From Escherichia phage Mangalyan: DNA of 64,000 nucleotides. Under the pieces are notes generated by a model. The model had not been told where the DNA came from, did not search any database, and saw nothing but the letters and a program-made list of their open reading frames with translations. A program made the translations under genes and the position numbers. The stretch lies in the sequence record OR449013. One strand, 5' to 3'. Shown here one piece after another: positions 1 through 64,000 of this stretch; positions within the stretch are counted from its first letter, which is position 1; each line of letters starts with the position of its first letter.

Positions 1-140
1 ATTCACCTTCATCTTCTAAATAATCCTCATTCATGGAACGAAAAACGAGCTTAACCTTAAACATAGCATTACCTGTAGACCTCGTAAGTTAAAATTGCAT
101 CACATCATATTGCAGATCTTATCAGGTAACACTATTTTTG

Positions 141-329
141 TCAACAGATTCCGGCCTTATCCTTCCTGTCTGCGTATTCTTTAATCGCAACCTCATCTGC
201 ATTAGTGACCAGGTCTTCAAAGTAACTCTCAAGCTCCTCGTCAATGTCAGGAGACCAGCTCTTTTTCCTGTCAGTGTGAATTGCAGACTTGTTGAACTTA
301 TTACAGTTCTTTGCTACCGGGTTGTTCAT
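141..329 (-). CDS. hypothetical small protein (62 aa)
   Basis: ORF with GAGGAG Shine-Dalgarno about 7 nt upstream of ATG; same orientation as leftward block; overlapping + strand ORF 138-332 starts at TTG without RBS. Confidence 0.4.
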   Translation of the reverse strand: MNNPVAKNCNKFNKSAIHTDRKKSWSPDIDEELESYFEDLVTNADEVAIKEYADRKDKAGIC

Positions 330-339
330 TAAGCGCTCC

Positions 340-918
340 TCAGCGTTCGTAGTAGATTTTATTTAACATTACCTCATCTTTTGCAGAAAGAATACCGAGA
401 TATGCATCACCGAATCTACCTGCAACAACCTCTGCATGATACATCACTTCGTTAATATCGTCAAGAGTGATAACTGGATGACCGTATCTCTCTGAGTATT
501 GTCTCAGAGTGCGATGTAGAGAGTCATCATCATAGGCAGACTTTTTAATATCACAAACACGACGAATAGCCTTGATGTCGAAAAACCCTGTACGATACCA
601 ACCAAGAAAAAGGTTTCGTGCAGTGTCAACATCCACATCAATACCATCAAGAACCTTATCTACAAGATAGCTGTCATCCTTTGGACCTGCTTCCTTAGTG
701 CGAATGTAGTTGCCATCTTTTCCAGGTGACAGCTCCTTCTCATCACCAACCTGCATGCCATCATTTGGCGGTGTTAACCACTTATCCGGATGCTTACGAT
801 CACGAGCGTTAGAATGATTACGCTGGAAACCGGGCTTCCACTTGAAAGTTTTCTCCATCTGTTCTTCATTCTGATAACGTTTTGCAATCTTTTCACGGTC
901 ATCTTTGCGTGAACCCAT
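340..918 (-). CDS. hypothetical protein (192 aa)
   Basis: long uninterrupted ORF co-oriented with neighbours; no motif I can name. Confidence 0.5.
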   Translation of the reverse strand: MGSRKDDREKIAKRYQNEEQMEKTFKWKPGFQRNHSNARDRKHPDKWLTPPNDGMQVGDEKELSPGKDGNYIRTKEAGPKDDSYLVDKVLDGIDVDVDTARNLFLGWYRTGFFDIKAIRRVCDIKKSAYDDDSLHRTLRQYSERYGHPVITLDDINEVMYHAEVVAGRFGDAYLGILSAKDEVMLNKIYYER

Positions 919-1423
919 AGCTGCCTCCTCTTCAAGTTATAGAAAAACTCACTGTATCGCTTTGTAACGAGCTTTTCTATCAAACTGGTGCGATTGCATT
1001 ACCTGGTATAGTTTATATAGCTGTGGAGCGATTTAGGGGCCTTCTTGTCAGTTTCCACACATAAACTTCATCCAAGCTCGCGCGGGAGACTCTCAACCGA
1101 CTCCTTACGGCGCTGGCAAGCTTTCGTCGGTGGTCCACATCAGTGCTCGGCCTTTGGCCTGCGCTATAGCTTCGCTCCCACACATGTTAACAGACCTGCA
1201 TGTGTGCACTTCTGTTATTGTGTGCACCAAGGAGGCCCGGCATCTCGCCCCTCGTAGGCGAGTGCCAATGAAGGGCCGACACTGCCCATAGTAAGTAATA
1301 AATTTAAAACATGGTACTTAGGATCTAGTATATTCTACATAAGTTAAGTATATGTACTTAGTACCATAAGTACTAGATCTTTTATTTTTTTATTATTTAG
1401 TTATTTTAGTTATATTCTTTATG

Positions 1424-1532
1424 TGTCCGTATCACGGACAGTTAGTGTCCGTATTACGGGCAGATGTGTCCGCGTGACGGACAGTAGTGTCCGTATCACG
1501 GACAGTTAATAGTATCCGTTCCATGGCGAACA
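1424..1532. repeat. array of 17-bp palindromes TGTCCGTATCACGGACA (4 good copies plus 1 degenerate), 21-22 bp centre to centre
   Basis: read directly: copies at 1424-1440, 1446-1462, 1467-1483, 1488-1504, degenerate 1513-1532; each is a 7-bp inverted repeat around a 3-bp spacer. Confidence 0.85.
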
Positions 1533-1579
1533 TAAAACATACGAATCCTTATAGTATAGATATTTAAGTTTTTACTGGT

Positions 1580-1930
1580 CTAACCAGTTGTTGACATCCG
1601 AATAACTTCTTCTGGTGGCAAAACTTTGGAAAATGTGCATCTTTTACCTCTCCCTTGTGTGGATGTTTCAACCACTCCTGCACATTCTAAAGTTTTAACG
1701 CACGCTGCTGCTTTTGTTTTCTTTATCCCAACATCTGCTGCAATTTTCCTTGTGCTTGGTGTGAAGCGTGAATTTCCTCCAAGCTTATACCAGTTGTGCA
1801 GGTAGCAGTATACGATCTTGTCATACAAGTCAAGAACAACAACCTCCCCAGTTGTGTCATTCAAAACTTTTGACATAGATAGTATTTCAAGGGGGACTTT
1901 AAGATATAGCAGCTTATCCCCATCTTTCAT
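1580..1930 (-). CDS. hypothetical protein, possible helix-turn-helix DNA-binding protein
   Basis: 116-aa ORF; segment RKIAADVGIKKTKAAACVKTLECAGVV looks like an HTH region; gene ends beside the palindrome array. Confidence 0.45.
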   Translation of the reverse strand: MKDGDKLLYLKVPLEILSMSKVLNDTTGEVVVLDLYDKIVYCYLHNWYKLGGNSRFTPSTRKIAADVGIKKTKAAACVKTLECAGVVETSTQGRGKRCTFSKVLPPEEVIRMSTTG

Positions 1931-1977
1931 ATCTCCTGATTCTCCTTGTGTGGCAATTTTCTTTAAAATAGCAGGGA

Positions 1978-2532
1978 TTACTCCCTACTGTCAATATCAA
2001 AACTCATTGCAATACGGTATGCCTCCTCTAATGGTAAGAGTCTCCCCCACACATCCCAACCGACATCAAGCTGCCTGCCAAACAACTGTTGTGTGGTTCC
2101 GTGAGCATGACCGAACAGTTGGACTGATCCGTGAGGCTTTCTGTTCCACTTTGCAAACTGGTAATGGCTCATACAGATCAAATTCTTGTTGTGGCGAAGC
2201 TCGTAATAATCTACAACCTCATGACCGAACTCTTTCATAATTCTGACAGTCGTCCTTGTGTCATGGTTGCCACGAACAAGAATAATATGTCCGTTCAACA
2301 TATTTAGAATATCTGGAAGTAAGTTGTTGATATTCTTATCATTAGTGCACGCAATATCTCCCAAGTGGAACACAGTGTCTGCAGGTGACACAACAGAGTT
2401 CCACTTGGCGATGATTCCCGCATTCATACTGTCAAGATTGTGATCATACTGAGATCTGTGTTTTTGACATGAATCAAACTCCATGACCCGCTGATGGAGA
2501 AAGTGTGTGTCGCTTGTTACAAAGTATTTCAT
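1978..2532 (-). CDS. calcineurin-like metallophosphoesterase (candidate polynucleotide 3'-phosphatase or Ser/Thr phosphatase)
   Basis: motifs SDTHF (D-x-H), HLGDIA (GD), RGNHD (GNHD), GHAHG; start placed at internal ATG 2530-2532 (MKYF) with GAGGA RBS, directly after the stop of the upstream kinase ORF. Confidence 0.85.
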   Translation of the reverse strand: MKYFVTSDTHFLHQRVMEFDSCQKHRSQYDHNLDSMNAGIIAKWNSVVSPADTVFHLGDIACTNDKNINNLLPDILNMLNGHIILVRGNHDTRTTVRIMKEFGHEVVDYYELRHNKNLICMSHYQFAKWNRKPHGSVQLFGHAHGTTQQLFGRQLDVGWDVWGRLLPLEEAYRIAMSFDIDSRE

Positions 2533-2539
2533 ACATTCC

Positions 2540-2950
2540 TCATTTAAGTTTAATGCAGTTTTTAAGCTGGCGTTCCATACGATCCACAACCTTGTCTGGA
2601 ACATCATGAATGCTTTTATTACCGTGGCGGTTTTCAACCACGATCACGGTATAACTATACCCATGACTGATTGCCATGTCAACATATTCCTGCACATGTT
2701 TTTCTTTTGTAAACGTATTACTTACCACGATACGGTCGTATCCCATACGCATCATATCTTCTACGTTATCTTTGCACCATTTTGCTGCGAGTGTTACTTT
2801 ACTTGCATCCCAGTTGTAATTGCCGTCATCGTCATACCAGAACATGTCGTTCTCAAAATGTGGATACAGACCCTCTAAAGATAGCGCATTTGCCAGTGTT
2901 GATTTGCCAGACCCTGGTAGACCACGCACGATATATAGCATTTTAGACAT
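2540..2950 (-). CDS. P-loop kinase, polynucleotide 5'-kinase-like
   Basis: Walker A GLPGSGKST near N-terminus; start placed at ATG 2948-2950 (MSKMLYIV) preceded by GGAGGG; immediately upstream of the phosphoesterase gene. Confidence 0.65.
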   Translation of the reverse strand: MSKMLYIVRGLPGSGKSTLANALSLEGLYPHFENDMFWYDDDGNYNWDASKVTLAAKWCKDNVEDMMRMGYDRIVVSNTFTKEKHVQEYVDMAISHGYSYTVIVVENRHGNKSIHDVPDKVVDRMERQLKNCIKLK

Positions 2951-3010
2951 AGTGACCCTCCGTTTTAATTTCAACGGTAGTATACCTGACTGTTTTGTTA
3001 ATTTCAAGTG

Positions 3011-3040
3011 TTGACACTAGGTTATTTGTGTGGCAGGATA
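3011..3040 (+). promoter_or_regulatory. candidate sigma70-like promoter in divergent control region
   Basis: TTGACA at 3011-3016; -10 element poor; sits between divergent kinase and RNA ligase genes. Confidence 0.3.
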
Positions 3041-3050
3041 GACTGACAAA

Positions 3051-3986
3051 ATGACAAATGAGGAACGTATAATGAAGTATTTTAATGCAGACGACCTAGT
3101 TGACAAAGGTCTTGTAACCAGTAGGTATTACCCAGATCTCGGGCTAAAGATCTATAAATATGCCAGAAAAGTATTCTACAACAATCTGTGGCATTTGTCT
3201 CCGCGTTTACTGGAGTGCCGAGGTATTGTTGTTGGCAATGAGGGGAATGTTGTGGCATGGCCTTTCACAAAAGTATTCAACTTAGGAGAAAACTCCACCA
3301 ACCTACCGGACAGTAAACTTGTTACTGCGGTAGAGAAAAAGAACGGATTCCTCGGTGTGGTATCATCTCATAAAGGTGACCTATTGTTCTCAACAACCGG
3401 GTCTCTTGATTCTCCATATTGTAACCTTGCAAAGGAAACCATCCAAGAGCAATGTGGTAATTTAGATCTTATCAAGAAGGTTATGGGCAATGAAAACATG
3501 ACATTCATGTTTGAAATTTGTCACCCTTCAGATCCGCATATTGTTCAAGAAGACCATGGCGCATATTTGATAGGTTGCAGATATAATGATTCTGGAATAA
3601 TGCTACCAGAAGCAGCTTTAGATGGGATTGCCAAATACCTTGGTGCAAAACGTCCTCACACTGTGCGTGAAATTCCGTTCAGCTATGCAAAAGAGTTAGC
3701 TGCAGAAACAAGAGGTGAAGGATATATGATTCGTAAGCCTTACTACCCTTATGATCTGCAGTTGAAGATCAAGTCTCCATACTATCTGGCACGAAAGGCC
3801 GTAATGAGGGGTAAAGCTTGGAAGATTTGGGATGATGATATCTTTAAACGTGTTGACGAAGAGTTTTACGGCATGGTAAACTTCATTCGTAACAACTACA
3901 CAGAGGATGTATGGAACTGCCTCCTGGAGCAGGAACGCCGTGAGATACTTGACTGCTATTTCCACAACGAGGACTATATGCAATGA
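3051..3986 (+). CDS. rnlA: RNA ligase, Rnl1 family (T4 gp63-like)
   Basis: nucleotidyltransferase motif I K-x-N-G (VEKKNGFLG, Lys about residue 96); blocks LECRGIV and KVFNLGEN match the N-terminal region of T4 RNA ligase 1 as I recall it. Confidence 0.8.
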   Translation: MTNEERIMKYFNADDLVDKGLVTSRYYPDLGLKIYKYARKVFYNNLWHLSPRLLECRGIVVGNEGNVVAWPFTKVFNLGENSTNLPDSKLVTAVEKKNGFLGVVSSHKGDLLFSTTGSLDSPYCNLAKETIQEQCGNLDLIKKVMGNENMTFMFEICHPSDPHIVQEDHGAYLIGCRYNDSGIMLPEAALDGIAKYLGAKRPHTVREIPFSYAKELAAETRGEGYMIRKPYYPYDLQLKIKSPYYLARKAVMRGKAWKIWDDDIFKRVDEEFYGMVNFIRNNYTEDVWNCLLEQERREILDCYFHNEDYMQ

Positions 3987-4333
3987 AGAAGTTGATTGTG
4001 TGGCTGGATGACTTGAGAGATCCGTCAAATTACGGGCTCCAAGACGCTGTTTGGCTAAAGAATTCCTCCGAGTTTATAGATTTTATTAACGATAATAGAA
4101 AGCTCTACAGACGCGTTTCTGAGTGGCACATGGACAACGACCTTGGAGAGTTGTTCGAAGGGTACGATTGCCTATCTATGTTGGAGGAAAAATTTGTATT
4201 TGGTAAGCCCCCTGTAGTTGACAACGTGAAGATTTTCGTGCATACTTCTAACCCATCAGCGGCTCGTAAATTCATGCTTGCAGCTGACTCGTTTAAAAAG
4301 TTTGGAATAGAGATTAAACAAAACATCTACTGA
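3983..4333 (+). CDS. hypothetical protein (116 aa)
   Basis: ORF overlapping stop of rnl by 4 nt (translational coupling); no motif recognised. Confidence 0.55.
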   Translation: MKKLIVWLDDLRDPSNYGLQDAVWLKNSSEFIDFINDNRKLYRRVSEWHMDNDLGELFEGYDCLSMLEEKFVFGKPPVVDNVKIFVHTSNPSAARKFMLAADSFKKFGIEIKQNIY

Positions 4334-4341
4334 GGACACTT

Positions 4342-5103
4342 ATGCGACGACTGATTATTATCTCCGGTGCTGGTTTGAGCGCTGAATCTGGTATTCCCAC
4401 TTTCCGATCTGGTAGCACTGCAATGTGGGAGAATTTCAGCATCGATGAGGTGTGCAACATCCACACCTTTGCCAAGAACTACTACAAGGTGCATGACTTT
4501 TACAATGCACGTCGTGTAGCTCTAGGCGGTGTTGAGCCTAACCTTGCACATCTTCGGATCGCTGAGTGGTATTCCCGCTGGTCTGGTCGTGTGATCAACC
4601 TTACCACCAATGTAGATGATTTGCTGGAGCGTGCTGGTGTAAAACATGAAGATATTTTACATGTTCACGGGTATTTGCCAGAAATAGTCTATGAGGACGA
4701 TGAAGGAAGTGACGTCATTAAGGACATTGGATACTCTGAGGTAGATGCAGGAAAGTATACCTGGGTTAAACCTAATGTGGTGTTCTTCGGAGAAGTAGCT
4801 CCGAAGTATACAGACATGTATGACCTGTTGACTTCTCTTACAAGCAATGATATGGTTATCCTTGTAGGGTGTTCCAACACAGTTATCAATTTTAACTGGG
4901 AGCTATTCCCTGCCTGCAATAAGGGCACCAAACTGCTGATCGTTAACAAATACGACTCACAGCATCTAGAGGAGAATGGCATTTCACGTAGTGATATTTA
5001 CCAGTACGAGGATCGCGGCATCCCGGTTTGGTTTAACGGGGCGGTTGACGCTTTCTCTGATAAAACATTCATTGAGACCGTAGAAAACTTTATGGAACTT
5101 TAA
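4342..5103 (+). CDS. Sir2-family protein (NAD-dependent deacylase / ADP-ribosyltransferase fold)
   Basis: canonical Sir2 NAD-binding motif GAGLSAESGIPTFR at residues 9-22, TTNVDDL, HVHGYL (catalytic His), VVFFGE; no zinc-ribbon cysteines. Confidence 0.8.
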   Translation: MRRLIIISGAGLSAESGIPTFRSGSTAMWENFSIDEVCNIHTFAKNYYKVHDFYNARRVALGGVEPNLAHLRIAEWYSRWSGRVINLTTNVDDLLERAGVKHEDILHVHGYLPEIVYEDDEGSDVIKDIGYSEVDAGKYTWVKPNVVFFGEVAPKYTDMYDLLTSLTSNDMVILVGCSNTVINFNWELFPACNKGTKLLIVNKYDSQHLEENGISRSDIYQYEDRGIPVWFNGAVDAFSDKTFIETVENFMEL

Positions 5104-5116
5104 AAGGAGACCTTTA

Positions 5117-5830
5117 ATGCTGAATACTAAACTGATCGACAACCTGGAAAAACTGTCTCAGCCTGAAAACTACCTTTGGTCTGCCAACTGGGTGGAAAAC
5201 TGGAACCGTGTGGCAGCTAAAGTGAAAAAATCATACACACCATTCGAATTACAGCTTAGCTTCATTGAGGAAGAGTTCAATGAGGTTTTGGAAGAGCTGG
5301 AGAAAGGTGATGGTGGAGATCACCTGCTAAAAGAGGCCTGCGATCTTCACGTTGTCACAAGTTATGCCGCTTATCTTGTTAATGATAATCACGAAAAGTG
5401 GTCAAACCTGTTTGATAATCCACGAGGTCTTAAGTTCAAGATCGGTGAGTTCTATGATACACTGATCGCTGCGAAAAACACATCCAAGCAAAGAGCGTCA
5501 GCTTACCGCTTAGCGGAGTTGTCAACAGCTTTGCTGTTCCAGCTTCGCGGCGATGTGTGTGGGATGATGCGGAAGGTTCTCAAATCTAATGACAGCAAGT
5601 TTGCACGGATCAACCATCTACGATATTCTCACGGTGCCAGTGCAGATATGTCTACTGAATTGCTCATAGAGTTAGAGATTGAAGATCTTGAGCGTCGTTT
5701 TGGTGGTCGCTACGAAGGTTTCGTTGCTAAAGAGGAGTTCTACAACGGTAATAAAGTTATTATATTCCTTGACAGTAAAGGTAAGATTATGAAGCCTTCG
5801 AGCTTCAAGGATGTAACAGAGTATATTTAA
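5117..5830 (+). CDS. MazG-like nucleotide pyrophosphohydrolase (tentative)
   Basis: acidic cluster EEEFNEVLEELEKGDGGDHLLKEACDLHVV resembles the all-alpha NTP-PPase E-x2-E ... E-x2-D metal-binding pattern; 237 aa. Confidence 0.45.
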   Translation: MLNTKLIDNLEKLSQPENYLWSANWVENWNRVAAKVKKSYTPFELQLSFIEEEFNEVLEELEKGDGGDHLLKEACDLHVVTSYAAYLVNDNHEKWSNLFDNPRGLKFKIGEFYDTLIAAKNTSKQRASAYRLAELSTALLFQLRGDVCGMMRKVLKSNDSKFARINHLRYSHGASADMSTELLIELEIEDLERRFGGRYEGFVAKEEFYNGNKVIIFLDSKGKIMKPSSFKDVTEYI

Positions 5831-5836
5831 CAACAT

Positions 5837-5860
5837 AGCCGGGATTACCCGGCTTTACTT
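5837..5860 (+). terminator. rho-independent terminator
   Basis: stem AGCCGGG / CCCGGCT with 4-nt loop followed by T-rich tract. Confidence 0.6.
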
Positions 5861-5892
5861 ATTATGGAAAGTATGCAGTGAGGTAGTTAGTT

Positions 5893-6201
5893 ATGTACAA
5901 GCATTCCAGAGATCTTGAAAAAGATGCTGTGTTTGGCGACCAGATGAAGGAGCTGATCAAACTTATAGGTAGAATGGAAGATAAGTTTGACACTAAAATC
6001 TACATCGATAGCAAGATCTTCAACCACAAAATATGGACAAATGTGTGTGTTGGGCTACATGGTGATAAAGATATTGTAAATTTGGTTGTAATAAAGTTCA
6101 TAGTGTGGCAGAATAGGACTATACGTTATTCCGATCCACACTTACTTGTTTATCCTATAAAAGACCTACTACAGAAGGAGGACTGCAATGCCGTTATTTA
6201 A
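5893..6201 (+). CDS. hypothetical protein (102 aa)
   Basis: ORF after terminator with GAGG-containing leader. Confidence 0.5.
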   Translation: MYKHSRDLEKDAVFGDQMKELIKLIGRMEDKFDTKIYIDSKIFNHKIWTNVCVGLHGDKDIVNLVVIKFIVWQNRTIRYSDPHLLVYPIKDLLQKEDCNAVI

Positions 6202-6457
6202 TCTTGCTAAACCTGTAGAAGCACACCAGTTTGATGGAAGCTCTTCATCAGTATCTGATCTGCAACGGTGGATTGATACAGGTGTGTTTACATCGTCACC
6301 TGTTCGGACCAGAGATATTCGTCGCATGTGTGAGCTTGTTGAGCCGTTTGGTAACCTTGTCCTGTACCAGGGAGATTGGCTAGTTGACTTTATGGGAGAC
6401 TGGTTGGTAATGAGTAAAGAAGAGATGTTTAAAATTTTTAAGGAAGAGGCCGAGTAA
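6188..6457 (+). CDS. hypothetical protein (89 aa)
   Basis: ORF with GAAGGAGG upstream; overlaps neighbours by a few nt. Confidence 0.5.
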   Translation: MPLFNLAKPVEAHQFDGSSSSVSDLQRWIDTGVFTSSPVRTRDIRRMCELVEPFGNLVLYQGDWLVDFMGDWLVMSKEEMFKIFKEEAE

Positions 6458-7740
6458 TGCATCAAATCAAAACAACACTGTACGCACTGAACAAAGATGG
6501 CAGCTACCAACAGTGGAAAGTATTCACTGATGGCGAAAAGGTTATCGTAGAGTTTGGCAAGCTTGACGGTAAATTGCAGTACAAAGAGACGGTATGCACA
6601 CCTAAGAACGTAGGTCGTGCCAATGAGACTACAGCTGAGCAACAGGCCGAGCTTGAGGCTATCAGCAAGTGGGAAAAACAAGTCCGTCTGGGGTATGTTG
6701 AAAACATGGAAGATTGCGAGCAGGGTGTTGATCTTTTACCCATGCTGGTGCATGACTACCTGAAGCGTGGCAAGGCACTTAAACTACCTTGCTGGATCTT
6801 GCGTAAGTTAGATGGCCTTCGTCTGCTTGTTGTTTTCCAAAATGGTGAGCCTAAATTTATTTCCCGTGGTAATAAGTCCTACCCTATTCAAGGAAAGCTT
6901 TTAGAGCAACTTCGTTCTTTCCATTCTACCACTGGGATTAAACAACTTGATGGGGAACTATACATTCATGGTCTTCCTTTGCAGAAAATAGTGTCTCTTG
7001 CTAAACGGTGGCGCACACAGGAAGAGATTCAGGCCGAGATCGATAAAGACTATGAGGCAGATAAAAAACGCCGTCATGCCGCAATTAAGTCCGGCTTATC
7101 AACATACAAAAACTTCAACAAGGTAGATATTCCTGTCGATGTTGAGCCTGTTCGTGATGATTTGCGTTACGGTGGGTACTGTAGCTACGATCTGGAGTAT
7201 CACATTTTTGATATTCCTAGCGACAAGGTGTGGTGGGATCCCGAAACAGAGTCTGGACGCTGCAAGGATCTTATGGATGCAGAGGATACCGTTACCACTC
7301 TGATGCTTGACCATATCAAGGTTGTTGACGCAGAGCTTGCGTACACAGTTGATCATTGCGAAGAATCTGTTGGTATATTCATGTCCGAAGGATATGAAGG
7401 TACCATTATGCGTAACTTCTGTGGTAAATATGAGTACGGTCAGAGAACATCTGAAGCATTGAAATGGAAAAAGTTCAACGACGCAGAGGTGAAAGTTATT
7501 GACGTTGAGAAAGATAAGAATGATGAAGGTGTTCTTATCTGTGTTGACAAGGAAGGTATTGTTGTTAAAATGAAGATGAAAGGTACGCACGAGGAGCGTA
7601 GCTATGACAGAATGCAGGAAATGATCGGCAAGTTTGTCACCTTCAAATATCAAGCAAGGACAGAAGACAACAACTACCAATTCCCTGTCGGTATCTGCGT
7701 CCGAAATGTTAACCCAGACACTTGGGAGGTGCTGGAATAA
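6457..7740 (+). CDS. ATP-dependent polynucleotide ligase (probably DNA ligase)
   Basis: motif I KxDG (LRKLDGLR), EGTIMR (motif IV-like), LKWKKF (motif V K-x-K); 427 aa. Confidence 0.7.
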   Translation: MHQIKTTLYALNKDGSYQQWKVFTDGEKVIVEFGKLDGKLQYKETVCTPKNVGRANETTAEQQAELEAISKWEKQVRLGYVENMEDCEQGVDLLPMLVHDYLKRGKALKLPCWILRKLDGLRLLVVFQNGEPKFISRGNKSYPIQGKLLEQLRSFHSTTGIKQLDGELYIHGLPLQKIVSLAKRWRTQEEIQAEIDKDYEADKKRRHAAIKSGLSTYKNFNKVDIPVDVEPVRDDLRYGGYCSYDLEYHIFDIPSDKVWWDPETESGRCKDLMDAEDTVTTLMLDHIKVVDAELAYTVDHCEESVGIFMSEGYEGTIMRNFCGKYEYGQRTSEALKWKKFNDAEVKVIDVEKDKNDEGVLICVDKEGIVVKMKMKGTHEERSYDRMQEMIGKFVTFKYQARTEDNNYQFPVGICVRNVNPDTWEVLE

Positions 7741-7882
7741 TTTAGGTATGTTTAGTAGCCAATTGAATAAGTGTTTTCAATTTGCACCTACATATGCCCT
7801 GATGTATGAACTGTGCAACCTAGCCACACCACACAGTGGTGCTGATCGGGGCTCGTTATGAGTGAACTGGAGAGTATGAAAA

Positions 7883-8353
7883 ATGAAACTTGATAAAAAT
7901 GTTCAACGAAAGGCTTTCTTGGATATGATCGCATATTCGGAAGGCACAGATAATGGTAGACAACCTACCAAGGATCGGGGATACGATGTCATAGTCGGAG
8001 GCAAGCTGTTCAGCGATTACAGCAAGCATCCCGGTGTTTACGTTAAGCTAAATGCTAAACTTACCTCCTCCGCTGCTGGGCGTTACCAGGTTTTGGAGAA
8101 GTTTGCTAAACACTACATGGAACAGTTAGGATTGCCAGATTTTGGCCCTGCCAGTCAGGACAAGATTGCGTTGCAACTGATCCGTGAGTGCAAGGCTCTC
8201 GCCGACATTGACGAAGGGCGTATCCACGAGGCTATCCATAAATGCCGTTCCCGCTGGGCTTCGTTGCCTGGTGCTGGATATGGTCAGCATGAACAGAAGA
8301 TTGAGAAGTTGATCGAGGTGTTTAAAAAGGCAGGCGGTGTTGTCCTTGATTGA
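7883..8353 (+). CDS. endolysin, lambda R-type lytic transglycosylase
   Basis: near-colinear with lambda R as recalled: QRKAFLDM, SEGTDNGRQ, GYDVIVGG, AGRYQ, WASLPGAGYGQ; catalytic Glu in SEGT. Confidence 0.9.
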   Translation: MKLDKNVQRKAFLDMIAYSEGTDNGRQPTKDRGYDVIVGGKLFSDYSKHPGVYVKLNAKLTSSAAGRYQVLEKFAKHYMEQLGLPDFGPASQDKIALQLIRECKALADIDEGRIHEAIHKCRSRWASLPGAGYGQHEQKIEKLIEVFKKAGGVVLD

Positions 8354-8416
8354 TCATTGACATAACCACACGGACGTGGTATTGTTACCTCATAAAATGT
8401 TTAGGAGGGTTTAACC

Positions 8417-8623
8417 ATGAAAGACTTTCTGTTGGCAATTTTGTTCATGGCAGCATGTCTGGCCTGTGGTGTCGTGTTTGCAGGTGAAACAGCGTATCTT
8501 GTCGATGTATATCGGGACAATGGTAAACGTATTTGCCTTTATGAGACAAGTCAAGGTGAGCTCTACGAGCTTGTGAAACAAGGCGAGGCTGGATCTTGTC
8601 CTCGCACCCATTTCTTTGAGTGA
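8417..8623 (+). CDS. small membrane-anchored or secreted protein (68 aa), possible lysis accessory
   Basis: N-terminal hydrophobic stretch FLLAILFMAACLACGVVFAG; directly downstream of endolysin. Confidence 0.45.
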   Translation: MKDFLLAILFMAACLACGVVFAGETAYLVDVYRDNGKRICLYETSQGELYELVKQGEAGSCPRTHFFE

Positions 8624-8632
8624 GGAGAATAC

Positions 8633-9097
8633 GTGGAAGACGGACGTTTAATGAAGTCTGAACGCAGGCTTATTGTGCAACTGATCCCAGAAACAGCTTG
8701 GTATAATAACCTCCGAAACGCTGTGAAGAAGAGTGAGTGGGATAAGATCCGCAAGAAGTGCTATAGAGAAGCCAACTACACCTGTGAGGTGTGCGGCGGT
8801 AAAGGCAGCAAACACCCAGTGGAGTGTCATGAACTTTACACTTTCGAAGAGGGAGTGATCCGGCTTGTCGGACTGATAGCGTTGTGCCCAGATTGTCACA
8901 CATCGGTGCATCCTGGGTTAGCAAATATCCGTGGAAAGTATGCTCAGGCAGTTAGTCAGTTAGCTAAGGTGAATAAGATCACCAAGGGTATGGCAGAGGC
9001 CTATTACCGAGACTGCTTTGCAGAGTGGCGTGAGCTTAGTAAAGTTCCAGAATGGAAGACTGACTTTTCGTGGATAGAGGGTTACCTTGATGGCTAA
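8633..9097 (+). CDS. HNH-type nuclease
   Basis: CEVCGG ... HPVECHE ... CPDCH zinc-finger / HNH pattern; GTG start 5 nt after GAGGAG. Confidence 0.6.
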   Translation: MEDGRLMKSERRLIVQLIPETAWYNNLRNAVKKSEWDKIRKKCYREANYTCEVCGGKGSKHPVECHELYTFEEGVIRLVGLIALCPDCHTSVHPGLANIRGKYAQAVSQLAKVNKITKGMAEAYYRDCFAEWRELSKVPEWKTDFSWIEGYLDG

Positions 9098-9380
9098 GAA
9101 ACCTGTAAAAGAGAAATTCGATAAGACAGCTTTTGTATTCGATACACCTCTGGACGATATCATCAGAGGTATGCAAGCCTTGTATCGGAAGGCTGAATCT
9201 GAGCAGTTGTCTGAATCAGAACTTTACTGGCTTGGTTGGTGGGAGTTAAACCTGCCTAAAGCTGAAAGTTCTTGTCTGAGAACTGTTAAAACGTGCGCCC
9301 AAGAAAACGCTGCACTTGGAATCTACCACAAAAGGAAAAGATCAACAAAAAGCTCTCCAAGAAAGACTAAAAAGTCTTGA
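9087..9380 (+). CDS. hypothetical protein (97 aa), basic C-terminus
   Basis: ORF overlapping upstream stop. Confidence 0.45.
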   Translation: MMAKKPVKEKFDKTAFVFDTPLDDIIRGMQALYRKAESEQLSESELYWLGWWELNLPKAESSCLRTVKTCAQENAALGIYHKRKRSTKSSPRKTKKS

Positions 9381-9406
9381 CAAAAGTGTTATTAATCTGA
9401 TATTAT
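9377..9406 (+). promoter_or_regulatory. sigma70-like promoter
   Basis: TTGACA 9377-9382, 17-18 bp spacer, ATATTA/TATTAT at 9400-9406. Confidence 0.6.
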
Positions 9407-9439
9407 CGGTCAGATATCTATAAACTAGGAGAACTAGAT

Positions 9440-9748
9440 ATGCTTAAAATTTTTATTATTGAAGATAAAGATATTGTCCAGTTGTATGCAAACGAGAATC
9501 ATAAAGGTATGATTCTGAAGAAGGCAAGCAACCTTCATGAAAACACAATTCAACCTGGCGATGTAATTAAGATCTGTGGTTATATGATACCAGACTCCTT
9601 GATGAAAATAACCCACCACTGGGGGTCTAATCCGTTCCTTTTTGAAAAGTATTGGGATGTTGAGTCACTTATTGCAGAGAGTGATGATGCATTCCATTAC
9701 AGCATCCAACCATCTTGCAGAATAACTAACAGGAGGGTCTTTGAGTAG
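9440..9748 (+). CDS. hypothetical protein (102 aa)
   Basis: ATG 9 nt after AGGAGAA. Confidence 0.5.
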   Translation: MLKIFIIEDKDIVQLYANENHKGMILKKASNLHENTIQPGDVIKICGYMIPDSLMKITHHWGSNPFLFEKYWDVESLIAESDDAFHYSIQPSCRITNRRVFE

Positions 9749-10880
9749 AGAATATCCACTTATTGAGTCCATAGATTGTCTGGCTGATCTTCTTGAACCT
9801 GACGCTATAGTTTATTATGACTTCGATCAGGTTGCATATCAAGCTGCAGCAAGTTGTGAAAAAAGGACAATTGAGGTAACACACAAAGCCTCCGGACGTA
9901 AGAAGATGTTTAAAACACGAACAGAGTTCTGGGGGCGGCAGAAGAACACCGTTGGTGGTTGGTTAAAAGCTGAGAATACCAACCGTGAAGCTGCATGTAA
10001 AAAGGCTGGCAAGGAGTTTATTCCGTGGACACGAGAAGATTTCGATGTCTTGGATATCCAAACCCCAGATCCTGTAGAGAACTGCTTGCACACAATTAAG
10101 TGTAAAGCTAATGCAGTCCTTAATTATCTCGGTATTCCGGAAGATCGGTGCGTTGGGGTGCTGGGAGGCACAGGTAACTTCAGACTAGATCTCCCAATGC
10201 CGGAAAGATATAAAGCCAACCGTAACAATACTCTTCGACCACTGCTGCTTGGAGATGCAAGGCAGTATCTCCAAAAGCAGTATAATGCTCAAGTGATCAA
10301 CGGTATCGAGGCTGACGACTGGTTAGCTATCCAGCAATTTGAAGGTTGGAACCACTACCAAAAAACAGGTAAGTTCAACAAGTTTATTATCTCTATTGAT
10401 AAGGACCAAAGAACACTACCGGGGCTTGTGTTCGATCCCATGCGAAATGATAAGGGAGATTTTGTAAGGGAAACCCCTATGCTGATCGATAACGGTATGG
10501 GTAACATCTTCATGAAGCCTAATGGAGAGGTTGGTGGTTACGGAATGCTGTTCTTCGGATACCAAATGCTGTGTGGTGACTCTGCTGACAACATCAAGCC
10601 GTATCAAGGACTTATCGGTAAGGGTAAGTTCGGGGATGCCTCAGCATTCTACCTACTGTCTCAGTGCAGCACTCCAAAGGAGATGTGGGCGGCTATTATT
10701 GATCAGTACAAGAAGTGGTTCCCGAAAGGTGTTGTTAAGTATACTGACTTCAATGGTATTGATCGTAGAATTTCCGTAGGTCAGTGGATGAGTATAATTT
10801 TTGACTGTTTGTATATGAAGCGAACATTCAATGATCGAACAAAACTTGTTAACGTTCTTAGAAATGTTGGAGCAATTTGA
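9741..10880 (+). CDS. 5'-3' exonuclease, T7 gp6-like (FEN/PIN fold)
   Basis: blocks ERYKANRNN, FIISIDKDQRTLP, GIEADDWLA, CGDSADNIKPYQGLIG parallel T7 gene 6 exonuclease and T5 FEN motifs as recalled. Confidence 0.75.
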   Translation: MSREYPLIESIDCLADLLEPDAIVYYDFDQVAYQAAASCEKRTIEVTHKASGRKKMFKTRTEFWGRQKNTVGGWLKAENTNREAACKKAGKEFIPWTREDFDVLDIQTPDPVENCLHTIKCKANAVLNYLGIPEDRCVGVLGGTGNFRLDLPMPERYKANRNNTLRPLLLGDARQYLQKQYNAQVINGIEADDWLAIQQFEGWNHYQKTGKFNKFIISIDKDQRTLPGLVFDPMRNDKGDFVRETPMLIDNGMGNIFMKPNGEVGGYGMLFFGYQMLCGDSADNIKPYQGLIGKGKFGDASAFYLLSQCSTPKEMWAAIIDQYKKWFPKGVVKYTDFNGIDRRISVGQWMSIIFDCLYMKRTFNDRTKLVNVLRNVGAI

Positions 10881-11212
10881 TGACTAAAAATTCTGTAGAT
10901 AATGCAATTATGGAAGCTGTTTTTGAGGATGATCATACAACAGGGACCATTAAAACAAAAAATACATTTATTGTTGCCACAGGTATGTGGCGGTTGTATG
11001 AAGATGACACTATTTCATACATCCTGTACACAGATGATTACGCAGATGACCGTGTATGGTCTGCTGTTTTAAAAGAGGATTGTGAGTTGATTGAGGGCGA
11101 GCGGTTATGCATGTTCACCAGTGTGGAAACAGATGTTAAGCTTTGCTCTCTCGTCTTGTTCAAAGATAAGGCTTATGCTCCTGATGAAGGAGAGGAGGAT
11201 GAGGAAGCATGA
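10877..11212 (+). CDS. hypothetical protein (111 aa), acidic C-terminus
   Basis: ORF overlapping upstream stop by 4 nt. Confidence 0.5.
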   Translation: MMTKNSVDNAIMEAVFEDDHTTGTIKTKNTFIVATGMWRLYEDDTISYILYTDDYADDRVWSAVLKEDCELIEGERLCMFTSVETDVKLCSLVLFKDKAYAPDEGEEDEEA

Positions 11213-11838
11213 GAGAGCGTCTATTATCCATAGACCAGTCGTTGACACACACAGCTTGCGTTGTATGGGACGATGGAAAGCCTGTTCATAAGGTTGTGTT
11301 ACGAACTCAAAGCTCATCTGCAAAAGAGAAGAAACCAGGGACGGTTTCTTTTGCAACAGCTGCTGAGCGTATTGACTGGATCTGCAAACAGGTCAGATAT
11401 TATATCCACACGCATCACGTTGACACCGTGGTTATGGAAGGGCTTTCCTTTGGATCACGCGGGGATGCCACACGTGAACTGGCTGGGTTGTTTTACGGTC
11501 TTGAAATTATGCTTTGGGATGCCTTAGCTGATTGTGAAAATGACGGCCTGTTTAAGGTCCACACAGTGACACCAACAACTGCCAAAAAGTTTGCTCGTAG
11601 TCATCTTCCTGAAGAACTTGCTTTTGAGGAGAAGAAAAAGCTTGACAAAAAGACAGGTAAAGAGCATACTGTGAAGAAACCTGTTACAATGGATAAAAAG
11701 TTGATGGTTAAGGCCTGCGAAGTATCTGAACCTGGGTTCCTAGACGGGATCAATTTGGTACAAGGTAAGGCCGATCTCGCAGATGCTTATTGGATAGGCA
11801 GGGCTCATCTGGAGGGATTATCGCAAAGCGTAAAATAA
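11209..11838 (+). CDS. RuvC-like Holliday junction resolvase (tentative)
   Basis: N-terminal LLSIDQSL (catalytic Asp position), VVMEGLSFG, ADAYWIG acidic residues in RuvC-like order. Confidence 0.55.
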   Translation: MRERLLSIDQSLTHTACVVWDDGKPVHKVVLRTQSSSAKEKKPGTVSFATAAERIDWICKQVRYYIHTHHVDTVVMEGLSFGSRGDATRELAGLFYGLEIMLWDALADCENDGLFKVHTVTPTTAKKFARSHLPEELAFEEKKKLDKKTGKEHTVKKPVTMDKKLMVKACEVSEPGFLDGINLVQGKADLADAYWIGRAHLEGLSQSVK

Positions 11839-12395
11839 GAAAGAAAGCTGTCAAAGCCCCAGTTCATAACGGGTGGTTAAAAGATTCTAAGGACATAGCC
11901 AACTTTCGAAAAGAATTGTCAGAGGAGCAGGATGGTCTTGATCCGATCTTGTGCGAGCCACTTCGTAAGCCTTGTTTAGATCATGATCATCTGACTGGTC
12001 GTTGCAGGGGTGTTTTGTCTCAATGCACTAATACCTTTGAGGGGTATGTGCTTAAATACTGGATGAAATACTGTAACGAGTATACAGATTGCAGTTTATC
12101 AGAGGCGTTGCGCCGGATGGCTGACTATTTGGAGAAAGACTACAGCGACTTCCCGCTCCACAAAAACTACAGAGATGATATGACAAAGTTCTTGAGGAGA
12201 TGCTCTAAAGCTACGATTATTGCACGAGCAGAATCAGATCTCAATCTTGTCATTAATCCAGAGTGCACCAAGCATGAGGCTATTGAGCTCTACATGCAGG
12301 AGTTTATAAAGAAAACTGAGGAGAGAGATTTCTATGGGGATGAAAAAGGTATTCAATCCTTGCGACTCAGTCCTGATCAGGATGAAATACCGTAA
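11790..12395 (+). CDS. endonuclease VII-like (T4 gp49 family) resolvase
   Basis: LCEPL ... CLDHDHLTGRCRGVLSQCTN matches the DHDH / Cys-cluster core of recombination endonuclease VII; start uncertain (overlaps upstream gene by 49 nt). Confidence 0.65.
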   Translation: MDRQGSSGGIIAKRKIRKKAVKAPVHNGWLKDSKDIANFRKELSEEQDGLDPILCEPLRKPCLDHDHLTGRCRGVLSQCTNTFEGYVLKYWMKYCNEYTDCSLSEALRRMADYLEKDYSDFPLHKNYRDDMTKFLRRCSKATIIARAESDLNLVINPECTKHEAIELYMQEFIKKTEERDFYGDEKGIQSLRLSPDQDEIP

Positions 12396-12555
12396 CTGGA
12401 AAGGTGTTGTTGCAGATCGCTGCGTTACTGAGCCTAATTTATGGTTTGGCTCTACAGAGTATCATAAAGAAGAGCAGTGGTTGATGCGTGCCTTCGATGT
12501 AGACAAGGGCGAATATCGTGACTTCGCTTTAAAAGACATTCTTCAGTTTTACTAA
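12334..12555 (+). CDS. hypothetical protein (73 aa)
   Basis: ORF with GAGGAGAGAG leader; overlaps 3' end of endo VII-like ORF. Confidence 0.4.
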   Translation: MGMKKVFNPCDSVLIRMKYRNWKGVVADRCVTEPNLWFGSTEYHKEEQWLMRAFDVDKGEYRDFALKDILQFY

Positions 12556-12567
12556 GGAATCTTAACG

Positions 12568-13551
12568 ATGATGACAAAGTTAACTCTTGAGCAAATTTTA
12601 ACACTAAAGCAACAAGGATACACTAATAGACAAATTGCTCGTGAATTTTTAGGCCGTGAGTCACGTGAGAGCTGGATCCGACTACAGCTTAAACGTGCAC
12701 AAGAGAATATGTCAGAGATTGTAGGAGAAGCAACGGAGCGCTTCCTTGAAGAGCACAAAGGTGCTAAAGTTTGGGTGTATGATACAGAGACATCCCCAAC
12801 AAACGGCTGGTTCTTTGGGCACTATAAGACCAACATTCAAACCTGTGGTATTGAAGTTATGCCCTATATGCTAACTTTCGCAGGTAAGTGGTTAGACAGC
12901 TCTAGTGTGGTTGACTGCGCTCTTCCAGATTACAAAATGTGGGATGAGGATATTCACAATGATCTCGAATTGATTCAGGATTTGTGGTATTATCTGGATA
13001 AATGCGATGTCGCAGTAGCCCACAATTCAGGTTTTGACTGCGGGTGGGCCAACCAACGATTTGCATTTCACGGGTTGCCTCCAACAAGCCCCTACAAAGA
13101 GGTTGACACCCTTAAAATGATCAAGAAGGCATTCCGTTTGAATGCAAACACTTTAGAGTATGCATGCAAATACTTCCAACTGGCCCGACAGAAACTGATT
13201 GACCACACATTTGAAATGTGGATCAAGTGTGTCCATGGCGATCTTGAGGCATTTAAACAGATGCGGGAGTATAATGTTGGTGATATCCTGTCTCTGGAAG
13301 GCTTGTATTTGCTGGCTCGCCCGTTTGCTAAGCAGCACCCAAACATGTCATTGTACTACCAGGACGAGGAGCCAAAGGTTCGTTGCCCACGCTGTGGTGG
13401 AGAACACCTTCACGAGGAAGAAGCTTTGGCGTATACTCAGCTGAGTGCATTTAAAACATACCGCTGCGAAGGTTGTGGATCTGTTGTTCGTGATCGTAAC
13501 AACATCCGTACCAGAGAAGAGATGAAAAACACCCTGATTCAGATAATCTAA
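12568..13551 (+). CDS. DEDD-type 3'-5' exonuclease with N-terminal HTH and C-terminal zinc ribbon
   Basis: Exo I VWVYDTETSP, Exo II HNSGFDCGW, Exo III YNVGDILSLEGLY; N-terminal LKQQGYTNRQIAREF; C-terminal CPRCGG ... CEGCG. Confidence 0.65.
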   Translation: MMTKLTLEQILTLKQQGYTNRQIAREFLGRESRESWIRLQLKRAQENMSEIVGEATERFLEEHKGAKVWVYDTETSPTNGWFFGHYKTNIQTCGIEVMPYMLTFAGKWLDSSSVVDCALPDYKMWDEDIHNDLELIQDLWYYLDKCDVAVAHNSGFDCGWANQRFAFHGLPPTSPYKEVDTLKMIKKAFRLNANTLEYACKYFQLARQKLIDHTFEMWIKCVHGDLEAFKQMREYNVGDILSLEGLYLLARPFAKQHPNMSLYYQDEEPKVRCPRCGGEHLHEEEALAYTQLSAFKTYRCEGCGSVVRDRNNIRTREEMKNTLIQII

Positions 13552-13557
13552 CAAGTA

Positions 13558-13587
13558 GAGGGAGGCTTGCGCCTCCCTTTTCCTTTT
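13558..13587 (+). terminator. rho-independent terminator
   Basis: stem GGGAGGC / GCCTCCC, loop TTGC, then TTTTCCTTTT. Confidence 0.55.
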
Positions 13588-13596
13588 GGAGGCACT

Positions 13597-14415
13597 TTGA
13601 GCAAGAAAGAGTCTAACGACAAGTATTACACAAACCCAGGGTATGCAGAATATCTTGTTGGTAAAGTAAAAGATAAGTATGGGAATTGTGCATACGTTGA
13701 GCCTTCTGCTGGAAGAGGTTCTTTTTCAAAACTATTTTCAGAGATACTGTCGTACGATTTAGTACCAGATCCTGAATTTGAAGGACCAACACCGTGCATT
13801 CAGGCAAACTTCTTGGAGATGCACCCCAAGGCAGATGTCTTCATAGGTAACCCACCATTTGGCAAGAATTCATCTTTAGCTTGCAAATTCTTTAACCATT
13901 GTGCATCATTGCTAGAGCTTGGCGGGGCTATAGCCTTCATCTTGCCACGGACATTTGAAAAAATATTTTTTTCAAACAAACTGGACATGTCTATGCACCT
14001 TGTCTACAGCGAAAGGTGCCCTAAGAACTCGTTTTTACTTAATGGCAAACCTTATGACGTGCCATGTGTTTTCCAAATTTGGGAGAAAAAGGCGTGCAAT
14101 AGGGATCCTGTAGAGATTGGAGAGAATAAGTTATTTTCTTTTAGCACACCGGATGACTACGACTTCTGTGTAAGACGTGTTGGGTATAACGCTGGAAAAG
14201 TATTGGGTGATGATGATCCAAAATCTGAAGAATCTACATATTTCATAAAATCTTTAGTTGACGGTGTTGACAGAGTGTTTGCTGAATGCTATTCTTCTTT
14301 TCAAGAAGAAGCAGGTAAGACTGCTGGAATGAAGAGTATAGGCAAGAAAGAACTACAATACATTTTGGAGACCCGGTATGATCAAAAGCATAGACTTGAC
14401 CAAAGAACTTGCTGA
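13597..14415 (+). CDS. N6-adenine DNA methyltransferase, gamma class (TaqI/Eco57I-like catalytic domain)
   Basis: KYYTNPGYAEYLV, motif I VEPSAGRGSF, motif IV FIGNPPFG; ORF-track start 13567 is a TTG inside the terminator hairpin, so TTG 13597 (4 nt after GGAGG) is preferred but uncertain. Confidence 0.75.
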   Translation: MSKKESNDKYYTNPGYAEYLVGKVKDKYGNCAYVEPSAGRGSFSKLFSEILSYDLVPDPEFEGPTPCIQANFLEMHPKADVFIGNPPFGKNSSLACKFFNHCASLLELGGAIAFILPRTFEKIFFSNKLDMSMHLVYSERCPKNSFLLNGKPYDVPCVFQIWEKKACNRDPVEIGENKLFSFSTPDDYDFCVRRVGYNAGKVLGDDDPKSEESTYFIKSLVDGVDRVFAECYSSFQEEAGKTAGMKSIGKKELQYILETRYDQKHRLDQRTC

Positions 14416-14836
14416 TGCAAAAGCTTTTGGTGAGACAGCGGTACAAAGAGGCCAGGCTATGGGACTGGCACTACCTTTCGTCTTAAAAGAGCACTTTACA
14501 GATTTTCAACTTATCAAGGGTGATAAGGGAATTCTTATCCTGGAGCATAAGTTGAGTAAGAAACGCTATAAAGTTGTTTTTAATTCTAAAGCTCCAACAA
14601 AACTGGGATTCAGAACTTACAATCTTAACCCATCCTACACTAAGGGTGTAGGAAGAGTAGAACAACAGCATTTCAGTGCTAGAGCTTCTTTAGCCCCCTT
14701 GATGCTAAATTTTTCAGGGGTGGCTTTAGGATACCTTGACAAGAAAAGAGTTCTTCATGTCCGTTTCACAGACTTTGTAACGCTTTTAGCTAACAATGAG
14801 GTAGATGAAAAGGGACGTGTAAAAACAAACTTCTAA
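14378..14836 (+). CDS. hypothetical protein (152 aa)
   Basis: ORF overlapping 3' end of methyltransferase gene. Confidence 0.45.
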   Translation: MIKSIDLTKELADAKAFGETAVQRGQAMGLALPFVLKEHFTDFQLIKGDKGILILEHKLSKKRYKVVFNSKAPTKLGFRTYNLNPSYTKGVGRVEQQHFSARASLAPLMLNFSGVALGYLDKKRVLHVRFTDFVTLLANNEVDEKGRVKTNF

Positions 14837-14863
14837 TAACGCATAGTATGATTGGAGACCGCA

Positions 14864-15055
14864 ATGACACTAAAGTTAACAGTTCCAGACAGCTTTTCAG
14901 AAAACTTTATCCCAGAAATGATGGATAAGATGCGATCATTGCTTGATCAGATTGAAGAGGCTGTTTGGGAAGACGATGCTGTAGTGGCTAACGAGCTGGT
15001 AGATAAGTGTAAAAGTATTATTGATGCAGTTGAAGAATACCACGGAGGTTTTTGA
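14864..15055 (+). CDS. hypothetical protein (63 aa), acidic
   Basis: ATG 14864 after GGAGACC; ORF-track TTG 14852 less likely. Confidence 0.45.
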   Translation: MTLKLTVPDSFSENFIPEMMDKMRSLLDQIEEAVWEDDAVVANELVDKCKSIIDAVEEYHGGF

Positions 15056-15669
15056 TGGATATTATTGTTCTTAACGCCCCACCTAGTAGTGGTAAGGATC
15101 ACATTGCAGATCTCTTGTTGGAAGCTATTCCTAACTCACACCATCGTGAGGTTAAGGAGATGCTCTTCAGCGTGGCAATTAAGGCAGCTGGTGTAACTCC
15201 TCAACTCTGGAATGCACTTTATGACCGCCACTACAAAGAAGAGCCTTGCCCTTTCTTAATGATAGACGGTAAGCATGTTTCTCCGCGAGAGTGGATGATC
15301 CATTGTAGTGAAAATCTGATTAAACCTATCTTTGGTGAAGATGCTTTCGGTAAGGCCGCAGTCACATCCTTGAAGAAAGATTTCCCTAAAGGTAAAGGGG
15401 TTGTTGTTTACTCCGATGGTGGATTCAAAGAGGAGCTGGCATGCCTTAGTGAGTACGCATACAGCACAGGTGGAGATCTGTTGTTGTTCCGTATTCACCG
15501 TGTCGGATATGACTGGGGAAATGATTCCAGAACCTATCTAAGTCTGGAAAAGAACGGAATAAAAGGGATTGAGTTCGATGTTGTAAACCCTGAAGGTGCA
15601 CCTTGGGAGTGTGCATCGGAGATTGTGTGCAAGTATATTGATGCTAAAGAGGCCCAAGAAGAATGTTAA
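15052..15669 (+). CDS. P-loop kinase, deoxynucleoside monophosphate kinase-like (tentative)
   Basis: N-terminal Walker A-like LNAPPSSGKD as in T4 gp1-type dNMP kinases; sits among nucleotide-metabolism genes. Confidence 0.45.
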   Translation: MMDIIVLNAPPSSGKDHIADLLLEAIPNSHHREVKEMLFSVAIKAAGVTPQLWNALYDRHYKEEPCPFLMIDGKHVSPREWMIHCSENLIKPIFGEDAFGKAAVTSLKKDFPKGKGVVVYSDGGFKEELACLSEYAYSTGGDLLLFRIHRVGYDWGNDSRTYLSLEKNGIKGIEFDVVNPEGAPWECASEIVCKYIDAKEAQEEC

Positions 15670-16256
15670 TCGGAATTGATGTAGATTTGACACTGGTAGA
15701 TTCAGGAACAGCATGGTGGGAGTGGTTGGAGCGTTTGTATGGTCCAGCCAGTAAGACAGTCGCTAAACCTTCTAATGGACTGATGTATTACGATCTGTCA
15801 AAGTATTGGCCTGATCGCCCCAAAGAAAACATCATAGGGCCTTTTGATTTCTGGAGTGACCCATTCCTCTACGACTTTCTTAAGCCTGAAGAGGGGGCTA
15901 TTGAGGTTATGAAAGATTTGGTGGCTCGTGGTCACAAGCTTGCATTTATCTCGGTATGCAAGAAAGGTCACCTTGCATCTAAATCAAGGTTCTTAAAGCG
16001 TTGGACCAGTGATTTTATGGATCTGGACGATCACACCCAGGGTCACGGCTTCTACGCCACACATTTCAAAGGAAATGTGGCTGTAGATGTTATAATTGAC
16101 GACAGGCATGAATACCTTAACCAATTCGCTTCACGACCTGAAGTTATTAAAATCCTAAAAGATACGCCTTATGAGCAATTCGAGGAGTTAAAGGTCAGTG
16201 TTGACTATACCGCCAATAGCTGGTATAAAATAGGAAAGTTTTTAGAAGGTATTTGA
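15663..16256 (+). CDS. HAD-superfamily hydrolase, probable nucleotidase
   Basis: motif I IGIDVDLTLVDS (DxDxT), late VIIDDR acidic motif. Confidence 0.6.
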   Translation: MLIGIDVDLTLVDSGTAWWEWLERLYGPASKTVAKPSNGLMYYDLSKYWPDRPKENIIGPFDFWSDPFLYDFLKPEEGAIEVMKDLVARGHKLAFISVCKKGHLASKSRFLKRWTSDFMDLDDHTQGHGFYATHFKGNVAVDVIIDDRHEYLNQFASRPEVIKILKDTPYEQFEELKVSVDYTANSWYKIGKFLEGI

Positions 16257-16257
16257 A

Positions 16258-16458
16258 ATGGGCAGATGTTCTAAAGGTGGCGATCCTGTAGTCAGATACG
16301 GTGACTGGCTGGAGGTATATGATCTGGGAGGTAAGCTAGTGTATGCCTCCAGGATCACCCAAGACATGTGCTCTGATATGTTTAACAGATACCTTGCATT
16401 TAAGGCCAACATAAACCCAGACGAAATTTCCAAAATTAAAACAAGGAGAGCTAAATAA
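16258..16458 (+). CDS. hypothetical protein (66 aa)
   Basis: ORF tightly packed between neighbours. Confidence 0.45.
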   Translation: MGRCSKGGDPVVRYGDWLEVYDLGGKLVYASRITQDMCSDMFNRYLAFKANINPDEISKIKTRRAK

Positions 16459-17441
16459 TGCTAAAACTGTGCACTGCAAAGATCATTGCTGACAGCATTT
16501 CCGAGAAAGGTAAGCGTATCACCACTTTTGAGCTAGAGTATCCTCGAATTATTCACTCAGAGCTTATGACGCACCGAGTGTTCAGCCGAAACGCCATGTC
16601 TTCCCGTGCAGTTCCTGTCGGCAAGATGCTGCAGCAGATTGTGGAGAATCCGGCAATGCCAGTTCGCTTCGGTGTAAATAAGCGAGGTATGGAAGATGGT
16701 GGAGAACACGATCAAAAGATCCGTGTAGAGTACACTGACATGGAGCTAACCCCTGAAGAGTTTTGGAAAGAAGCTGCAAAAAACGCCGCTTGGCATGCAG
16801 AGAAGTTCGCCCTTGCTGGTTACCATAAACAAGTATGTAACCGCTTAGTGGAGCCGTTTCAGCGCATGAAAACAGTTGTAACAAGCACAGAGTGGAATAA
16901 TTTTTTCCATCTCCGTTGCTGGCACGATGCGGATCCTACGATTCAGATGTTGGCTAATTGTATGTGGGAAGCTCTTGTGAATAGCACTCCTGAAATCCTT
17001 AAACCATGGCAATGGCACACTCCATATGTAGAGCACGTTTATTTGGACGGAGAGTTTAACTACGCTGTACGTGACACAGAAGGAAAGCTCTGCATTCTCG
17101 ATACTAAAGAAGCTCTGTCTATCAGTGCTAGTTGCTGTGCACAAGTATCTTATCGAAATATTGACAGCACGTTTGAAAAGGCAGACAGTGTGGCTAAAAA
17201 ATTGATTGGTGGGGATCGTATCCATGCAAGCCCTTACGAGCACCAGGCAACACCTATGGATCACGATAACGCAATGGAACGTTTAAACTACTACCTGTCT
17301 TCATGTGAAATCACACAAGACAGCTGTGTTTGGCAGGAAGGTGTAACCCATCAAGACCGTGATGGTAAATTCTGGTCTGCCAACTTTTGTGGGTGGGTTC
17401 AGCACAGACAACTGCTTAATAACCACTTCGTGAAAGGTTAA
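16458..17441 (+). CDS. thyX: flavin-dependent thymidylate synthase ThyX
   Basis: ThyX signature R-H-R-x7-S in ELMTHRVFSRNAMSSRAVP; 327 aa. Confidence 0.85.
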   Translation: MLKLCTAKIIADSISEKGKRITTFELEYPRIIHSELMTHRVFSRNAMSSRAVPVGKMLQQIVENPAMPVRFGVNKRGMEDGGEHDQKIRVEYTDMELTPEEFWKEAAKNAAWHAEKFALAGYHKQVCNRLVEPFQRMKTVVTSTEWNNFFHLRCWHDADPTIQMLANCMWEALVNSTPEILKPWQWHTPYVEHVYLDGEFNYAVRDTEGKLCILDTKEALSISASCCAQVSYRNIDSTFEKADSVAKKLIGGDRIHASPYEHQATPMDHDNAMERLNYYLSSCEITQDSCVWQEGVTHQDRDGKFWSANFCGWVQHRQLLNNHFVKG

Positions 17442-17470
17442 TCCTATCACAGCGATAGGTAACTTTTGTG

Positions 17471-17499
17471 TTGACTAATAGTATCAGATAATCTATAAT
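17471..17499 (+). promoter_or_regulatory. strong sigma70-like promoter
   Basis: TTGACT 17471-17476, 17-bp spacer, TATAAT 17494-17499. Confidence 0.7.
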
Positions 17500-17527
17500 A
17501 ATGGCTCACTTTGTTGGTGAGCCAGAA

Positions 17528-18001
17528 ATGGAGACAGATATGAGTAATGTTATGATTCCTAAAAAGACATTTATTTCAGTTACTTTAGATTTCCTAGCTA
17601 CCGTCCCTGGGTTTAACGTTCGCACACGAAACGGTCTCCGAGCTGCACTCTTTGCCGTAGGGTTTGATTTAAAAAGTATTGATGTTCTTCGTGGAAAAAA
17701 CGTTCGATGCAAAAATAAGCCAACACATTATCGAAAGGCAGATGTATTTGCTGGTGTTATGCGTGCAGACTTTAGATACCCGCAAATGTATAACGGTGTA
17801 GATATTTTAGATGTGGATAAAGCACCTGGTGAGGCAATGCTTGTTCAAGATCTCCCGTATGATATCCCAGTAGAGGATCGTGTTAATGTAAGAAAGTATA
17901 CAAAACAATCTGAAAAGGCTGAAGATATTCATATTGTTGATGAACCTTTCAATTTTGAAGATCTGCATCGCCTGGAAAAATTATTCGGTATTGAAAGCTA
18001 A
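17528..18001 (+). CDS. hypothetical protein (about 157 aa)
   Basis: ATG 17528 six nt after GGTGAG; ORF-track ATG 17501 lies next to the -10 hexamer, upstream of the likely transcription start. Confidence 0.5.
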   Translation: METDMSNVMIPKKTFISVTLDFLATVPGFNVRTRNGLRAALFAVGFDLKSIDVLRGKNVRCKNKPTHYRKADVFAGVMRADFRYPQMYNGVDILDVDKAPGEAMLVQDLPYDIPVEDRVNVRKYTKQSEKAEDIHIVDEPFNFEDLHRLEKLFGIES

Positions 18002-18011
18002 GGTGGTGAAG

Positions 18012-18242
18012 ATGAGCCATAACTCCAAGTGGAAGGATCTTGGTTTTGCAAGTCGGGCAGAGTATGTTGGTTGGCTTTGGTTCAACGGCCTGACAAACGA
18101 TATTAAAATGTATGATGATGTTTATTATGACGAGTATACAGGTAAAATTATAAATATCTCTGTAGAAGAGGATACCTTTATCCAGCAAGATACTGATACC
18201 TGCCTTGATAAATACGTTAATGAAGTGGAGGAAGCAAATTGA
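18012..18242 (+). CDS. hypothetical protein (76 aa)
   Basis: ATG 18012 after AGGTGGTGAAG; ORF-track start 17934 would overlap upstream gene. Confidence 0.45.
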   Translation: MSHNSKWKDLGFASRAEYVGWLWFNGLTNDIKMYDDVYYDEYTGKIINISVEEDTFIQQDTDTCLDKYVNEVEEAN

Positions 18243-20554
18243 TCACCAAGGTAATTAAAAGCAACGGATGTGAGGTAGCATTCGATCCAGAACGTTTAAA
18301 TAAGGCAGCTATTTTCGGTGACGACGGTAACGGCAATTGGTCACATATTGCACTGGATGCATACAAACGACTGTATGATGGATGTACAACCAAAGAAGTT
18401 AACCAAGCTATCATAGACTCCTGTGTTAGCCGTAAAGACGAAGCACATTCCCGTATGGCTGGTCGTGTTCTTATTGGTCAGATTTATAAAGAGGCTTTTG
18501 GAGGGTTTACAAAGATCCCTTCCTTACCATCATTTTACAATACCATGGTTGAGAAAGGGTATTGGGAGGATATGGGCTATAGCTTTACCGAGCTAAACAC
18601 TTTAGACGCTGTTATTGACCACAGTAAAGATCTCGGTTATGGCTATGCAGTCCTTAAACAGTTTCGCGACAAATACGGGATCAAGGATACTCTTAAAGAC
18701 ACCTTGTTTGAATCTCCCCAGATGATGTTTATGGGGATAGCAATGGCTGTCATGAAGAATATGCCGAAAGAACGTCGTATCAACGATGTTGTAAAATTAT
18801 ACACTTATCTGTCCGACTTAAAGATCAATGCCCCGACACCGTACTTAAACGGGCTGCGCACAGGTAAGACAGGGTATGCATCTTGTTGTGTAATAAAAGC
18901 TGACGATACAGCAAAATCTATTGGTGTGGCACGTGAAGTTGCGTACACAATGACGGTTAACCAAGCAGGTATCGGCTACTATTTATCATCAAGATCTGCA
19001 GGCGATGGTGTTCGTGGTAACACTATTAAACACATGGGTAAGATTCCATATTATCGAGGTATTGATGCTGGGGTTAAGGAGAACAGACAACAATCACGTG
19101 GCGGTTCTGCAACAGTATCATTTCTTGCACTAGACCCGCAGATTGATGAGCTAATCCGTTTGAGAAACCCTATGACTGTTGCTTCAAAAAGAATCAACAC
19201 CATGGACTACTCCATCGGTATTAATAGGTCGTTTATCAACCGTGTGGCTAAGAATTTGGATTGGATGCTTGTTTCTTATAAGCACGCGCCTCAACTGCAT
19301 GAGGGTATCTTCACCATGTCTATGGAGGAGTTTGATGCAGAGGTTGATCGTATTGCTAAAGATGACAGTATTCCTAAAACATGGATCCGGGCCAGAGATC
19401 TTGCTGTTGAACTGATCACGCAGCGTACTGAGGTGGGAAGGCTGTATGTATACTGGACAGATGAGATGAATAGACATACACCTTTTAAAGATGTGATCTA
19501 TTCAAGTAACCTGTGTGCAGAAATAGCCCTCCCGACAAAAGGCTATTCAGATATGCGTAATATCTTCAAGTACGATGCTGATGATGGAGAGGTTGCATTG
19601 TGCTTCCTGTCATCTCTTGTAGCTGGGAGGGTTACTCCAGAGGAGTATGAGGATGTTGCATACTATACGGTGCTTATGATTGACAATGTTATGGAAATCA
19701 TGACATATCCGTATGAAAATATGGAAAGCACAGTTAAAAAACGCAGATCCATCGGGGTTGGCCTTACCAATGTTGCACATTTTATTGCCAGCCACAAGGT
19801 TACTTACGGATCTCCTGAAAGTAAACAGCTCGTTCACGATCTTGCAGAACTTCACAGCTACAGCTTGCATAAGGCAAGTTTACGGTTGGCAAAAGAGCGT
19901 GGTGTCTGCGAGTGGATGCATAAAACAAAATATCCAGAAGGTTGGTTACCAATCGACACCTATAACAAAGAGGTCGATAGCGTGGTGAAAGATCCTTCTC
20001 TTAAACAGGATTGGGAAGGGTTACGTAAAGAAATCATTGAAAATGGTGGGCTACGTAATAGCGTTCTTGAAGCATATATGCCTAATGAAAGCTCTTCGCT
20101 GGCAACAAACACCACTAACGGGGTCTATCCTGTCCGTGAGCACATTATCTTTAAAAAGTCGCCACAAGGGCAGGTGCTGTTTATCGTTCCTGACTATGAT
20201 GAGTTGAAAGAGTATTACACTTCGGCTTGGGACGTTGATACTAACGACATGATCGATATGTATGCTGTGATTCAAAAATTCACAGGTCAGGCAATCAGCG
20301 CGGATTTGTACATAGACTACACCAAGTTGAAAGATGGTAAAATTTCAATGAAGGAGCAGCTAGGGTACCTTATCCGTGCCACTAAATTCGGAATGAAGAC
20401 ATGGTATTATTTAAACTCTAGGGTTGGTGCTGGCGACTCCTTGGCAGAGGAACTTCATGCCAAGAAACAGGCTGAAGATGAAACCAGAAAGAACTATCCT
20501 TTGAATGCAGATAGTTCAGTTGAAGATCAGTATTGCGAAAGTTGTGCACTATAA
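18239..20554 (+). CDS. nrdA: ribonucleotide reductase class I large subunit NrdA
   Basis: N-terminal ATP-cone (VIKSNGCEVAFDPERL), active-site NLCAEIALPT, C-terminal CESCAL cysteine pair; 771 aa. Confidence 0.9.
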   Translation: MITKVIKSNGCEVAFDPERLNKAAIFGDDGNGNWSHIALDAYKRLYDGCTTKEVNQAIIDSCVSRKDEAHSRMAGRVLIGQIYKEAFGGFTKIPSLPSFYNTMVEKGYWEDMGYSFTELNTLDAVIDHSKDLGYGYAVLKQFRDKYGIKDTLKDTLFESPQMMFMGIAMAVMKNMPKERRINDVVKLYTYLSDLKINAPTPYLNGLRTGKTGYASCCVIKADDTAKSIGVAREVAYTMTVNQAGIGYYLSSRSAGDGVRGNTIKHMGKIPYYRGIDAGVKENRQQSRGGSATVSFLALDPQIDELIRLRNPMTVASKRINTMDYSIGINRSFINRVAKNLDWMLVSYKHAPQLHEGIFTMSMEEFDAEVDRIAKDDSIPKTWIRARDLAVELITQRTEVGRLYVYWTDEMNRHTPFKDVIYSSNLCAEIALPTKGYSDMRNIFKYDADDGEVALCFLSSLVAGRVTPEEYEDVAYYTVLMIDNVMEIMTYPYENMESTVKKRRSIGVGLTNVAHFIASHKVTYGSPESKQLVHDLAELHSYSLHKASLRLAKERGVCEWMHKTKYPEGWLPIDTYNKEVDSVVKDPSLKQDWEGLRKEIIENGGLRNSVLEAYMPNESSSLATNTTNGVYPVREHIIFKKSPQGQVLFIVPDYDELKEYYTSAWDVDTNDMIDMYAVIQKFTGQAISADLYIDYTKLKDGKISMKEQLGYLIRATKFGMKTWYYLNSRVGAGDSLAEELHAKKQAEDETRKNYPLNADSSVEDQYCESCAL

Positions 20555-20560
20555 TTTTAA

Positions 20561-20582
20561 AGGGGCTTCGGCCCCATTTTAG
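20561..20582 (+). terminator. rho-independent terminator / attenuator between nrdA and nrdB
   Basis: GGGGC TTCG GCCCC hairpin followed by ATTTT. Confidence 0.6.
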
Positions 20583-20593
20583 AGGTTAGAATA

Positions 20594-21682
20594 ATGGCTG
20601 TATTTAATGCTGAGAACACCGCTCATAAAACTGGTGACTATCCGCTGTTTCTAGGACAGCAAATGGGTATGTACGACTCTATCAACAAAAAATATCCACA
20701 ACTGTTTGAACTATACAAAAAACAAAAAGAACAAGACTGGGCAGAGGATGAAGTGGATTTGTCGCAATCTATTTCAGATTTTGTAACATGCTCAAAGTCA
20801 ACTTATGACGTGATGGTGCAGACCTTGATGTGGCAATGGGAGGCTGATAGCGTTGCGGCAAGATCTATCATTTGTCTGTTTTCACCATTTATCACCAATA
20901 GTGAGCTTTTCACTCTATTGATGAAACAGTCAGAGATTGAAGTTCTTCACGCACTAACTTACTCAGAGATTGTTAGACAATGCCTCCCCAATGCCCGTGA
21001 GATTATAGAAGAGATTCAGGAAAACCAAAACGTTCTGAGCAGATCCGGCGTTATTGTCAAATACATGCAAGAGCTTGAGGTTATTGGTGCAAAATACCGA
21101 CTGGATCCTTCTAGTGTTGAAGAAGATGTTGTGCGGAAATGCATTCTTAGAGCGCTTTTTGCACTTTTAGCTCTGGAAAGTATTGAGTTTATTGCAAGTT
21201 TTGCATGCACTTTCGCAGTAGCTGAGCAGGGTATCTTTGTTCAGGTGGCGCAGCTTGTTCAAAAAATCATGCTTGACGAAATGCTACATTCGAAAGGTGA
21301 TTTTGCCATCATTGATATCCTGCTTAATGATCCCGCATGGGAGAAAAGCTTCCTTGAGATAAAAGGGGAGTTAAAAGAGATTCTTGATGAAGTACGAACC
21401 AAAGAGTACGGTTGGAGTGACTATATTTTCAGCGAAGGAAGAGCGATTATAGGTCTTAACTCACCGTTGCTTAAAGAATGGGTTGACTATAACTGCTCAC
21501 CGATTTATGATTACTACGACATCGACAAAGACTTTGTGCCGCCAACAAAGGACCCTCTACCGTTTATGCAGGTGTGGATGAAACCTTCATTGCAACAGAC
21601 GGCGAACCAAGAAATGTCGAACACTGACTACCGCGTCAACACAACTGTTAACGACGCTGAAGAAGAAATTTGGGAGTTTTAA
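20594..21682 (+). CDS. nrdB: ribonucleotide reductase class I small subunit NrdB
   Basis: SFACTFAVAE block as in E. coli NrdB (SFACSFAFAE), acidic C-terminal tail; follows nrdA. Confidence 0.85.
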   Translation: MAVFNAENTAHKTGDYPLFLGQQMGMYDSINKKYPQLFELYKKQKEQDWAEDEVDLSQSISDFVTCSKSTYDVMVQTLMWQWEADSVAARSIICLFSPFITNSELFTLLMKQSEIEVLHALTYSEIVRQCLPNAREIIEEIQENQNVLSRSGVIVKYMQELEVIGAKYRLDPSSVEEDVVRKCILRALFALLALESIEFIASFACTFAVAEQGIFVQVAQLVQKIMLDEMLHSKGDFAIIDILLNDPAWEKSFLEIKGELKEILDEVRTKEYGWSDYIFSEGRAIIGLNSPLLKEWVDYNCSPIYDYYDIDKDFVPPTKDPLPFMQVWMKPSLQQTANQEMSNTDYRVNTTVNDAEEEIWEF

Positions 21683-21685
21683 TAC

Positions 21686-21964
21686 ATGAGCTGTGAAAAA
21701 TCTTTTTTCTTTATTATTTACGGTAAAGATAACTGCCCACATTGTGTAAGAGCAAAAGAATTTGCAGTCAGTAAGGGTCTGCCTTTTGTATATAAGACAC
21801 TTGGCGAGGGTTACACAAAAGAAGAGCTTATTGAGAAGTGCAGTCCAATCGTACCCAGAACGTTGCCGCAGATCTTCTTAGAAAGTAATCTTGAAAGTGT
21901 CCATATAGGCGGTGCCGACGATTTCATCTCTTTTGTTAAGAATGGTTTTGGAGAGAAAAAGTGA
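21686..21964 (+). CDS. glutaredoxin-like redoxin (RNR electron donor)
   Basis: CPHC active-site motif near N-terminus; 92 aa; between nrdB and nrdD. Confidence 0.75.
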   Translation: MSCEKSFFFIIYGKDNCPHCVRAKEFAVSKGLPFVYKTLGEGYTKEELIEKCSPIVPRTLPQIFLESNLESVHIGGADDFISFVKNGFGEKK

Positions 21965-22821
21965 AAGTTGTAAAACGGGACGGTAGAGAAGAGGTCTATA
22001 ACGGAATTAAGGTGATCAAGGCGGCAGAGTCCGCCTTACTTGAGTCTGGACATACTGAAGAAGAAGCTTACCGGATCGCCTGCGCGGTTAATGAAGTTGT
22101 TGCTAACACTCTACCAACCGACCAGTGCACGATCTCTGTAAAAAATATCCATATCCTTGTTGAAGACGCTCTTATGGATATGGGTTTAAAATGTGCAGCC
22201 AGAGAATACATCCAGTATAGGCAGACAAGAGATAATAATAGAGAGGCAGGTGGAAAACTGCTTGCAGATATTAGTGGCTTCTTGGATCGCACTTGTGATG
22301 AATTTACAAAAGAAAACGCAAATAAGCCTACCAATCATGTACACACTCATCGTGACCTGCTTGCAGGCATCCTTAGCAAACACCTTGCATCAACACAGAT
22401 CCTGCCAGACCGTGTCTCAGAAGAGCACAATAGAGGCTTCATCCATGTGCATGATCTTGACTACTTGATCAGTCCGTTAACAAACTGTTGTTTGGTAAAT
22501 TATCCAGATATGTTGGAAAACGGATTCAACATTGGTAACGCCCATGTCAGTAAGCCGAAGTCAATAGGGGTTGCAACAACAATCCTTAGCCAAATCTCTA
22601 GTGCAGTAGCTAGTGCTCAATATGGTGGTCAGACTATGAGCCATATTGATCATTATCTGGCACAGTATGCTGAAGCGACCTATGAGAAGAACCTTAAATT
22701 TTGCCAGGAACATTGGTTGCCAGATGCTGAGACTGTTGCAATGCAAATGACAGATAAAGACGTATTTGACAGCATGCAGACTTTGCTCTATCAAATCAAT
22801 ACGTTAACTTCTGTCAACGGT
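21961..22821 (+). CDS. nrdD: anaerobic ribonucleotide reductase NrdD, exon 1
   Basis: GTG start overlapping upstream stop; ATP-cone MKVVKRDGREEVYN; reading frame hits TAA at 22822 exactly where a P1 helix and intron core begin. Confidence 0.8.
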
Positions 22822-23618
22822 TAACAAACTGGCCGTTGTAAAACTCTCCTAACCTCATAAGAGGGGTCGGTAAATCCGGCTAACGGGGAACGCTAAGGCG
22901 AAAGCTATGCCAATCCCGTGACTAGTTCTTACAGGAGTTGGAACGGTTGTAACGACTAACGAAAGGCAGAGATGCTTGACAAACATTTCTGAACCAAGTA
23001 GTGTAGGGGTTAGTTGAAATACTAACTTCGAAATGGAGAGGCTCTATGAAAAAGATCATTCTTAATGGTGAAGAATCAAACTATGTGATTGATGAGGTTG
23101 GAAACGTATACGGAAAACGTGGAATGCTACACCCAATATTGTGGGGAGGTTATGGAAAAGGTAAAAAGCATGTTAAACGCCGTTATATGTACTCTTTCAA
23201 CCACAAAGGTAAAAAGATTCGAATCCAAACCTCAAGGATTGTTGCCTTGTATTGTTTGCCGGATGTCCCAGAAGACCCTGAAAACTGGGAAGTGAATCAT
23301 AAAGATGGCAATACATTGAATGATCATCCGTCTAACCTAGAGTGGGTTTTGCCGGAAGATAATAAGAGACATGCTTTCCGAACAGGACTTTGTCCAGGTA
23401 AGTGCTATAGGAAAGTGCAGGCATACAAAGGGAAAACCTTGGTGGGTGAATATCCTTCACTCTATGCCTGTGCAAAAGCCTTAAATTTGAACGTAGGTAA
23501 CGTTCATAGGGCTATCGAAGGAAATGCCGAAGGTAAGCATCTCACAATAAAGGGTTATTATCTTATTGAAGTAGAGTAAGAGATAGTCTGGCCCTGTGGA
23601 AACACAGGGAGGAGACAG
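22822..23618 (+). mobile_element. group I intron (IA-like) interrupting nrdD, carrying an HNH homing endonuclease ORF
   Basis: P1: exon CAACGGU (22815-22821) pairs perfectly with intron GCCGUUG (22832-22838), U-G at splice site; core-like AACGGGGAAC and CAATCCCGTG; omega G at 23618 restores frame ...SVNG|QTPFITLSLGLDTS. Confidence 0.8.
23046..23579 (+). CDS. HNH homing endonuclease (intron-encoded)
   Basis: HNH_3-like EVNHKDGNTLNDHPSNLEWVLPEDNKRHA; strong RBS GGAGAGG before ATG; located inside the intron. Confidence 0.75.
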   Translation: MKKIILNGEESNYVIDEVGNVYGKRGMLHPILWGGYGKGKKHVKRRYMYSFNHKGKKIRIQTSRIVALYCLPDVPEDPENWEVNHKDGNTLNDHPSNLEWVLPEDNKRHAFRTGLCPGKCYRKVQAYKGKTLVGEYPSLYACAKALNLNVGNVHRAIEGNAEGKHLTIKGYYLIEVE

Positions 23619-24881
23619 CAGACTCCATTCATCACATTGAGTTTAGGACTGGATACCTCGGTCTTTGGTAGAATGATTACCAAAAACTACTTGAAAGTCC
23701 ACAAAATGGGTCTTGGTGAAGAACGTATTACACCTGTATTCCCTAAAGTGCTGTTCTTCCTGGAAGAGGGTGTTAACATGAACCCTGGGGATCCTAACTA
23801 TGATTTGAAACGATTAGCTCTGGAATGCTGTGCAGAACGTATCTACCCTGACTTCGTATCTGTACCACTAAATAGAAAAGTGACAGGCTCGACAGATGGC
23901 AAAGTAACGAGCATGGGTTGCCGGAGTTTTCTTAGCAAATATAATGACTTGGAAACAGGTGAGGAAAAATACCTTGGCAGATTCAACTTGGGTGTTGTTA
24001 GCCTTAACCTGCCAATGATTGCGGCAAAAGCTAAGACGGAAGGTGTTGATTTCTTTGCAGTTCTTGACGAATACTTGGATCTTGCATACGAGGCTCACCT
24101 TGTAAGGGTTAACCGTCTAAAAGGAACAAAGGCAGGGCAGAACCCCATCATGTGGTGTGAAGGCGCTCTTGCTCGCCTGGATCCTGAAGAAAGTATTGAT
24201 AAACTCTTCTATGACGGGTACGCTTCCATCAGCATTGGGTATATTGGTGTGTATGAAACCTGTCAGATTTTGGGCAGAGAGGGTGACAAGGCTTTAGCTC
24301 TTGGAATCCTTCAGCACATGAGAGATGCTTGTGAGCGATACAAGAAGGAAAGTAGACTAGCGTTTAGCTTGTACGGCACCCCTTCTGAGAGTCTATGCTA
24401 TAAAGCTGCAACCTGTCTGGATCGTGAATATCCTGAAGTGTTGAAGCACGAGCATGAATATCTCACCAACAGTTTCCATCAGCCAGTATGGATCAATAGC
24501 TCTCCTTTTGATAAGTGGGCGTATGAGGAAGGTTTTGCTATGATCTCCTCTGGTGGCAACATCGGATATGTAGAGACACCGAATCTGAAAAACAACTTAG
24601 ATGCTTTAGAGGCTCTTGTTGACTTCGGGTATAAACACATTATGTATTTTGGTATTAACCAACCTGTGGATAAATGTCTCAAGTGTGGTTTCTCTGGGGA
24701 GTTCAGTGCAACAGCTAAAGGCTTTGTATGCCCAGAGTGTGGAAACCATGAAGAGGGAACGATCAGTGTGATCAGACGTGTGTCTGGATACCTTTCCAGT
24801 CCTAACTCCCGTCCTTATAATAAAGGTAAGCAAGCGGAAGTTATCGAGCGAGTTAAGCACTATGGAAGTTGTAGTTGCTGA
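23619..24881 (+). CDS. nrdD: anaerobic ribonucleotide reductase NrdD, exon 2
   Basis: glycyl-radical motif RRVSGYL near C-terminus, zinc ribbon CLKCG ... CPECG; frame open from 23580; 5' boundary set by inferred 3' splice site. Confidence 0.8.
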   Translation, partial: QTPFITLSLGLDTSVFGRMITKNYLKVHKMGLGEERITPVFPKVLFFLEEGVNMNPGDPNYDLKRLALECCAERIYPDFVSVPLNRKVTGSTDGKVTSMGCRSFLSKYNDLETGEEKYLGRFNLGVVSLNLPMIAAKAKTEGVDFFAVLDEYLDLAYEAHLVRVNRLKGTKAGQNPIMWCEGALARLDPEESIDKLFYDGYASISIGYIGVYETCQILGREGDKALALGILQHMRDACERYKKESRLAFSLYGTPSESLCYKAATCLDREYPEVLKHEHEYLTNSFHQPVWINSSPFDKWAYEEGFAMISSGGNIGYVETPNLKNNLDALEALVDFGYKHIMYFGINQPVDKCLKCGFSGEFSATAKGFVCPECGNHEEGTISVIRRVSGYLSSPNSRPYNKGKQAEVIERVKHYGSCSC

Positions 24882-24945
24882 TACTTGACAAAAGCCACAA
24901 GGATGTGGCACCATACAGATGTTTAGGGAAGTTAGGAAACAAGAG

Positions 24946-26079
24946 ATGGCTAAATTATCGACAGAAGAGTTTATAGAGAAGGCGAAAATCATTCACGGTT
25001 ATAAATACAATTACAAGAAAACAGTGTACGTGGATTGCTATGCGAAGGTTTGCATTACCTGTCAAATCCATGGAGATTTTATGCAAGCACCTTGTCAACA
25101 CTTGCAAGGTCGTGGTTGTCCTTTTTGTGCAAAACTTTCTCGTGCTACAAAGTGTAATAAAGGTCTTAAATTTGTAGAAAGAGCCAAAGAAATCCATGGA
25201 GATAACTATGACTACTCTCTCGTATACTACAAGACTTGCAAAGATAAAGTAGAAATAATCTGCAATACTTGTGGAAATCACTTTACACAGACACCTGACA
25301 ATCATATAAATTTGAAAAGAGGTTGTCCAGTTTGCAAGGGGTCAAGAATCTCACAAAGCAAAACCAAACCTCATGAAAAGTGGGTTGAGGACATAGAGAA
25401 GAAAAATACTTATATTGAAATATTAGAAGAGATCACCACTGGGTGGAATAAAGTATTATGTCGTTGCAAAGTTTGCAACCACGAATGGTCAGCTACGCCT
25501 GTTATCCTTAAGCGTGGTCACGGCTGCCCCGGATGTGGCGGATCTATGAAAAAGACCACTGAAGAGTTTATCCAGGACGCTGTGGCTATCCACGGGAACA
25601 AGTATGATTACTCTAAAGTGAGGTATGTGAATTCACACATCAAGGTTACAATTGTTTGCACAGATCATGGAGATTTCTGTCAATCCCCTACCCAGCATTT
25701 AGGAGGGGGAGGGTGTCCTAAATGCACCAAAAGAGGATTTTTATCCCACGATTGTGGTAAACTTTACATTATGGTTGATGATCCGGAAGTGCCTACATTT
25801 ATGAAAATAGGTGTCAGTCATAATGAAAGTAAGCGAAGAGACCAGATACTTAAAAGTGCACAAAGATCTGGAGCTGGTATCTGCGATCTGTACATAGTGA
25901 AAACGTTGGAAGGATCAACTGAAAACATGCTGGCTGTAGAAAAATCTATGCACAAAGCCTTCAGTAAATATAAAATAAACTTCCCTGTAAAATTTGATGG
26001 TAGCACCGAATTCTTCTACTACAGGCCTGAGGTGTTCAGCACAGTGGAAGCAGCGTACAAAGAGATCTGCGGTAAATGA
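24946..26079 (+). CDS. GIY-YIG-like (T5orf172-type) domain protein with four N-terminal zinc-ribbon repeats; putative free-standing homing endonuclease
   Basis: four repeats of H-G-x-x-Y-x-Y ... I-x-C ... HG-x-F ... GCP-x-C; C-terminal LYIMVDDPEVPTFMKIGVS ... RR ... E resembles GIY-(10)-YIG spacing. Confidence 0.6.
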   Translation: MAKLSTEEFIEKAKIIHGYKYNYKKTVYVDCYAKVCITCQIHGDFMQAPCQHLQGRGCPFCAKLSRATKCNKGLKFVERAKEIHGDNYDYSLVYYKTCKDKVEIICNTCGNHFTQTPDNHINLKRGCPVCKGSRISQSKTKPHEKWVEDIEKKNTYIEILEEITTGWNKVLCRCKVCNHEWSATPVILKRGHGCPGCGGSMKKTTEEFIQDAVAIHGNKYDYSKVRYVNSHIKVTIVCTDHGDFCQSPTQHLGGGGCPKCTKRGFLSHDCGKLYIMVDDPEVPTFMKIGVSHNESKRRDQILKSAQRSGAGICDLYIVKTLEGSTENMLAVEKSMHKAFSKYKINFPVKFDGSTEFFYYRPEVFSTVEAAYKEICGK

Positions 26080-26131
26080 TCGTAGAAAGATACACATATC
26101 TTAAACATGCTATAAACTAAGGAGGTACAGT

Positions 26132-26248
26132 ATGTCTACAGGCATTTATAAAATTTGCAAGTGTGGTTGTCGTTGCAATCTTCGTTGGTGCAAGGCACTG
26201 GACGATTTTATTTGGCATTGTCCTGAATGCGATGCAGAGTACTTATAA
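26132..26248 (+). CDS. small Cys-rich protein (38 aa), zinc-ribbon-like
   Basis: below ORF-track cutoff; ATG 8 nt after TAAGGAGGT; MSTGIYKICKCGCRCNLRWCKALDDFIWHCPECDAEYL. Confidence 0.55.
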   Translation: MSTGIYKICKCGCRCNLRWCKALDDFIWHCPECDAEYL

Positions 26249-26263
26249 GCATAAGGGGTCGAA

Positions 26264-26368
26264 ATGCGGAAATCTATCAAGAAAATCAAGATAAAATTGT
26301 TAGCACTGAAGCGTAAGTATAAAAAGTTATACGGCTTCATCAAATGGACTTTTATAAGTTTATCTTGA
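26264..26368 (+). CDS. small basic protein (34 aa)
   Basis: below ORF-track cutoff; ATG after AAGGGG; Lys-rich. Confidence 0.35.
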   Translation: MRKSIKKIKIKLLALKRKYKKLYGFIKWTFISLS

Positions 26369-26399
26369 ATAGAAGCACACCACAGAAGAGAGGTTCCTT

Positions 26400-26636
26400 A
26401 TGGTAGGTGTCTGTGTAAAAGCTAACAGATGGTTTACATTCGGCAAGGATTACGAAATTATCTTTCATTCGGACAGAGCCACAACAGTAGAAAGCGATGA
26501 TGGGTGCTACTGGTTCGTTAGTTACCAGGGTGATGGGTATTATAGATCTACTGATTCCAGAGGGGAAGAAGCTGTTTTCTTAGATAGAGCTTATTGTGGG
26601 CCTGAATATCCCTACCTCAAAGAGGGTAAGGAATGA
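26400..26636 (+). CDS. hypothetical protein (78 aa)
   Basis: ATG after AGAGAGG; overlaps nrdG start by 4 nt. Confidence 0.5.
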   Translation: MVGVCVKANRWFTFGKDYEIIFHSDRATTVESDDGCYWFVSYQGDGYYRSTDSRGEEAVFLDRAYCGPEYPYLKEGKE

Positions 26637-27106
26637 ATGTTGTTAATATTATAGAGTGTAGCATGGTTGACGGCCCAGGCATTAGGACAACGGTGTTCTG
26701 TTCTGGTTGTCCACATCACTGCGTTGGTTGCCAAAACAAAAGTGTTTGGTCACCCGCTAAAGGGGAACCGTTAACAAATGACACAATTGAGAGTATACTT
26801 CACTCTATAGAGCCGAAACATATTACTGGCGTTACATTATGCGGTGGCGAACCTTTAGCGCCTTACAATATCGATGGTATGTACTCGATCATTCTCGCTA
26901 TCCGTGAACGCTTCGGCAACACAAAAACTATCTGGGTGTACACAGGGTATTTGTTTGAAGAAGTCCCAGGTTATATTAAAGATAGTGTCGATTACATTAT
27001 GGATGGTAAGTACGAAAAAGATAACCCCACCAAAAAACCATTCAGAGGTAGTGATAACCAAAGAATGTTTAAAAAAGTATCAGGCGGTTGGGTTCAGGTA
27101 GACTAG
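26633..27106 (+). CDS. nrdG: anaerobic ribonucleotide reductase activating protein NrdG (radical SAM)
   Basis: Cys cluster FCSGCPHHCVGCQN (C-x3-C-x2-C) near N-terminus, GGEP motif; 157 aa. Confidence 0.85.
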   Translation: MNVVNIIECSMVDGPGIRTTVFCSGCPHHCVGCQNKSVWSPAKGEPLTNDTIESILHSIEPKHITGVTLCGGEPLAPYNIDGMYSIILAIRERFGNTKTIWVYTGYLFEEVPGYIKDSVDYIMDGKYEKDNPTKKPFRGSDNQRMFKKVSGGWVQVD

Positions 27107-27109
27107 CTG

Positions 27110-27139
27110 TTGACAAAGCTTTGTTTAGATAGGTATAAT
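27110..27139 (+). promoter_or_regulatory. sigma70-like promoter
   Basis: TTGACA 27110-27115, 18-bp spacer, TATAAT 27134-27139. Confidence 0.65.
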
Positions 27140-27170
27140 TATCGTAAAATGAAAGCAGAGGAGGTGCCAA

Positions 27171-27284
27171 ATGGCTAAAAAAGCCTTGAAGAAGGCGTAC
27201 AAAAAAGAAATTGCGCTTGAGCTCAAGAAAAAACACAAGCGTGAAAAGAAACATCATGAGGATGAAGAGGAGCTGCAACAGTGA
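27171..27284 (+). CDS. small basic protein (37 aa)
   Basis: below ORF-track cutoff; ATG 7 nt after GAGGAGG; Lys-rich then acidic tail. Confidence 0.5.
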   Translation: MAKKALKKAYKKEIALELKKKHKREKKHHEDEEELQQ

Positions 27285-27631
27285 CACAAGAACGTATCGA
27301 TTTGGCTAATAAGTTTGTAGATCTCATTTTGCCACGGTTAGTTACTCAACATGCAGACGCTATTTCTACTAATCTTGATGGCTTACGCCTAATGCTGAAT
27401 CGCACAGATGACCCTCGCATTCGGGCTGATTTAGAAGCCTCTGCCAACAAACTGGAAAAGTTCTTGCAAGTAGATACGCAAGAAGCCTTACACAAGATTA
27501 TGGTGGAAGGTTTCTCTAAAGAATTTACCATTAAAGAGCTTAAGGAGCTGATCCACCAAGAAGAGATGAATATCCGAGTTCAGGCTGTTGCAAGCAGCAT
27601 GGAAGCGGCTATTGAAAAACTGTTGCAGTAA
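27281..27631 (+). CDS. hypothetical protein (116 aa)
   Basis: GTG start overlapping upstream stop. Confidence 0.45.
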   Translation: MTQERIDLANKFVDLILPRLVTQHADAISTNLDGLRLMLNRTDDPRIRADLEASANKLEKFLQVDTQEALHKIMVEGFSKEFTIKELKELIHQEEMNIRVQAVASSMEAAIEKLLQ

Positions 27632-27669
27632 AAGTACTTGGCACATCTCAATCTGAAAGGAGTCCCAAC

Positions 27670-28458
27670 ATGGGTCGAGCTAAAGAAACAAAACGCATGC
27701 GTGATGAAGCTAGAGAGGCTCGCAAATCTGATCGCCTGCGCAAGGCTGCTGAGAAATTTGCTGACGAAAGAGAGCACACCGCTCCAGCTCTCCGACCAAT
27801 GAATAAGAAGCAGCAAAAGTATCTTGATTATCTAGGGTCACGTAAGATTATCATTGTAAACGGTGTGTTTGGATCCGGTAAGACATTCATGGCATCTGCA
27901 TATGCAGGTGATCTTCTGCGTAAGAACGAGATTGATAAGATCATTGTTGCACGTCCTTACGTTCAGACAGGAAAGACTTCAGGATTTAAACCTGGAAATG
28001 CAATGCAGAAACTGTGGCCCTATCTTCGAAGCATGATGGACACGATTTGTCGTCGTGTTGGCAAAGGTGCTTTTGCCGCAATGCTGGGAGACGGTCAGAA
28101 CAGTCGTATCGAGATTTGTGAAGTTGAAAGCATTCGTGGTCGTAGTTTCGATGAGCGATGCTTTGTCCTGATTGACGAGGCACAGCAAACTAACCCTGAA
28201 GAAATGTTGTCAATTATCACAAGGATCTCTGATCAGGCCACCCTTGTAATCATGGGCGATAATAGCCAACGTGACATCCCTGGTAAATCTGGACTTGCAT
28301 GGGTGACGGATTTCTTTACTCGTCATCCAGATCCTGAGGTTGGAATGATCAGCTTTGATAGTCCAGACGATGTCGTTCGTTCCGGATTGGGTCGTCAGAT
28401 TGCACTCAATCTTATTGAGGATCGTGCAAATCATATTTGGACCCCTGTTTCCGAGTAA
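27670..28458 (+). CDS. phoH: PhoH-like ATPase
   Basis: Walker A GVFGSGKT, Walker B-like VLIDEAQ, PhoH-type GDNSQRD; 262 aa. Confidence 0.85.
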   Translation: MGRAKETKRMRDEAREARKSDRLRKAAEKFADEREHTAPALRPMNKKQQKYLDYLGSRKIIIVNGVFGSGKTFMASAYAGDLLRKNEIDKIIVARPYVQTGKTSGFKPGNAMQKLWPYLRSMMDTICRRVGKGAFAAMLGDGQNSRIEICEVESIRGRSFDERCFVLIDEAQQTNPEEMLSIITRISDQATLVIMGDNSQRDIPGKSGLAWVTDFFTRHPDPEVGMISFDSPDDVVRSGLGRQIALNLIEDRANHIWTPVSE

Positions 28459-28502
28459 CACAGAAGGGTGGTTATTCCACCCTTAGATATCTAAAACAGT
28501 TG

Positions 28503-28531
28503 TTGACAAACAGGTAAGCTTTAGATATTAT
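28503..28531 (+). promoter_or_regulatory. sigma70-like promoter
   Basis: TTGACA 28503-28508, 17-bp spacer, TATTAT 28526-28531; preceded by hairpin GGGTGG-TTATTCC-ACCC at 28467-28483. Confidence 0.65.
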
Positions 28532-28556
28532 TATCGGACAAGGAGAAGGAGATAGT

Positions 28557-28868
28557 ATGGCTACAGTACAAGAGAAACTGAATAAAATATACTGCCTGTT
28601 TGTCTATAACGGCGAGACAATTCTGGCATATAAAGGATCCAAGAATGTATGGATCAAGGACAGTGGTGGTAATATAATCAACTTAGCGTTGCTACGTGAG
28701 CGCCGACACAGATTCTTTATCGAGTCTCGGATTATTGAAAGCAGCACCTGCTACAGAACAGGCGATAAAGTAATTGTTGACAATGATACGTGGTATGTGG
28801 TAGACTGGCAATCACTGAGCTGTGATGCTTCTGACAATCGTAAGTACTCTATAGTGATTGCTAAATAA
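28557..28868 (+). CDS. hypothetical protein (103 aa)
   Basis: ATG after AAGGAGAAGGAG. Confidence 0.55.
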   Translation: MATVQEKLNKIYCLFVYNGETILAYKGSKNVWIKDSGGNIINLALLRERRHRFFIESRIIESSTCYRTGDKVIVDNDTWYVVDWQSLSCDASDNRKYSIVIAK

Positions 28869-28928
28869 AGGTAAATGTGAATCAGGTTTAAATAAATAGC
28901 TTTCAACTTCCAATATTAAGGATCTCTC

Positions 28929-29978
28929 ATGAATTTAACACCTCGCAGCACCATGGTACACGGCATGAAAGAAAAACAGAACGGTTTCGAACCTATGAGT
29001 AATAAAATGTTTGGTATGCCGGGGGGTATTATGGAAACATATAGCTACCCAACACCTGTTGTTGACCACGTTCTTTATATCGACGATTTGGAAGACTTAC
29101 AAGATCATATGTCTCGTCTGCAGACGATCCGTATGGCTCAGCCGGAAGAAAGCATTCGGGTGATCATCAATAGCCCAGGGGGCTGCGTGCACATTGCAAT
29201 GGCTTATTTGCAGGCATTCCGCGAGTCTCAGGCAAGCGTTGTTGCACACGCTGAAGGGATGTGCTGCTCGGCAGGAACAATCTTATGGCTGGGCTGCAAA
29301 GAACGAACTGTGGCTCCGGACACAGAATTTATGTTCCACTACTATCAAGGTGGCACCTATGGTAACGGTGTGAACATGAATACCCAGATCAACTACTGGA
29401 AGAAACGTTTTGAACGCCTGATCGAAAAATACTACGGTGGGGTGTTAACAGAAGATGAGATCGCATCCATCACAGCTGGCGGTGAAGTGTGGTTAGATGG
29501 AGAAGAACTGGCATCTAGAACTGGTGCTATCATTCTGGACGATGAAAACATTCAGCGCATTCAGAATGGACAGAAACCGAAAAAGCTTTTGGCAAAAAGT
29601 GATGAAGAAGGTGTGCTAGGCGAAGCAGGCCTGCCAGAGATTCACCAATGCACATCTCTGGACGAGCTGGTTCATGCTGTTGAGTCTGCAAAAGCAAATG
29701 GTATGAAAGATGATGTTCACACTGTGTTCCTGAATCTGCAGATGGAAAGTGGCGAGACCGTCCGGATCGCCCTGGGTGAAATTACTTCAGAAGATCTGCA
29801 GCGATTCTCTGTCGTCGAACTTCAGGATATTCTGTCTCAATTGAAGACTACTCTGAACGGCGGTGAAGAGGTTAAGGTGAAAGACAAGACCCGCAAGCGT
29901 CTGATGGACAATATCATTAAAACAGCAAAAGAGCTCAATGAAAAAATCCTGGGTGCAGGAATTGTCGAAGAAGCTTAA
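28929..29978 (+). CDS. ClpP-like serine peptidase (S14 fold) with C-terminal extension
   Basis: IRVIINSPGG, GMCCSAGT (Ser in G-x-S-x-G-like context), FMFHYYQ (His) in ClpP order; 349 aa. Confidence 0.65.
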   Translation: MNLTPRSTMVHGMKEKQNGFEPMSNKMFGMPGGIMETYSYPTPVVDHVLYIDDLEDLQDHMSRLQTIRMAQPEESIRVIINSPGGCVHIAMAYLQAFRESQASVVAHAEGMCCSAGTILWLGCKERTVAPDTEFMFHYYQGGTYGNGVNMNTQINYWKKRFERLIEKYYGGVLTEDEIASITAGGEVWLDGEELASRTGAIILDDENIQRIQNGQKPKKLLAKSDEEGVLGEAGLPEIHQCTSLDELVHAVESAKANGMKDDVHTVFLNLQMESGETVRIALGEITSEDLQRFSVVELQDILSQLKTTLNGGEEVKVKDKTRKRLMDNIIKTAKELNEKILGAGIVEEA

Positions 29979-29991
29979 ACATTAATTCTAA

Positions 29992-30014
29992 AGCCCTCTT
30001 CGGAGGGCTTTTAT
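29992..30014 (+). terminator. rho-independent terminator
   Basis: AGCCCTC TTCG GAGGGCT followed by TTTTA. Confidence 0.65.
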
Positions 30015-30029
30015 GATCTGGAGATTTGC

Positions 30030-30563
30030 ATGACTTGTGCTAGAAAACCTGATGAACAACGTAACGCCTACGATGAGTATGTGACACCGGAGTGGTGTGC
30101 AGAAGGGCTGTATGACCTTATTCCGTTCCCAGAAGACTGGACCTACTTAGAGCCTTGCAGGAATAGTGCCTCAGGTGTGTTCTACTCCCGTATGCCGTTA
30201 GGATCTGCATGGGGAGAAATACAAGAAGGTGTTGACTATCTGAATACAGAATACAACCATGTTGACTGTATTATCACCAACCCACCATACAGCCTGGCTC
30301 GTGAGTTTGTAGACAAGGCGTTGAAAGATGCTGACGTAGTTATTATGCTTTTGCGTCTTAATTTTCTGGAAAGCAAAGCCAGATTTGAATGGTGGCTTGA
30401 TAATGCACCTACTACTGTGATCACAATATCTAAGCGTCCATCATTTCAATCAAACGGCAGAACTGACGGGCAAGCATATGCATATTTTGTGTGGGATAAG
30501 AAAAACCGTTTAGACTTGCCGCCGTTTATGTGGTTGGCACCCCCAGAGGTAGACCTGAAATGA
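30030..30563 (+). CDS. short gamma-class methyltransferase catalytic domain (NPPY motif)
   Basis: YVTPEW, LEPCRNSASG (motif I-like), IITNPPYS (motif IV); only 177 aa, no obvious target-recognition domain. Confidence 0.6.
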   Translation: MTCARKPDEQRNAYDEYVTPEWCAEGLYDLIPFPEDWTYLEPCRNSASGVFYSRMPLGSAWGEIQEGVDYLNTEYNHVDCIITNPPYSLAREFVDKALKDADVVIMLLRLNFLESKARFEWWLDNAPTTVITISKRPSFQSNGRTDGQAYAYFVWDKKNRLDLPPFMWLAPPEVDLK

Positions 30564-30844
30564 AAATGAGTGCTAAGGACAAATTACACCAGCTAGCGCT
30601 AAAACGCCCTGTAACGCTCCCTGACGAGCTTAACTCCATTTATGATGCGATTGTAGGGGAGATACAAAATAAAGCGTTAGCAGGCTTTCTGGGGTGCGGA
30701 TTTTCGATAAATCTACCCTCGCATCTCTCAGATTACTTCCCGCACATTGTTGGAGATTTAAGGGCAGGAGGTCTGCAGGTAGATGTTGTTGGCATCTCCC
30801 CAGAGAAAAATAATACGGTTGCCTACTTGACAGTAACCTGGTAG
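30560..30844 (+). CDS. hypothetical protein (about 94 aa)
   Basis: ATG 30560 overlaps stop of methyltransferase ORF (ATGA), GAGG upstream. Confidence 0.45.
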   Translation: MKMSAKDKLHQLALKRPVTLPDELNSIYDAIVGEIQNKALAGFLGCGFSINLPSHLSDYFPHIVGDLRAGGLQVDVVGISPEKNNTVAYLTVTW

Positions 30845-30880
30845 TTGTGTATTGTTGTTTTCAACAAGAGGGGGTCATTT

Positions 30881-31120
30881 ATGTACAAGTCATTTTCAAT
30901 CTACTCAAGACAGGCGAAACACTACACAGAGATCCTGATCACTCAGAAAAAATCTGTGGAAGGTGAGTGGGAATATCACCATAAAATGTTGCGTCCAGAC
31001 TGGGTTTTTGATAGACTTATTGCTATGATCCCTCTCGGAGAAGTATACCCTCTGACAGCCCATCGCGATGCTTGGGATTTAATTGATTACATAGATTCAT
31101 TTAAGGAGCCTAGATTATGA
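30881..31120 (+). CDS. hypothetical protein (79 aa)
   Basis: ATG after AGAGGGGG. Confidence 0.5.
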   Translation: MYKSFSIYSRQAKHYTEILITQKKSVEGEWEYHHKMLRPDWVFDRLIAMIPLGEVYPLTAHRDAWDLIDYIDSFKEPRL

Positions 31121-31515
31121 AGATTGAGATTACTAAAGAAGGTAAGAAAGTGTCCGGCAACTATGCAACAGTAATTCGGGATTTAATGTTTGAAGCCACC
31201 AAGATCGGTACATCTAAAGTTGGTCAAACTGTTAGTGTGAAAAGTAATATCTCCACAGGAGAGAAGGTATTCATTGTGGTCAAAGGGCAGGATCCCGTGG
31301 AAGGAACAGTGGGCCGAGGTGGCTACCTGTGCATTTCTGAAGAGCCGCGTATGTTAGTGGCTGACGCTACTATGGGTGGGAAACGTGTGTGCGAGGCGGA
31401 TGAGGTAATGATTATCCAACCTGTTGATCCAGATGACCCAGCAACTTGGGTGGTAGGAAATGAAATCTTCTCTTTAGAAGAGTTATCCTTCCCAGCACCG
31501 CGCTCTGTTCAGTAA
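31117..31515 (+). CDS. small acidic protein (132 aa), MKIEI-type family
   Basis: starts MKIEIT; AAGGAG RBS; overlaps upstream stop. Confidence 0.55.
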   Translation: MKIEITKEGKKVSGNYATVIRDLMFEATKIGTSKVGQTVSVKSNISTGEKVFIVVKGQDPVEGTVGRGGYLCISEEPRMLVADATMGGKRVCEADEVMIIQPVDPDDPATWVVGNEIFSLEELSFPAPRSVQ

Positions 31516-31554
31516 TAATTTATCTTACCAGGGACGGTAGAAGCAGGAGGTAGC

Positions 31555-31788
31555 ATGAAAGTTAAATTTCTTACAGATTTAGGGTACCCTTCCTTGGTTG
31601 ACTGCGTTGGTAAAATTGTGGAAGCAAAACGGCTATCTGCAAACGAGAATGTTGTCCTGGTTAAGGGAAAGGATTTACTAGCTGCAGGTGCAGAGTCTGG
31701 CAGGATCTCTCCTGACTATACATATTACCTATCTTTAAGTAATCTGCCAGAACGAGGCGGCAAAGGCCTTGAAGTTGTGGAGGAGTGA
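31555..31788 (+). CDS. small protein, paralogue family A (77 aa)
   Basis: MKVKFL ... VLVKGKDLLAAGAESG shared with 35212, 35429, 37304. Confidence 0.6.
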   Translation: MKVKFLTDLGYPSLVDCVGKIVEAKRLSANENVVLVKGKDLLAAGAESGRISPDYTYYLSLSNLPERGGKGLEVVEE

Positions 31789-31793
31789 CAGGT

Positions 31794-32318
31794 ATGCTTC
31801 TTATTAACTGGGAAGACCTCTATGGGGACAAAGACCCTGTTGCGTTTGTTGATCGTAGATGGAGATATACTGAAGAACAACTGGCTGCAAAAAATTTAAC
31901 TGCGAAACGCAGAAAGATTATCCAGTGCAAGTACAAATACGCACAGTTTGCTGCAAAAGTGTCTCCACAAATCGAGAGCTTTGTACTTAAATTGTATGAC
32001 GAGTATCTCAAATTCAAATTGGATTTTGTGCAGGTATACCGTGCACAGGTACGCCCAGATACCAGCATTTGCAGATGGAAGGTTGTTTGTGACGGTAAAG
32101 CTTTGCCGATCAGCTTGACAATTGAGCAGCGTTGGGGGTATCATGAGTGTGGTCTGTATGAGACTTGGGATGTCATTGTAGATCCTGCTAAGTACCTGAA
32201 CACAGAGGAGCTGGAATATATCAATAAGGTTATTCTAGATATGTTTTTCAACTACACCCGTGAAAACTCTGAGAAAGAACGAGATAATTTTCTTGACACC
32301 ATCAGCAACCATCTGTAG
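31794..32318 (+). CDS. hypothetical protein (174 aa)
   Basis: ATG 31794 nine nt after GGAGGA. Confidence 0.5.
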   Translation: MLLINWEDLYGDKDPVAFVDRRWRYTEEQLAAKNLTAKRRKIIQCKYKYAQFAAKVSPQIESFVLKLYDEYLKFKLDFVQVYRAQVRPDTSICRWKVVCDGKALPISLTIEQRWGYHECGLYETWDVIVDPAKYLNTEELEYINKVILDMFFNYTRENSEKERDNFLDTISNHL

Positions 32319-32348
32319 TATATAATTTAACCTACAAAGAGAGGACTA

Positions 32349-32585
32349 ATGAGTATAGATGTTGCGCTAATAGGTTACCTGGTAATAGCCGTTATAACGG
32401 CAGTATTCTTGACAGGTGTATGCATCGTGTCCACACGAAGGGTGAAGTTTGATGATTTTATCACTATCATCACTGCTGCACCTTTTTGGCCTGTTGTTAT
32501 CTTCATCGTGATAATGTGCCTGGTGGATTACTACAAGAATACCCGTAAGGAGAAAAAGGAGAGTAGGGATGGAGACTGCACCTAA
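32349..32585 (+). CDS. small membrane protein (78 aa, two hydrophobic segments)
   Basis: hydrophobic IGYLVIAVITAVFLTGVCIV and FWPVVIFIVIMCLV. Confidence 0.5.
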   Translation: MSIDVALIGYLVIAVITAVFLTGVCIVSTRRVKFDDFITIITAAPFWPVVIFIVIMCLVDYYKNTRKEKKESRDGDCT

Positions 32586-32804
32586 AACTGTTTATACTGT
32601 TCTTAAAGAGATTGCGTTCTACGCAGATCTTAGCCAGGCACCTTTATGGGAAAAGAGCATGTATTTAAAATGGTGCATTAATTTAGGGAGATCTTCCAGT
32701 GTTTCAAGCCATGTTTATTGAAATGCTATCTGGGGTATTGTTACTGGTAACCATCTTAGGTGGTGCAGTTCTGATGTATAACTATCTTGAAAAAGGAGAC
32801 AGCA

Positions 32805-32990
32805 ATGGTAAAAAATAAATCTTTAGAGCAGGCTGAAAACCTTCTCCACGAGCTGGTAAAGGAGTGGAAAGTTGAATACTCAGATTTTAATGCAAGAGAG
32901 GGGGAAGATTATTGGCCTACGGAGCGCTCAGAGGGAGAGTGGTATCAAGATTTCATAGAATGGTTATATCAGACGTGTGATGAGGGGTGA
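32805..32990 (+). CDS. hypothetical protein (61 aa)
   Basis: ATG 32805 after AAAGGAGAC. Confidence 0.45.
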   Translation: MVKNKSLEQAENLLHELVKEWKVEYSDFNAREGEDYWPTERSEGEWYQDFIEWLYQTCDEG

Positions 32991-32992
32991 CG

Positions 32993-33448
32993 ATGTTTGT
33001 TAAATATGTAAAAACGTGCCTCAACAACCTTGGTAGAGAGCATTGGTACACCTTGCTTGAAAAAGGAGAAATTTTAACAAAATCTGGAAAGATAACTTTG
33101 ATACCCTTGGATGATAAAGACCCGTCACTACTTGTCATAGATGATTACGTTACAGGTGTGTCGTACGAGGTCTCTGTGGAGAGGTTAATACGCAGATCTG
33201 GAGGGCCTTATGACCGAAGAGAGTATGTTTTCGATTCTGTTACAGAGAAGGAGGATCCGTCTCTAATGTTTAGGATGGTAATCAGGGATATGAAATCATC
33301 TATAAATAGGATCGTAAAGGACATTAAAGAGCCTTTTAGGGTAAAAGTTAAGAAGTTTTTTGATTCTAAGATTAACATACTCGCCGTTGTACTAGGCGTA
33401 ATTCAACTTCTGTTAATTTTGCACTATCTTGAACTGTTGTTCAAGTAG
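32993..33448 (+). CDS. hypothetical protein with C-terminal membrane anchor
   Basis: ATG after GAGGGG; C-terminal ILAVVLGVIQLLLILHYL. Confidence 0.45.
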   Translation: MFVKYVKTCLNNLGREHWYTLLEKGEILTKSGKITLIPLDDKDPSLLVIDDYVTGVSYEVSVERLIRRSGGPYDRREYVFDSVTEKEDPSLMFRMVIRDMKSSINRIVKDIKEPFRVKVKKFFDSKINILAVVLGVIQLLLILHYLELLFK

Positions 33449-33508
33449 TGTGCAACAAGGCACAAAGGAGGTGCCATGATTAAATAAACTAAGAAAGAGG
33501 TAGAGAGA

Positions 33509-33856
33509 ATGCCAAAGATTAAGTCGGTATTAATGTGGGCAGCTGTTGTAGCTTTTGTAGGATACTGGACTTGGGAAACTGAATTAAAAGATATCGGATA
33601 TACCAGTCTTGAGAGCAAGGCATGCATTGGCATAACCGATGCATTCAGGCAAAATGCTATGGATCACGAATGTGTTGATGCAGATATAGATGAGAAACTG
33701 TCTAAGGACAAGGATTTTTACCATGGTCATGCCTTGCTTGATAGTGGTGACACTGTGGAATTCTGGTCGTGGTTCCGTGAAGATGGAACAATAAAGACAG
33801 CAGTAAAGATTTCCAACAAAGAGTTAATGCTGTTGCAGCAGAAGGAGGTGCAATGA
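33509..33856 (+). CDS. hypothetical protein with N-terminal signal/anchor (115 aa)
   Basis: AGAAAGAGG RBS; N-terminal VLMWAAVVAFVGYW. Confidence 0.5.
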   Translation: MPKIKSVLMWAAVVAFVGYWTWETELKDIGYTSLESKACIGITDAFRQNAMDHECVDADIDEKLSKDKDFYHGHALLDSGDTVEFWSWFREDGTIKTAVKISNKELMLLQQKEVQ

Positions 33857-34140
33857 TTTGGATATCCTACACTGATGGCACCATGCTGTATACCGCAGGT
33901 ACTAGGTATGAAGTTCAGGAGGACGATAAAAAATTTATCGTAAAAACATTTGACAAGGACGACAACCTTTTGCTAGAGTTAACTTACAAAGTTGGAGAGG
34001 TATCCAATATCCAGCTGGATTGCGGTCATAAAGATAATCCACTCAAAAAACCTGGGATAGGCAAGGCTTCAGAAGAACGTTTGTCTCGTGTTGCAGAAAG
34101 CGTTTCTCCCCAAAAATCTAAGAAGAGGATTAGAAAATGA
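33853..34140 (+). CDS. hypothetical protein (95 aa)
   Basis: AAGGAGG RBS, overlaps upstream stop. Confidence 0.5.
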   Translation: MIWISYTDGTMLYTAGTRYEVQEDDKKFIVKTFDKDDNLLLELTYKVGEVSNIQLDCGHKDNPLKKPGIGKASEERLSRVAESVSPQKSKKRIRK

Positions 34141-34337
34141 GTGACAAAATTCTTAAATTTAATACCTACTATGAGAATGATTTGAACGATCTGTATTATA
34201 TAGTGCGTAGCGAAAACCCAAATGTAGTACTGTTTTGTCGAGAACCTTTCAAAAAAGAGGAGATTGAATCTACCATGAATGTGGATCAGATTTCACACCT
34301 GCTGCTCCTTGGATCATTAAAAGAGGCTGTATTCTAA
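34137..34337 (+). CDS. hypothetical protein (66 aa)
   Basis: overlaps upstream stop by 4 nt. Confidence 0.45.
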   Translation: MSDKILKFNTYYENDLNDLYYIVRSENPNVVLFCREPFKKEEIESTMNVDQISHLLLLGSLKEAVF

Positions 34338-34356
34338 ACCAGGGTGGAGGGTTTTT

Positions 34357-34542
34357 ATGAAGCACTACTGTCTGTCTGGTAGAATGGGTGCAGATTGTGA
34401 TTGGGTTTTCTTGAAACTTGTCAGTATTCGAGAGTTCATTCCAGAGGAAGAGCAAGAAAGCGAGCTGATGTCATGGATCAACCATTACGGTAACACTTTT
34501 AGGCATGTTAAGGTGGAAGAGTTGCCAAGCGAGGCTGATTGA
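34357..34542 (+). CDS. hypothetical protein (61 aa)
   Basis: ATG after GGGTGGAGGG. Confidence 0.45.
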   Translation: MKHYCLSGRMGADCDWVFLKLVSIREFIPEEEQESELMSWINHYGNTFRHVKVEELPSEAD

Positions 34543-34544
34543 CT

Positions 34545-34634
34545 ATGATTGCATCAATATTAACGTTTATGGGTGGCGTGGCATTCGGATTCATTGTTTG
34601 CCTGTTTATAGTGATTATGTCTATGCGAGGCTGA
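34545..34634 (+). CDS. hydrophobic mini-protein (29 aa, single TM)
   Basis: below ORF-track cutoff; MIASILTFMGGVAFGFIVCLFIVIMSMRG; packed between neighbours. Confidence 0.35.
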   Translation: MIASILTFMGGVAFGFIVCLFIVIMSMRG

Positions 34635-34637
34635 ATT

Positions 34638-34931
34638 ATGAAACTTTTTGAGTGGTTTAAAAAGTTTAAATATAAAGCTGTAGCCATCGTGCCGTGGTCC
34701 ATTCAGTGGGTGGACGATGAGGGATTACCAATTCCAGGTGATAAAGACACGGGATACTGGATCATGCTTGAGAACGGGTTCGGTAAACGGAAATATTCCT
34801 GCACGGATACCTCAGGAGCATCTTTTAGGAGAATTCCTGGGTATAAATGTATGATTGTGTGGAAGATGTCTGGTGTACCTCCGGCTAATGCACAATATCT
34901 TACTACCAATCCAACCACAGAAGAGGACTAG
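34638..34931 (+). CDS. hypothetical protein (97 aa)
   Basis: ORF in packed array. Confidence 0.45.
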   Translation: MKLFEWFKKFKYKAVAIVPWSIQWVDDEGLPIPGDKDTGYWIMLENGFGKRKYSCTDTSGASFRRIPGYKCMIVWKMSGVPPANAQYLTTNPTTEED

Positions 34932-34933
34932 TA

Positions 34934-35215
34934 ATGAAAAAGATTTGCGATACAGATGTGGAGTTCAAGGTGTGTAGTAAGGAGACCTATTGGGAAGTGA
35001 GACAAAAGGTATATTTGTTTGGACTTATCCCATATTGGTCTAAATTCTACTGGGGAGCAGATGAATTAGGGAGATATGCCACCAAAGCTATGGCGCTTAT
35101 AGGTATAGCTGAATATATTGCTGCTAGGGACAGGGCTGGAAAAACCTGCTACTACACTGCTGACGAGATTCGTAACAGTGTTTACGTCCCCCAACCACCT
35201 GAAGGAGACCGTTGA
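34934..35215 (+). CDS. hypothetical protein (93 aa)
   Basis: ATG after AGAGGA. Confidence 0.5.
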   Translation: MKKICDTDVEFKVCSKETYWEVRQKVYLFGLIPYWSKFYWGADELGRYATKAMALIGIAEYIAARDRAGKTCYYTADEIRNSVYVPQPPEGDR

Positions 35216-35439
35216 TGAAAGTTAAAGTTTTAGATTCAAGCTTCTATATTGGTCAGGAGCCTTTAGTGGGTAAAGTGTTTACCGCTGTCCCTAACGAAGA
35301 TTACCCTGACCTTTTAAAAATAAAGGGTGCAGATCTTATTGCCGCTGGTGCATCTCAGGACTGCTTTGACAGCCAGTGGACCTACAACTTTGCCCTAGGT
35401 GAGGATGTGGAGATAATGGAGGACGATCATGAAGGTTAA
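35212..35439 (+). CDS. small protein, paralogue family A (75 aa)
   Basis: MMKVKVLDSSFYIGQEPLVGKV ... LKIKGADLIAAGASQD. Confidence 0.6.
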   Translation: MMKVKVLDSSFYIGQEPLVGKVFTAVPNEDYPDLLKIKGADLIAAGASQDCFDSQWTYNFALGEDVEIMEDDHEG

Positions 35440-35683
35440 AATTCTTGATTCTAACGTCTACTTGGGGCAATCCTTTCTTAAAGGGAAGGTTGTACCTGCG
35501 GTATACTTCGAAGGGTTGCCGTGGGATGATCCTGTGCGGCAACATCACAGTTATGTAGGCCACAACGTGGTGTTTATCTTAGGATCAGACCTGATCACCG
35601 CTGGTGCACCTGAATATTATTTCGGGGAAGAGTCCTATTATGCCTTTGGGGTAGGTTCAGATGCAGATATTGTAGAGCTGTGA
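35429..35683 (+). CDS. small protein, paralogue family A (84 aa)
   Basis: MKVKILDSNVYLGQSFLKGKV ... ILGSDLITAGAPEY. Confidence 0.6.
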   Translation: MKVKILDSNVYLGQSFLKGKVVPAVYFEGLPWDDPVRQHHSYVGHNVVFILGSDLITAGAPEYYFGEESYYAFGVGSDADIVEL

Positions 35684-35695
35684 TGGGTAACCGTT

Positions 35696-36094
35696 GTGAA
35701 AAATAAACTGTTCAAAGTTACAATGAAAATTCGCGGAGCTTGGAGCGTAAAGCAAGGGCGTATTCCGGAATTTGAGAAAGACTTCTACGTAGTCTCCACC
35801 TCGGAGGAGGCTGCATGCTGGCAGGCTGGCTATGCCTATGCAAGAACCTGGTACGAAGGATACCAGACTGGGGGCTATGACGGAGAAATTGTCAGCAAGG
35901 GTGTAGAAGAAATTAATGTGTTGACAAGTGAAAAAGTTTTTGTTATAGTGCATCCAGATTCCAGAGTGAAGCATTACTGGAATGCCAGAACAAAAACTTG
36001 GACACCGTTTGCAGACTCTGCTACACCACTTTTAAACCAAAAAGCTCTTGACTCTGCCCCGAGCTATGGGGTTGTTGAAGAAAAGCTAAACTGA
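35696..36094 (+). CDS. small protein, paralogue family B (132 aa)
   Basis: VHPDSRVKHYWNARTKTWTPFADSATPLL parallels RHPHSNIAYYWDVLNNEWTPDLQKATVLTPFL in 37904-38299. Confidence 0.6.
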   Translation: MKNKLFKVTMKIRGAWSVKQGRIPEFEKDFYVVSTSEEAACWQAGYAYARTWYEGYQTGGYDGEIVSKGVEEINVLTSEKVFVIVHPDSRVKHYWNARTKTWTPFADSATPLLNQKALDSAPSYGVVEEKLN

Positions 36095-36111
36095 AACAGT
36101 GAGGTGTCACT

Positions 36112-36402
36112 ATGATGGATTTAATTCTAAATATTGATAACGCAGAAGAGGTTAAAGACGATGGTGTAACAAGCATGGACCAACCATGCCCTGCCAAGAT
36201 TGACTCAAAATGGACATATAAGTTTGACGGAGAGATCTCTGCAAATGATGAAAAGGTTGTAGATGCTGCAGCCATTTTGAACGCTCTAGGGTACGACCCT
36301 GTAAATTCTTTGATCAAGGATCCTGTTGAGTTTGCAGAGTATGTTCGAAAAATGGCAGATCTTGCTGTAGATATTTTAAATACTATCGACAACAATCTGT
36401 AA
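36112..36402 (+). CDS. hypothetical acidic protein (96 aa)
   Basis: ATG after GAGGTG. Confidence 0.5.
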   Translation: MMDLILNIDNAEEVKDDGVTSMDQPCPAKIDSKWTYKFDGEISANDEKVVDAAAILNALGYDPVNSLIKDPVEFAEYVRKMADLAVDILNTIDNNL

Positions 36403-36408
36403 AAACTG

Positions 36409-36437
36409 TTGACACAACGCTTCAGCTATAGTATTAT
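36409..36437 (+). promoter_or_regulatory. sigma70-like promoter upstream of hpf homologue
   Basis: TTGACA 36409-36414, 17-bp spacer, TATTAT 36432-36437. Confidence 0.65.
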
Positions 36438-36484
36438 TGTTTTCAAAGAGAGAGTTATTCCCTCTTCTTTAAAAGGAACACGTT

Positions 36485-36802
36485 ATGCAAATTGAGATCA
36501 CTGGCAACGTAGAAATCACCGAAGGTATGGTGTCTTTCATTTCCCACAAAATGTCAAAACTGGAGCGTCTACATCCTTCTGTAAATCATGCACGTGTAAG
36601 TGTAAAAGTTGAAAATGATCACCAGGAAGTTATGGCGTTCATTTTTGACACTTCTGGAAAAGAAGTTATTGCCAAAGCTAAAGGCAGTGATGCTTACGAG
36701 GCAACTGACCGTATGGTAGATGTTGCAGCACGTCAGCTGGCTAAATGCGGTGGAAAGAAAGGTAAAGGGAAAGGAAAAGTAAAGATTGACTTTGGAGAAT
36801 GA
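36485..36802 (+). CDS. hpf: ribosome hibernation promoting factor / RaiA-family protein (HPF homologue)
   Basis: MQIEITGNVEITEGM ... KLERL ... VSVKVE ... GSDAYEATDRMVDVAARQLAK parallels E. coli HPF (MQLNITGNNVEITEAL ... KLARQLTK) over its whole length; Lys/Gly-rich tail. Confidence 0.8.
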   Translation: MQIEITGNVEITEGMVSFISHKMSKLERLHPSVNHARVSVKVENDHQEVMAFIFDTSGKEVIAKAKGSDAYEATDRMVDVAARQLAKCGGKKGKGKGKVKIDFGE

Positions 36803-36939
36803 GGTGCTACAATGGGCGTGATTAAGAAATTAGTCCCAAGTGTATAGATTGCATGCTTTGAAATTATGTTTGCAATCGCAGTTGTAGTTAATGTGTTAGG
36901 TTACGGCTATTAATATCAAATAATTGAGGAGACCTCTAA

Positions 36940-37209
36940 ATGAAAATTAAATTATTCAAAACCGAGCTGGCAGACAAAAACTGTGGACTGGTTGAAGGCA
37001 TGATCGTTGAAGCACAACCAGTGGACTACATGAAGGTAGTTCGTGATGCCTTGGGTGAAGGTTTTGATCTGATGGAACCAGCTCTGCGAGAAGATGTTAT
37101 TGAGATGGCTAAAAAGCACACACCTGAAGGTTTGGTGGTGTTTGTTGCACCTGGTAACGGAGAAGAGTTGATTGTAACCCCTGATGTGTATGAGATTGTA
37201 GAAGAGTAA
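36940..37209 (+). CDS. small acidic protein (89 aa), MKIK-type family
   Basis: GAGGAGAC RBS; starts MKIKLF, ends YEIVEE. Confidence 0.55.
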   Translation: MKIKLFKTELADKNCGLVEGMIVEAQPVDYMKVVRDALGEGFDLMEPALREDVIEMAKKHTPEGLVVFVAPGNGEELIVTPDVYEIVEE

Positions 37210-37303
37210 TCCTGCTCGGATCAGCATACTCCTTCAATAAAAAGAAAAGTTTGTAATTATTTGTGGGAAAGGAGTCCCCATCTCTTGCCAGAGGTGATAC
37301 TAT

Positions 37304-37567
37304 ATGATTATTTATTTTAAAACTTCAGGTGGATACCCTGATTCTCAAAGCTTGATCGGAAAAACGTGCACAGCATACTCACCTCTTGATGAGGAGGTAA
37401 GCGATATCATACGAGATATGTATCGGATTGACCCCCAAGAAGCTTTTGATCAAAACCTTGTATTTGTCAAGGGCTCAGACATGAAGTCTTTGGGAGCATT
37501 TCCTGAAGCAGATGATGATGCCGTTTATTCGTTTATGGCCCCTTTTGAAGCTATGGTTGTTGGGTGA
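37304..37567 (+). CDS. small protein, paralogue family A (87 aa)
   Basis: LIGKTCTAYSP ... VFVKGSDMKSLGAFPE. Confidence 0.55.
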   Translation: MIIYFKTSGGYPDSQSLIGKTCTAYSPLDEEVSDIIRDMYRIDPQEAFDQNLVFVKGSDMKSLGAFPEADDDAVYSFMAPFEAMVVG

Positions 37568-37571
37568 GAAT

Positions 37572-37904
37572 ATGAAAGTACGATTTATTGGTGAAACAAT
37601 TCCTGTGCATCTCCGGTCGCCTGAAGATTCTGCAGATCTTGCATCTCAGAAGGCGAGAGGTTATGATAAGAAAGTAATCTCAACCGATGTAGAACTTGAG
37701 GCTACTAGTTTACCTGACCCTGCTGCATTCTTTAATCATTATGGATACTATTTCAGCAATCTGATGAATATCGGTGAGCTTGTGTTTATTAGTGGTGGAG
37801 AAATTGTCAGCAAGCTTGGCGGCGATCCGGATGTCTTTCATGAAACCTGTCCTTTTGCATTTGTGGTGGGTTCAGATGTGGAAGTTATTGAGGAGGTGCG
37901 GTAA
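37572..37904 (+). CDS. small acidic protein (110 aa), family A-related
   Basis: ATG 37572 after GGGTGAG; MKVRFIGETIP ... FISGGEIVSKLGGDP ... VEVIEEVR. Confidence 0.5.
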   Translation: MKVRFIGETIPVHLRSPEDSADLASQKARGYDKKVISTDVELEATSLPDPAAFFNHYGYYFSNLMNIGELVFISGGEIVSKLGGDPDVFHETCPFAFVVGSDVEVIEEVR

Positions 37905-38299
37905 TGGTAAGCCTATACCGTGTTGAGTATAGCTCAGATACTGTGTACAACGTAAGAAGCAAAGATCGCAGCGACAGAGTGCAAGAAATGTATGTTCTTG
38001 CCGACAGTCAGTTATCTGCAGCGTTCAAGGCAGGGGCTCTTGCATCTCGTTGGAAATTTGAAGGCGGATCTTTCTATGAAGAAACCCTTGAAGATTCTGT
38101 TGTTATTTCTTCTGTAGAGGTTTCAGATGACTACGAAGGGAAAAAGTTCGTAATGCGGCACCCACACAGCAACATTGCGTACTACTGGGATGTTCTGAAC
38201 AACGAGTGGACCCCAGATCTTCAGAAGGCTACTGTGCTAACACCGTTTTTGGCAGATAAGTTCCCACCAGAAGGTAATTTATCCGCACTGTTTCAGTAA
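37904..38299 (+). CDS. small protein, paralogue family B (131 aa)
   Basis: see 35696-36094. Confidence 0.6.
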   Translation: MVSLYRVEYSSDTVYNVRSKDRSDRVQEMYVLADSQLSAAFKAGALASRWKFEGGSFYEETLEDSVVISSVEVSDDYEGKKFVMRHPHSNIAYYWDVLNNEWTPDLQKATVLTPFLADKFPPEGNLSALFQ

Positions 38300-38317
38300 T
38301 TTTCTTGCACACAGGTG

Positions 38318-38346
38318 TTGACAACACCAACCCTGTGTGAAATAAT
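38318..38346 (+). promoter_or_regulatory. sigma70-like promoter
   Basis: TTGACA 38318-38323, 17-bp spacer, AATAAT with upstream TGTGTG. Confidence 0.5.
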
Positions 38347-38375
38347 ACCTTCATCTTAACAAGACAGGAGACTGA

Positions 38376-38636
38376 TTGATGAAGATTAAACTGAAAAACC
38401 TTGAAATGGCAGAGATTCAGGATGGTGTTGATTTCCGCTCTAAAGATGGTGACATCTTAGAGGTAAATCTTCCAACCTACAAGCTGATTAAAGGTTTTGG
38501 CAACGTTCCGGAAGAGGATATTCCAGAAATTCTTATGATGTTGATTCTTGACGGAACTGTGTTTGTAGGTGAAGGTGAGAACGCTATTGCAATCCCAAGC
38601 CATTTTTATGAAGTAGTTGACGAAGAGGTGCTGTAA
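38376..38636 (+). CDS. small acidic protein (86 aa), MKIK-type family
   Basis: AGGAGAC RBS; MMKIKLKNL ... FYEVVDEEVL. Confidence 0.55.
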   Translation: MMKIKLKNLEMAEIQDGVDFRSKDGDILEVNLPTYKLIKGFGNVPEEDIPEILMMLILDGTVFVGEGENAIAIPSHFYEVVDEEVL

Positions 38637-38987
38637 ATGAAAGTAGAAATTACCGGTTTTGATGTGAATGCGGTTCCGGAAGATATTTTATCTAAATTGC
38701 CGGAAGGTTTTGGTAACGGTGTTGTGGTGGACGCTGTTCCTCCTACCAAAGACATTCTGCTGCAGTATGGTGTAGCAGAGGAAGATGTTGATAAAGTTCT
38801 TACAATGATGGCAATCGATCGTGTTGTCGTTGTTAAAGGTCTCGATAATTTTGAGAGTGATCCTCTGATTATTCGTGGAGATGACTACAAAATCATCGAT
38901 AATGAAGGCCAAGAGTTCTATGAGCCTTGTGCAGAAGATATTCTTAACTTATTACTGGAAGCAGGCACCGAAGAGGAGGACGAATAA
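38637..38987 (+). CDS. small acidic protein (116 aa), MKVEI-type
   Basis: ATG one nt after upstream stop; ends EEEDE. Confidence 0.55.
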   Translation: MKVEITGFDVNAVPEDILSKLPEGFGNGVVVDAVPPTKDILLQYGVAEEDVDKVLTMMAIDRVVVVKGLDNFESDPLIIRGDDYKIIDNEGQEFYEPCAEDILNLLLEAGTEEEDE

Positions 38988-39316
38988 TGAAGATTGACCC
39001 GTTACTGAAGGCTCGTGCAGAAAAAGCGTACACCATTAAGCTGACCAACCTAGTTCCTACTTGTCATCCAGATGTAGGTTGGCCCGAAGGTTTGGTGGAA
39101 GGAACTGTAACAGCTGCATACCTTCCTAACATCAAATACCTCATGGAGATCTTAGAGATGGATGAGGAAACTGCAGAACAGTTCCAGTTGGATATGAAAC
39201 AGAGTGGGACTCTGGTTATTCACGGGTGGTATAATACTAAAGATGCAGAAGACCCTCTGGTAACTTCTAATCTGGCATATGAAATCTTAGGGCCTTTGAA
39301 CCTGGAGGAAGACTAA
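38987..39316 (+). CDS. small acidic protein (109 aa)
   Basis: overlapping stop/start ATAATGA; GAGGAGGA upstream. Confidence 0.55.
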   Translation: MKIDPLLKARAEKAYTIKLTNLVPTCHPDVGWPEGLVEGTVTAAYLPNIKYLMEILEMDEETAEQFQLDMKQSGTLVIHGWYNTKDAEDPLVTSNLAYEILGPLNLEED

Positions 39317-39603
39317 TGAAAGATCTGGTTAAGATTAAGATTAAAGATACCAATGGGGAGCTCAGCCATTTTGGAATTAATGATGGTGACGAGCTGATCG
39401 CACACCTGCCTACCAAGGAGGTTGTAAGCAAAGCAGTTGCCGGAGAAGAAGCTGCAATGCAGGCTGCAGGTGTGGATGAAAACTATGTAGCTATGTGCAT
39501 GTGCCGAGATCAGGTTGTTCTGTATAAAGCGTATAGACCAAACGGAGCCACGGAGTGGCTTGTATTCCGACCCGAAGGATATGAAATCTTAGAGGCACTA
39601 TGA
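39316..39603 (+). CDS. small acidic protein (95 aa)
   Basis: overlapping stop/start; GGAGGAAG upstream; ends YEILEAL. Confidence 0.55.
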   Translation: MKDLVKIKIKDTNGELSHFGINDGDELIAHLPTKEVVSKAVAGEEAAMQAAGVDENYVAMCMCRDQVVLYKAYRPNGATEWLVFRPEGYEILEAL

Positions 39604-39692
39604 TAAATCTTGCCAAGGTTGCAACGGCACTGTTAATTATTTGCTGGTCAGTAACCTTAACACTGTGTCTTGTATTTCAGTGAGGTGCTTGT

Positions 39693-39956
39693 ATGAACAT
39701 CCTGATGTGGGTTGTAGCAGTGGCGTTTGTTGCATGTTTTTGCTGCTGGGTTGCGGTGAGGATTTCTGTAGCTACCCTTCGGAAGTTGGGGTTCTCAGAG
39801 TGGGATATTAATATCCTTTCTTTTCGCAATGAAACAATCTCAGCCGCCCTGCTCTGTAAGAAATTCAAGTGGGAACCTTGCGAGGTCATGAACTATCTAA
39901 GAACGGGAGATATCCCTGAAAGATTTAAAAAAGTTCTTGACGACAAGGATAAATGA
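39693..39956 (+). CDS. small membrane protein (87 aa)
   Basis: AGTGAGGTG RBS; N-terminal ILMWVVAVAFVACFCCWVAV. Confidence 0.5.
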   Translation: MNILMWVVAVAFVACFCCWVAVRISVATLRKLGFSEWDINILSFRNETISAALLCKKFKWEPCEVMNYLRTGDIPERFKKVLDDKDK

Positions 39957-39984
39957 TAGTATAGTGACTAACAAGAGGTGAGGA

Positions 39985-40125
39985 ATGACTGATTTTACTG
40001 AAGCTTTAATGATGGCCTTGTCTGTTTTAGCGCTATCGGTGTGTTTTGGGGCGTTATTCACATCTCTGGTTAAAGTTTTACATACAGTATTATTACCCAA
40101 GGAGCGCAGTAATGACGAAGATTGA
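39985..40125 (+). CDS. hydrophobic mini-protein (46 aa)
   Basis: below cutoff; ATG after AGAGGTGAGGA; ALMMALSVLALSVCFGALF. Confidence 0.4.
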   Translation: MTDFTEALMMALSVLALSVCFGALFTSLVKVLHTVLLPKERSNDED

Positions 40126-40363
40126 CTTAAATGCTGGAGACCATGTTGTTGTCAAATGCATCGGAGATTATCTTGGATTCACAATCGGCAATACTTACGA
40201 GGCGGTAGTGGCGAAGGTTTACCATGATAAAGTCCTCAGTCTTGTATTTGACTGCGATGATGATGGGGATGACCGATACGTCTGTGAGGTGCTGGCACGA
40301 GACGATAGTGAAGACCAGAAATTCCTGGTTATTGAACTGAACGGTATTTTTGTAGAACGTTAA
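40112..40363 (+). CDS. hypothetical protein (83 aa)
   Basis: ATG 40112 after CAAGGAGCG; ORF-track start 40046 less likely. Confidence 0.5.
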   Translation: MTKIDLNAGDHVVVKCIGDYLGFTIGNTYEAVVAKVYHDKVLSLVFDCDDDGDDRYVCEVLARDDSEDQKFLVIELNGIFVER

Positions 40364-40391
40364 TTTAAAACAACATAAGGAGACTCTTACT

Positions 40392-40697
40392 ATGGCTAAA
40401 TCTAAAGTTGAACTGTTCACCTCTCTTCCTTCTGACACTGCAGAGCGTGATCGCCTTCGCAAAACAATCGAAGAACTGGTAGAACTCCAACTTCAGATTA
40501 AAGATCTGAAAGATGCCATTAAGGATATCATTCTCGTTGAGAAGCAGGATCACCTGTATTCTCCTAAATTCATCAAATCTCTGGTGGCTACCGAGTTCGA
40601 TATTCGCTATGAGGCTGAAAAACGTCGAGCTAAAATCGAAGAAGAGGTTGAGCACATGTCCGAGGCAGACATTCTGTTCAAACGCTCTGTAGAATAA
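40392..40697 (+). CDS. hypothetical coiled-coil protein (101 aa)
   Basis: ATG after AAGGAGAC; heptad-like charged sequence. Confidence 0.55.
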   Translation: MAKSKVELFTSLPSDTAERDRLRKTIEELVELQLQIKDLKDAIKDIILVEKQDHLYSPKFIKSLVATEFDIRYEAEKRRAKIEEEVEHMSEADILFKRSVE

Positions 40698-40704
40698 TGA
40701 CAAA

Positions 40705-40730
40705 AAGAGGGGCTTGGGCCCCTCTTTTTA
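40705..40730 (+). terminator. rho-independent terminator
   Basis: GAGGGGC TTGG GCCCCTC followed by TTTTT. Confidence 0.75.
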
Positions 40731-40752
40731 CTATCTATGAAGGAGATTTGAG

Positions 40753-41085
40753 ATGGGTATACCGATCACTGTAAAAGAATTGAATGAACGTGATGCAGGT
40801 GGTCTATGGCCTGCACGAAAAATACGCTGCATCCGTATGAAAGAGAACCTTGAGCATCTTGAGCAACAGAAACGGATTGAGGTTGGTGATATTTTCGAAG
40901 TATTTTATTCTGATCGCCGTAACTGGGAAACCATTCAACCTTCCGGTTTTGTTCTTGCTAAGCTTGACACTGGAGAAGTGATTGTTCCTGGGTTGGATAT
41001 TGTCTTCGAAATTATCCAGGAGTGGGATCCGGACAAGATTAGATACGAAGAGCTATTCGGTGAAGGTATTATCAAACCTGTGTGA
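40753..41085 (+). CDS. hypothetical protein (110 aa)
   Basis: ATG after GAAGGAGA. Confidence 0.55.
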   Translation: MGIPITVKELNERDAGGLWPARKIRCIRMKENLEHLEQQKRIEVGDIFEVFYSDRRNWETIQPSGFVLAKLDTGEVIVPGLDIVFEIIQEWDPDKIRYEELFGEGIIKPV

Positions 41086-41393
41086 GGTGGATTATGTCTA
41101 CAAAGGCGGCTAAATACTCCTACATGCCATCAACCTCTGCAGAGGTAGACTTTAGTTTCGATGTGTTTCCACTGTTTGAGGTGGTTCTGGCATACCCAAC
41201 AATACTATCTACTCCTGAATCACTTGTGCCTGTTAAGTTGCAGAACGCTATGCATTCCATGCACTACAACAACAAATGTAGGCACAGATGGTGTCAGGAC
41301 GAGGAAAAAGATTTGGATAGTTTGAGAGATTTTGACAGTCACCTTTTGACACCTTTCAGCTACTCCAACCTTGATAAGCCTTCGTGGGTATAG
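41082..41393 (+). CDS. hypothetical protein (103 aa)
   Basis: ATG after GAGGTGGA, overlaps upstream stop. Confidence 0.5.
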   Translation: MRWIMSTKAAKYSYMPSTSAEVDFSFDVFPLFEVVLAYPTILSTPESLVPVKLQNAMHSMHYNNKCRHRWCQDEEKDLDSLRDFDSHLLTPFSYSNLDKPSWV

Positions 41394-41417
41394 CAAAATA
41401 TCAAATTTAAGACACCT

Positions 41418-41446
41418 AGGACGCTCTGTGGCGTCCTTTTCTTTAT
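41418..41446 (+). terminator. rho-independent terminator
   Basis: AGGACGC TCTGTG GCGTCCT followed by TTTTCTTT. Confidence 0.7.
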
Positions 41447-41616
41447 CTGGTGCACGATTGCATACCTTGGGCAGTTAATCTCATTACAGAGCGTTTAAGA
41501 GCTCCCTACAAACAACTCCATATTTCGAGCGTAGCGAGAACGCACGTCCGTTTTGACCCAAATCACCATACGCTCGGATTTTAACCAAACCCTCGCGGCG
41601 TTTCTGTTGACACATT

Positions 41617-41645
41617 ACCGATCCAGTGATAGTATCCACACATAG
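41617..41645 (+). promoter_or_regulatory. sigma70-like promoter
   Basis: TTGACA 41617-41622, 17-bp spacer, TAGTAT 41640-41645. Confidence 0.55.
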
Positions 41646-41667
41646 TTTGTAGAATATGGAGTACACA

Positions 41668-41757
41668 ATGAGAACATTGTCCGAAGTTTTAGTGGTGATC
41701 CTGATGATCATTACGTCCATAGCGGCTGTTGCCGGAATACTCACGGGTGGAACATGA
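41668..41757 (+). CDS. hydrophobic mini-protein (29 aa)
   Basis: below cutoff; ATG 8 nt after GGAG; MRTLSEVLVVILMIITSIAAVAGILTGGT. Confidence 0.35.
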   Translation: MRTLSEVLVVILMIITSIAAVAGILTGGT

Positions 41758-41966
41758 TAAACACACATGCATCTGAAGAGACATCCAAAGGAGTGACTAT
41801 ATGTCCCTTGGCTGAGCCAGTGAAAGAGGAAAACTTAGATTCTGAAGATTCTCCATCTTCGCTCCAGGTAGATCCTGAGGCTGATGACCTAACGTGGGAA
41901 GACATCGTAGACATCTGGTTCTCCATTATGCCTGAGCACGAAGAGTTCAGAGGTGGTAGACTATGA
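41754..41966 (+). CDS. hypothetical acidic protein (70 aa)
   Basis: ORF only; weak RBS. Confidence 0.3.
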   Translation: MINTHASEETSKGVTICPLAEPVKEENLDSEDSPSSLQVDPEADDLTWEDIVDIWFSIMPEHEEFRGGRL

Positions 41967-42087
41967 AGCACCGAGCCCACACAGGTTCCTCATGCTAAAG
42001 CATGGCCTGAAGAGGCAAACGTGTATAATTCCTGTGCATTAGAACGTATAAAACCCTGTTCACACTTTCATTCCCAGAGGAGATTTT

Positions 42088-42303
42088 ATGAAGATAGAGA
42101 TATTTGGTGGAGCTGACAACACTCGTGGCCTGATTTACCTTGAATTCGATGAATCATACCTGCCAGAGGTGTTAAATATGGACTCTGTTGCTGAGGCTTT
42201 GGGAGTAAGTCCTAAAGATCTCCACTCTGGTGCTGAGATTGATGGTTGGGAGGAGACCATGAACATCGATTTCAGTGAAGTAGGGGATGAACCACTGGAC
42301 TGA
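42088..42303 (+). CDS. small acidic protein (71 aa), MKIEI-type
   Basis: ATG after CAGAGGAG; last rightward gene. Confidence 0.55.
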   Translation: MKIEIFGGADNTRGLIYLEFDESYLPEVLNMDSVAEALGVSPKDLHSGAEIDGWEETMNIDFSEVGDEPLD

Positions 42304-42430
42304 CACACAATTAGTTGCCCGGCTAAAGTGCTGGGAGCACCCATAACACATCTTTCAACTAAATTTTCTACCACCACAATCACTTACCTCCCACACATGA
42401 CTGTTTGCTTGTTTAGTGAGCAGTCATGCC

Positions 42431-42458
42431 TTGACATTCTTGCCTATCCTGATAAAAT
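42431..42458 (+). promoter_or_regulatory. candidate sigma70-like promoter at entry to ORF-free zone
   Basis: TTGACA 42431-42436, 16-bp spacer, TAAAAT 42453-42458; no ORF downstream. Confidence 0.4.
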
Positions 42459-42654
42459 TAAGTTCTTCTCTTTTCTTTTACCGAGTAATTCGGGTTTTCT
42501 GTTCTCTTCGGTTTGAAGGGGTATGGAGATACACCTGAGTGAACAGGGTGAACAACCGAACCATTGGCTATGGCATTAGCATGGCGAAGCGGACGGGTGA
42601 CGAAAGAGGGGCCGGAGGACACCAGTCACTGCCATATGATATATGGGTGATAAC

Positions 42655-43193
42655 CTGAAGAGTCTGAATAAGTGTTTAAGTACCAGTCAGAGGAAAAGGT
42701 GAATGGTAGCCGAAGGGGGAGGGGGGTTACCTGCTTCTGTAAACATGCATCTGAAATACTACTTTAGATAACCTGAACCTGCCTTTCTGACAAATATTCC
42801 CTATTAAACTTGAATTATTTATAGAAAATACCACAACACCACTTAAGTCTTTGATTTTACACACAAATCTTACAGATATTAAACCTCTCTATTTAACATA
42901 CCTGTAACATATACTATACTCCACCTGTCTGATCAATTTCCCCAACTACATCCCCATATTTTCCCTGTCTGTACTACCCCTGCCCCGCCGGGAGTCCCGT
43001 CATATCTGGCTTTCCAGCAAATATCACACCCACAAATATCATCACCTGAAGAGGGTTTCATCCCATAATACATGCCTTACCTGAAGAGCGCTTCATACAC
43101 CACATAAATTTTTTAATTGACCCCCTCCCCGCCGCCGGAGAGGTTGGCTTTTCCCACACAGACCTGGAGAGTCAGCCAGAAATATCTGAAGAG
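42655..43193. repeat. four dispersed copies of about 15-bp motif CCTGAAGAG(G/C)G(T/C)TTCA
   Basis: CTGAAGAG at about 42655, 43046, 43081, 43186. Confidence 0.7.
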
Positions 43194-43750
43194 GGTCTAG
43201 TTCTGCCCTGTCATAAGCGGTAGCGACTGGAGTGCTGCTAGGCGGACGAAATGGGAATACTTCTCATTCTTATAACAATTCTCAAATATCGAGGCAGTGA
43301 GGCAAATTAATAGGTGAGGCCGTTCACACAGTGGCACAACATTTGCAACCTATCTTGTGGGATTGAATGAGAATACCTATCATTGTGAGAACTGTTATCA
43401 TTACGGGCAATTTAACATAATACCCATTATGCGCACCACTGGCGATACATACAGGGATTGATAACATGGGTTACTGTTTACGCACATAACAATTATATTT
43501 CTTACTATTTGTGTGGGATATAGTTAGCAGCCGATAGATTAGATATTAACCTGCAGACTTCTGACCGTCCAGACGTCTAAACGCCCACACACCAAGGATT
43601 ATACATACACTCCTGAATGTAAACAGGGCCGCAAAAATGCTACCATACAAGCTTGTAAATTTTTCATGCAGCACTTGACAAAGAGGAGAAAAACTTGTCT
43701 GACATAATGTGACCTAACTGACACAACATGACACTTTTACACACCTATTA

Positions 43751-43820
43751 GTTTACACACTGGATTGTTTACATTCCTGATTGTTCACATGCTAACCATT
43801 TACATGATTGACTGTTTACA
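43751..43820. repeat. iteron-like array: five copies of GTTTACA (variants GTTCACA, ATTTACA) at 15-16 bp spacing
   Basis: copies starting about 43751, 43767, 43783, 43798, 43814. Confidence 0.75.
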
Positions 43821-43833
43821 CACCGATAATCAG

Positions 43834-44083
43834 CCATGCCATTCGTTTGCATGACAATAATTATACATGACAATAATCGCACTGATCATAATTAGCATGA
43901 CATAATATAAAAGCAGGGCAACTATTAGCAGATCTATAGTTGCCTTGCTTGTTATGTCATGATTAACTAAATACAAGGCAACTATGATCTGATTAATAGT
44001 TTGCAGACAAACTATCACGGGGGTGATGGTTACTGCTTTTATATTATGTCGCGACTCCGTCGCGCCATGCCATTCGTTTGCAT
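43834..44083. repeat. direct 19-bp repeat CCATGCCATTCGTTTGCAT (two copies) flanking inverted repeats GGCAACTAT / ATAGTTGCC
   Basis: 19-mer at 43834-43852 and 44065-44083; palindrome arms at 43917-43925 / 43936-43944; second related palindrome about 43977-44005. Confidence 0.7.
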
Positions 44084-44697
44084 AGTTGCCTTATTGTTAC
44101 AGATAAAATAATTGTATTGTTAATTATTTCTTATCTTTCTATTAGTCATCTAATGATTTCAGTTAATATAGTAACGTACAGTAAACATTAGACGACTAAA
44201 GATTTCTATGCTTATGGTAACCTAACGTGACAATTCCAGACTGTTTACGAAAAATGTTGACACCTGGGCCGATTTATGTTATGCAGTTTACACGAATAAT
44301 TATTTTATGCAGGTATTGACTATTCCGTTATTCTATGGTTGGAATAAATGCTTAGCAGGCTATAGAATGGCGAGCGTACGTAAATTCTGAGATCTGGCGG
44401 CTATAGTTATACTCGATTTTTCACGTAGAAAACGCTTTTGTAGTTATGTAAGTGTATGACTTATAAAGTTGACAAGCTATTGAATATATGCATCAGGTTA
44501 AATTTTGTGCAAATGCTGCATTACGTGCAATTTTGGAAGGAAAAACGTGTAAAAATGGCCCTGCTACCACACAATGAAAAATTATGCAATAGTTATTTTA
44601 TATGTATGTTTGTACAGTGTGTGGGATTGATGGCTCGTCAATTATTCCACTTGCCAGGTAGGGCCGTTTATGGTAGGGGGAAGAGCAGACAAAAAGA

Positions 44698-44715
44698 AAG
44701 GGGCCTAAGCCCCTT
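44698..44715 (-). terminator. rho-independent terminator for leftward transcripts
   Basis: AAGGGGC CTAA GCCCCTT; on minus strand followed by UCUUUUUGUC. Confidence 0.65.
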
Positions 44716-44733
44716 GATAATTCAGTTAAAAAA

Positions 44734-45153
44734 TTATAATGATTCGTATATTTCAAAAATCCGATTTGCCAGGTCGTTACGGTAGCGGAATTTTTCCTCG
44801 CGTTTGATCATAAGATCTTTATAGCCGTACTCTTTAAGCACTTCATTAACTTTATGGCGGCATACTTTCATATTATCCTGCGCGTCACCAATAAATCTGT
44901 TGCTATGGTGCATGGCTTTAATTTCTTCTTCCAGGACCAGGGCAACTATGCGGACCGGATCAAGCTGATAGGCGGTAACATCCATGCGGCATTGTAGACG
45001 GCTTTTAACGTCTGCCACCGGATATACTGCAACCTCTTCCCCGTCAACATTGACAATAATTAGTTTACCATCGATTTCGAATCCTTTCGCCGCCGGACCG
45101 TGACAAAAAGCGTTATCAAAGCTATATGCCGGATTATTAGATTTAATGTTCAT
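44734..45153 (-). CDS. hypothetical protein (139 aa)
   Basis: ORF followed by terminator. Confidence 0.55.
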   Translation of the reverse strand: MNIKSNNPAYSFDNAFCHGPAAKGFEIDGKLIIVNVDGEEVAVYPVADVKSRLQCRMDVTAYQLDPVRIVALVLEEEIKAMHHSNRFIGDAQDNMKVCRHKVNEVLKEYGYKDLMIKREEKFRYRNDLANRIFEIYESL

Positions 45154-45296
45154 GGTGTTTTTACCTCTTAGTTAATTTTCTTACAACTCCCCTTCAAAAA
45201 AGAATATAGCAAAACTGCCGATCCCTGTCAACCAGGGATAGCATAATTTTTATGTGATCAAGGGGCTTTATTACCCCCTGACCGTAACTTGTTGTA

Positions 45297-45632
45297 TTAT
45301 TTGTTGCTCATCCAGTTTTCCCAAGCTGCCTGATAATCTGCCTCACTGCGGCGGATCTCTTCTTGTTCTTCAAGCCGGATCTCTTCTTCCAGGTACCCCA
45401 GGATATCGGATTTTTTGGTCTGGCGTAGCATCCAGTCATCTTTTTTGCGAGTAAAGATCTTATAAGCTTTCTCGCAAACCTCTTTTTTGCTACCTTTTTG
45501 GACTTCAAGAATTCTGTAGGCCATGTACTGAACTAATTTAAGCTGATCCAGACGTTTCATGATGTTTTCCTCTTTATGCGGTTCGTTTTGATTAGTTGAT
45601 AATACAGCAGTTCGCAGATCAGTCTTTAGCAA
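45297..45632 (-). CDS. hypothetical protein (111 aa)
   Basis: ORF in leftward block. Confidence 0.5.
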   Translation of the reverse strand: MLKTDLRTAVLSTNQNEPHKEENIMKRLDQLKLVQYMAYRILEVQKGSKKEVCEKAYKIFTRKKDDWMLRQTKKSDILGYLEEEIRLEEQEEIRRSEADYQAAWENWMSNK

Positions 45633-45638
45633 TTCATG

Positions 45639-45857
45639 CTATTTACTCACAACGGTGTCGAAAACAAATTTTTCTTTGTTGTCTAAACTCACGTATCCGA
45701 TTCGACCACGCAAGCCGCAAGTAGTGCCGTACTCGTAACCATTAAGGCCTTTAACCTTCCAATCCGTACCCATTAAAACCGCATTATATTCCTGACCAAC
45801 TACAAAAGCGCCCCCAGTCGATTCAATGCAAACAACTTTAATTTTACGGGTTGTCAT
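45639..45857 (-). CDS. hypothetical protein (72 aa)
   Basis: ATG preceded by AAAGAGAGAAAG and upstream GC hairpin. Confidence 0.5.
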   Translation of the reverse strand: MTTRKIKVVCIESTGGAFVVGQEYNAVLMGTDWKVKGLNGYEYGTTCGLRGRIGYVSLDNKEKFVFDTVVSK

Positions 45858-45917
45858 TTTCTTTCTCTCTTTGTGTGGTTCTGATTAGTGGGCCTTTTGG
45901 CCCGTGTCATTATCTTA

Positions 45918-46190
45918 TTACTTACGGCGGCAGAATTCAAGCGTTTTTAATTGATAATCTTCCTCAGCCTGGAGTACAACCGCCTCGATCATTTCGTTGG
46001 CATTGTTGAAGCCATACCCTTTAGCGAACTCATCCGCACCACCTTCGTGATCATGTTCTGCGTTCATCGCTTCCACGAAATGGAATTCAAGATTATTGAG
46101 ATAAGGGCTTGATGTTCCGTCCTCTTTTTCGATGAGATCCCAAATAGCATTAAAACGTGATTCGACTTCTTGATTAATCCAGCTTGACAT
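45918..46190 (-). CDS. hypothetical acidic protein (90 aa)
   Basis: ATG preceded by AGAAGAGAGGAAA and GC hairpin. Confidence 0.5.
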   Translation of the reverse strand: MSSWINQEVESRFNAIWDLIEKEDGTSSPYLNNLEFHFVEAMNAEHDHEGGADEFAKGYGFNNANEMIEAVVLQAEEDYQLKTLEFCRRK

Positions 46191-46401
46191 AATGTTTTCC
46201 TCTCTTCTGGTTGTTGTGTGGGCACTTTTGCCCCTTCAAGATAAATGTTACCCCACCACCTGGCAGATGTCAACGGTTTTTATAGTTCTTATATGACAGG
46301 CAGGCCCGGTGATTGTCTCCACCCGTCGCCAGGTGCCTGCCGTGAAACAAGTATAACAAAAAACAGGACCATTGCAAGCCCTGTTTTGTAGTTTATAAGG
46401 A

Positions 46402-46593
46402 TTATATTTTTTCGCCTATGTAGTCCGGTCGGTTTTTCTCTGTCATGCGCTTGAGCAATTCTTGCATGTTGCTTATGGCTTGCAGTGTATCCCCTTCCAG
46501 GCTTGAATCGACATAATCAGGATCGTCTATGACCTTTCTATGATTATGATAACGCAGTACCGCCAATACCTTTCTAACTTGTTCGATATTCAT
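46402..46593 (-). CDS. hypothetical protein (63 aa)
   Basis: ORF only. Confidence 0.4.
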   Translation of the reverse strand: MNIEQVRKVLAVLRYHNHRKVIDDPDYVDSSLEGDTLQAISNMQELLKRMTEKNRPDYIGEKI

Positions 46594-46607
46594 TTTTTAT
46601 CGCTCTT

Positions 46608-46741
46608 TAAAACAAGGTGCCAACCGTTTCCAATAGATCACTGACCATCAGGACAATACTGATCAGCACATATCTAACCATAAGGGGAAAGAGCGCCAGC
46701 GATCCCGCCACGATCCCCATGGTAATAATTATCTTTCTCAT
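46608..46741 (-). CDS. hydrophobic mini-protein (44 aa)
   Basis: below cutoff; start overlaps stop of upstream gene; MRKIIITMGIVAGSLALFPLMV. Confidence 0.3.
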
Positions 46742-46743
46742 GG

Positions 46744-47028
46744 TTAACGGTTCACGTAAGTTTTCCCGTTTACGGTTATCGGCAGATCCTCCAGGTCTGG
46801 ATCTTCTTTAAGGTCGCGAGCAAGCTCACCGCACCGGATACCCTCGAATCCGTAGTACTCTGTTGTGCCGTCCTTAAAAGTTTTTGCGGCAAGGCATAAC
46901 CGATAAGTAACACCGATTTGATTGACTGCATGAATATCTGTTAGATTAACCTCTTTTGCCAGCTCTTTGGCCATTGCAGGCGCATTAAGTCCAACAACCA
47001 GGGCAACCACTGCGATCATCTTTTTCAT
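46744..47028 (-). CDS. secreted or periplasmic protein (94 aa)
   Basis: N-terminal signal-peptide-like MKKMIAVVALVVGLNAPAMA. Confidence 0.55.
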   Translation of the reverse strand: MKKMIAVVALVVGLNAPAMAKELAKEVNLTDIHAVNQIGVTYRLCLAAKTFKDGTTEYYGFEGIRCGELARDLKEDPDLEDLPITVNGKTYVNR

Positions 47029-47117
47029 TGTGTCTATCCTCTTTCTGCTGCGTTTAAGGCGGTCACCGCCGCCTGTTTATGCTTTGTTAGTTAATGGGGC
47101 GCACGGTATAGATTAAA

Positions 47118-47342
47118 CTATGCTGTACGCTCAACTATAACAACGGCTTGAGGGATCTCACCTTCCACCACTATCAAGGCTTTTTTCTGCGTAATGGATA
47201 TCTTTACCCGTTGCAGCGTGGCGGTGAAGTCTTTCATTTCGTCACGTGGTGTTTTAGTGCAATGCCAGATCTCAGGTTTGCCGATCTGCAAGCCGCGTAA
47301 AAATTCCGTTTTGCCTGTTTTGTTAGTTATCATTTGATTCAC
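47118..47342 (-). CDS. hypothetical protein (74 aa)
   Basis: ORF in leftward block. Confidence 0.45.
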   Translation of the reverse strand: MNQMITNKTGKTEFLRGLQIGKPEIWHCTKTPRDEMKDFTATLQRVKISITQKKALIVVEGEIPQAVVIVERTA

Positions 47343-47347
47343 CTCAA

Positions 47348-47452
47348 CCGATACCGTGGGAAGATAGGATCATGTTAGCCATAGTTGCAACCAATCCAAC
47401 CAATAATGCCAGGCCAACTACTACAACCGTGAAAATTTTTTCTAACATGATT
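47348..47452 (-). CDS. hydrophobic mini-protein (about 34 aa)
   Basis: below cutoff; MLEKIFTVVVVGLALLVGLVATMANMIL; preceded by GC hairpin and GAGGG. Confidence 0.3.
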
Positions 47453-47525
47453 CTACCCTCAGTAATGGCGGGAAGTATTCCCGCGCTATGTAGTACACTT
47501 TACCAGATTGTTGACTGTTGTCAAA

Positions 47526-47750
47526 CTAATTTTTACAAGGGATCAGTAAACTTCTTGCTACTGCTTCACGTAGTCCTTGACTTTTTATCAGATCTATTGT
47601 TGCAGGATGGCAAGTAAAAGCCTTTGACCATTTTTGATCCCCTGGTTTACGGGCAAAAATGTAAACTTCCCCGTCGATTTCATCCCAACGAGTATTGCTT
47701 GTTAGTTTTTTAAGCGCCATGATGATTTCTCTTTTAGTTGTGAGCGGCAC
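47526..47750 (-). CDS. hypothetical protein (about 64-74 aa)
   Basis: ORF; alternative internal start MALKKL. Confidence 0.4.
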   Translation of the reverse strand: MPLTTKREIIMALKKLTSNTRWDEIDGEVYIFARKPGDQKWSKAFTCHPATIDLIKSQGLREAVARSLLIPCKN

Positions 47751-47808
47751 TATTGCCGCCCTATATGATAAACTATACCAGAATAAAAAACAGTGTCAAG
47801 CTATTTTA

Positions 47809-48048
47809 TCACATTCCAACCATCGCGGCACGGATCGCCGTAGTGCTGTACTTGAAGCCGTCCGGGGTCTTATCTTGTCCGGTTAGCTCCAGAAAAAGCA
47901 TCATATCCCGCGCCGCATCATTACGATTAGCATTAGCGTTAATAAAGCCTTGGGCCAACCGGTACAATGACTCATCGTTATTAATCCAAAGGCTTACATT
48001 CCAATGAGTTTTGTTTTTGTAACCGTTATAACCTTTATTGCTTTTCAT
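47809..48048 (-). CDS. hypothetical protein (79 aa)
   Basis: ATG preceded by AAAGAAGAGG. Confidence 0.5.
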   Translation of the reverse strand: MKSNKGYNGYKNKTHWNVSLWINNDESLYRLAQGFINANANRNDAARDMMLFLELTGQDKTPDGFKYSTTAIRAAMVGM

Positions 48049-48394
48049 GGTGTTTACCTCTTCTTTGTTCCGGGTGGAGGATCATTCTACCACCTTATGT
48101 ATTATGCTTTGTTAGATGGTTGTTTGTTGCCAAACTATTTTAACGATAATCATCATATGCTTTATTTACCTGGCGAATATAACATTCAAAAGCCAGATCA
48201 ATAGATTTATATTCACGGATATACTCACCATAGGAAACCACATACATTTCTATAGCTTCCTCATATGCGAGGAGAATAGAATCTAAGCCTACGATCTCAG
48301 TTTTTGCAATAATAGCCATGATTTTTATCCTCTTTGTGGTTGGTGGGGCTTGTTGCCCCCTTTGATTTATATACTACAGTTTTATATGGTCATG

Positions 48395-48628
48395 TCAACA
48401 CTTTTCAAAAAATTTTTCTGCCGTGATATTCTTCCCGGTAGGGTTCGCTACTTTCAAAATTTTATCATGCACTGGACGCCCAAAAGAATAAGATCCGTAT
48501 ACAGTAAACCAATAATCTCCGTCAGGCTGTACTATTACCGCCGCATATGGTACGCCTTTTTCGTTTTTGCTGACAAAATAGATCACATTACCATTAATAG
48601 CCTCAGCGCGTTTAATTTGTTCCATCAT
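48395..48628 (-). CDS. hypothetical protein (77 aa)
   Basis: ATG preceded by AAAGAGAGG and GC hairpin. Confidence 0.5.
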   Translation of the reverse strand: MMEQIKRAEAINGNVIYFVSKNEKGVPYAAVIVQPDGDYWFTVYGSYSFGRPVHDKILKVANPTGKNITAEKFFEKC

Positions 48629-48695
48629 GATGATTTGCCTCTCTTTATTTTTTTTATGATTTTATGCTGTAGGGGCCTTTTCGGCCCCGCCAGGT

Positions 48696-48980
48696 TTATT
48701 TATTGATAGCGTGCAGCGGGAAAGCTACGCCAGGTTGATAGATAACCTTTACAACCTCATCAGGACAAAAGAAATTGCAGAACTCACCGCAATAGGCCTC
48801 ATCCTCTTTTAATTCTTCATCAACATACTCAAAAAAGTAGTCGATGCTTGGATAATCCTGGCCGGGATTATAGTCGACCATCGTTAATAATAACTCTTGA
48901 TCATTCCGTAAGATATGCATACCCGCTTTTAAGTATTTTGCTTCCATTTCTACTGCATCGCCAGCGGTAACAATAGCCAT
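48696..48980 (-). CDS. hypothetical protein (94 aa)
   Basis: ATG preceded by ATAGGAG and GC hairpin. Confidence 0.5.
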   Translation of the reverse strand: MAIVTAGDAVEMEAKYLKAGMHILRNDQELLLTMVDYNPGQDYPSIDYFFEYVDEELKEDEAYCGEFCNFFCPDEVVKVIYQPGVAFPLHAINK

Positions 48981-49203
48981 GGTTTTAACTCCTATCTATC
49001 CGGTTAATGATTTGGGGCCGCCCCCTGATGCGTCCTATTATCCATATTGTGGGGCTTGATGCAAGTACTTCTTTAAAAATTTTTTAAGCGCCTTGGGGCC
49101 GCTGTAACGCTAAAATAATAAAGACCATGCAACCGCATAGCCTTAATGTGATTATATCGCTGCAGGCCCTGCTAGGGGCCTTATTTTGCATCATTTACCG
49201 GAA

Positions 49204-49512
49204 CTATACAGAGAAAACATCGTTCACAATAGCGATCACAATGCCGCCCACCTTGTCACGGTCAACAATGCACAAATCACCATAGATCATGTGGTAGTCT
49301 GGATGATCTTTCACAGAATAGTCAATAAGCGTTTTCTTGTCGTCCAGCTTCGTAACTTCCATTCTCATAACGATATGAGAATCATCAAAGGCATTATTCC
49401 GAAAAATCATAGCCTGGCCGCCAGGGCACCCGGTGATCTCCACTTCCACACCATCTACGATCTGACCATCAAAGAAATAAAGATTATTAGCCTGGATAAA
49501 CATGCCTATCAC
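49204..49512 (-). CDS. hypothetical protein (102 aa)
   Basis: ATG preceded by AAGGAG. Confidence 0.5.
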   Translation of the reverse strand: MIGMFIQANNLYFFDGQIVDGVEVEITGCPGGQAMIFRNNAFDDSHIVMRMEVTKLDDKKTLIDYSVKDHPDYHMIYGDLCIVDRDKVGGIVIAIVNDVFSV

Positions 49513-49549
49513 TCCTTGTTAACTGCGTGGTATTTTAACAGGGTTTAAA

Positions 49550-49598
49550 TTTACTTTATTGATGGCCTTGGAGTCAAGGCCATCTAAAAATAAATTTT
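49550..49598 (-). promoter_or_regulatory. conserved about 46-bp element (copy 1 of 3): hairpin GATGGCC-N10-GGCCATC with TTGACT in loop, leftward promoter-like
   Basis: near-identical copies at 53291-53337 and 53912-53957; on minus strand reads TTGACT, 18-bp spacer, TAAATT. Confidence 0.5.
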
Positions 49599-49797
49599 AC
49601 AGGCCTACAATCTCTTTAATTCGTTTTACTGCTGCCTCAGCGCCTTGAGGGTAAAAATTATGGTAACCAATCACGCGAGTGATACTAATCGCCGTTTGAT
49701 GATCTTCATAATCACCTTTAAAGATTTCTTGACCGTCAATCAGCACGGCAATTTTTTCTTCTTTTTTGAAGTTAATAACGCGGATATTGTTGCTCAT
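49597..49797 (-). CDS. hypothetical protein (66 aa)
   Basis: ATG preceded by GAAAGGAGAAAC and 5' GC hairpin 49829-49843. Confidence 0.5.
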   Translation of the reverse strand: MSNNIRVINFKKEEKIAVLIDGQEIFKGDYEDHQTAISITRVIGYHNFYPQGAEAAVKRIKEIVGL

Positions 49798-49851
49798 TTT
49801 GTTTCTCCTTTCTGGTTTTTGTGGTGGTGGGGATTAGCTCCCCGTTGATTG

Positions 49852-49881
49852 TTATTATCCACATTCCGGACCGGATTGCAA
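49852..49881 (-). promoter_or_regulatory. leftward sigma70-like promoter followed by 5'-proximal GC hairpin
   Basis: minus-strand TTGCAA (49876-49881), 17-bp spacer, ATAATA (about 49853-49858); hairpin GGGGA-TTAGC-TCCCC at 49829-49843. Confidence 0.45.
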
Positions 49882-49928
49882 CACCCCGGAAGAATTTTTT
49901 TTTTTTTAAAGATAGGCCCCCATGATCG

Positions 49929-50048
49929 GGGGCCGTTCTTAGTTACTTACAGCGATAAAGTACATCCCTACGCCTAGCAATATTTCAAGGGCGATAATCT
50001 CAAGCCATACCATAACGCGGCGCACCTTATCGGTGCGGGGCTTATCCT
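49929..50048 (-). CDS. hydrophobic mini-protein (39 aa)
   Basis: below cutoff; GGGGGAG RBS; MTPKDKPRTDKVRRVMVWLEIIALEILLGVGMYFIAVSN. Confidence 0.35.
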
Positions 50049-50224
50049 TGGGTGTCATCGTCTCCCCCTTCCCTTCTGGTAGTAGTGACGTGGTTTACAA
50101 TGGCCCCCAGGAGTATTATCACCACGCACATTACAAGAAAAATTATCTCTGTCGTTGTTCGATCCATTGTTATAAAATTCCTTAAGATCAGGCCTGAAAA
50201 TAAAGCTTTCATTATTGAATCCAT
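50042..50224 (-). CDS. small membrane protein (up to 60 aa)
   Basis: ORF with hydrophobic core IIFLVMCVVIILLGAIV; start uncertain. Confidence 0.3.
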   Translation of the reverse strand: MDSIMKALFSGLILRNFITMDRTTTEIIFLVMCVVIILLGAIVNHVTTTRREGGDDDTQG

Positions 50225-50277
50225 CCCGCCAGGCGGCTGGCCTCAAATCTTCACTAAATGGATTAATTAACGTGGTA

Positions 50278-50682
50278 TTATTTAAACGGCTGGCCCACAT
50301 ATTTTCTATTCCTCTCAAATAAGCGATCCGCCTCAGTTAAACAAATCTCATGGGCGTGATCTCTGGTTTTAGCTTCATCGAAAACCTGTTGTGCAAGGCT
50401 GCAACGTAGGGAGACTGGAAGATCACTATAATAGGCGTTGACAAACGTTTGAGCGTCGTACAGGTCGGAAAATACTTTACCCTTTCTATTATTCCCCTTG
50501 TCAACAATTGCAAGGATAACCAATACAATAGTTGCAACCACCCCCAGGAAAATAGATATAATAAACCATAAAAAGGCGGATCTTCCCATCTTGCCAGCGA
50601 TCCAGGCGTTAAACAAGGCAACCAATACAGCCAAAATAATAAATTCCATTCTATGTACCTCTTTTACAGTTCTGATTAACAA
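50278..50682 (-). CDS. membrane protein (134 aa, two TM segments)
   Basis: FIILAVLVALFNAWIAG and FLWFIISIFLGVVATIVLVILAIV. Confidence 0.55.
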   Translation of the reverse strand: MLIRTVKEVHRMEFIILAVLVALFNAWIAGKMGRSAFLWFIISIFLGVVATIVLVILAIVDKGNNRKGKVFSDLYDAQTFVNAYYSDLPVSLRCSLAQQVFDEAKTRDHAHEICLTEADRLFERNRKYVGQPFK

Positions 50683-50713
50683 TAAGGCGGCAAATATGCC
50701 GCCTGTTACCTGA

Positions 50714-51094
50714 TTAAAAATTATCGCCGTAAATCTTTCCGCTTTCTACCCATACCACCACGCGAGGCATACTATCCCACACGTCTTGTTTTAGATTGAG
50801 CGCGTGCAATTCTTCGGTGGTGCTCATACCGGGCACGGGCTGATTGTATACTGCAAAACGACCGCCTGCATAATCATAGGCCAGGGTTAAATCACACTGG
50901 ATCATCTTTTTGATCATGGCATTAAGCATGGCGTTAGCCGCATATTGGTCACGTTTTAAAGGCAACTCTTTGATTAGTTTGCGATAGTTTTCGATATGGT
51001 CGCACACTGTTTCACGCGGAAGATCTTTCATATCCTCGCGAAAGGTAACCAGGTTAAACATAACGGTGTCAATAGCCTTGGTAGTGTTTTTCAT
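50714..51094 (-). CDS. hypothetical protein (126 aa)
   Basis: ATG preceded by AAAGAGGATAAAATC, 5' hairpin 51119-51139 and promoter. Confidence 0.55.
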   Translation of the reverse strand: MKNTTKAIDTVMFNLVTFREDMKDLPRETVCDHIENYRKLIKELPLKRDQYAANAMLNAMIKKMIQCDLTLAYDYAGGRFAVYNQPVPGMSTTEELHALNLKQDVWDSMPRVVVWVESGKIYGDNF

Positions 51095-51148
51095 GATTTT
51101 ATCCTCTTTGTTTTGTGTGGGGGCAAACGTCTTGCCCCCTTGAGTTTT

Positions 51149-51176
51149 AATATAGCAGGTTTTTAGGTTATTGCAA
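51149..51176 (-). promoter_or_regulatory. leftward sigma70-like promoter followed by 5'-proximal GC hairpin
   Basis: minus-strand TTGCAA (51171-51176), 16-bp spacer, TATATT (51149-51154); hairpin GGGGGC-N9-GCCCCC at 51119-51139. Confidence 0.5.
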
Positions 51177-51184
51177 CACTTTAT

Positions 51185-51808
51185 TTATGAAAAAGTCATC
51201 TCGCCATATTCATCCACATCAAACCGCCAATCATTGGCCTCGATAAGGCCGATCAGGTTTTCGGTAGTGAATTGTTCAAGATAGGCCCCCTCCAGGTCTA
51301 CGTAAACCTTGCGGGATAGCTCCCGTACCGTCTCGGTGATCAGCTCTTCCAGGTCTTCCACTTTGTTTTCTTGTTTGGCGGTCAGATCTAGCCAGGTGGT
51401 ATCAATGTATCCGCTTACAGTGTTTTCATGGCTGTAATGGCTGTACTTGTCGCGTTCAACACTGGCCGATAACTCGCCATCGTGCATTGTGCCGAACAAG
51501 TGACGAATTGATCGGAACTTGGTCAGGGCCTTGACTTTACGCAAGAATTTTTCTAAGTCTACATTTTCAGCACTAATCGATGCGCCATCGCCTTGACACC
51601 AAAAGCCGGACCAATGTACTTCGGTATCTTCAAGGCCGTACTCTGGAAAAACTTGTTCTTTATAGTATTCAATTACATTTTCTGCAAAAAAGTTATCCCC
51701 GCTGTGTTCTTCTCTTTCGCGTACCATTTCAATGGCTTTTTCTTTTTGTTCGTCGGTCAGCACGTCGAAAGATAAATTGTAACCTGTGGTAATGTTAACG
51801 GTGGTCAT
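51185..51808 (-). CDS. hypothetical protein (207 aa)
   Basis: ATG preceded by AACAGGAGAAAA; contains HWSGFWCQGDGASI block that I cannot assign. Confidence 0.55.
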   Translation of the reverse strand: MTTVNITTGYNLSFDVLTDEQKEKAIEMVREREEHSGDNFFAENVIEYYKEQVFPEYGLEDTEVHWSGFWCQGDGASISAENVDLEKFLRKVKALTKFRSIRHLFGTMHDGELSASVERDKYSHYSHENTVSGYIDTTWLDLTAKQENKVEDLEELITETVRELSRKVYVDLEGAYLEQFTTENLIGLIEANDWRFDVDEYGEMTFS

Positions 51809-51865
51809 GATATTTTCTCCTGTTTTCTTTGTTAGTGGCGGGAAGTTTTCCCGCCTATGTTTTTA

Positions 51866-51893
51866 ATTATACTTATCAAGATTTACTTGTCAA
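51866..51893 (-). promoter_or_regulatory. leftward sigma70-like promoter
   Basis: minus-strand TTGACA (51888-51893), 16-bp spacer, TATAAT (51866-51871). Confidence 0.6.
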
Positions 51894-52143
51894 CACTATT
51901 TTTTAAATTATTGTGGCGCAAAATGTTTAAAATCTCCTCAACGTCATCAACACGGCGGCAATTTTTAAACGCTACCAATTGCCCCAAGATTTTAATTACT
52001 GGGCGGCCTTGCCAGTGACCTTGAAGAAAGCGCGCTTTAACTTTATCGGTGGAACTATCACGCCACCAAATAGCCTTGTTGTTGCAGTAGTAAAAATTAT
52101 TCAGGATAACATCAACCTTATCAAAATTTTTTAATTTACGCAT
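51883..52143 (-). CDS. hypothetical protein (86 aa)
   Basis: ATG preceded by AAAGGAGTAAACGCC. Confidence 0.5.
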   Translation of the reverse strand: MRKLKNFDKVDVILNNFYYCNNKAIWWRDSSTDKVKARFLQGHWQGRPVIKILGQLVAFKNCRRVDDVEEILNILRHNNLKNSVDK

Positions 52144-52175
52144 GGCGTTTACTCCTTTCTCTCTTTGATGTGGTT

Positions 52176-52203
52176 AGTATAGCTAACCTGTTTAAGATGT
52201 CAA
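52176..52203 (-). promoter_or_regulatory. leftward sigma70-like promoter
   Basis: minus-strand TTGACA (52198-52203), 16-bp spacer, TATACT (52176-52181). Confidence 0.55.
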
Positions 52204-52386
52204 GCTTTAAATAAAATCACTGTCAATAATATTTTTAACGCCATAAAACGGTCCTGGGCGATGTTTTCAGGTTAAAGGGGGCGATTTTGCATAGGTGGGG
52301 GCCTTTTTGGCGCTTACAGGGCCAACCAGGGGCGCTATTCGTAGGATAGAAACAAAAAGCCCCGCACAATGGCGGGGCGTTGGTTG

Positions 52387-52584
52387 TTATTTGTCTTTAT
52401 GGCGGTACCGTTCCGCCTGTCGTTCACGTTCCAAAAGTAGGCTGGGCAATTTACGATCATAATGATTGCGCCAGATCTTCCCAAACCTTTTTGGCTTATT
52501 CAGTTTATTGTTACGCTGGCGGCGTTCCGGCAGCTCTTCGGAATCATGAGGGCGCTTTACAATTTTCTCGAAATTAATTTTCAT
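52387..52584 (-). CDS. hypothetical basic protein (65 aa)
   Basis: ORF overlapping upstream stop. Confidence 0.45.
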   Translation of the reverse strand: MKINFEKIVKRPHDSEELPERRQRNNKLNKPKRFGKIWRNHYDRKLPSLLLERERQAERYRHKDK

Positions 52585-52991
52585 ATATTCCCCCCCTTGC
52601 TAACTTCAATATTGGCCTGAATGGCCCGGATACGGCGCTTTATAACTTCCTGATCTGTGTGATCGTATCCCCAAAAGTCCACAATTTTTGCGCCCCCCGC
52701 CTCCAGGCGGTATAGTGTTTCCTGCATTTTGTAAGCCGGGATCGGTCGCGGTGTTACTTGGTCACCTTCTTTATTTTTATACTTTATAATATAATCTTCG
52801 TTATCGTTAAATGTCCAAAATGGATATTCTGCAAGGGCGGTACTTCCTCTTTCCTTTTTATCCTGGATCTTGTTTACAATTAAAGCCGTAGCAATAGCGC
52901 CAATAATAAAACTAGCCCCGCTAATCATGTACTTTCTCCTTTCATTGTATTGATAAACTATCTTTATAGATGGCCCTGCAACCAGGACCAC
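52581..52991 (-). CDS. hypothetical protein with N-terminal TM anchor (136 aa)
   Basis: ISGASFIIGAIATALIV hydrophobic segment. Confidence 0.5.
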   Translation of the reverse strand: MVLVAGPSIKIVYQYNERRKYMISGASFIIGAIATALIVNKIQDKKERGSTALAEYPFWTFNDNEDYIIKYKNKEGDQVTPRPIPAYKMQETLYRLEAGGAKIVDFWGYDHTDQEVIKRRIRAIQANIEVSKGGNI

Positions 52992-53002
52992 CGAAAAAAT
53001 AA

Positions 53003-53248
53003 CTATTTCACAATGCCTACAAAACAGATTCCGCCTTCACCTATATAGGCAATATCGGTAATTTTATAATTTGTCAAGATCCGCGTGTTCAGCTCATTAA
53101 TAAAATCGGTCATCGCGTTGGTGTAGTTGTCTTCCGTATCTAAGGCATAATCCCAGGTGTAAACCTTTTTACGTCCGAAGCCTTTTACCATGATACGGGC
53201 GCTTTTGGTGTTGGTAGGGGCATAATATTTGGTGATTAGTGCTGCCAT
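53003..53248 (-). CDS. hypothetical protein (81 aa)
   Basis: ATG preceded by ATAGGAG. Confidence 0.5.
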   Translation of the reverse strand: MAALITKYYAPTNTKSARIMVKGFGRKKVYTWDYALDTEDNYTNAMTDFINELNTRILTNYKITDIAYIGEGGICFVGIVK

Positions 53249-53290
53249 GGTTTTAACTCCTATGCATTAGTTCAGTGTTAACAGTATAAA

Positions 53291-53337
53291 GTTTACTTTA
53301 TTGATGGCCCTGGTGTCAAGGCCATCTAAAAATAAAT
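53291..53337 (-). promoter_or_regulatory. conserved about 46-bp element (copy 2 of 3)
   Basis: TTTACTTTATTGATGGCCCTGGTGTCAAGGCCATCTAAAAATAAA; minus strand TTGACA, 18-bp spacer, TAAACT. Confidence 0.5.
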
Positions 53338-53679
53338 TTACTCGTTTTCTTCCAGTTCTGCAAGCTCTTCTTTCACTTCTTCCAGCTCTGTCTGCAATTC
53401 TTGGTACTCTTCATCGTCCTCAATATCCAGGCTGTCGATGTAGTCGCTAAATCCGCAGCGGTAAGCGATAGGATCTAACTCCTTGAGGATACGCGACGGA
53501 AGAAAAGAAATGTTTCCGATCATAATTTCGCCATAGATCTCGTCTAGCCATTCATCATAGTTTTCGTCGTACTTGTCCTCGTCGATTTCAAAGTTATCGA
53601 TCTTGTTCTCAAGGTCTGCGATCTGTTTTTTCAGCGCGGCGATCTGAATAGCTTTTTCTGCGGCGGTCATAGTAGTCAT
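53338..53679 (-). CDS. hypothetical acidic coiled-coil protein (113 aa)
   Basis: ATG preceded by AAAGGAGAAAACACC. Confidence 0.5.
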   Translation of the reverse strand: MTTMTAAEKAIQIAALKKQIADLENKIDNFEIDEDKYDENYDEWLDEIYGEIMIGNISFLPSRILKELDPIAYRCGFSDYIDSLDIEDDEEYQELQTELEEVKEELAELEENE

Positions 53680-53729
53680 GGTGTTTTCTCCTTTTTGTGT
53701 TTTGGGAAGTTTTCCCGTTTACGTGTTTA

Positions 53730-53757
53730 AGTATACCGATTTGGGTTAGCTTGTCAA
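53730..53757 (-). promoter_or_regulatory. leftward sigma70-like promoter
   Basis: minus-strand TTGACA (53752-53757), 16-bp spacer, TATACT (53730-53735). Confidence 0.55.
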
Positions 53758-53911
53758 TTAAAAATTTAAGAAAAATTTTGCAAAACTGTTGGCGCTACCC
53801 ATCAACATTTGCGCCAGGATGTACCCAATGATGCAAACGATGATGGTTACCTTTGTGTGCTGGCGTGTAGTGCTCATCTTTAAGCCTCCTTTTCCGCTCA
53901 ACTGTGGTTAG

Positions 53912-53957
53912 TTTACTTTATTGATGGCCCTGGAGTCAAGGCCATCTAAAAATAAAC
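53912..53957 (-). promoter_or_regulatory. conserved about 46-bp element (copy 3 of 3)
   Basis: TTTACTTTATTGATGGCCCTGGAGTCAAGGCCATCTAAAAATAAA. Confidence 0.5.
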
Positions 53958-54353
53958 TCAATAAGTTTTTAGTACTTTCCCGTCCAATCTGTCAAGCTGG
54001 ATCTCGATAGCTGCAGAAAACCTATTGTAAACCACATCGCCCAGGGAGTCCAGCCAATCTATGACGTTATATACCTGCTCTTTATTCTTGCAAGTCCGGA
54101 TCCGTTTCATTACGTAAGACGGATCAATATTAGCGCTCTCGTTGTTGTGGTCCTGCGCCTGGCCTGCTGCGCTAATTATAGATTTTACAACCACCTGAAA
54201 GGGCTTTAAGGTGCCTTTTGCGTTCATCTCACGCGCTTTTGCGGCGCGGTTGTTATATGTTACACAACGGCGGCAAATGTTGACCAAATGCATATCAATA
54301 ATTTTTTCATCGTTTGCCAGTTCGTTCATGATGCGGCGTACGTTCTTATTCAT
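53958..54353 (-). CDS. hypothetical protein (131 aa)
   Basis: ATG preceded by AAAGGAAAAAGATC and GC hairpin. Confidence 0.5.
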   Translation of the reverse strand: MNKNVRRIMNELANDEKIIDMHLVNICRRCVTYNNRAAKAREMNAKGTLKPFQVVVKSIISAAGQAQDHNNESANIDPSYVMKRIRTCKNKEQVYNVIDWLDSLGDVVYNRFSAAIEIQLDRLDGKVLKTY

Positions 54354-54435
54354 GATCTTTTTCCTTTGTGCTGGCGGGAAACATTCCCGCCTTTTGTGTC
54401 TAGTTTACTTAAATTTTGCAGCGTGTCAATGATTT

Positions 54436-54834
54436 TTATTCGTGGGCGCATGTTACAATGTGTTTTTTATAGCCCAGGTGGTCAGCAAGTGCCGACAAAA
54501 ACTCTTCTTCGTAGATCCAGCCGTCGGCAGTGATCCCCATAGCATTTAATGCGCTCTCAAGTGCTGCGTTAGCTTTATCGTAACCGTGACCGCTCGCCTT
54601 GCCGCCAGTATAACCGTACTTATTGTTCTTGTTGTCGTGAATCCAAAACACGCAGTAGTGAGTGTTCCCGCTGGCGGCGGCATAATACCGGATCTCAGCT
54701 ACTTCGTGCAAATTATTGTCATCGTCCAGGCCCACCAGATTATAAGCCTTGTAAAATCCACGATCACGGCGGCAGTTCTTGACATCAGAAAAAGAAAAGT
54801 CCGCATTATCAAAATTAAAGGTAGTGGTTTTCAT
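54436..54834 (-). CDS. hypothetical protein (132 aa)
   Basis: ATG preceded by AAGAGGATAAAATC. Confidence 0.5.
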   Translation of the reverse strand: MKTTTFNFDNADFSFSDVKNCRRDRGFYKAYNLVGLDDDNNLHEVAEIRYYAAASGNTHYCVFWIHDNKNNKYGYTGGKASGHGYDKANAALESALNAMGITADGWIYEEEFLSALADHLGYKKHIVTCAHE

Positions 54835-54898
54835 GATTTTATCCTCTTAGTGTCTTTTGTGCTTTTAGTGTATTTGGTGTCTGACTATATGTCAATAC

Positions 54899-55096
54899 TT
54901 ATTTTTTATTAAACCAGTGGTTGATCTGGCCTTTTGTCAGGGCGCAACGATTAAGCTGTTGCCGGGTATAGCTCTGACCGCGACGGAATTTATAAAGGCC
55001 TTGCCCGTTGTTGATGGTTACGTCCACCTGGCAAACCATTTGATCGGTGACGGCCTGGCGAGTGTTGCGACGTACTTTAATTCCGTAGGCGTTCAT
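54899..55096 (-). CDS. hypothetical basic protein (65 aa)
   Basis: ATG preceded by AGAGAGGATAAAAAATC. Confidence 0.45.
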   Translation of the reverse strand: MNAYGIKVRRNTRQAVTDQMVCQVDVTINNGQGLYKFRRGQSYTRQQLNRCALTKGQINHWFNKK

Positions 55097-55465
55097 GATT
55101 TTTTATCCTCTCTGTTAATTAGTGTGGTGTTGTTCACCTTGCGAGGATAAGAATAACAGAACTATCCGAGCTGTCAACCATTAGTTAGAATTATTTTTTG
55201 GGCAGAATTCTCCAGCCGCCGCCCCTGCCAGGTTAACCATCATTTTTTCGTACTCTTCTTTATGTTCCAACGCTCCCGCCATAGCCTTTTCAACCAGGGC
55301 GATAACTTCAGCGGCATTGATCGCTACATTTTCCAGGGGATTATATTACTTTTCATTTTTGTACCTCTTCTGTAGCTGCTTACTTTATAGCGTGGACCTG
55401 CCAGGCTGGCCCCGCCAGGTTGCAACGGTTAGCGCATCAGGTTAGAATTTTTTTTTTGAAAAGTG

Positions 55466-55494
55466 TTGACAGCGGCCCCGCCAGGTGGCACAAT
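55466..55494 (+). promoter_or_regulatory. candidate rightward promoter driving tandem structured units
   Basis: TTGACA 55466-55471, 17-bp spacer, CACAAT; GC-rich spacer GGCCCCGCCAGGTGG. Confidence 0.4.
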
Positions 55495-55510
55495 ATACCT
55501 ATCGAAAGGA

Positions 55511-55735
55511 CGGCAGGCACCGGTGACGGGGGAGACAACCACCGGGGATGGGCGCTGCATAAAATGAGAACGGTTATCATTATCATTTAAAAATTTATGC
55601 AAAAAGTCCTTGCTTTCTTTGTCCTGTGTGATACTATAATAACAAGCCGGGGCAACAGGGGCCGGGAGACAATCACCGGGGGTGCCCGTTATTCTGCAAA
55701 CGAGAATGATTATCATTCAAAATTCTAAATGAGAA
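55511..55735 (+). ncRNA. two tandem about 85-nt related units (candidate small structured RNAs or regulatory elements)
   Basis: unit A about 55511-55600 and unit B about 55649-55735 share GGGAGACAAYCACCGGGG and GAGAAYGRTTATCATT; second unit preceded by TATAAT 55635-55640; no ORF with RBS. Confidence 0.3.
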
Positions 55736-55899
55736 CTCCTCGCATTTAATAAATTTAATTAGCATGCTAATTACCCTCCGTAACAATTTCCTATAAAACA
55801 GTATCCCATAAAATATTCCCATATAGAAATTTTAAAAATCCATTTCTGAAAACGAAAAATCGATTTCGTCCCCAAAAATTTCAGGTCGAGATCCGGAAC

Positions 55900-56025
55900 G
55901 ATTTCCAGAAAATCCGATTTAGAAAACGAAAAACAGATCGAGTACTGAGAAATTTATCGAGAAAAATTTTCAGAAAATCCAAGCCATGAAATGAAAAGTA
56001 GATCGAGTACTGGAAAAATTGTACC
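55900..56025. repeat. tandem about 65-bp AT-rich direct repeat (two units) within a larger repeat-rich spacer
   Basis: AGATCGAGTACTG at about 55935 and 56000; CAGAAAATCC at about 55908 and 55971; GAAAACGAAAAA at about 55849 and 55922. Confidence 0.7.
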
Positions 56026-56319
56026 GCAACCCACTGATAGTGATGGGTTTTCCGTCATAAATCACTAAGAGTGAGTGGAGAAAGGTATGGTGGAGAGGTG
56101 TGTATGTGTGGGAAATATGGAACGGTGATCTCGAGTATGGTGCAAACGGCTAGATAGATTGGCACAATTTTCCGCGCTTGTGTTGAAAAAATCCATTTTA
56201 GTTTTCGATCCATTTTCTGATTTTCTAAGAATTTTAAAATATCTATGTGTTCAAAATATCAGGAGAAAATACATTTTAGAAATTCCCCTGATTTCTGGCA
56301 ACTTGGCAATTTAAAAATA

Positions 56320-56652
56320 TCAGGTGCCCAGTTTGTTCTTTCCTTTATATAAACGCAAGGGTATAGTTTTTGTAACAGTCCACCTTCCCACACCTTCCCA
56401 GTTCCAGTTGTAGGCATGGTACCCGGTTACGCATGCACTGCTAGAGTGGTCATAGGCATAAGAGAACGCTATACGCACCAAATGGAACCAGTCTTTCCAC
56501 GGTTGTGGTCCGTAAGCTTTTCTCCAACACCGACACAAACTAAATGTCTCAAGAATAGGCAGGATAACAAATCCATACACCGCCACCAGAATAGCCAGCG
56601 CAATGATTGTCAGGAATACATACCCTGCAGTTGAAACGATGATCTCTGTCAT
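56320..56652 (-). CDS. membrane protein (110 aa)
   Basis: N-terminal YVFLTIIALAILVAVYGFVILPIL. Confidence 0.5.
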   Translation of the reverse strand: MTEIIVSTAGYVFLTIIALAILVAVYGFVILPILETFSLCRCWRKAYGPQPWKDWFHLVRIAFSYAYDHSSSACVTGYHAYNWNWEGVGRWTVTKTIPLRLYKGKNKLGT

Positions 56653-56852
56653 TTGTCGTCCCCTTTCTTACGGATATAGATGTGAGAGCCTGCCTGTATA
56701 TAAATTTCTCGACCATCTTCTGCAAAGATATGAAATACACGATCACCTTCATACTCGATACGTGATATCTTCATAATGGTCTTTCCACCTGGGATGCGGA
56801 TCTCGTCCCCCACAGCGATGTTCCATGCAGATTTAAGCTTAAACATCTGCAC
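56649..56852 (-). CDS. hypothetical protein (67 aa)
   Basis: ORF overlapping neighbours by 4 nt. Confidence 0.5.
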   Translation of the reverse strand: MQMFKLKSAWNIAVGDEIRIPGGKTIMKISRIEYEGDRVFHIFAEDGREIYIQAGSHIYIRKKGDDK

Positions 56853-57084
56853 CCTCCTTTGGGAACTTAAACTCTGGCATAGCCATATACGCTACAACAG
56901 GGTTGTGATCAAAGTAGAACTGACCGTTAATTATCCCGGTTTTACTCACATAGTTACCAGATCCTGCAAGAACAACCTCGCAAGCTCCGAAATCTACATT
57001 GCCATCCTCATCAGCCATGGCTACGATATACTTTCCAAGAGGCATGTTTTTAACGCCATCTACAAATGTCCACTCTGTGTTCAT
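56839..57084 (-). CDS. hypothetical protein (81 aa)
   Basis: ORF in packed array. Confidence 0.5.
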   Translation of the reverse strand: MNTEWTFVDGVKNMPLGKYIVAMADEDGNVDFGACEVVLAGSGNYVSKTGIINGQFYFDHNPVVAYMAMPEFKFPKEGADV

Positions 57085-57093
57085 ACTTTACCC

Positions 57094-57426
57094 TTAAGGT
57101 AGCCAGTAAACAATCTCGCCTTTCAGCTTCATGTCGTTTCCAACATAAATTTCCCAGCCATCCATCTTAGCAACTGTAGGCCCAAAGTCATCCGCACCCC
57201 TTACCTCTTTCCAGGTCCCGTAGTCAGGTTGCCAGATATAGAATCCACCCTCTTTATCCCATGCTCCGTACACTACGTTTAACAGGTTTCCCATTGCAAC
57301 AATGGTGGGCCGTGGGAATAATACATCTACAGATGCGCCACAATTTCTGGTATCTTTTAAGTTGCAATCCCAAAAGATGTCTGCCAGTGTGGCGGCGATA
57401 GCTTTACGTCTTTCCAATGTTACCAT
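57094..57426 (-). CDS. hypothetical protein (110 aa)
   Basis: ORF in packed array. Confidence 0.5.
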   Translation of the reverse strand: MVTLERRKAIAATLADIFWDCNLKDTRNCGASVDVLFPRPTIVAMGNLLNVVYGAWDKEGGFYIWQPDYGTWKEVRGADDFGPTVAKMDGWEIYVGNDMKLKGEIVYWLP

Positions 57427-57433
57427 ATCATAC

Positions 57434-57625
57434 TCACTTGTTGTTAATAAGTTCTAAAACTTTCTGTCTTACTTTGTCAAGGTCTGTGGATTCAAAAACT
57501 GTACGGTATCCCCAACTTTGCCCATAGGAGTGACTGCAATCCCCGTAGCACCATTGCTCAATTTGATAGTATTCAAGGAACGGGTGCTGTCTAACTATGA
57601 TACCATCTCGGTTAAAAATTACCAT
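57434..57625 (-). CDS. hypothetical protein (63 aa)
   Basis: ORF in packed array. Confidence 0.45.
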   Translation of the reverse strand: MVIFNRDGIIVRQHPFLEYYQIEQWCYGDCSHSYGQSWGYRTVFESTDLDKVRQKVLELINNK

Positions 57626-57688
57626 AATACATCGCTCTCTGTTAGTTTATGCGTATATTATACACTGCAGTTTTCAGATGTCAACCTC

Positions 57689-57940
57689 TTACAGATTGCT
57701 CCAGTACAATCGGCATTTACATTTTGGGCAATGAGGTTCTTTTATATAATAACCATCAGTCTTTGGAACACTTTTTGGTGCAGTTTTAAGATTGTACCTG
57801 GTAAAACATCGGAAGCAGGTTACCTCTCCCACCTGTTGATCGTTGATCCACTCACCAGAGTAAAGTTCTTTCTTGTTTCTCATAATTCTCTCCCAAATCA
57901 TCTGCAATCTTATACCAAAATCTCCAGCCAGAAAGCACAC
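57689..57940 (-). CDS. hypothetical zinc-ribbon protein (83 aa)
   Basis: CFRCF ... CPKCKC cysteine pairs; start uncertain. Confidence 0.4.
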   Translation of the reverse strand: MCFLAGDFGIRLQMIWERIMRNKKELYSGEWINDQQVGEVTCFRCFTRYNLKTAPKSVPKTDGYYIKEPHCPKCKCRLYWSNL

Positions 57941-58115
57941 GGGAACACTTTGAGGATTGAATCTTTACTTGGCTCGGAAGTTCTTTTTCCGTATGATAGG
58001 TAGAAATACCCTCCTGCAGATTCGAATATAGCTCCTTCGGTTGTATCTACCACAGCAAGAATTAAGATTTTAGTCTCCACAGTGCTCTCCTCTCTTAGTT
58101 GTTGTGGAAACTATA

Positions 58116-58631
58116 TCACCTCAGAAGATGGTCGTCAACACTTTTGTACTCTACTACAACCACATCAATATCTGTGGTTGCAAGATTAATTACATCTTCT
58201 ACATGTTCCCACTTTAGACCTCCAATACCGCATCCGATTTTAGGAATGTAGAACGGCAATGACATACCTTTGAATACCTCGTTGACTCGCTCAAAACCTT
58301 TCATGATTGAGAAGTATTCAGCATTGGGCCCTGGGTAGAACTGGGTATACAGGTTGATTCCATATACGACCCTGGCCTTGGCAAAATGCTCCCAACAAGA
58401 AAACATACCCAGCTTGTCTAGATTACCATAAGCAGTCTCTTTGTCGGCTGCCAGTGCTTGAGGGAACTCACGGGCAATATCTTTCGCTATACCTGCACCC
58501 ATTGTGTGAAAGCAGTTACAACCGTGGATCATGTGGCCTGACCCTTTCTTGAAAATGGAGATTAGATCTCCCTTTACAGTATCAATAATCACGGTATTCC
58601 AGCTCCTCTTCTGCAATTTCCAAAAACTCAT
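58116..58631 (-). CDS. macro-domain protein (ADP-ribose binding / processing)
   Basis: GDLISIF ... IHGCNCFHTMGAGIAKDI and IPKIGCGIGGLKWEHV match macro-domain N-x6-GxG-I-A and G-x-G-G loops; start placed at internal ATG 58631 to limit overlap. Confidence 0.65.
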   Translation of the reverse strand: MSFWKLQKRSWNTVIIDTVKGDLISIFKKGSGHMIHGCNCFHTMGAGIAKDIAREFPQALAADKETAYGNLDKLGMFSCWEHFAKARVVYGINLYTQFYPGPNAEYFSIMKGFERVNEVFKGMSLPFYIPKIGCGIGGLKWEHVEDVINLATTDIDVVVVEYKSVDDHLLR

Positions 58632-59007
58632 CCCAACCCTGTGGCATATTTGAGTTGCCGAAGTGGCTTTCGTAGTAGAGATTTTTACCACTTGGAAGGT
58701 AGAAATCTGTTACCTCATAGAATCCACAATCGTCGCACTCACCTTCTTCAAACTTGGCCTCAACCTTAATACCGAGGAAGGTGAAAAGTTTATGGATATC
58801 TTCAGTTTCGAACTCCCAGTGAATGTTGTTTTCCGCATCGGTGTAGAACTGGATCAGCAGACCATTGTCCAGTTTACCAAAATACTCTGTGAAGTAACTT
58901 CCTTCCCAGAAATCTTTATGACAAATAATATCCATGCGTTTGCCCATAATAATGGTGTGAGCGTTTTGGGCATCGTCACGAATCAGTTTTGGCATTTCAT
59001 AGGTCAT
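58582..59007 (-). CDS. hypothetical acidic protein (141 aa)
   Basis: ORF; ATG preceded by GGAGAAC. Confidence 0.5.
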   Translation of the reverse strand: MTYEMPKLIRDDAQNAHTIIMGKRMDIICHKDFWEGSYFTEYFGKLDNGLLIQFYTDAENNIHWEFETEDIHKLFTFLGIKVEAKFEEGECDDCGFYEVTDFYLPSGKNLYYESHFGNSNMPQGWDEFLEIAEEELEYRDY

Positions 59008-59075
59008 CTTAGTTCTCCGGGTTCAACAGGTGGTGGCGCTATAGGAAGATCATAAAACATGGCTATCACATCCTC

Positions 59076-59273
59076 TTACACAGGAATTGCTTCAAATAGA
59101 CCGTTATCTATACCGTCCTTCAGATAGAGATTATATTCTATGTCGGTATCTGTATAAAGGGCAGCATCCAGCATTCTATCTGTGAGTCCATCCATCGGGT
59201 GGAGAAACCACCACCCACGCCAGTCAAAGTAACAGCCTGGTGCATCTTCTCTTACACGGATTCGATAAATCAT
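59076..59273 (-). CDS. hypothetical protein (65 aa)
   Basis: ATG preceded by AGGAGG. Confidence 0.5.
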   Translation of the reverse strand: MIYRIRVREDAPGCYFDWRGWWFLHPMDGLTDRMLDAALYTDTDIEYNLYLKDGIDNGLFEAIPV

Positions 59274-59368
59274 GGGCAGTGGCCTCCTGTTAGTTATACA
59301 TCCCAGTTTTCTTCGTTCATCACGTCCTCCCGTCTATGAAGTTATAATTGCACACCTTTCAACCTGTG

Positions 59369-59785
59369 TCAACAGAAAACTTCAACAAACTCTTCCACAG
59401 TTTTAATGTCGTGGGAAAAAGGTTTACGGCTATAACGGGCAATAGCACTATCAACCACCGCTCGGTACTCAAGATCTTCAGAGTATTTCATGAAGCATTG
59501 CAGTGTTTCTGGACAGATAGCTAGATAGCTCCACCACCCTTCATCAGATTGATAGTCAAAGCCCATGCTCTCCAACCATGAAGCATATACGCCTGCACCT
59601 TCCAGCCAGTGAGTATTTTCATCCAGAAACTTGTTAACAGACATGTGAGCTTCTAAGCACTTGTCCAGCTCTTTTCCGTTAACCAGCCACGCACTAACTG
59701 TGGCGCATCCAAGGTCTACAGATTGAGTTGACAGGTTGTATTGGTCATAGTTCTCAGGTTTAACAATGATATCTTCTAATGTCAT
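59369..59785 (-). CDS. hypothetical protein (138 aa)
   Basis: ATG preceded by AAGGAGATC. Confidence 0.5.
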   Translation of the reverse strand: MTLEDIIVKPENYDQYNLSTQSVDLGCATVSAWLVNGKELDKCLEAHMSVNKFLDENTHWLEGAGVYASWLESMGFDYQSDEGWWSYLAICPETLQCFMKYSEDLEYRAVVDSAIARYSRKPFSHDIKTVEEFVEVFC

Positions 59786-59847
59786 TTTTCAGATCTCCTT
59801 ATACAAAAATGCCCCACCCTTTCGGGCAGGGCTATGTTAGTTAGGTG

Positions 59848-60471
59848 CTAAAAGTATTCATAGAGGTATCCATCGGGGGCTGGAATTTTTTCATGAATGT
59901 AGTAATCAACACATATTCCGGTTTCTCTTCTACAAGAATTGTGGGATACCCATTCTTTAAGAACGTTTCCATTCATGTCCAGCCTTCTTACATTTTTACA
60001 CCGTCTACCGCTGGTGCTTCTATGCAACAGAATATCCTCCGTCTGCTTGTCTTTATTTTCTCCCCAGGTCGTTAAACGGATATTATCAAAAGAGTACCCT
60101 TTGAAATCATCTATCCTGTCACAAGAAGGCTTTTTCCTTTTGTCGTATCCGCTGGCTACCCACTGATCATACAACTCTTTGTAACCGTTCAGGTATAGCC
60201 ACTCCTTAAACTCTTTTTTGGTGTAAGTCGGAGGAGGGTGGCCTCTTTGCTTGCTGTTGCACTTTTGAGCCTTGTACAGCACGCGTATTACACCTTTTTC
60301 TGAAGAGTCGTGGGAAAACCTGTCAGCCTCCCTGCTGGCCTTCTTGCAACACTCTTTGCACTTATTAAGATGACCGTCAGACATCTTTGGGTGTTTGTAG
60401 AACTCGGAGAGGTTTTTCACCTCTCCGCACTTGATGCACCTCTTACAATGCGTGGATTCTGCTTTTTCCAT
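59848..60471 (-). CDS. HNH-type homing endonuclease-like protein (free-standing)
   Basis: N-terminal zinc ribbon CKRCIKCG ... CKEC and [28 protein letters not shown]-like core; start placed at MEKAE (ATG 60471); overlaps 3' end of upstream gene. Confidence 0.55.
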
Positions 60472-61714
60472 ATTGCAAACCCACCGGAGCGAAAGGTATG
60501 TCATCACAGAAGTCATACTGTGCTGGATTCTGATCCATCGGGTCATCTTCCTCGTCATTTACAGGAGGAGCGTCTACAGTGTTTTGCTGTGGAGCTGCTT
60601 CCTGTTTGGCAGCTTGAGGTTCTTGATGGTCAGTGGACCCAGCACCGTTCTTGATCCAATCGTACAACGGCTCAGCCAGATTAGTCAAGACATCTTTTGC
60701 TTCTGCAGTAATTGCCGCTGCAAAATCATCAACTTTCGTTTTCTTGTCAATACGGCGACAAGCGTTCAACACCGCATTGCCGACACTGGCACCTACTTCA
60801 TCTTCAGTTCGGTTGGTGGCTTGAGCATACTCTTTCTTAAGCTCGATGGTGACTACGTGCAGTGTTTTAGCCACGCCTAGTGGGTCGTCTACCTTAAACC
60901 CACGATCCAGGATGATCTGCAACGCATTGATGCTATGCCCCGTCTCCACACCAATAGGGTCGTAAGAGGATTTACGCTTGCCACCAGGGCCTTGAGTGCC
61001 GTTCTCTGCCTTAGGTGGGTAGGCTTTGAAACCACTGATAATGTTTCCGGTGTCTTTGTCCACAATGGCTGCAACACGACCGCCTACCACCAGGTCTTTA
61101 AGCTGCTCATCAGTTACAACCATAGCACCTTCGCCAATCTTGTGGTCATTTACAGTAACCACGTTGCCAACAATCTGAGTCACATCACCATAGATGCGTA
61201 AAACGTCCTGATTGGCATTCTGCTGAGGTTTCTGCTTCTGGCCTTGTGATTGTGCACCTTGTTGCTGTTTTTGCTGCTGAGTCGCTGCTGGAGCCTCTCC
61301 TGCGCCCAGCTTAACCATCTTAGCCAGTGAGCCTTTGTAGTAGGTCTTACCGTTATGCTCGTTTGCCTTCAAAGGGATATTTACGATCCATCCTGGCGTT
61401 ACGGTTTCCCACTTGTCATCAATCTTAACAGAGACAGAGTCTTGATGACCCGGTTTAAGCAGTTTATCACCCATGCTGATCCAGACTTCTTCACCACCTT
61501 GAAGCAGGTTATCAGAGGAATCCAGTTCAGAAATCAGTAAAGAGATGGTGTGGCTGGACTCAATTTTCTTACCTTGCCACACAGTGGTTTTAATACCTGT
61601 TGTAGGATCAGCACCTTTGATAGGCTTGATGCTGACGCGTTTAATCATGCCGTGAGCCAGTAAAACAGTTTCACGCGGATTCATCGGGTTAGCGAATTGT
61701 TGAATAACGCTCAT
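60443..61714 (-). CDS. hypothetical protein with Gln-rich linker and SSB-like acidic motif DFCDDIPF (possible ssDNA-binding protein)
   Basis: 423 aa; low-complexity [22 protein letters not shown]; DDIPF (the conserved SSB C-terminal tip) lies 15 codons before the stop. Confidence 0.5.
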
Positions 61715-62079
61715 TATTTGTCTCCTTGTTCTTCGTTAGTGTTTGCCGTGTGTGCAAACCCTGCTTGAATTAATTTGTCCTGAACTTGAGCCAACAGGCC
61801 CATTGCAAAACTTGTGGTCCCAGAGAGGGCCATCAGCATATCTCGTTGTTGAGCTACCCAACCTAAGGCATAGTCCAAACGACGATATTTTTCTTCTTCA
61901 CGCAGAGCCTGAAATAATTGTTCAGCCTCCGGTTGTTGTGTGAGCTCCTGAAGTCTTCCCATGAAAGAAGAAAGCACTAGCAAAAGAGACACTTGATCTT
62001 TACTTAACCCTAAGAAAAATTCTTGAGGTTGTTCTTGCTCGTTCATCGCAACCGACGCTTGATCGTTCATTTGTTCCAT
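61714..62079 (-). CDS. hypothetical protein (121 aa)
   Basis: ATG preceded by ATCGGAGATTCC; overlaps downstream start. Confidence 0.5.
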   Translation of the reverse strand: MEQMNDQASVAMNEQEQPQEFFLGLSKDQVSLLLVLSSFMGRLQELTQQPEAEQLFQALREEEKYRRLDYALGWVAQQRDMLMALSGTTSFAMGLLAQVQDKLIQAGFAHTANTNEEQGDK

Positions 62080-62162
62080 TATGGAATCTCCGATTTTATT
62101 TGAACAACATAGAAGGAGACACTATTTTAGCATCCCCTTCTGTAAATTACAATAGGTATTTG

Positions 62163-62408
62163 TTAGCCAATCACTTCGAAAGTTCCCCAATTCCCGTCCA
62201 GCAGGCAGGTGATCGGATCCCCATCGTCGTCAAAGATTTCAAAGTTTTCAGCATCCAGGATGTGGCCCTCGAACACAATACTTTCGTCGCCACCACCAGA
62301 AATAACAGCGTATTCCTTACCTTGAGTCAAGTTTTGACACCCTTTGCCACCAAAACCTACTTCAACACAACGTACTTTCTGTCCTGCGCGAGCAACTACT
62401 TCAGTCAT
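62163..62408 (-). CDS. hypothetical protein (81 aa)
   Basis: ATG preceded by TCAGGAGACC. Confidence 0.5.
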   Translation of the reverse strand: MTEVVARAGQKVRCVEVGFGGKGCQNLTQGKEYAVISGGGDESIVFEGHILDAENFEIFDDDGDPITCLLDGNWGTFEVIG

Positions 62409-62425
62409 CTTAAGGTCTCCTGATA

Positions 62426-62746
62426 TTAATCGTCAAGTTCAAAATAGATTTTAACAGCTTCATCAAAGATTGGAATCCCGATGTTGTTAATAAGCTGCCA
62501 AACTACCATATCTTTACCTGGGTCGGGGAGAATGTCAACCTTTCTCCATGCGCTGTATATCCAGTTCGGACCACCTTCTGCACTAACTGGCAGATTTTCA
62601 CCAGCCTCCTGCAGATACTTATACAGCAAAAGATATTCTGGATACTCTAGAACACTGTCCTCTGTAGTATATAGCAGTTCACGGTATACTTTTAAGAACC
62701 CTGCGGGGGTGATGTTTTCAGTCTTCATTTGCTGCTTCTCCTGCAT
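62426..62746 (-). CDS. hypothetical protein (106 aa)
   Basis: ATG preceded by AGGAGAAGCAGC. Confidence 0.5.
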   Translation of the reverse strand: MQEKQQMKTENITPAGFLKVYRELLYTTEDSVLEYPEYLLLYKYLQEAGENLPVSAEGGPNWIYSAWRKVDILPDPGKDMVVWQLINNIGIPIFDEAVKIYFELDD

Positions 62747-63110
62747 TCATCAGATCTGCCATAGCGTCACCCACGAAGAGAACAACCACATCGTTGACAG
62801 CGTCAGCATCATCTTTGTTGACGTTGCTGAATTTAGGACACACAGCAATGATCATATAGACACCGTTACCAACTTGAACTGTCCGTGTGGTGCACATCAT
62901 GGCGGTATTTGTGCCTTCTTTGAAGGCGAAGCCTTGAAGACGCTCCTCTAAAGTGTTACCGGTAGATTTCAGAAGCGCCAGCTCGTCCAAGGCATAGATG
63001 ATATCTCCGGAAGTTAGTGTTGCCTTGCCATCAGACACCATAATCACTCCATCAGCACCATCAAACTTAGAGGCTTCAAAGATATCGATATCCCAAATAT
63101 TTTTCATCAC
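62718..63110 (-). CDS. hypothetical protein (130 aa)
   Basis: ATG preceded by GAGGAAGCG. Confidence 0.5.
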   Translation of the reverse strand: MMKNIWDIDIFEASKFDGADGVIMVSDGKATLTSGDIIYALDELALLKSTGNTLEERLQGFAFKEGTNTAMMCTTRTVQVGNGVYMIIAVCPKFSNVNKDDADAVNDVVVLFVGDAMADLMNAGEAANED

Positions 63111-63439
63111 GCTTCCTCATCATCTAAGTAATCATCAAGAGAGGTGAAGATTTCACCGAAGTATTCTAAGATTTCTAGCTCACGTGTGGTGCAGCAAACA
63201 TAATCGCCTTGGTCGTCCTTAATAGTGGCCTCTTTACCCAGAATATCTACTTCAAGTTCATCGTTCAACAGGACGGCCCCTGTGTAAACTTTGTCAGCTG
63301 TGCAGTCCCGAAAAGCAGAGTCCTTCTCCAGATAGTCTGGCTTAACCTTGGCTTTAATTCGTTGATATTGTTTGGTCATTGCTGTGGTCCCCTTTCGTTT
63401 TGATAGGGCCATTATAGTAGGCCCTATGACTGTTGTCAA
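63107..63439 (-). CDS. small protein, tandem paralogue family C (110 aa)
   Basis: KPDYLEKDSAFRDCT ... DDQGDYVCCT parallels KPECVENDRAFKDCT ... DDEGDSVWCT of 63443-63697. Confidence 0.55.
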   Translation of the reverse strand: MTTVIGPTIMALSKRKGTTAMTKQYQRIKAKVKPDYLEKDSAFRDCTADKVYTGAVLLNDELEVDILGKEATIKDDQGDYVCCTTRELEILEYFGEIFTSLDDYLDDEEA

Positions 63440-63442
63440 GCA

Positions 63443-63697
63443 TTAATGTTCAGGTTTTACAAAAACTACTTCATTAACAGTGCACCAGACAGAGTCTCCT
63501 TCATCATCTTTAAAGGTAAGGCACTGTGCTGAGTTTTCCAACTCATCAAGCTCTTCCTGTGATAGAGGAGCTCCTTCTTCCAGAAGGGCTTTTACCAAAG
63601 GGTTCTCACAAAACTCTGCTTCATAAATTGCACCGATTGTGCAATCTTTAAAAGCTCGGTCATTTTCAACGCATTCTGGCTTCAGAGTAATTTTCAT
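63443..63697 (-). CDS. small protein, tandem paralogue family C (84 aa)
   Basis: see 63107-63439; ATG preceded by AAGGAGACCGC. Confidence 0.55.
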   Translation of the reverse strand: MKITLKPECVENDRAFKDCTIGAIYEAEFCENPLVKALLEEGAPLSQEELDELENSAQCLTFKDDEGDSVWCTVNEVVFVKPEH

Positions 63698-63797
63698 CTT
63701 AGCGGTCTCCTTAAGTGTTAAACAATCAACGCTCTGTTTGTGTGAAGCATCTTATATCTAATCTTACTTCCTGTCAACGACTATTTTCGATCATCCA

Positions 63798-64000
63798 CTA
63801 AGGATCAAGATAAGTTTGTTGACTTTTTGCCCACTGACAAACTTCATTGTACATCTGAACCTCGTTGTCCGTCAATTCACGAATAGGTTCATCTATACCC
63901 TCATTTTTATGGTAATCCCATTCTGCGTCTATCTCCCACAGCCATGACTTGTTGTCACCACGCTTACGCACACAGAAATCACCAGGGCGGCCTGCCAGTG
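63798..64000 (-). CDS. hypothetical protein, 3' portion only (gene start lies beyond window edge)
   Basis: frame open from window edge to TAA at about 63798; not in ORF track because its start is outside the window. Confidence 0.35.
   Translation of the reverse strand, partial: LAGRPGDFCVRKRGDNKSWLWEIDAEWDYHKNEGIDEPIRELTDNEVQMYNEVCQWAKSQQTYLDP

Follow-up and report, generated by a model that had tools for sequence, protein, structure and literature searches.

The anaerobic ribonucleotide reductase gene nrdD of Escherichia phage Mangalyan (sequence record OR449013), a Vequintavirus (rV5-like) coliphage, is interrupted by 797 nt within one of its conserved motifs, raising the question of whether the two halves form one gene joined at the RNA level, two separate genes, or a gene that has been inactivated. 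In the window, the whole 64,000-nt stretch of DNA that was analysed, the first half ends in ...TSVNG, with GGT at 22819-22821 followed by an in-frame TAA at 22822-22824, and the frame is picked up again at 23619 as QTPFITLSLGLDTS, leaving a gap that spans 22822-23618. The stop after ...TSVNG, the downstream resumption, the length of the gap and the G at 23618 that precedes the second half in frame, all of which had been described in the original prediction, were checked in the sequence and agree with it. On the evidence set out below, it is highly probable that 22822-23618 represents a mobile, T4-td-like IA2-type group I intron in a Vequintavirus nrdD gene, with the splicing and homing mechanism proposed here. 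The gene-level features are as follows.

21961-22821, plus strand: nrdD exon 1, 287 codons, with a GTG start that overlaps the glutaredoxin stop (ORF list)
22822-23618, plus strand: predicted group I intron, 797 nt, beginning with UAA (the in-frame stop of exon 1) and ending in a terminal G
23046-23579, plus strand: intron ORF of 177 aa, predicted I-HmuI-like HNH homing endonuclease, constituting the P8 loop
23619-24881, plus strand: nrdD exon 2, 420 codons plus stop, glycyl-radical domain and Zn ribbon

The interrupted gene and its empty counterparts

Exon 1 comprises an ATP-cone (Pfam match over its residues 1-91) and the N-terminal part of NrdD, corresponding to positions 1-154 of the Pfam NRDD profile; the match restarts at position 156 in exon 2, where it extends to position 562 and is accompanied by a Gly_radical match. 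When joined, the exons form an ORF of 707 codons that aligns without gaps to Pfam NRDD and to T4 NrdD, the T4 alignment spanning the exon junction, and the insertion point separates the Gly codon of the conserved NGQTPF motif from the Gln codon that follows it. An intein or a frameshift was ruled out, since the reading frame meets a TAA and the 224 nt at the 5' end of the insert are non-coding.

Sister phages provide the corresponding empty site. Intronless Vequintavirus alleles (MaxTheCat, A6-1, ECP26) lack exactly 797 nt, and their junction (slash at the insertion point) reads TCTGTCAACGGG/CAAACTCCATTC, differing from the interrupted allele by the 797 nt plus two flanking wobble bases. Immediately around the site, the intronless alleles carry ...AACGGG/CAAACT..., the wider sequence in MaxTheCat being ...TCTGTCAACGGGCAAACTCCATTC..., and a synthetic spliced junction aligns in one piece to many Vequintavirus genomes with up to 98.5% identity. 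The alignment with intronless NrdD homologues, originally proposed as a check on the joined protein, bears out the prediction at both the protein and the DNA level.

The intron ORF and its distribution

The ORF at 23046-23579 had been described as an HNH endonuclease in the 3' part of the intron; the HNH assignment holds (Pfam HNH_3, 29.3 bits against a cutoff of 24.8), while the position can be refined to the loop of P8. It also matches PHROG 59 HNH endonuclease (E = 9e-27), reaches 18.4 bits with the C-terminal Pfam I-HmuI_NUMOD-like profile, which is below the cutoff of 27, and aligns over residues 8-160 with PDB 1U3E (I-HmuI), a weak match at E = 2.6e-4. I-HmuI, the product of a phage group I intron, nicks DNA and combines an N-terminal DNA-binding domain, an HNH motif and a C-terminal NUMOD-like or helix-turn-helix domain. 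In Bacillus phage SPO1, that intron resides in the DNA-polymerase gene, a different host gene in a different phage lineage; its 174-aa enzyme and the 177-aa Mangalyan product align over nearly their whole length, including the HNH motif and the C-terminal NUMOD-like region, at about 25-30% identity only. The His and Asn residues of the HNH motif that align with I-HmuI are kept (NHKDGN 84-89, NLEW 97-100, EDNKRH 104-109). This resemblance along the full length argues for an HNH homing endonuclease. The next-best phage homologues align over only part of the sequence and with no more than 31-50% identity, and the phage collection therefore offers no obvious donor of the ORF module; no sigma-70-like site that could serve as an internal promoter for the ORF was found inside the intron.

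Among 120 matching records, the intron with its ORF occurs in 27 and an ORF-less intron in 14, while about 79 have neither at the site. The 27 phage records hold the 797-nt intron at 97-100% identity, and examples include Escherichia phage WalterGehring (MZ501111), FFH2, FV3 and slur16, in which it occupies the same nrdD site with 97-99.9% nucleotide identity over 797 nt. Where the exons of two phages are about 91-99% identical, their introns show 99.0-99.9% identity, a pattern expected for recent endonuclease-driven spread.

The ORF-less intron, 257 nt long and found at the same nrdD site in RudolfGeigy, AlexBoehm, nom, bov10K2 and the IMG/VR sequence L012, is 86-87% identical to the longer intron across its initial 139 nt, from P1 through the 5' strand of P7, and resembles it again in the final ~40 nt, from J8/7 onwards. 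Its middle (P7.1, P7.2, P3' and P8) contains no ORF and cannot be aligned, the hairpins equivalent to P7.1 and P7.2 being unrelated in sequence, which implies that it is not a simple deletion derivative of the longer intron. It retains P3 through a compensatory C-G to G-C change and sits in a locally divergent exon tract, where exon divergence peaks next to the intron at 12 differences in 60 nt, the background being about 1; the ORF-less allele thus carries a co-conversion tract. As far as genome comparison can tell, the population data are compatible with homing.

An alternative, judged distinctly unlikely, is that the intron splices while its HNH ORF no longer drives its spread, so that the patchy distribution reflects recombination during co-infection or an endonuclease acting in trans. 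The co-conversion tract around an intron that lacks an ORF, in 14 records, means that movement without a resident ORF has happened, the genomes hold other candidate homing endonucleases (such as ORF 24919-26079 in Mangalyan), and the likeness to I-HmuI is weak; set against these points are the better conservation of the intron relative to its exons, the retained His and Asn positions, and an ORF that is unbroken in all 27 copies at 98-99% protein identity, although these copies are too alike to reveal purifying selection.

The predicted ribozyme and its splice sites

A covariance-model search, suggested in the original prediction, did not come out in its favour: with the Rfam group I model RF00028 (Intron_gpI), whose gathering score is 50 bits, the whole window gave no match at the gathering threshold. 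With relaxed filters the intron scores 27.7 bits (E = 7.7e-5), in an alignment whose 5' half is misplaced inside the ORF and is unreliable there and whose best-aligned portion is the S element region, while the T4 nrdD intron, taken as a positive control, reaches 105.3 bits. The ORF-less relative is also below the threshold (29.8 bits, E = 3e-4) and aligns over its full length, with P1, P4-P6, P7, P8 and P9 placed as in the manual model and the P3 5' strand alone differing. Plausibly, the 534-nt ORF in P8 and a two-hairpin insertion reduce the Rfam score. Because the score is sub-threshold, support for a group I ribozyme is drawn instead from comparative structure, for which the following elements were identified.

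22815-22838, plus strand: P1 hairpin, exon CAACGGU (22815-21) pairing with guide GCCGUUG (22832-38), 7 bp
22844-22849, plus strand: P3 5' strand CUCUCC, partner GGAGAG at 23035-40
22853-22881, plus strand: hpA and hpB, extra hairpins between P3 and J3/4 (MFE fold; consensus fold with covariation)
22883-22919, plus strand: P4, P5 and P5a (MFE and consensus folds)
22922-22941, plus strand: P6 hairpin CUAGUUCU-UACA-GGAGUUGG (MFE and consensus folds)
22952-22958, plus strand: P7 5' strand A(C)GACUA with C22953 bulged, R element GUAACGACUAAC, complementary to UAGUCU at 23584-89
22965-95, plus strand: P7.1, GG-CAGAGAUG ... CAUUUCUG-AA-CC (MFE fold)
23006-29, plus strand: P7.2, GGGGUUAGU-UGAAAU-ACUAACUUC (MFE fold)
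23035-23041, plus strand: P3 3' strand GGAGAG, which with G23041 gives GGAGAGG, the predicted Shine-Dalgarno of the HNH ORF
23042-23047, plus strand: P8 5' strand CUCUAU, partner GUAGAG at 23571-76
23571-76, plus strand: P8 3' strand GUAGAG, pairing with 23042-23047
23577-83, plus strand: J8/7 UAAGAGA, including the ORF stop codon
23584-89, plus strand: P7 3' strand UAGUCU; J8/7 and P7 together give the S element AAGAGAUAGUC
23592-23609, plus strand: P9 hairpin CCCUGUG-GAAA-CACAGGG (Rfam alignment and MFE fold)
23618, plus strand: terminal G (omega-G), 3' splice site, kept in the ORF-less variant

The conserved parts of a group I core (P3-P8 with the P3/P7 pseudoknot, P4-P6, the R and S elements and a bulged P7) were all found. 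The ORF-deleted RNA folds with a z-score of -5.1 relative to 200 shuffles, its MFE fold independently yields P1, P3, P4-P6, P7.1, P7.2, P8 and P9, and the manual core model agrees with both the MFE fold and a consensus fold of the intron with three relatives, in which 95% of cells are paired. Compensatory (double) changes affect 22 of the 60 predicted pairs, compared with 7.9 +/- 2.1 in shuffles (none of 500 reaching 22) and at most 6 pairs when the pairing partners are slid. Relative to the ORF-less 257-nt intron, such changes occur in P1, P3, P6, P8 and P9, and their presence between lineages, including in the exon-guide helix P1, points to selection for folding. The evidence therefore supports the view that nrdD is split by a group I intron bearing an HNH homing-endonuclease ORF: the U at position -1 faces a G in P1 and the intron terminates in G, as the splice-site rules require, the td-like core is complete and covaries, and the 797 nt are precisely missing in sister phages.

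At the 5' end, the pairing proposed in the original prediction is confirmed: CAACGGU (22815-22821) is perfectly complementary to 22832-22838, with a U22821·G22832 wobble at the splice site that recurs in all relatives examined. P1 covaries, a C-G pair being replaced by A-U in both RudolfGeigy and L012 and the strands reading GGAGGU/GCCUCC in L009, and a P10 is possible between loop CUG (22829-31) and exon 2 CAG (23619-21), for which L009 has AUG/CAU. The strands of P3 were read by eye, RNAduplex applied to long 5' and 3' segments having given uninterpretable global duplexes. They covary as CUCUGC/GCAGGG in RudolfGeigy and CUCUGC/GCAGAG in L012, with equivalent pairs in more distant family members (L009, L010, L020, L028, L024). 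The different P3 that Rfam places in the ORF-less relative, which pairs the hpB 3' strand with CGCAGGG, was rejected because CUCUCC/GGAGAG and its equivalents hold in every lineage examined; the window's intron lacks the alternative pairing.

Between P3 and J3/4 lie two additional hairpins, hpA (CCUC-AUAA-GAGG, 22853-64) and hpB (GGUCGG-UAAAU-CCGGCU, 22865-81), which are missing from the T4 td and T4 nrdD introns. The same arrangement, with different sequences, exists in many IMG/VR phage introns and is absent from others, so it is a variant architecture, though not unique to this intron. The hairpins were rejected as P2/P2.1, since in relatives such as L022 and L028 both of them coexist with a distinct P2 located upstream of P3, and a literature search turned up no published designation for hairpins in the P3-P4 interval. 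Further downstream, P4 (ACGGGG/UCCCGU), P5 (GC/GC) and P5a (GGC-GAAA-GCU) are followed by P6, which shows compensatory and wobble changes relative to the ORF-less variant. P5 covaries across the family (GC/GC, CC/GG, UC/GA), and its internal loop GCUAAG...UAUGC resembles the 11-nt GAAA-tetraloop receptor. The core-like segments originally noted as reminiscent of T4 introns, AACGGGGAAC at 22882-22891 and CAATCCCGTG at 22911-22920, indeed occur verbatim in the T4 td intron.

The GACUA/UAGUC pairing of P7 is invariant, and its support comes from td homology (AACGACUA in T4 td) and from the Rfam alignment, which places the same motif as P7 in the ORF-less relative, rather than from covariation. 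P7.1 and P7.2 are a peripheral pair typical of subgroup IA and define the T4-td-type IA2. Here they lie between the P7 5' strand and the P3 3' strand, as in IA2, and a GUAGGG...CGAAA(U/C) motif before P3' is common to this intron, T4 td and the ORF-less variant; the P3 5' strand is not followed directly by J3/4 and P4, the hairpins at 22853-81 intervening. The P8 5' strand closes with the first two bases, A and U, of the ORF start codon, and 7 nt separate the AUG at 23046 from the end of GGAG; in the ORF-less variant an unrelated P8 (GUCUGA/UCAGGC) occupies the same place. The S element is the sole exact match to AAGAKATAGTC in the window, and core-motif searches of the whole 64,000 nt found no second intron of the same type. 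P9 carries a compensatory C-G to U-A change in the ORF-less variant, and its GAAA loop (L9) is likely to partner the receptor-like motif of P5.

The covarying helices also bear on whether the insert might be dead or non-splicing, with nrdD either inactivated or expressed as two separate polypeptides that assemble, which is considered very improbable. In Aeromonas phage Aeh1, nrdA is described as split by mobE, with two polypeptides that assemble, and split yet functional ribonucleotide reductase genes do exist in phages (PMC3653736; PMC7344957). The sub-threshold Rfam score would suit a degenerate insert, and aerobic laboratory culture probably does not require nrdD, which could allow an insertion that fails to splice to survive for some time. 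However, exon 2 lacks a plausible start of its own (a TTG at 23637 comes first among its start codons and is not preceded by a purine-rich Shine-Dalgarno), the split falls within the NGQTPF motif, both exons remain open and conserved in every carrier, and the compensatory changes extend to the exon-guide helix. A shift of both boundaries by one base (...AACGG / TTAAC...GACA / GCAGACT) also reproduces the intronless DNA, with one fewer substitution. Because position -1 is occupied by T and the intron closes with G, the alignment with intronless alleles (AACGGGCAAACT) fits both placements. The shifted version can safely be set aside, since its 5' splice site would have G instead of U and its intron would terminate in A instead of G, in violation of both group I rules, and U22821 faces G22832 in this intron and in all relatives examined.

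Proposed mechanism and relation to known introns

For a spliced and mobile intron, the anatomy, together with the facts at the DNA level, suggests the following course of events. In the pre-mRNA, exon end CAACGGU and guide GCCGUUG would form P1, and an external guanosine bound in P7 would attack after U22821. G23618 would then fill the G site while a short P10 (CUG/CAG) holds exon 2, and ligation would produce AACGGU/CAGACU and restore the 707-codon NrdD, the intron being presumed to self-splice. Ribosomes translating exon 1 would halt at UAA, the first three intron bases. The I-HmuI-like HNH endonuclease would be translated from the P8 loop. With its Shine-Dalgarno coinciding with the 3' strand of P3 and its AUG positioned in P8, the start is expected to be masked once the ribozyme has folded, so that splicing and translation should be in competition. 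In a mixed infection, the enzyme may nick or cut intronless nrdD near ...AACGGG/CAAACT..., and repair off the intron-bearing copy would spread the intron along with flanking exon sequence.

A wider and more speculative proposal, which seems doubtful at present, is that such introns might constitute a structurally distinct, widespread td-like subclass, characterized by the P3-J3/4 hairpins, a GAAA L9 facing a receptor-like P5 and low Rfam scores (28-30 bits for the Mangalyan intron and its ORF-less relative). In the Mangalyan member, ribozyme folding and endonuclease translation would be mutually exclusive, which would provide it with a built-in switch between splicing and homing-enzyme expression.

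The T4 nrdD (sunY) intron, of group IA, shares the host gene and the conserved stretch, starts with UAA, resembles the Mangalyan intron in its P4 and Q elements and likewise has no P2; guide, UAAAA and then P3 read GUAAAAUCUGCC in T4 and GUAAAACUCUCC in Mangalyan. Nevertheless, the two are different introns: that of T4 is 1033 nt long and its enzyme, I-TevII, is of the GIY-YIG type and encoded 3' of the core, whereas the 797-nt Mangalyan intron has an HNH ORF in the P8 loop, in line with the original suggestion of a different endonuclease. The comparison of insertion points that was called for places the T4 site 32 nt upstream, after the first base of the Tyr180 codon (AYE-Y-EV), the Mangalyan site lying between the codons equivalent to T4 Gly190 and Gln191. 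The T4 td intron (IA2, I-TevI) has decamers AACGGGGAAC and CAAUCCCGUG identical to those of Mangalyan and shares AACGACUA as a P7 strand, AGAUAUAGUCU as J8/7 plus P7, and a GUAGGG...CGAAAC P7.2 motif with P3' directly after it. It differs in residing in another gene, in having a P2, in a P3 that adjoins J3/4, and in a GIY-YIG ORF located between the P6 region and P7 instead of in P8.

The element itself is not new, being already annotated as an intron in GenBank BASEL records. The WalterGehring nrdD CDS is a two-part join whose length implies the removal of exactly 797 nt, with the inner ORF annotated as 'putative homing endonuclease', and the RudolfGeigy record joins its nrdD CDS across 257 nt; intron boundaries in BASEL phages were set through comparative genomics (PMC8594841). 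The rV5 paper mentions only terminase introns, and a literature search found no paper describing the structure or splicing of the 797-nt nrdD intron. Most other GenBank records list two separate nrdD fragments without a join, plus a 'hypothetical protein', in place of one spliced gene, and a standard Rfam scan will not flag the intron. While the understanding of how group I introns work is unchanged, the intron with endonuclease, the ORF-less intron and the empty site offer a compact natural series for the study of homing in a therapeutically used phage group. Some relatives carry a second intron at the catalytic Cys codon of nrdD, and across coliphages, T4 included, three different intron sites occur within about 330 codons of this gene.

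Insertion site and boundaries of the intron

The nrdD gene of phage Mangalyan occupies two pieces between the glutaredoxin gene and nrdG, in a region that shares 98.6% identity with Escherichia phage WalterGehring and 94-98% with many further Vequintavirus (rV5-like) myophages:

18239-20554, nrdA
20594-21682, nrdB
21686-21964, glutaredoxin
21961-22821 and 23619-24881, nrdD exons 1 and 2
26633-27106, nrdG

The coordinates of the original prediction all proved exact when checked in the sequence: exon 1 ends in ...TSVNG (GGT, 22819-21) followed by TAA, the reading frame restarts at 23619 with QTPFITLSLG, giving a gap of 797 nt, and the terminal G at 23618 lies immediately 5' of exon 2. Exon 1 follows the Pfam NRDD profile up to position 154 and exon 2 takes it up at 156, and the joined protein aligns gaplessly over the junction with T4 NrdD (NTLTSVNGQTPFITLSLG in the window, NTLFSSNGQTPFVTITFG in T4). 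When the spliced junction was assembled in silico (200 + 200 nt) and searched against phage genomes, it aligned in a single piece to many Vequintavirus genomes, with identity of up to 98.5%. In three intronless genomes fetched for junction reading (MaxTheCat, A6-1 and ECP26), TCTGTCAACGGG is directly followed by CAAACTCCATTC, whereas the window reads TCTGTCAACGGT, 797 nt, CAGACTCCATTC; the alleles thus differ by exactly 797 nt and two wobble bases flanking the site. The 5' change (GGG to GGT) provides the U required at a group I 5' splice site, and the 3' change (CAA to CAG) extends a possible P10 (CUG 22829-31 with CAG 23619-21). Boundaries one base to the left, equally compatible with the DNA alignment alone, were rejected because they would break the U(-1) rule as well as the terminal-G rule.

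The last intron and first exon 2 bases (23611-23626) contain a possible 4-bp stem spanning the 3' splice site (GGAG...CUCC). Its counterpart is GGGG...CCCC in a shorter, ORF-less intron (257 nt) that some relatives have at this site, with a synonymous change in a Thr codon of the exon, and UAAUG/CAUUA in a distant ORF-less intron from IMG/VR (L009). Judged from sequence, this stem could be a chance pairing or a splice-site helix.

In T4, the nrdD intron (1033 nt) splits the Tyr180 codon behind its first base (GCT TAT GAG T/...G/AT GAA GTG), and joining there reproduces the 605-aa T4 protein. Since the homologous Tyr codon in the window lies at 22789-91, the comparison called for by the original prediction places the window intron 32 nt downstream of the T4 site, between the codons that correspond to T4 Gly190 and Gln191. 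The endonucleases differ as well, as had been anticipated: the T4 intron encodes I-TevII, a GIY-YIG enzyme, 3' of the ribozyme core, whereas the window ORF is of the HNH type. The two are different introns with one conserved stretch as their common target.

In BASEL-collection GenBank records, nrdD is a two-part join, spanning 2708 nt in WalterGehring and 2168 nt in RudolfGeigy against 1911 nt in intronless MaxTheCat, lengths implying that exactly 797 and 257 nt are removed, respectively. According to the BASEL paper, intron boundaries in that collection were set by comparative genomics (PMC8594841). In other records the ORF bears the name 'H-N-H homing endonuclease', and a literature search found no paper on the structure of the nrdD intron or testing its splicing. 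Overall, the finding is correct and rests on good evidence; it is of an ordinary kind, and existing records already annotate it. For nrdD to include the ATP-cone domain (Pfam, E = 2.8e-14), translation must begin at GTG 21961, overlapping the glutaredoxin stop; the BASEL start, an internal ATG equivalent to 22174, would leave it out.

Ribozyme structure and the embedded reading frame

The structural model comprises the following elements:

P1, CAACGGU 22815-21 / GCCGUUG 22832-38, U22821 opposite G22832
P2, absent, likewise in T4 nrdD
P3, CUCUCC 22844-49 / GGAGAG 23035-40
Two extra hairpins, 22853-64 and 22865-81
P4, ACGGGG 22883-88 / UCCCGU 22914-19
P5, GC/GC, internal loop GCUAAG...UAUGC
P5a, GAAA loop
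P6, 22922-29 / 22934-41
P7, A(C)GACUA 22952-58 / UAGUCU 23584-89, bulge C22953
P7.1, 22965-95
P7.2, 23006-29
P8, CUCUAU 23042-47 / GUAGAG 23571-76
J8/7 (between P8 and P7), UAAGAGA
P9, CCCUGUG-GAAA-CACAGGG 23592-609
Terminal G, 23618

The perfect P1 pairing originally described, with U22821 facing G22832, is present, and both decamers singled out as td/nrdD-type core segments are found unaltered in the T4 td intron. Also common to the td and window introns are AACGACUA, the GUAGGG...CGAAAC-P3' arrangement and AGAUAUAGUCU. The P5 internal loop closely resembles the classical GAAA-tetraloop receptor of 11 nt. The minimum-energy fold of the ORF-deleted RNA contains P1, P3, both extra hairpins, P4/P5/P5a, P6, P7.1, P7.2, P8 and P9 (z = -5.1; 0/200 shuffles as good). 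A consensus fold of the window intron, the ORF-less variants of RudolfGeigy and an IMG/VR locus (L012), and L009, which lies in an unrelated gene, recovered the same helices with 95% of cells paired. Two-sided changes occur in 22 of 60 pairs against 7.9 +/- 2.1 in shuffles (none of 500 as high) and no more than 6 pairs in a slid-partner control, statistics that come from only four sequences and a structure derived from the same four. Compensation includes C-G to A-U in P1, where the altered exon codon stays synonymous (GTC to GTA), C-G to G-C in P3 and C-G to U-A in P9. In distant family members, P3 pairs as CACGGUG/CGCCGUG, AUACCUUU/AAGGGUAU, UAACGUG/CGCGUUA, UUCUGUG/CGCAGAA and CGUG(U)GUG/CGCCACG, each immediately 5' of P8.

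An alternative in which nrdD is a split gene with a non-splicing insert is unlikely, because exon 2 has no credible start (the first candidate, TTG 23637, lacks a Shine-Dalgarno sequence), the break falls within NGQTPF and selection for pairing is apparent in the helices.

Of the checks proposed, the covariance-model search is the one that fell short: Rfam RF00028 gave no match in the window at the gathering score. With relaxed filters, the intron scored 27.7 bits (E = 7.7e-5), with J8/7-P7-P9 well placed and the 5' half forced into the ORF; the ORF-less relative aligned over its full length (29.8 bits), its helices agreeing with the window model except for the P3 5' strand, and the T4 nrdD control reached 105.3 bits. 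The shortfall likely stems from the 534-nt ORF in P8 and the two hairpins between P3 and J3/4. In an IMG/VR pattern scan that returned 26 loci, the two-hairpin arrangement recurred in many phage introns with freely covarying stems, so it represents a subclass trait rather than a defect of this copy; in related introns L024, L018, L029 and L031, P3 adjoins J3/4, as in T4. A literature search found no published name for the arrangement, and we do not claim that it is undescribed. L009 (IMGVR_UViG_3300022661_000062, reverse strand, ~2490-2760) is a compact ORF-less member of the subclass (~270 nt) interrupting a gene unrelated to nrdD (...PSKWTSGG/HYCVLWKDDGKTIYVNDP...); like the nrdD intron, it begins at its 5' end with UAACAAAAUGG, and covariation is seen in its P10 (AUG/CAU).

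The predicted HNH ORF (23046-23579) is upheld by an above-cutoff Pfam HNH_3 match, and its 177-aa product matches PHROG 59 (HNH endonuclease; E = 9e-27). Residues 8-160 align with I-HmuI (PDB 1U3E, 174 aa; E = 2.6e-4), an HNH enzyme encoded by an intron of Bacillus phage SPO1. A C-terminal I-HmuI NUMOD-like match is sub-threshold. Conceivably, the intron splices and the endonuclease is inactive. The ORF constitutes the P8 loop: the P8 5' strand ends in the A and U of its AUG, the P8 3' strand is its final two sense codons, its UAA stop begins J8/7, and the P3 3' strand is its Shine-Dalgarno sequence (GGAGAGG). On this model, the folded ribozyme would hide the ORF start site, and splicing and ORF translation would compete. 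No sigma-70-like promoter was found inside the intron.

Distribution and possible mobility

Among 120 records matching the gene, 27 carry the intron with its ORF, 14 the 257-nt ORF-less intron and ~79 neither at this site. Near-identical ORF copies occur only within these 27 introns, and the best phage homologues beyond them are 31-50% identical over partial lengths. The evidence on mobility is indirect. The intron is 99.9% identical to that of WalterGehring and 99.3% to that of JEP1, against 97.2% and 90.9% for exon 2; BLAST figures imply 92.6-96.4% for exons against 97.1-99.5% for the intron in five further phages. Around the ORF-less intron (~-80 to +40), exon differences from intronless phages rise from ~1 to 12 per 60 nt, a pattern characteristic of co-conversion from a divergent donor. 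Over P1 through the P7 5' strand, the ORF-less intron shares 86-87% identity with the window intron; it is similar again beginning at J8/7, and its P3 is kept through compensatory change; its origin as a deletion derivative was rejected, its P7.1, P7.2, P3' and P8 being unrelated. Some 19-23 records under the name 'Campylobacter phage' (host C. jejuni; MG065655, MG065644, MG065690 and others) match E. coli Vequintavirus nrdD and its introns at 93-97% identity, and their naming or host assignment looks doubtful.

A probable second intron and the neighbouring endonuclease slot

JEP1, phita32 and 'Campylobacter phage C2' appear to carry a second nrdD intron, characterised here in JEP1, and it may accompany the ORF-less intron in navn, A135 and 241Ecol014PP. 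Two features are relevant:

JEP1 (L003) 4959-5720, second nrdD intron, td-like group I, 762 nt, own HNH ORF
Window 24919-26079, + strand, 386-aa ORF between nrdD and nrdG

The JEP1 HNH ORF is 29% identical to that of the window intron, and the intron likewise scores below the Rfam threshold (32.9 bits). It lies between the Gly and Cys codons of SMG/CRSF (T4 PMGCRSF), the Cys presumably being the active-site cysteine; the window lacks it, its empty equivalent site falling between 23918 and 23919.

The 386-aa ORF combines DUF4379 treble-clef zinc-finger repeats with a T5orf172 domain at the C terminus. It matches PHROG 681 'endonuclease' (E = 4e-73) and looks like a free-standing homing endonuclease; mobC occupies the equivalent gap in T4. 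The slot is variable: WalterGehring has a 993-nt ORF annotated 'putative homing endonuclease' and JEP1 one of 936 nt, RudolfGeigy has no ORF of that size, and MaxTheCat has only short hypothetical ORFs within the fetched stretch. Just 5' of the slot, near the glycyl-radical end of nrdD (window ~24710-24830, exon nt ~1950-2070), RudolfGeigy carries 18-21 substitutions per 60 nt relative to the window and MaxTheCat, against a background of ~1, and this stretch may be another gene-conversion tract.

Follow-up and report, generated by a model that had tools for sequence, protein, structure and literature searches.

The nrdD region of Escherichia phage Mangalyan as a probable home of two selfish elements, a group I intron with an HNH ORF and a free-standing T5orf172 gene with four predicted zinc modules

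Our comparison of the nrdD region of Escherichia phage Mangalyan with that of related phages suggests, with a probability that we put at roughly 80%, that the region is home to two independent selfish elements: a group I intron with an HNH ORF and a free-standing T5orf172 gene. The window that we analyzed is a stretch of 64,000 nt (OR449013) from this Vequintavirus (an rV5-like coliphage), whose nearest record is phage WalterGehring at 96%. On the + strand, nrdA, nrdB, grx, nrdD exon 1, the HNH-ORF intron, nrdD exon 2, the T5orf172 ORF, small ORFs, nrdG, and phoH follow one another in this order (Table 1). An initial annotation of the sequence had described the nrdD locus as a homing-endonuclease hotspot, which is borne out by nuclease-family matches and by patchy occurrence among relatives. 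It had also placed two ORFs between nrdD and nrdG; this is right for the T5orf172 ORF, whereas the HNH ORF is sited inside nrdD. Both nuclease genes are real, but they are of a kind already described. What is new here is the presence of at least six module arrays at one Vequintavirus site and a four-segment mosaic allele.

Table 1. Features of the nrdD region and one unlinked gene in the Mangalyan window.
Feature	Coordinates	Strand	Basis
nrdD exon 1 (ATP-cone and N-terminal NrdD part), last base U22821	21961..22821	+	Pfam NRDD 2.6e-41, ATP-cone
Group I intron, 797 nt, splits nrdD	22822..23618	+	Exon junctions, P1, weak Rfam match
Intron HNH ORF, 177 aa, I-HmuI-like	23046..23579	+	Pfam HNH_3, I-HmuI NUMOD-like 1.6e-3, phrog_59 8.8e-27
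nrdD exon 2 (glycyl-radical domain and C-terminal zinc ribbon)	23619..24881	+	Pfam NRDD 4e-107, Gly_radical 5e-23
Densely polymorphic patch at the nrdD 3' end, 130-190 nt upstream of the cassette	24722..24780	+	Alignment of nine phages
Conserved hairpin (GCCACAAGGATGTGGC), right after the nrdD stop codon	24894..24909		Cassette starts directly 3'
Inserted cassette, 1204 nt	24911..26114	+	blastn against rV5, Phage 203, and FFH2; junction inspection
T5orf172 (GIY-YIG superfamily) gene, free-standing, 377 aa, probable homing endonuclease	24946..26079	+	Pfam, phrog_681, AlphaFold2
Predicted zinc module R1, type A (HGxxYxY ... C-x2-C ... HGDF ... GCPFC)	24955..25137	+	Residues 13-73
Predicted zinc module R2, type A	25156..25344	+	Residues 80-142
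Predicted zinc module R3, type B, DUF4379/CapR-like (C-x-C-K-x-C-x-H-x-W ... GCPGC)	25366..25545	+	Residues 150-209
Predicted zinc module R4, type A, ligands C-x2-H ... C-P-x-C	25552..25737	+	Residues 212-273
T5orf172/GIY-YIG-fold nuclease domain, C-terminal	25738..26076	+	
Cys-rich small ORF, 38 aa, downstream of the cassette	26132..26248	+	
nrdG (radical-SAM activator of NrdD), right-hand neighbor	26633..27106	+	Pfam Fer4_12 2e-37, Radical_SAM 8e-9
Putative nuclease gene, unlinked to the RNR locus	59848..60471	-	phrog_1035 'endonuclease VII' 1e-40

Both nrdD exons are collinear with the uninterrupted nrdD of rV5, and when joined they yield 708 codons (707 aa and a stop), with 701 of the 708 positions identical to rV5 NrdD. 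The intron comprises a 5' core (22822-22960), a 3' core (about 23578-23618), and the HNH ORF, which is placed in a peripheral part and whose stop codon reaches into the beginning of the 3' core. We found a 7-bp P1 helix in which the exon end at 22815-22821 (CAACGGU) pairs with an internal guide at 22832-22838 (GCCGUUG). At the 5' splice site, U22821 at position -1 forms a U-G pair within P1, the terminal intron base G23618 corresponds to omega-G, and a conserved AAGAGAUAGUC element is present near the 3' end. The ORF-less 257-nt intron of phage nom has its 5' 141 nt and 3' 40 nt in common with the Mangalyan intron, and its P1 carries a compensatory C-G to A-U change (exon AAACGGU, guide GCCGUUU). 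The junctions and P1 are thus those of a group I intron, and RNA splicing, which would restore intact NrdD, is predicted. The intron did not reach the Rfam RF00028 gathering score of 50 bits (27.7 bits, E 5e-4); in this alignment the 534-nt ORF splits the intron core, a gap that the covariance model cannot bridge, and part of the model aligned on ORF sequence. The ORF-less nom intron and a second intron of JEP1 scored 29.3 and 32.9 bits, respectively.

The HNH ORF passes the Pfam HNH_3 cut-off of 24.8 (29.3 bits, E 6.8e-7). Like the I-HmuI-type enzymes and the T4 nrdD (sunY) intron, the Mangalyan element combines HNH_3 and I-HmuI NUMOD-like domains on the one hand with a group I intron within a phage nrdD on the other. 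However, the Mangalyan intron ORF is of the HNH type, whereas I-TevII, encoded by the T4 nrdD intron, is a GIY-YIG enzyme. The full intron was found at 97% identity or more in 27 phage records among the 121 related records, and a second HNH intron lies about 220 nt further into nrdD in JEP1 and navn. In mixed infections, the HNH endonuclease would cut or nick an intron-less nrdD, and the intron would be copied in during repair.

When we compared the post-nrdD spacer among relatives, rV5 had neither the intron nor the T5orf172 gene, Phage 203 and FFH2 had the intron only, and phiWec189 had an nrdD without intron and a T5orf172 gene at the identical site. An empty site is seen in rV5, Phage 203, FFH2, and EmilHeitz, and an occupied one in WalterGehring, nom, JEP1, nomine, navn, ECML-10, phiWec189, and SophiaRose. 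Other Vequintaviruses contain the ORF-less intron form, the second HNH intron, and, in this spacer, numerous other T5orf172 alleles, while a close version of the Mangalyan allele is found in only 3 of the 121 related records. The presence/absence polymorphism that the initial annotation had suggested looking for is therefore clear, neither element being fixed in all relatives, and this patchy presence fits mobile homing endonuclease genes.

At the nucleotide level, the cassette takes the place of 16 nt of the rV5 spacer, those between the hairpin and the ribosome-binding site of the 38-aa ORF. This ribosome-binding site marks where the insertion ends on the right, and both boundaries can be placed only to within 1-2 nt. 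The cassette fits cleanly into this short spacer with both neighbor genes undamaged, and the 38-aa ORF, which the annotations of WalterGehring, FFH2, and Phage 203 call a hypothetical protein, is kept with or without the endonuclease gene. The exact junctions and the presence or absence in close relatives are thus established: the gene is on or off at one fixed site between intact neighbors, as is characteristic of free-standing homing endonuclease genes, and homing itself is predicted. Sequence identity of the flanks falls near the cassette, and the polymorphic patch at the nrdD 3' end is a candidate co-conversion or target-immunity tract. Its alternative form occurs in 36 records, being present in all nomine/JEP1-type endonuclease carriers matched and in 15 records without a close homologue of the Mangalyan gene. 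Since both Mangalyan and WalterGehring combine the endonuclease gene with an rV5-type patch, the patch cannot be the immunity determinant of these two phages.

Could the T5orf172 gene instead be domesticated, serving the phage as an anti-competitor or anti-satellite nuclease or an interference weapon, and kept for this benefit and not for self-copying? Co-option of T5orf172 has a precedent in ICP1 Odn (gp88), a biochemically characterized T5orf172 nuclease that cleaves the PLE satellite origin (PMC8263062), and putative E. coli satellites have been tied to T5orf172 proteins (Barth et al., PMC10448857). The putative catalytic residues of the Mangalyan protein are intact, and a homologous zinc-ribbon gene is present in the lambdoid phage mEp021. 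However, Odn is equipped with a RepA_N DNA-binding domain directed at the satellite origin of replication (PMC8263062), whereas Pfam revealed no RepA_N or other borrowed specificity domain in the Mangalyan protein, and the sole PADLOC defense-model match is weak (PDC-S57, E 2e-3). Moreover, the absence of the gene from most close relatives, with other alleles in exactly that spacer, is the classic homing pattern. We therefore consider domestication unlikely, although homing and anti-competitor roles are compatible because homing works by cutting a competitor genome.

The T5orf172 ORF is open over 377 codons, or 378 if the stop is included. With an alternative in-frame ATG farther upstream, at 24919, the protein would have 386 aa, and the residue numbers given here follow this 386-aa form. 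The start at 24946 is preceded by AGGA 8-11 nt upstream and is common to a 99%-identical public protein, P0001 (377 aa), and to the nom annotation. Directly upstream of the gene there is no conspicuous promoter-like site, and its mode of expression can only be inferred. The nuclease-family search that had been proposed for this ORF found a match to Pfam T5orf172 (PF10544) at 24.9 bits (E 3e-5, cut-off 20), with residues 282-372 on profile positions 3-92 of 101; the Pfam MUG113 cut-off of 22.3 was narrowly missed at 21.5 bits. The protein also matches phrog_681 'endonuclease' (4e-73) and has 1877 homologues at E 0.001 or better. Taken together with the repeats and the AlphaFold2 model, these matches uphold the earlier reading of a GIY-YIG-superfamily protein, here of T5orf172 type with four predicted zinc-binding modules, and establish its gene structure and family.

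AlphaFold2 modeled the nuclease domain at pLDDT above 90 as a GIY-YIG alpha/beta fold, and GIY-YIG nucleases are its closest structural matches. Conservation is seen at Y283 (LYI), K296-I-G298, R306, E341 (VEKSMH), H345, and E364 (STEFF). Of these, Y283, K296, G298, R306, E341, and E364 do not vary among 39 homologues, the most distant of them at 33% identity. The tyrosine of the first GIY-YIG motif is present on the first strand (L-Y283-I), while the model places R306 on the first helix of the domain and E341 on the second. In I-TevI, the catalytic arginine and glutamate are R27 and E75. The tyrosine of the second motif (Y-I-G) is absent, the sequence being M-K296-I-G298, which matches the T5orf172 subgroup and not the classical GIY-YIG enzymes. 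The domain has the T5orf172 family in common with Odn, and the K-[IV]-G, Arg, and Glu-x3-His motifs of the two align, albeit weakly (25% identity over 56 residues, BLASTP E 0.006, hhalign probability 41%). In this weak alignment, E341 falls opposite Odn E180, and an E180A change abolishes cleavage by Odn (PMC8263062).

Departure from the canonical Y-I-G could also be read as decay, making the protein an inactive or DNA-binding-only remnant, such as a CapR-like repressor or an nrd regulator, whose nuclease domain no longer cuts. Fixed homing endonuclease genes commonly decay, and CapR itself is a domesticated zinc-finger DNA-binding protein from the T5orf172 homing-endonuclease lineage (PMC10448857). 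Yet the invariance of K296 in the 39 homologues shows that K-I-G is normal for the family and no lesion; the putative catalytic Tyr, Arg, and Glu are likewise invariant. The ORF is intact, its nuclease segment is 93-100% identical to the WalterGehring/nom alleles, and the fold is modeled with high confidence. This reading appears slightly less probable still than domestication.

The N-terminal part of the protein is an array of four tandem modules, all of which close with G-C-P-x-C and contain two Cys/His knuckles, C-x2-C or C-x2-H followed by C-P-x-C (residues 45/67, 115/136, 183/203, and 247/266). Pairwise local alignments of R1, R2, and R4 scored 17-33 SD over shuffled sequences, with 0 of 1000 shuffles as high. 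R3 is a divergent subtype with z-scores of 5.4 to R1, 7.8 to R2, and only 2.4 to R4. The four repeats noted from the sequence are thus real, but the pattern given for them, H-G-x-x-Y-x-Y...HG-x-F...GCP-x-C, fits three of the four, since R3 is without H-G-x-x-Y-x-Y and without HG-x-F. The protein passes Pfam DUF4379 (47.4 bits, cut-off 24.5, whole-protein E 2.2e-12) with its best stretch at residues 177-208 in R3; the Pfam CapR model matches homologues but, at an E threshold of 0.1, not the Mangalyan protein itself. In the AlphaFold2 model (mean pLDDT 88.6), four units each consist of a helix, a beta-hairpin, and a short helix, and the best Foldseek match is the DUF4379 protein 6yxx_E2 (E 2.3e-4). 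We assign the modules to DUF4379/CapR-like treble-clef zinc fingers, with zinc binding predicted. While C-x2-C motifs are short and common and the Pfam T5orf172 score is modest, the idea that the repeats and the GIY-YIG likeness are chance features of an unrelated Cys-rich protein is refuted by the repeat statistics, the DUF4379 and phrog_681 profile matches, the number of homologues, and the structural matches.

Such an array is not unusual, contrary to what the initial annotation had proposed: the ECML-10 and SophiaRose alleles also have four modules, and CapR/DUF723/DUF4379 zinc fingers are found in 200 of 229 T5orf172 homing endonucleases, several in many of them (PMC10448857). Barth, Dunham, and Seed (2023) described T5orf172 homing endonucleases with repeated zinc fingers of these types, often beside RNR genes, which adjoin them in 33% of surveyed neighborhoods, and in-frame repeat deletion is known for these enzymes (PMC10448857). 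Like ICP1 gp174 and its relatives (PMC10448857), the Mangalyan protein has an N-terminal zinc-finger string followed by a C-terminal T5orf172 domain and an RNR neighborhood, and the two systems are also alike in shifts of module number by in-frame repeat recombination, in domain swapping between alleles, and in their position at a boundary of genetic exchange. They differ in that the Mangalyan gene is in an E. coli Vequintavirus and theirs are in Vibrio phages, that the Mangalyan allele is known from sequence alone, that its protein falls below the CapR model, and that it belongs to a site with at least six arrays and is a four-segment mosaic.

The six or more arrays across Vequintavirus are AABA, AAB, ABA, ABBB, AAA, and AAAA. 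The WalterGehring gene (bas51_0186, MZ501111, BASEL collection), annotated 'putative homing endonuclease', and nom_106 of nom share their site and flanking genes with the Mangalyan gene, as well as R1-R2 and the nuclease core at 93-98% nucleotide identity. WalterGehring also has the nrdD intron with the HNH ORF, and nom has the ORF-less form. Their alleles differ in having three modules (A-A-B), no R4, and a diverged R3 and C-terminal tail. Along its length, the Mangalyan gene alternates WalterGehring/nom-like and JEP1-like segments with 96-97%, 92-98%, 93-100%, and 97% nucleotide identity in turn. The R1 segment is 95-98% identical to the WalterGehring/nom allele, R2 is of the same type, and the nuclease-domain segment returns to it; R3 is 92-97% identical to JEP1 but only 59-75% to WalterGehring/nom, R4 is present in JEP1, and the C-terminal tail matches JEP1. 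By this comparison, the Mangalyan allele with its four modules is a nucleotide mosaic in four segments drawn from two three-module alleles in circulation, of WalterGehring/nom type and JEP1 type, which establishes recombination between alleles that reassorts modules, and A-A-B-A looks like a fresh recombinant. We tentatively suggest that the post-nrdD spacer may be a natural retargeting workshop, in which a constant T5orf172 nuclease would repeatedly get new three- or four-module strings by recombination between alleles at this site. If this is true and each module reads a few base pairs, the alleles together with linked flank polymorphisms such as the nrdD patch could reveal a DUF723/DUF4379 recognition code, and the same comparison could expose an arms race of cutters with target alleles that resist them.

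For the T5orf172 protein, we infer only that it cleaves DNA, that its modules bind DNA at a target site, and that the element is currently mobile. The four modules, as beads on a string, would bind an extended, asymmetric DNA site near which the C-terminal domain would cleave. On co-infection with an empty-spacer relative, the enzyme would cleave in the vicinity of the 3' end of nrdD or of the spacer, and recombinational repair from the carrier genome would copy the cassette and flanking markers into the recipient. The carrier may be immune through the 16-nt spacer replacement, nearby substitutions, or both. I-TevI and other T-even GIY-YIG enzymes are similarly modular, with beads on a string that include a zinc finger, and also have a nucleotide-metabolism gene as home. 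The DNA-binding part of I-TevI consists of one zinc finger, a helix, and a helix-turn-helix, whereas DNA binding by the Mangalyan protein would rest on four tandem zinc modules. In addition, the Mangalyan nuclease domain is C-terminal, reversing the order, has K-I-G in place of Y-I-G, and belongs to a free-standing and not an intron-encoded enzyme.

Lastly, the gene at 59848-60471, 34 kb from the RNR locus, had been called a third HNH gene. A nuclease gene is probable here, but the HNH label is weak: HNH phrogs match only at 2e-4, weaker than phrog_1035, and no Pfam family was found at E 0.01 or better. The ORF is present in 50 of 116 related records, absent from many others, and annotated 'putative homing endonuclease' or 'endonuclease VII'. 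From this partial presence and the endonuclease match, it is probably another mobile nuclease gene.

When we compared the nrdD-nrdG locus with those of rV5, Phage 203 and FFH2, we found that window 24911-26114 is an insertion that takes the place of 16 spacer nucleotides. Its left edge lies directly 3′ of a conserved hairpin (24894-24909), its right edge coincides with the ribosome-binding site that precedes a conserved 38-aa Cys-rich ORF (26132-26248), and both neighbors are undamaged. This short ORF (MSTGIYKICKCGCRCN...CPEC), with its strong ribosome-binding site, directly follows the inserted cassette. A 5.3-kb query across the locus matched 121 phage records, nearly all of them Vequintavirus (rV5-like coliphages), with Escherichia phage WalterGehring as the top match (96%). 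About 19 of the matching records (MG0656xx, "Campylobacter phage A135, A147, C2, D1 ...", labeled C. jejuni) match this E. coli Vequintavirus locus with 92-96% identity, and their Campylobacter host label looks doubtful.

Layout of the ribonucleotide reductase (RNR) locus in the window
Feature	Coordinates	Strand
nrdA	18239-20554	+
nrdB	20594-21682	+
glutaredoxin	21686-21964	+
nrdD exon 1	21961-22821	+
ORF within nrdD (intron HNH)	23046-23579	+
nrdD exon 2	23619-24881	+
T5orf172 gene	24946-26079	+
small ORFs	between 26079 and 26633	+
nrdG	26633-27106	+
phoH	27670-28458	+

The cassette encodes a nuclease-family protein, as the initial annotation had proposed from a GIY-YIG-like C terminus. In Pfam searches both DUF4379 (E = 2.2e-12) and T5orf172 (E = 3e-5) scored above their cut-offs, and PHROGs returned phrog_681, "endonuclease" (E = 4e-73). 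No NCBIfam family was found for the protein, and searching the PDB with the full-length sequence gave nothing usable (a single match at E = 0.1). Position 24946 is the likely start codon because AGGA lies 8-11 nt upstream and because P0001, a public 377-aa protein 99% identical to that of the window, starts there; the WalterGehring annotation starts at the upstream ATG, 24919. A promoter and terminator scan gave no more sites than shuffled sequence, with none convincing directly upstream of the gene. We dropped a reading of the gene as a defense system since PADLOC returned only a weak PDC-S57 match (E = 2e-3).

The four tandem repeats reported earlier upstream of the nuclease domain are real. 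Each of these zinc modules (R1-R4) ends in G-C-P-x-C, and R1, R2 and R4 are mutually alike, with alignment scores 17-33 SD above those of shuffled sequences, while R3 is of a divergent type (z of 5.4 to R1, 7.8 to R2 and 2.4 to R4). We distinguished type A modules (H-G-x-x-Y-x-Y, DUF723-like) from type B modules (DUF4379/CapR-like), which makes the window array A-A-B-A. In an AlphaFold2 model built with 39 homologs as input (mean pLDDT 88.6), four small units that resemble one another precede an alpha/beta domain. Invariant among the 39 homologs are Y283, K296, G298, R306, E341 and E364 (numbering of the 386-aa version from the upstream ATG), and a lysine takes the place of the classical second GIY-YIG tyrosine, as it does throughout the T5orf172 family. 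The sole T5orf172 enzyme with biochemistry among the literature found is ICP1 Odn, which cuts DNA in vitro and whose activity is abolished by E180A (PMC8263062). Odn aligned weakly with the window domain (BLASTP E = 0.006; hhalign E = 3e-4, probability 41%), placing E180 opposite E341. While E364, within STEFF, had initially been assumed to be the catalytic glutamate, this weak alignment favors E341 and points to it as the putative catalytic residue.

Comparison among relatives showed that the nrdD intron and the T5orf172 gene occur independently of each other. Neither is found in rV5; Phage 203, FFH2 and EmilHeitz have an HNH intron and no T5orf172 gene after nrdD; phiWec189 has the gene with no nrdD intron; nom has the gene and an ORF-less intron; and the window phage, WalterGehring, JEP1 and nomine have the gene together with an HNH intron. 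The spacer is also empty in DrSchubert, another Vequintavirus. The presence/absence polymorphism expected of a mobile gene is thus evident at the spacer. No record of the phage collection covered at least 80% of the window cassette, the closest being nom, WalterGehring and JEP1. An IMG/VR scan with NrdG for more loci, intended for an association test, yielded only two or three close relatives.

The module arrays at this spacer differ from phage to phage, and each is joined to a related T5orf172 domain. The window allele is A-A-B-A; WalterGehring, nom, nomine and navn have A-A-B; JEP1 has A-B-A; phiWec189 has A-A-A; and ECML-10 has A-B-B-B in an intact gene of ∼376 aa (∼1438-2565 of its extracted locus) that is unannotated in GenBank. 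SophiaRose has four modules, probably A-A-A-A, the second of which was left untyped by the automatic classifier and is type A by eye.

At the nucleotide level, the window allele is a mosaic with respect to WalterGehring, nom and JEP1. It is closest to WalterGehring/nom over 24881-25351 (96-97%), to JEP1 over 25352-25771 (92-98%, where WalterGehring/nom are at 59-75% or absent), to WalterGehring/nom again over 25772-26011 (93-100%) and to JEP1 over 26012-26115 (97%). Given this pattern, we favor reading the four-module protein either as the product of recombination between two three-module alleles or as the source from which both derive. Mosaicism extends into the flanks, where identity over the last 300 nt of nrdD varies between 80% and 98% across the compared phages. 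Within this stretch, a 60-nt patch (24722-24780), which codes for the NrdD C-terminal zinc ribbon, exists in two sharply different forms among phages that are otherwise ∼95% identical, and the encoded amino acids differ between the forms. The alternative form was found in 36 records, including every nomine/JEP1-type carrier matched in the phage collection; 15 of the 36 had no match to the T5orf172 gene, save a weak one in SophiaRose. EmilHeitz combines the alternative form with an empty spacer. The patch is a candidate target or immunity site for nomine-type alleles, and its alternative form may be a scar left by co-conversion or a target allele that is resistant. As a simple target/immunity site of the window allele we rejected it: the window phage and WalterGehring carry the gene with the rV5-type form, so the patch does not account for any self-immunity of the window allele, and nom combines a near-identical gene with the other form.

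Homologs of this gene were also observed elsewhere. In navn, a further T5orf172 gene (6589-7518 of its extracted locus; 309 aa, three zinc modules) lies just after phoH, so the family is present at multiple places in Vequintavirus genomes; there is no such second copy in the window, where a tblastn search with all three nuclease proteins revealed no more paralogs. In the lambdoid coliphages mEp021 (MH706966, 7753-8549) and mEp013 (PP180002), a gene annotated as a zinc-ribbon protein is 70-74% identical in nucleotides to the 3′ half of the T5orf172 gene, which suggests that the cassette may have been exchanged between unrelated phage groups.

The kind of gene, its architecture and its location have already been described, in the survey of T5orf172 homing endonucleases by Barth, Dunham and Seed (2023; PMC10448857) and in the BASEL authors' annotation of the WalterGehring homolog as a "putative homing endonuclease." In that survey, CapR, DUF723 or DUF4379 zinc fingers were present in 200 of 229 proteins, many of which had several such domains, and 33% of the gene neighborhoods contained a ribonucleotide reductase gene (PMC10448857). 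The window gene resembles these enzymes both in its string of zinc fingers and in its RNR neighborhood, so while the first reading was right in substance, calling the repeated module unusual overstated the case. The survey also documents domain swaps between genes and, in ICP1 gp174, the loss of repeats via in-frame deletion (PMC10448857). We infer cleavage activity, a target site, a function for the modules and present-day mobility for the T5orf172 protein. For the most part, this is a clean, well-annotated case of a known pattern, the attraction of homing endonucleases to phage RNR genes. New here are the four-module mosaic allele and the series of module arrays at one site within one phage genus. 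The added value is modest and comparative: in many sequenced coliphages that are ∼95% identical, a single site holds one nuclease with differing arrays. With E. coli K-12 hosts and BASEL phages, this is a convenient, genetically tractable system in which to approach how zinc modules give target specificity, how new specificities originate and how homing genes influence local mosaicism. For annotators, the ECML-10 gene merits an entry, nrdD of such phages should be joined across its intron, as the BASEL authors' WalterGehring record already does, and the nrdD-nrdG region is best avoided in phylogenies.

The nrdD intron was delimited against rV5, whose nrdD is uninterrupted and to whose adjoining bases window 21900-22820 and 23618-24910 align. 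When the junction is read by group I rules, the 5′ exon ends at U22821 and the intron spans 22822-23618, with G as its last base. Joining the exons restores a 708-codon frame (707 aa plus stop) that agrees with rV5 NrdD at 701 of 708 positions. In P1, exon end CAACGGU (22815-22821) pairs with intron GCCGUUG (22832-22838), with the expected U-G at the splice site. At the same nrdD position, nom has an ORF-less intron of 257 nt (1950-2206 of its extracted locus) that shares its first 141 and last 40 nt with the window intron and shows a compensatory P1 change (exon AAACGGU, guide GCCGUUU). The Rfam group I model scored 27.7 bits on the window intron (E = 5e-4; below the gathering score of 50), in an alignment that falls partly on ORF sequence, and 29.3 bits on that of nom. 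Since the large ORF splits the core and the Rfam score is subthreshold, our intron call rests on the exon junctions, P1 and the ORF-less comparison. The 177-aa intron ORF scored above the Pfam HNH_3 cut-off, has an I-HmuI NUMOD-like region and matched phrog_59 (E = 9e-27). The complete intron was found at ≥97% identity in 27 records and only its first 140 nt in 16 others. JEP1 (1993-2742) and navn (1778-2527 of their extracted loci) have a second group I intron in nrdD ∼220 nt beyond the first, at about window position 23840 in exon 2, with a different 169-aa HNH ORF and an Rfam score of 32.9 bits; the window nrdD lacks it.

The ORF at 59848-60471 (−), initially listed as a third HNH gene, is nuclease-like (phrog_1035, "endonuclease VII," E = 1e-40; no match in a Pfam search) and is no part of the RNR locus. 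Of 116 related records, 50 carry it and many others cleanly lack it; in BASEL phages its homolog is labeled a putative homing endonuclease. We regard it as a probable third mobile nuclease gene, outside the RNR locus.

Lastly, we observed a second presence/absence polymorphism at the nrdD-nrdG locus: window 26253-26632, with an ORF of unknown function (26400-26636, phrog_3249), is missing in FFH2, nom, JEP1 and navn, whose nrdG comes directly after the 38-aa ORF. The 5′ two thirds of nrdG in FFH2 are too diverged for alignment. The rV5 label of ORF 26400-26636, "putative minor capsid protein," looks unfounded.

Follow-up and report, generated by a model that had tools for sequence, protein, structure and literature searches.

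Conservation and predicted function of a seven-cysteine microprotein gene and an adjacent probable accessory gene in the nrdD-nrdG region of rV5-like Escherichia coli phages

Results and Discussion

Organization of the locus

The sequence analyzed (the window) is a 64,000-nucleotide stretch of Escherichia phage Mangalyan (OR449013), an rV5-like E. coli myovirus (Vequintavirus). The region 24900-27700 was matched by 120 phage records with identities of 80-99%, and all of the genes from nrdD to nrdG share the + strand (Table 1). A preliminary description, made from the sequence alone, had placed two mini-genes with strong ribosome-binding sites between a GIY-YIG-like gene and nrdG. Both ORFs are located there; however, the 78-aa ORF that precedes nrdG, which is named "putative minor capsid protein" in some relatives and a hypothetical protein in others, had been omitted. 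The coordinates of both frames were confirmed: ORF1 runs from ATG to TAA and encodes MSTGIYKICKCGCRCNLRWCKALDDFIWHCPECDAEYL (38 aa; cysteines C9, C11, C13, C15, C20, C30, and C33) behind a strong Shine-Dalgarno (SD) sequence, and ORF2 runs from ATG to TGA (34 aa) behind AAGGGGT.

Table 1. Coordinates of the features discussed in the present study
Feature	Position	Strand	Basis or remark
nrdD	ends 24881	+	Gene order at the locus
Homing-endonuclease-like gene, free-standing (three DUF4379 treble-clef zinc fingers + T5orf172)	24919..26079	+	Pfam and PHROG matches
SD of ORF1, TAAGGAGGT	26118..26126	+	5 nt before the ATG; read from sequence
ORF1, 38-aa microprotein, 7 Cys, probable zinc ribbon, PHROG 20137	26132..26248	+	ORF, conservation
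SD-like AAGGGGT of ORF2	26253..26259	+	4 nt before the ATG; read from sequence
ORF2, 34 aa, net charge +12, probable accessory gene	26264..26368	+	ORF; identical to rV5 gp110
78-aa ORF, PHROG 3249	26400..26636	+	Stop overlaps the nrdG ATG (ATGA)
nrdG, anaerobic ribonucleotide reductase (RNR) activase (radical SAM)	26633..27106	+	Pfam Fer4_12, 2.1e-37
Swapped cassette: ORF2 + 78-aa ORF + first ~120 codons of nrdG	26253..26994	+	blastn against FFH2
Antisense 65-aa ORF, judged not to be a gene	26146..26343	-	Extent, start codon, and frame vary among relatives
Hydrophobic mini-ORFs	34545, 39985, 41668	+	Annotated CDSs in phage EmilHeitz
Hydrophobic mini-ORFs	46607-46741 (44 aa), 47344-47448	-	Annotated CDSs in phage EmilHeitz
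Mini-ORF cited previously as "49929"	49939-50058	-	ORF present

No promoter-like site was found on the + strand between the stop of the endonuclease gene (26079) and ORF2, and no credible terminator was found around ORF1, which indicates that ORF1 is read from the operon transcript. A terminator-like hairpin inside ORF1 (26185-26201) was within chance expectation and varies synonymously in relatives. The RNA fold of the ORF1 region gave z = +0.67 against shuffled sequences, and no Rfam covariance model matched 24900-27100 at E <= 1.

The endonuclease gene is missing in most relatives, the homology of which resumes at 26115-26120. Based on these alignment boundaries, we consider it to be an insertion separate from the cassette that carries ORF2 (see below). 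Other endonuclease genes occupy the same spot between nrdD and ORF1 in the loci L006 and L007, which gives the junction the appearance of a hotspot for mobile endonuclease genes. The nrdD gene itself is apparently interrupted at 23250-23640. An endonuclease-like ORF there ends at approximately 23580, and an Rfam group I intron match at 23322-23609 was sub-threshold (27.7 bits against a gathering threshold of 50; E 4e-4). The nrdD annotation of phage WalterGehring joins two pieces around an internal homing endonuclease.

The two mini-genes had been described as unannotated, which did not hold. Identical proteins are deposited in NCBI as hypothetical proteins (AXU22564.1 for ORF1 and ABI79180.1, rv5_gp110, for ORF2), both ORFs are annotated CDSs in WalterGehring (bas51_0185 and bas51_0184) and LL12 (114 and 115), and FFH2 annotates ORF1 as ORF107. 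ORF2 does not differ from rV5 gp110 (ORF115) at any of its 34 residues. ORF1 matched PHROG 20137 over its entire length (residues 1-38 on profile positions 1-38/38; E 2.3e-31, 108.6 bits) and is assigned to this family by the profile match; it belongs together with, and has the same nrdD-nrdG position as, FFH2 ORF107, LL12_114, bas51_0185, and AXU22564.1. Therefore, ORF1 and ORF2 are not new; they belong to hypothetical-protein families that are already annotated in Vequintavirus.

Conservation and selection of ORF1

A strong SD sequence followed by an ATG-initiated ORF of 30-60 aa occurs six times in the window and 1.7 +/- 1.2 times in shuffled sequences. Therefore, the SD alone is weak evidence for a gene, and conservation decides. 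A tblastn search with ORF1 found it in all 121 matching phage records, namely, every Vequintavirus record with the region (120) and one podovirus. In a word-indexed database of 5.8 billion proteins, the family formed 14 clusters. On myovirus contigs of 136-140 kb, the search yielded variants of 41 aa and 53-54 aa bearing a Lys/Glu-rich N-terminal extension. All variants (36-54 aa) retained the seven cysteines and the core NLRWC...DD.IW.CP.C..EYL, and the pattern invariant in the family is C-K-(x)-C-G-C-x-C-N-L-R-W-C-x9-C-P-x-C-x2-E-Y-L. Copies with all of the cysteines are also present in SP6-like podoviruses (ACG-C91, L009, and L011), next to a DNA ligase gene.

When 16 distinct sequences were aligned by codon, the variable sites at codon positions 1/2/3 numbered 17/10/32, and the cysteine codons toggle between TGT and TGC among relatives. 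Pairwise pN/pS was 0.13 when 36 core codons were compared and 0.11 for the gap-free block. Relatives keep a GGAG-type SD (CTAGGAGGT, AAAGGAGGT, TAAGGAGTT, CAGGAGAT, and AAAGAGGTG) despite a divergent upstream flank. Conservation in relatives, which the preliminary description had proposed as a check, was thus borne out for ORF1 by purifying selection, the invariant cysteines, the conserved SD, and conserved synteny. We conclude that ORF1 is a genuine protein-coding gene, a conclusion strongly supported by these sequence comparisons.

The family is narrow. No member beyond it was found in PDB sequences, Pfam, NCBIfam, IMG/VR, JGI metagenomes, or GTDB genomes, and a HMMER scan of 1.84 billion representatives gave three hits, none of which extended the family. 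One of the three (P0015) was a spurious repeat protein, and an IMG/VR match with 42% identity (L016) was out of frame inside a tail-fibre-like gene. No paralogue of ORF1 is present in the window. A literature search returned nothing on ORF1 or ORF2, nor any experimental evidence of their translation.

Two unusual forms were noted. Phage Alma (P0003; L024 692-877) has a frameshifted 61-aa version of ORF1, and in a 1.5-kb ENA contig (P0014), the first half of ORF1 is joined in frame to the second half of the 78-aa ORF. Natural deletion variants and errors of sequencing or assembly are both conceivable as the origin of these forms. In addition, over this region, approximately 18 MG0656xx records with the name "Campylobacter phage" are nearly identical to E. 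coli Vequintaviruses, and their host labels look doubtful.

ORF2 and the replacement cassette

In blastn comparisons of the window with FFH2, homology stops at 26252, four bases past the stop of ORF1, and resumes at 26995 inside nrdG. The flanks of this swapped cassette have 93-97% DNA identity to FFH2-type Vequintaviruses. NrdG of the window is 52% identical to that of FFH2 and 84% identical to that of L012, in which ORF1 (41 aa) is followed by ORF2 and nrdG without the 78-aa ORF. In most relatives, ORF1 joins nrdG directly, and the cassette replaces that junction in the window. Based on these breakpoints, the NrdG identities, and the layout of L012, we conclude that ORF2 is part of a replacement cassette, whereas ORF1 is part of the conserved backbone.

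The ORF2 region is carried by 32 of the 121 records with identities of 94-100%. The ATG, stop, 34-codon length, and SD are kept in all ten distinct sequences, with an intact frame in each; the SD reads AAGGGG in nine of the ten relatives carrying ORF2 and AAGAGG in L012. Homology to L012 ends exactly at the stop of ORF2, downstream of which the DNA differs, as expected of a gene-bounded module. The replacements are mostly conservative (K/R, L/V, A/V, and L/M). We consider it likely that ORF2 codes for a protein. It would then probably be an accessory gene that is confined to its lineage, encodes a highly basic helical peptide, and arrived with the replacement cassette.

The other reading of ORF2, which we regard as unlikely though by no means negligible, is that it is not a gene, but a chance frame in an AT- and Lys-codon-rich spacer or a cis element in which its SD pairs with the start of the 78-aa ORF. 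Although its frame is constant, ORF2 is weakly supported as a gene: pN/pS was 0.31, marginally the lowest of the six frames (the other five gave 0.35-0.71), and the variable codons comprised 10 nonsynonymous and 6 synonymous changes, a divergence so low that the coding test is weak. The probability of the frame remaining free of stops by chance is approximately 0.2-0.3 by our own estimate, from a stop-creating fraction of 0.075. Furthermore, the central 70 nt are nearly identical at the nucleotide level, even in L012, several annotators skipped the frame, and its relatives are confined to a narrow group. Outside this group, no relatives were found, and a search with a degenerate ORF2 core pattern gave a single antisense hit by chance.

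Regarding the cis element, CAUAAGG in the ribosome-binding region of ORF2 (26250-26256) is perfectly complementary to CCUUAUG (26396-26402) at the start codon of the 78-aa ORF, and the predicted fold pairs the two (z = -1.98). However, 6 of 200 shuffles folded equally well, no Rfam family was matched, and the modeled long-range pairing is not compelling.

The AF2 model of ORF2 is a single helix (residues 2-33; pLDDT 84.5). With 12 Lys/Arg among its 34 residues, the peptide has a mean hydrophobicity of -0.09, and its amphipathicity was not significantly above that of shuffled sequences. The predicted product is a single soluble or amphipathic helix. A small hydrophobic membrane peptide, such as a type I toxin-like peptide, was considered and rejected because ORF2 has no transmembrane stretch and no uncharged run of transmembrane length.

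Predicted product of ORF1

The AF2 model of ORF1, built on a 13-sequence alignment, is a three-stranded antiparallel sheet (strands 16-20, 25-30, and 35-37) of moderate confidence (pLDDT 66.6). In a Foldseek search of the model against the PDB, the best matches were zinc ribbons, with TM scores of 0.64-0.76 and rmsd values of 1.0-1.4 A over 30-34 residues at non-significant E values (0.8 or higher); the nearest folds were RPB9, the NUDIX N-terminal ribbon, ZifS, and topoisomerase I ribbons. The Pfam signals of some family members were all to zinc-ribbon families (Zn_ribbon_NUD, LITAF-like, and HVO_0758) and all sub-threshold. CPEC, the second knuckle, occurs without variation. For the first knuckle, the variants of 41-54 aa have CKDC or CKHC; ORF1 of the window has CKC (CxC) instead of the canonical CxxC. 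Three invariant cysteines are left beyond a simple Zn(Cys)4 site.

The product of ORF1 is probably a seven-cysteine, three-stranded zinc-ribbon-like microprotein of 38 residues. Judging from the model and its nearest structural matches, it most likely binds metal (Zn). With its predicted three-stranded sheet and its CPxC knuckle, it would resemble zinc-ribbon mini-domains and microproteins, including those of the RPB9/TFIIS type, the NUDIX N-terminal domain, ZifS of Thermus, and the small CPxCG zinc-finger proteins of Haloferax. However, ORF1 has seven invariant cysteines rather than four, its first knuckle is CxCxCxC, and neither sequence nor structure gave a significant E value against them.

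Overlap of ORF1 with the downstream gene

Where ORF1 abuts nrdG, its stop overlaps the nrdG start as ATGA (FFH2, typing phage 14, L014, L017, L021, L008, and L013) or GTGA (L007). The podovirus copies (ACG-C91, L009, and L011) have the same ATGA overlap with the DNA ligase gene, such that the overlap was present in 11 of the 11 distinct loci read at which ORF1 abuts nrdG or ligase. The last codons of ORF1 (A-E-Y-L, GCG GAG TAT CTA TGA) also place GGAG 5 nt before the nrdG start. Both the overlap and the SD embedded in ORF1 are plain from the sequence, and we infer from them that ORF1 is a translationally coupled upstream cistron. Since its end codons carry both the GGAG and the ATGA of the next gene, translation of ORF1 would feed ribosomes into nrdG in the ancestral arrangement and into DNA ligase in SP6-like podoviruses. 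In rV5-like phages, ORF1 is a gene of the nrdD-nrdG operon with its own strong SD.

Function of ORF1

Some phages that have no nrdDG carry a selected copy of ORF1, and ORF1 is missing from sister phages that do have nrdDG; therefore, its function is probably portable and not specific to the phage NrdG. Most likely, the product serves as a small module that binds a protein or nucleic-acid partner and is neither an enzyme nor a subunit of RNR. A portable binding module with some partner is the reading that we moderately favor. Taken as a whole, an ORF1 operon gene for a portable zinc-ribbon-like module accompanied by ORF2 as a probable accessory gene appears to be a fairly good bet as the best explanation of the locus.

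Several records and the PHROG 20137 label call the ORF1 family "ribonucleotide reductase". At E <= 1, no Pfam family and no RNR domain matched ORF1, whereas Fer4_12 was readily detected in the neighboring nrdG (Table 1). An identity as the anaerobic RNR proteins NrdD or NrdG was rejected because ORF1 has no NRDD/glycyl-radical or radical-SAM domain and 38 aa is far too small. The label is unsupported because sister phages have nrdD-nrdG without ORF1: in the related 139-140 kb phages L029 and L031, nrdD is directly followed by nrdG with no ORF1-like ORF. Among IMG/VR nrdG loci, ORF1 was absent upstream in 44 of 46, and the two exceptions (L027 and L028) were Vequintavirus-type loci already counted. 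Across independent phage lineages, ORF1 thus does not co-occur with nrdDG. The label is a guilt-by-position misnomer.

A more specific proposal is that ORF1 is a dedicated accessory of anaerobic RNR, that is, a metal or redox partner (a rubredoxin- or ferredoxin-like donor, an Fe-S or Zn chaperone, or a scaffold) whose synthesis keeps pace with that of NrdG through translational coupling. In keeping with this, ORF1 invariably lies in the nrdD-nrdG interval, both in Vequintavirus and in the more distant contigs L007, L008, L012, and L013, and has the ATGA overlap with nrdG. However, the synteny across Vequintavirus is that of one lineage and is not independent evidence; two other ORFs separate ORF1 from nrdG in the window, most phage nrdG loci have nrdG directly after nrdD, and the selected SP6-like podovirus copies have no nrdDG at the locus and are joined to DNA ligase instead. 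Moreover, no fusion of the ORF1 module to NrdG, NrdD, or any larger protein, and no homology to a larger protein, was found among the 1.84 billion representatives.

The seven invariant cysteines exceed the needs of a zinc ribbon, and the family has CxxCG and WxCPxC motifs, which are of the rubredoxin-knuckle type. Similar to rubredoxin, it combines CxxCG (in the long variants) and W-x-C-P-x-C knuckles with a small size. In contrast to rubredoxin, the spacing between its knuckles is much shorter, it has extra cysteines, and the variant in the window is without CxxC. Rubredoxin (PF00301) was not matched at E <= 10 by any of 13 family members, and no Pfam ferredoxin match was obtained at this threshold either.

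A zinc-ribbon cistron next to nrdG was also encountered elsewhere. In an unrelated IMG/VR group (L039-L041, 1160-1504), a 114-aa protein that ends in a CxxC...CPxC zinc ribbon has a stop overlapping the start of nrdG. It may represent a separate instance of a zinc-ribbon cistron coupled to nrdG, and it lends the RNR-accessory proposal some support.

An RNR-specific role is conceivable because the host also has NrdDG, and the podovirus context may be compatible with an action of ORF1 on host NrdDG. Weighing both sides, we consider an RNR-specific role to be unlikely, and less likely than the portable binding module. A narrower version would make ORF1 a new metal or redox partner of class III RNR activation that acts on phage or host NrdG/NrdD or antagonizes the zinc-ribbon repressor NrdR. 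In its favor, E. coli encodes NrdDG and three invariant cysteines are left after Zn(Cys)4; nevertheless, we regard it as improbable. If it were true, the spread of ORF1 to podoviruses would reflect an action on the host anaerobic dNTP supply.

Slightly more doubtful still is a Com-like or other nucleic-acid-binding zinc-ribbon regulator of the overlapped gene or of host nrd genes. Com of phage Mu is a zinc-ribbon translational activator, and the com gene overlaps mom. The two are alike in that ORF1 also encodes a small cysteine-rich phage protein and lies immediately before the next gene, which it overlaps, and one public record names a member of the ORF1 clusters "HTH-type transcriptional regulator". 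However, ORF1 has no sequence match to Com and no other family match, and its product has a net charge of 0. The downstream genes and their leaders are wholly different (nrdG, ligase, or ORF2), which makes a conserved mRNA target unlikely. A portable binding module is preferred over such a regulator.

Antisense and alternative frames

The preliminary description had judged the antisense 65-aa ORF to be less plausible, and we agree, although no other ORF over this region of the window is longer. Relatives do not share the start, end, or frame of their antisense ORFs, and the best (wobble-coincident) antisense frame over ORF1 had a pN/pS of 0.22, worse than that of the sense frame, with a stop in 1 of 16 sequences; on these comparisons, we conclude that this ORF is not a gene. 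The rV5 RefSeq annotates a 75-aa ORF in another + frame, gp109 (ORF114; NC_011041 87773-88000, equivalent to L002 2452-2679), which starts with TTG and overlaps the true ORF1. Over ORF1, pN/pS in the +1 and +2 frames was 1.1 and 2.1, and the gp109 annotation in the type genome is probably a wrong-frame error. That either of these frames, rather than ORF1 and ORF2, is the true gene is hardly credible, with the neighboring genes all on the + strand.

Other small ORFs and implications

Six further hydrophobic mini-proteins had been listed in the preliminary description. Five of these ORFs lie within a few bases of the sites given, and the sixth was misplaced (Table 1). They had not been overlooked, being already annotated in public records of close relatives, and their exact sequences are in NCBI, except for the 44-aa one.

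The present study confirms that sub-threshold ORFs in the rV5-like phage family are real genes. It also corrects two public annotation errors, the frame of rV5 gp109 (probably) and the name "ribonucleotide reductase" for a 38-aa peptide that is probably zinc-ribbon-like. A useful by-product is the description of ORF1 as a seven-cysteine, putatively zinc-ribbon-like cistron with inferred coupling to nrdG or ligase. The finding on ORF1 and ORF2 is correct but ordinary and opens no new kind of system. Vequintavirus is a genus used in phage therapy and biocontrol. Since ORF1 is universal in this genus and appears to be coupled to genes of nucleotide and DNA metabolism, it is a reasonable, modest target for functional studies of phage microproteins.

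At 27110-27139, 3' of nrdG, lies a promoter that matches the sigma-70 consensus perfectly (TTGACA-18-TATAAT). It is followed by an SD-led mini-ORF (27171-27284) that encodes a Lys/Glu-rich protein of 37 aa belonging to PHROG 7670.
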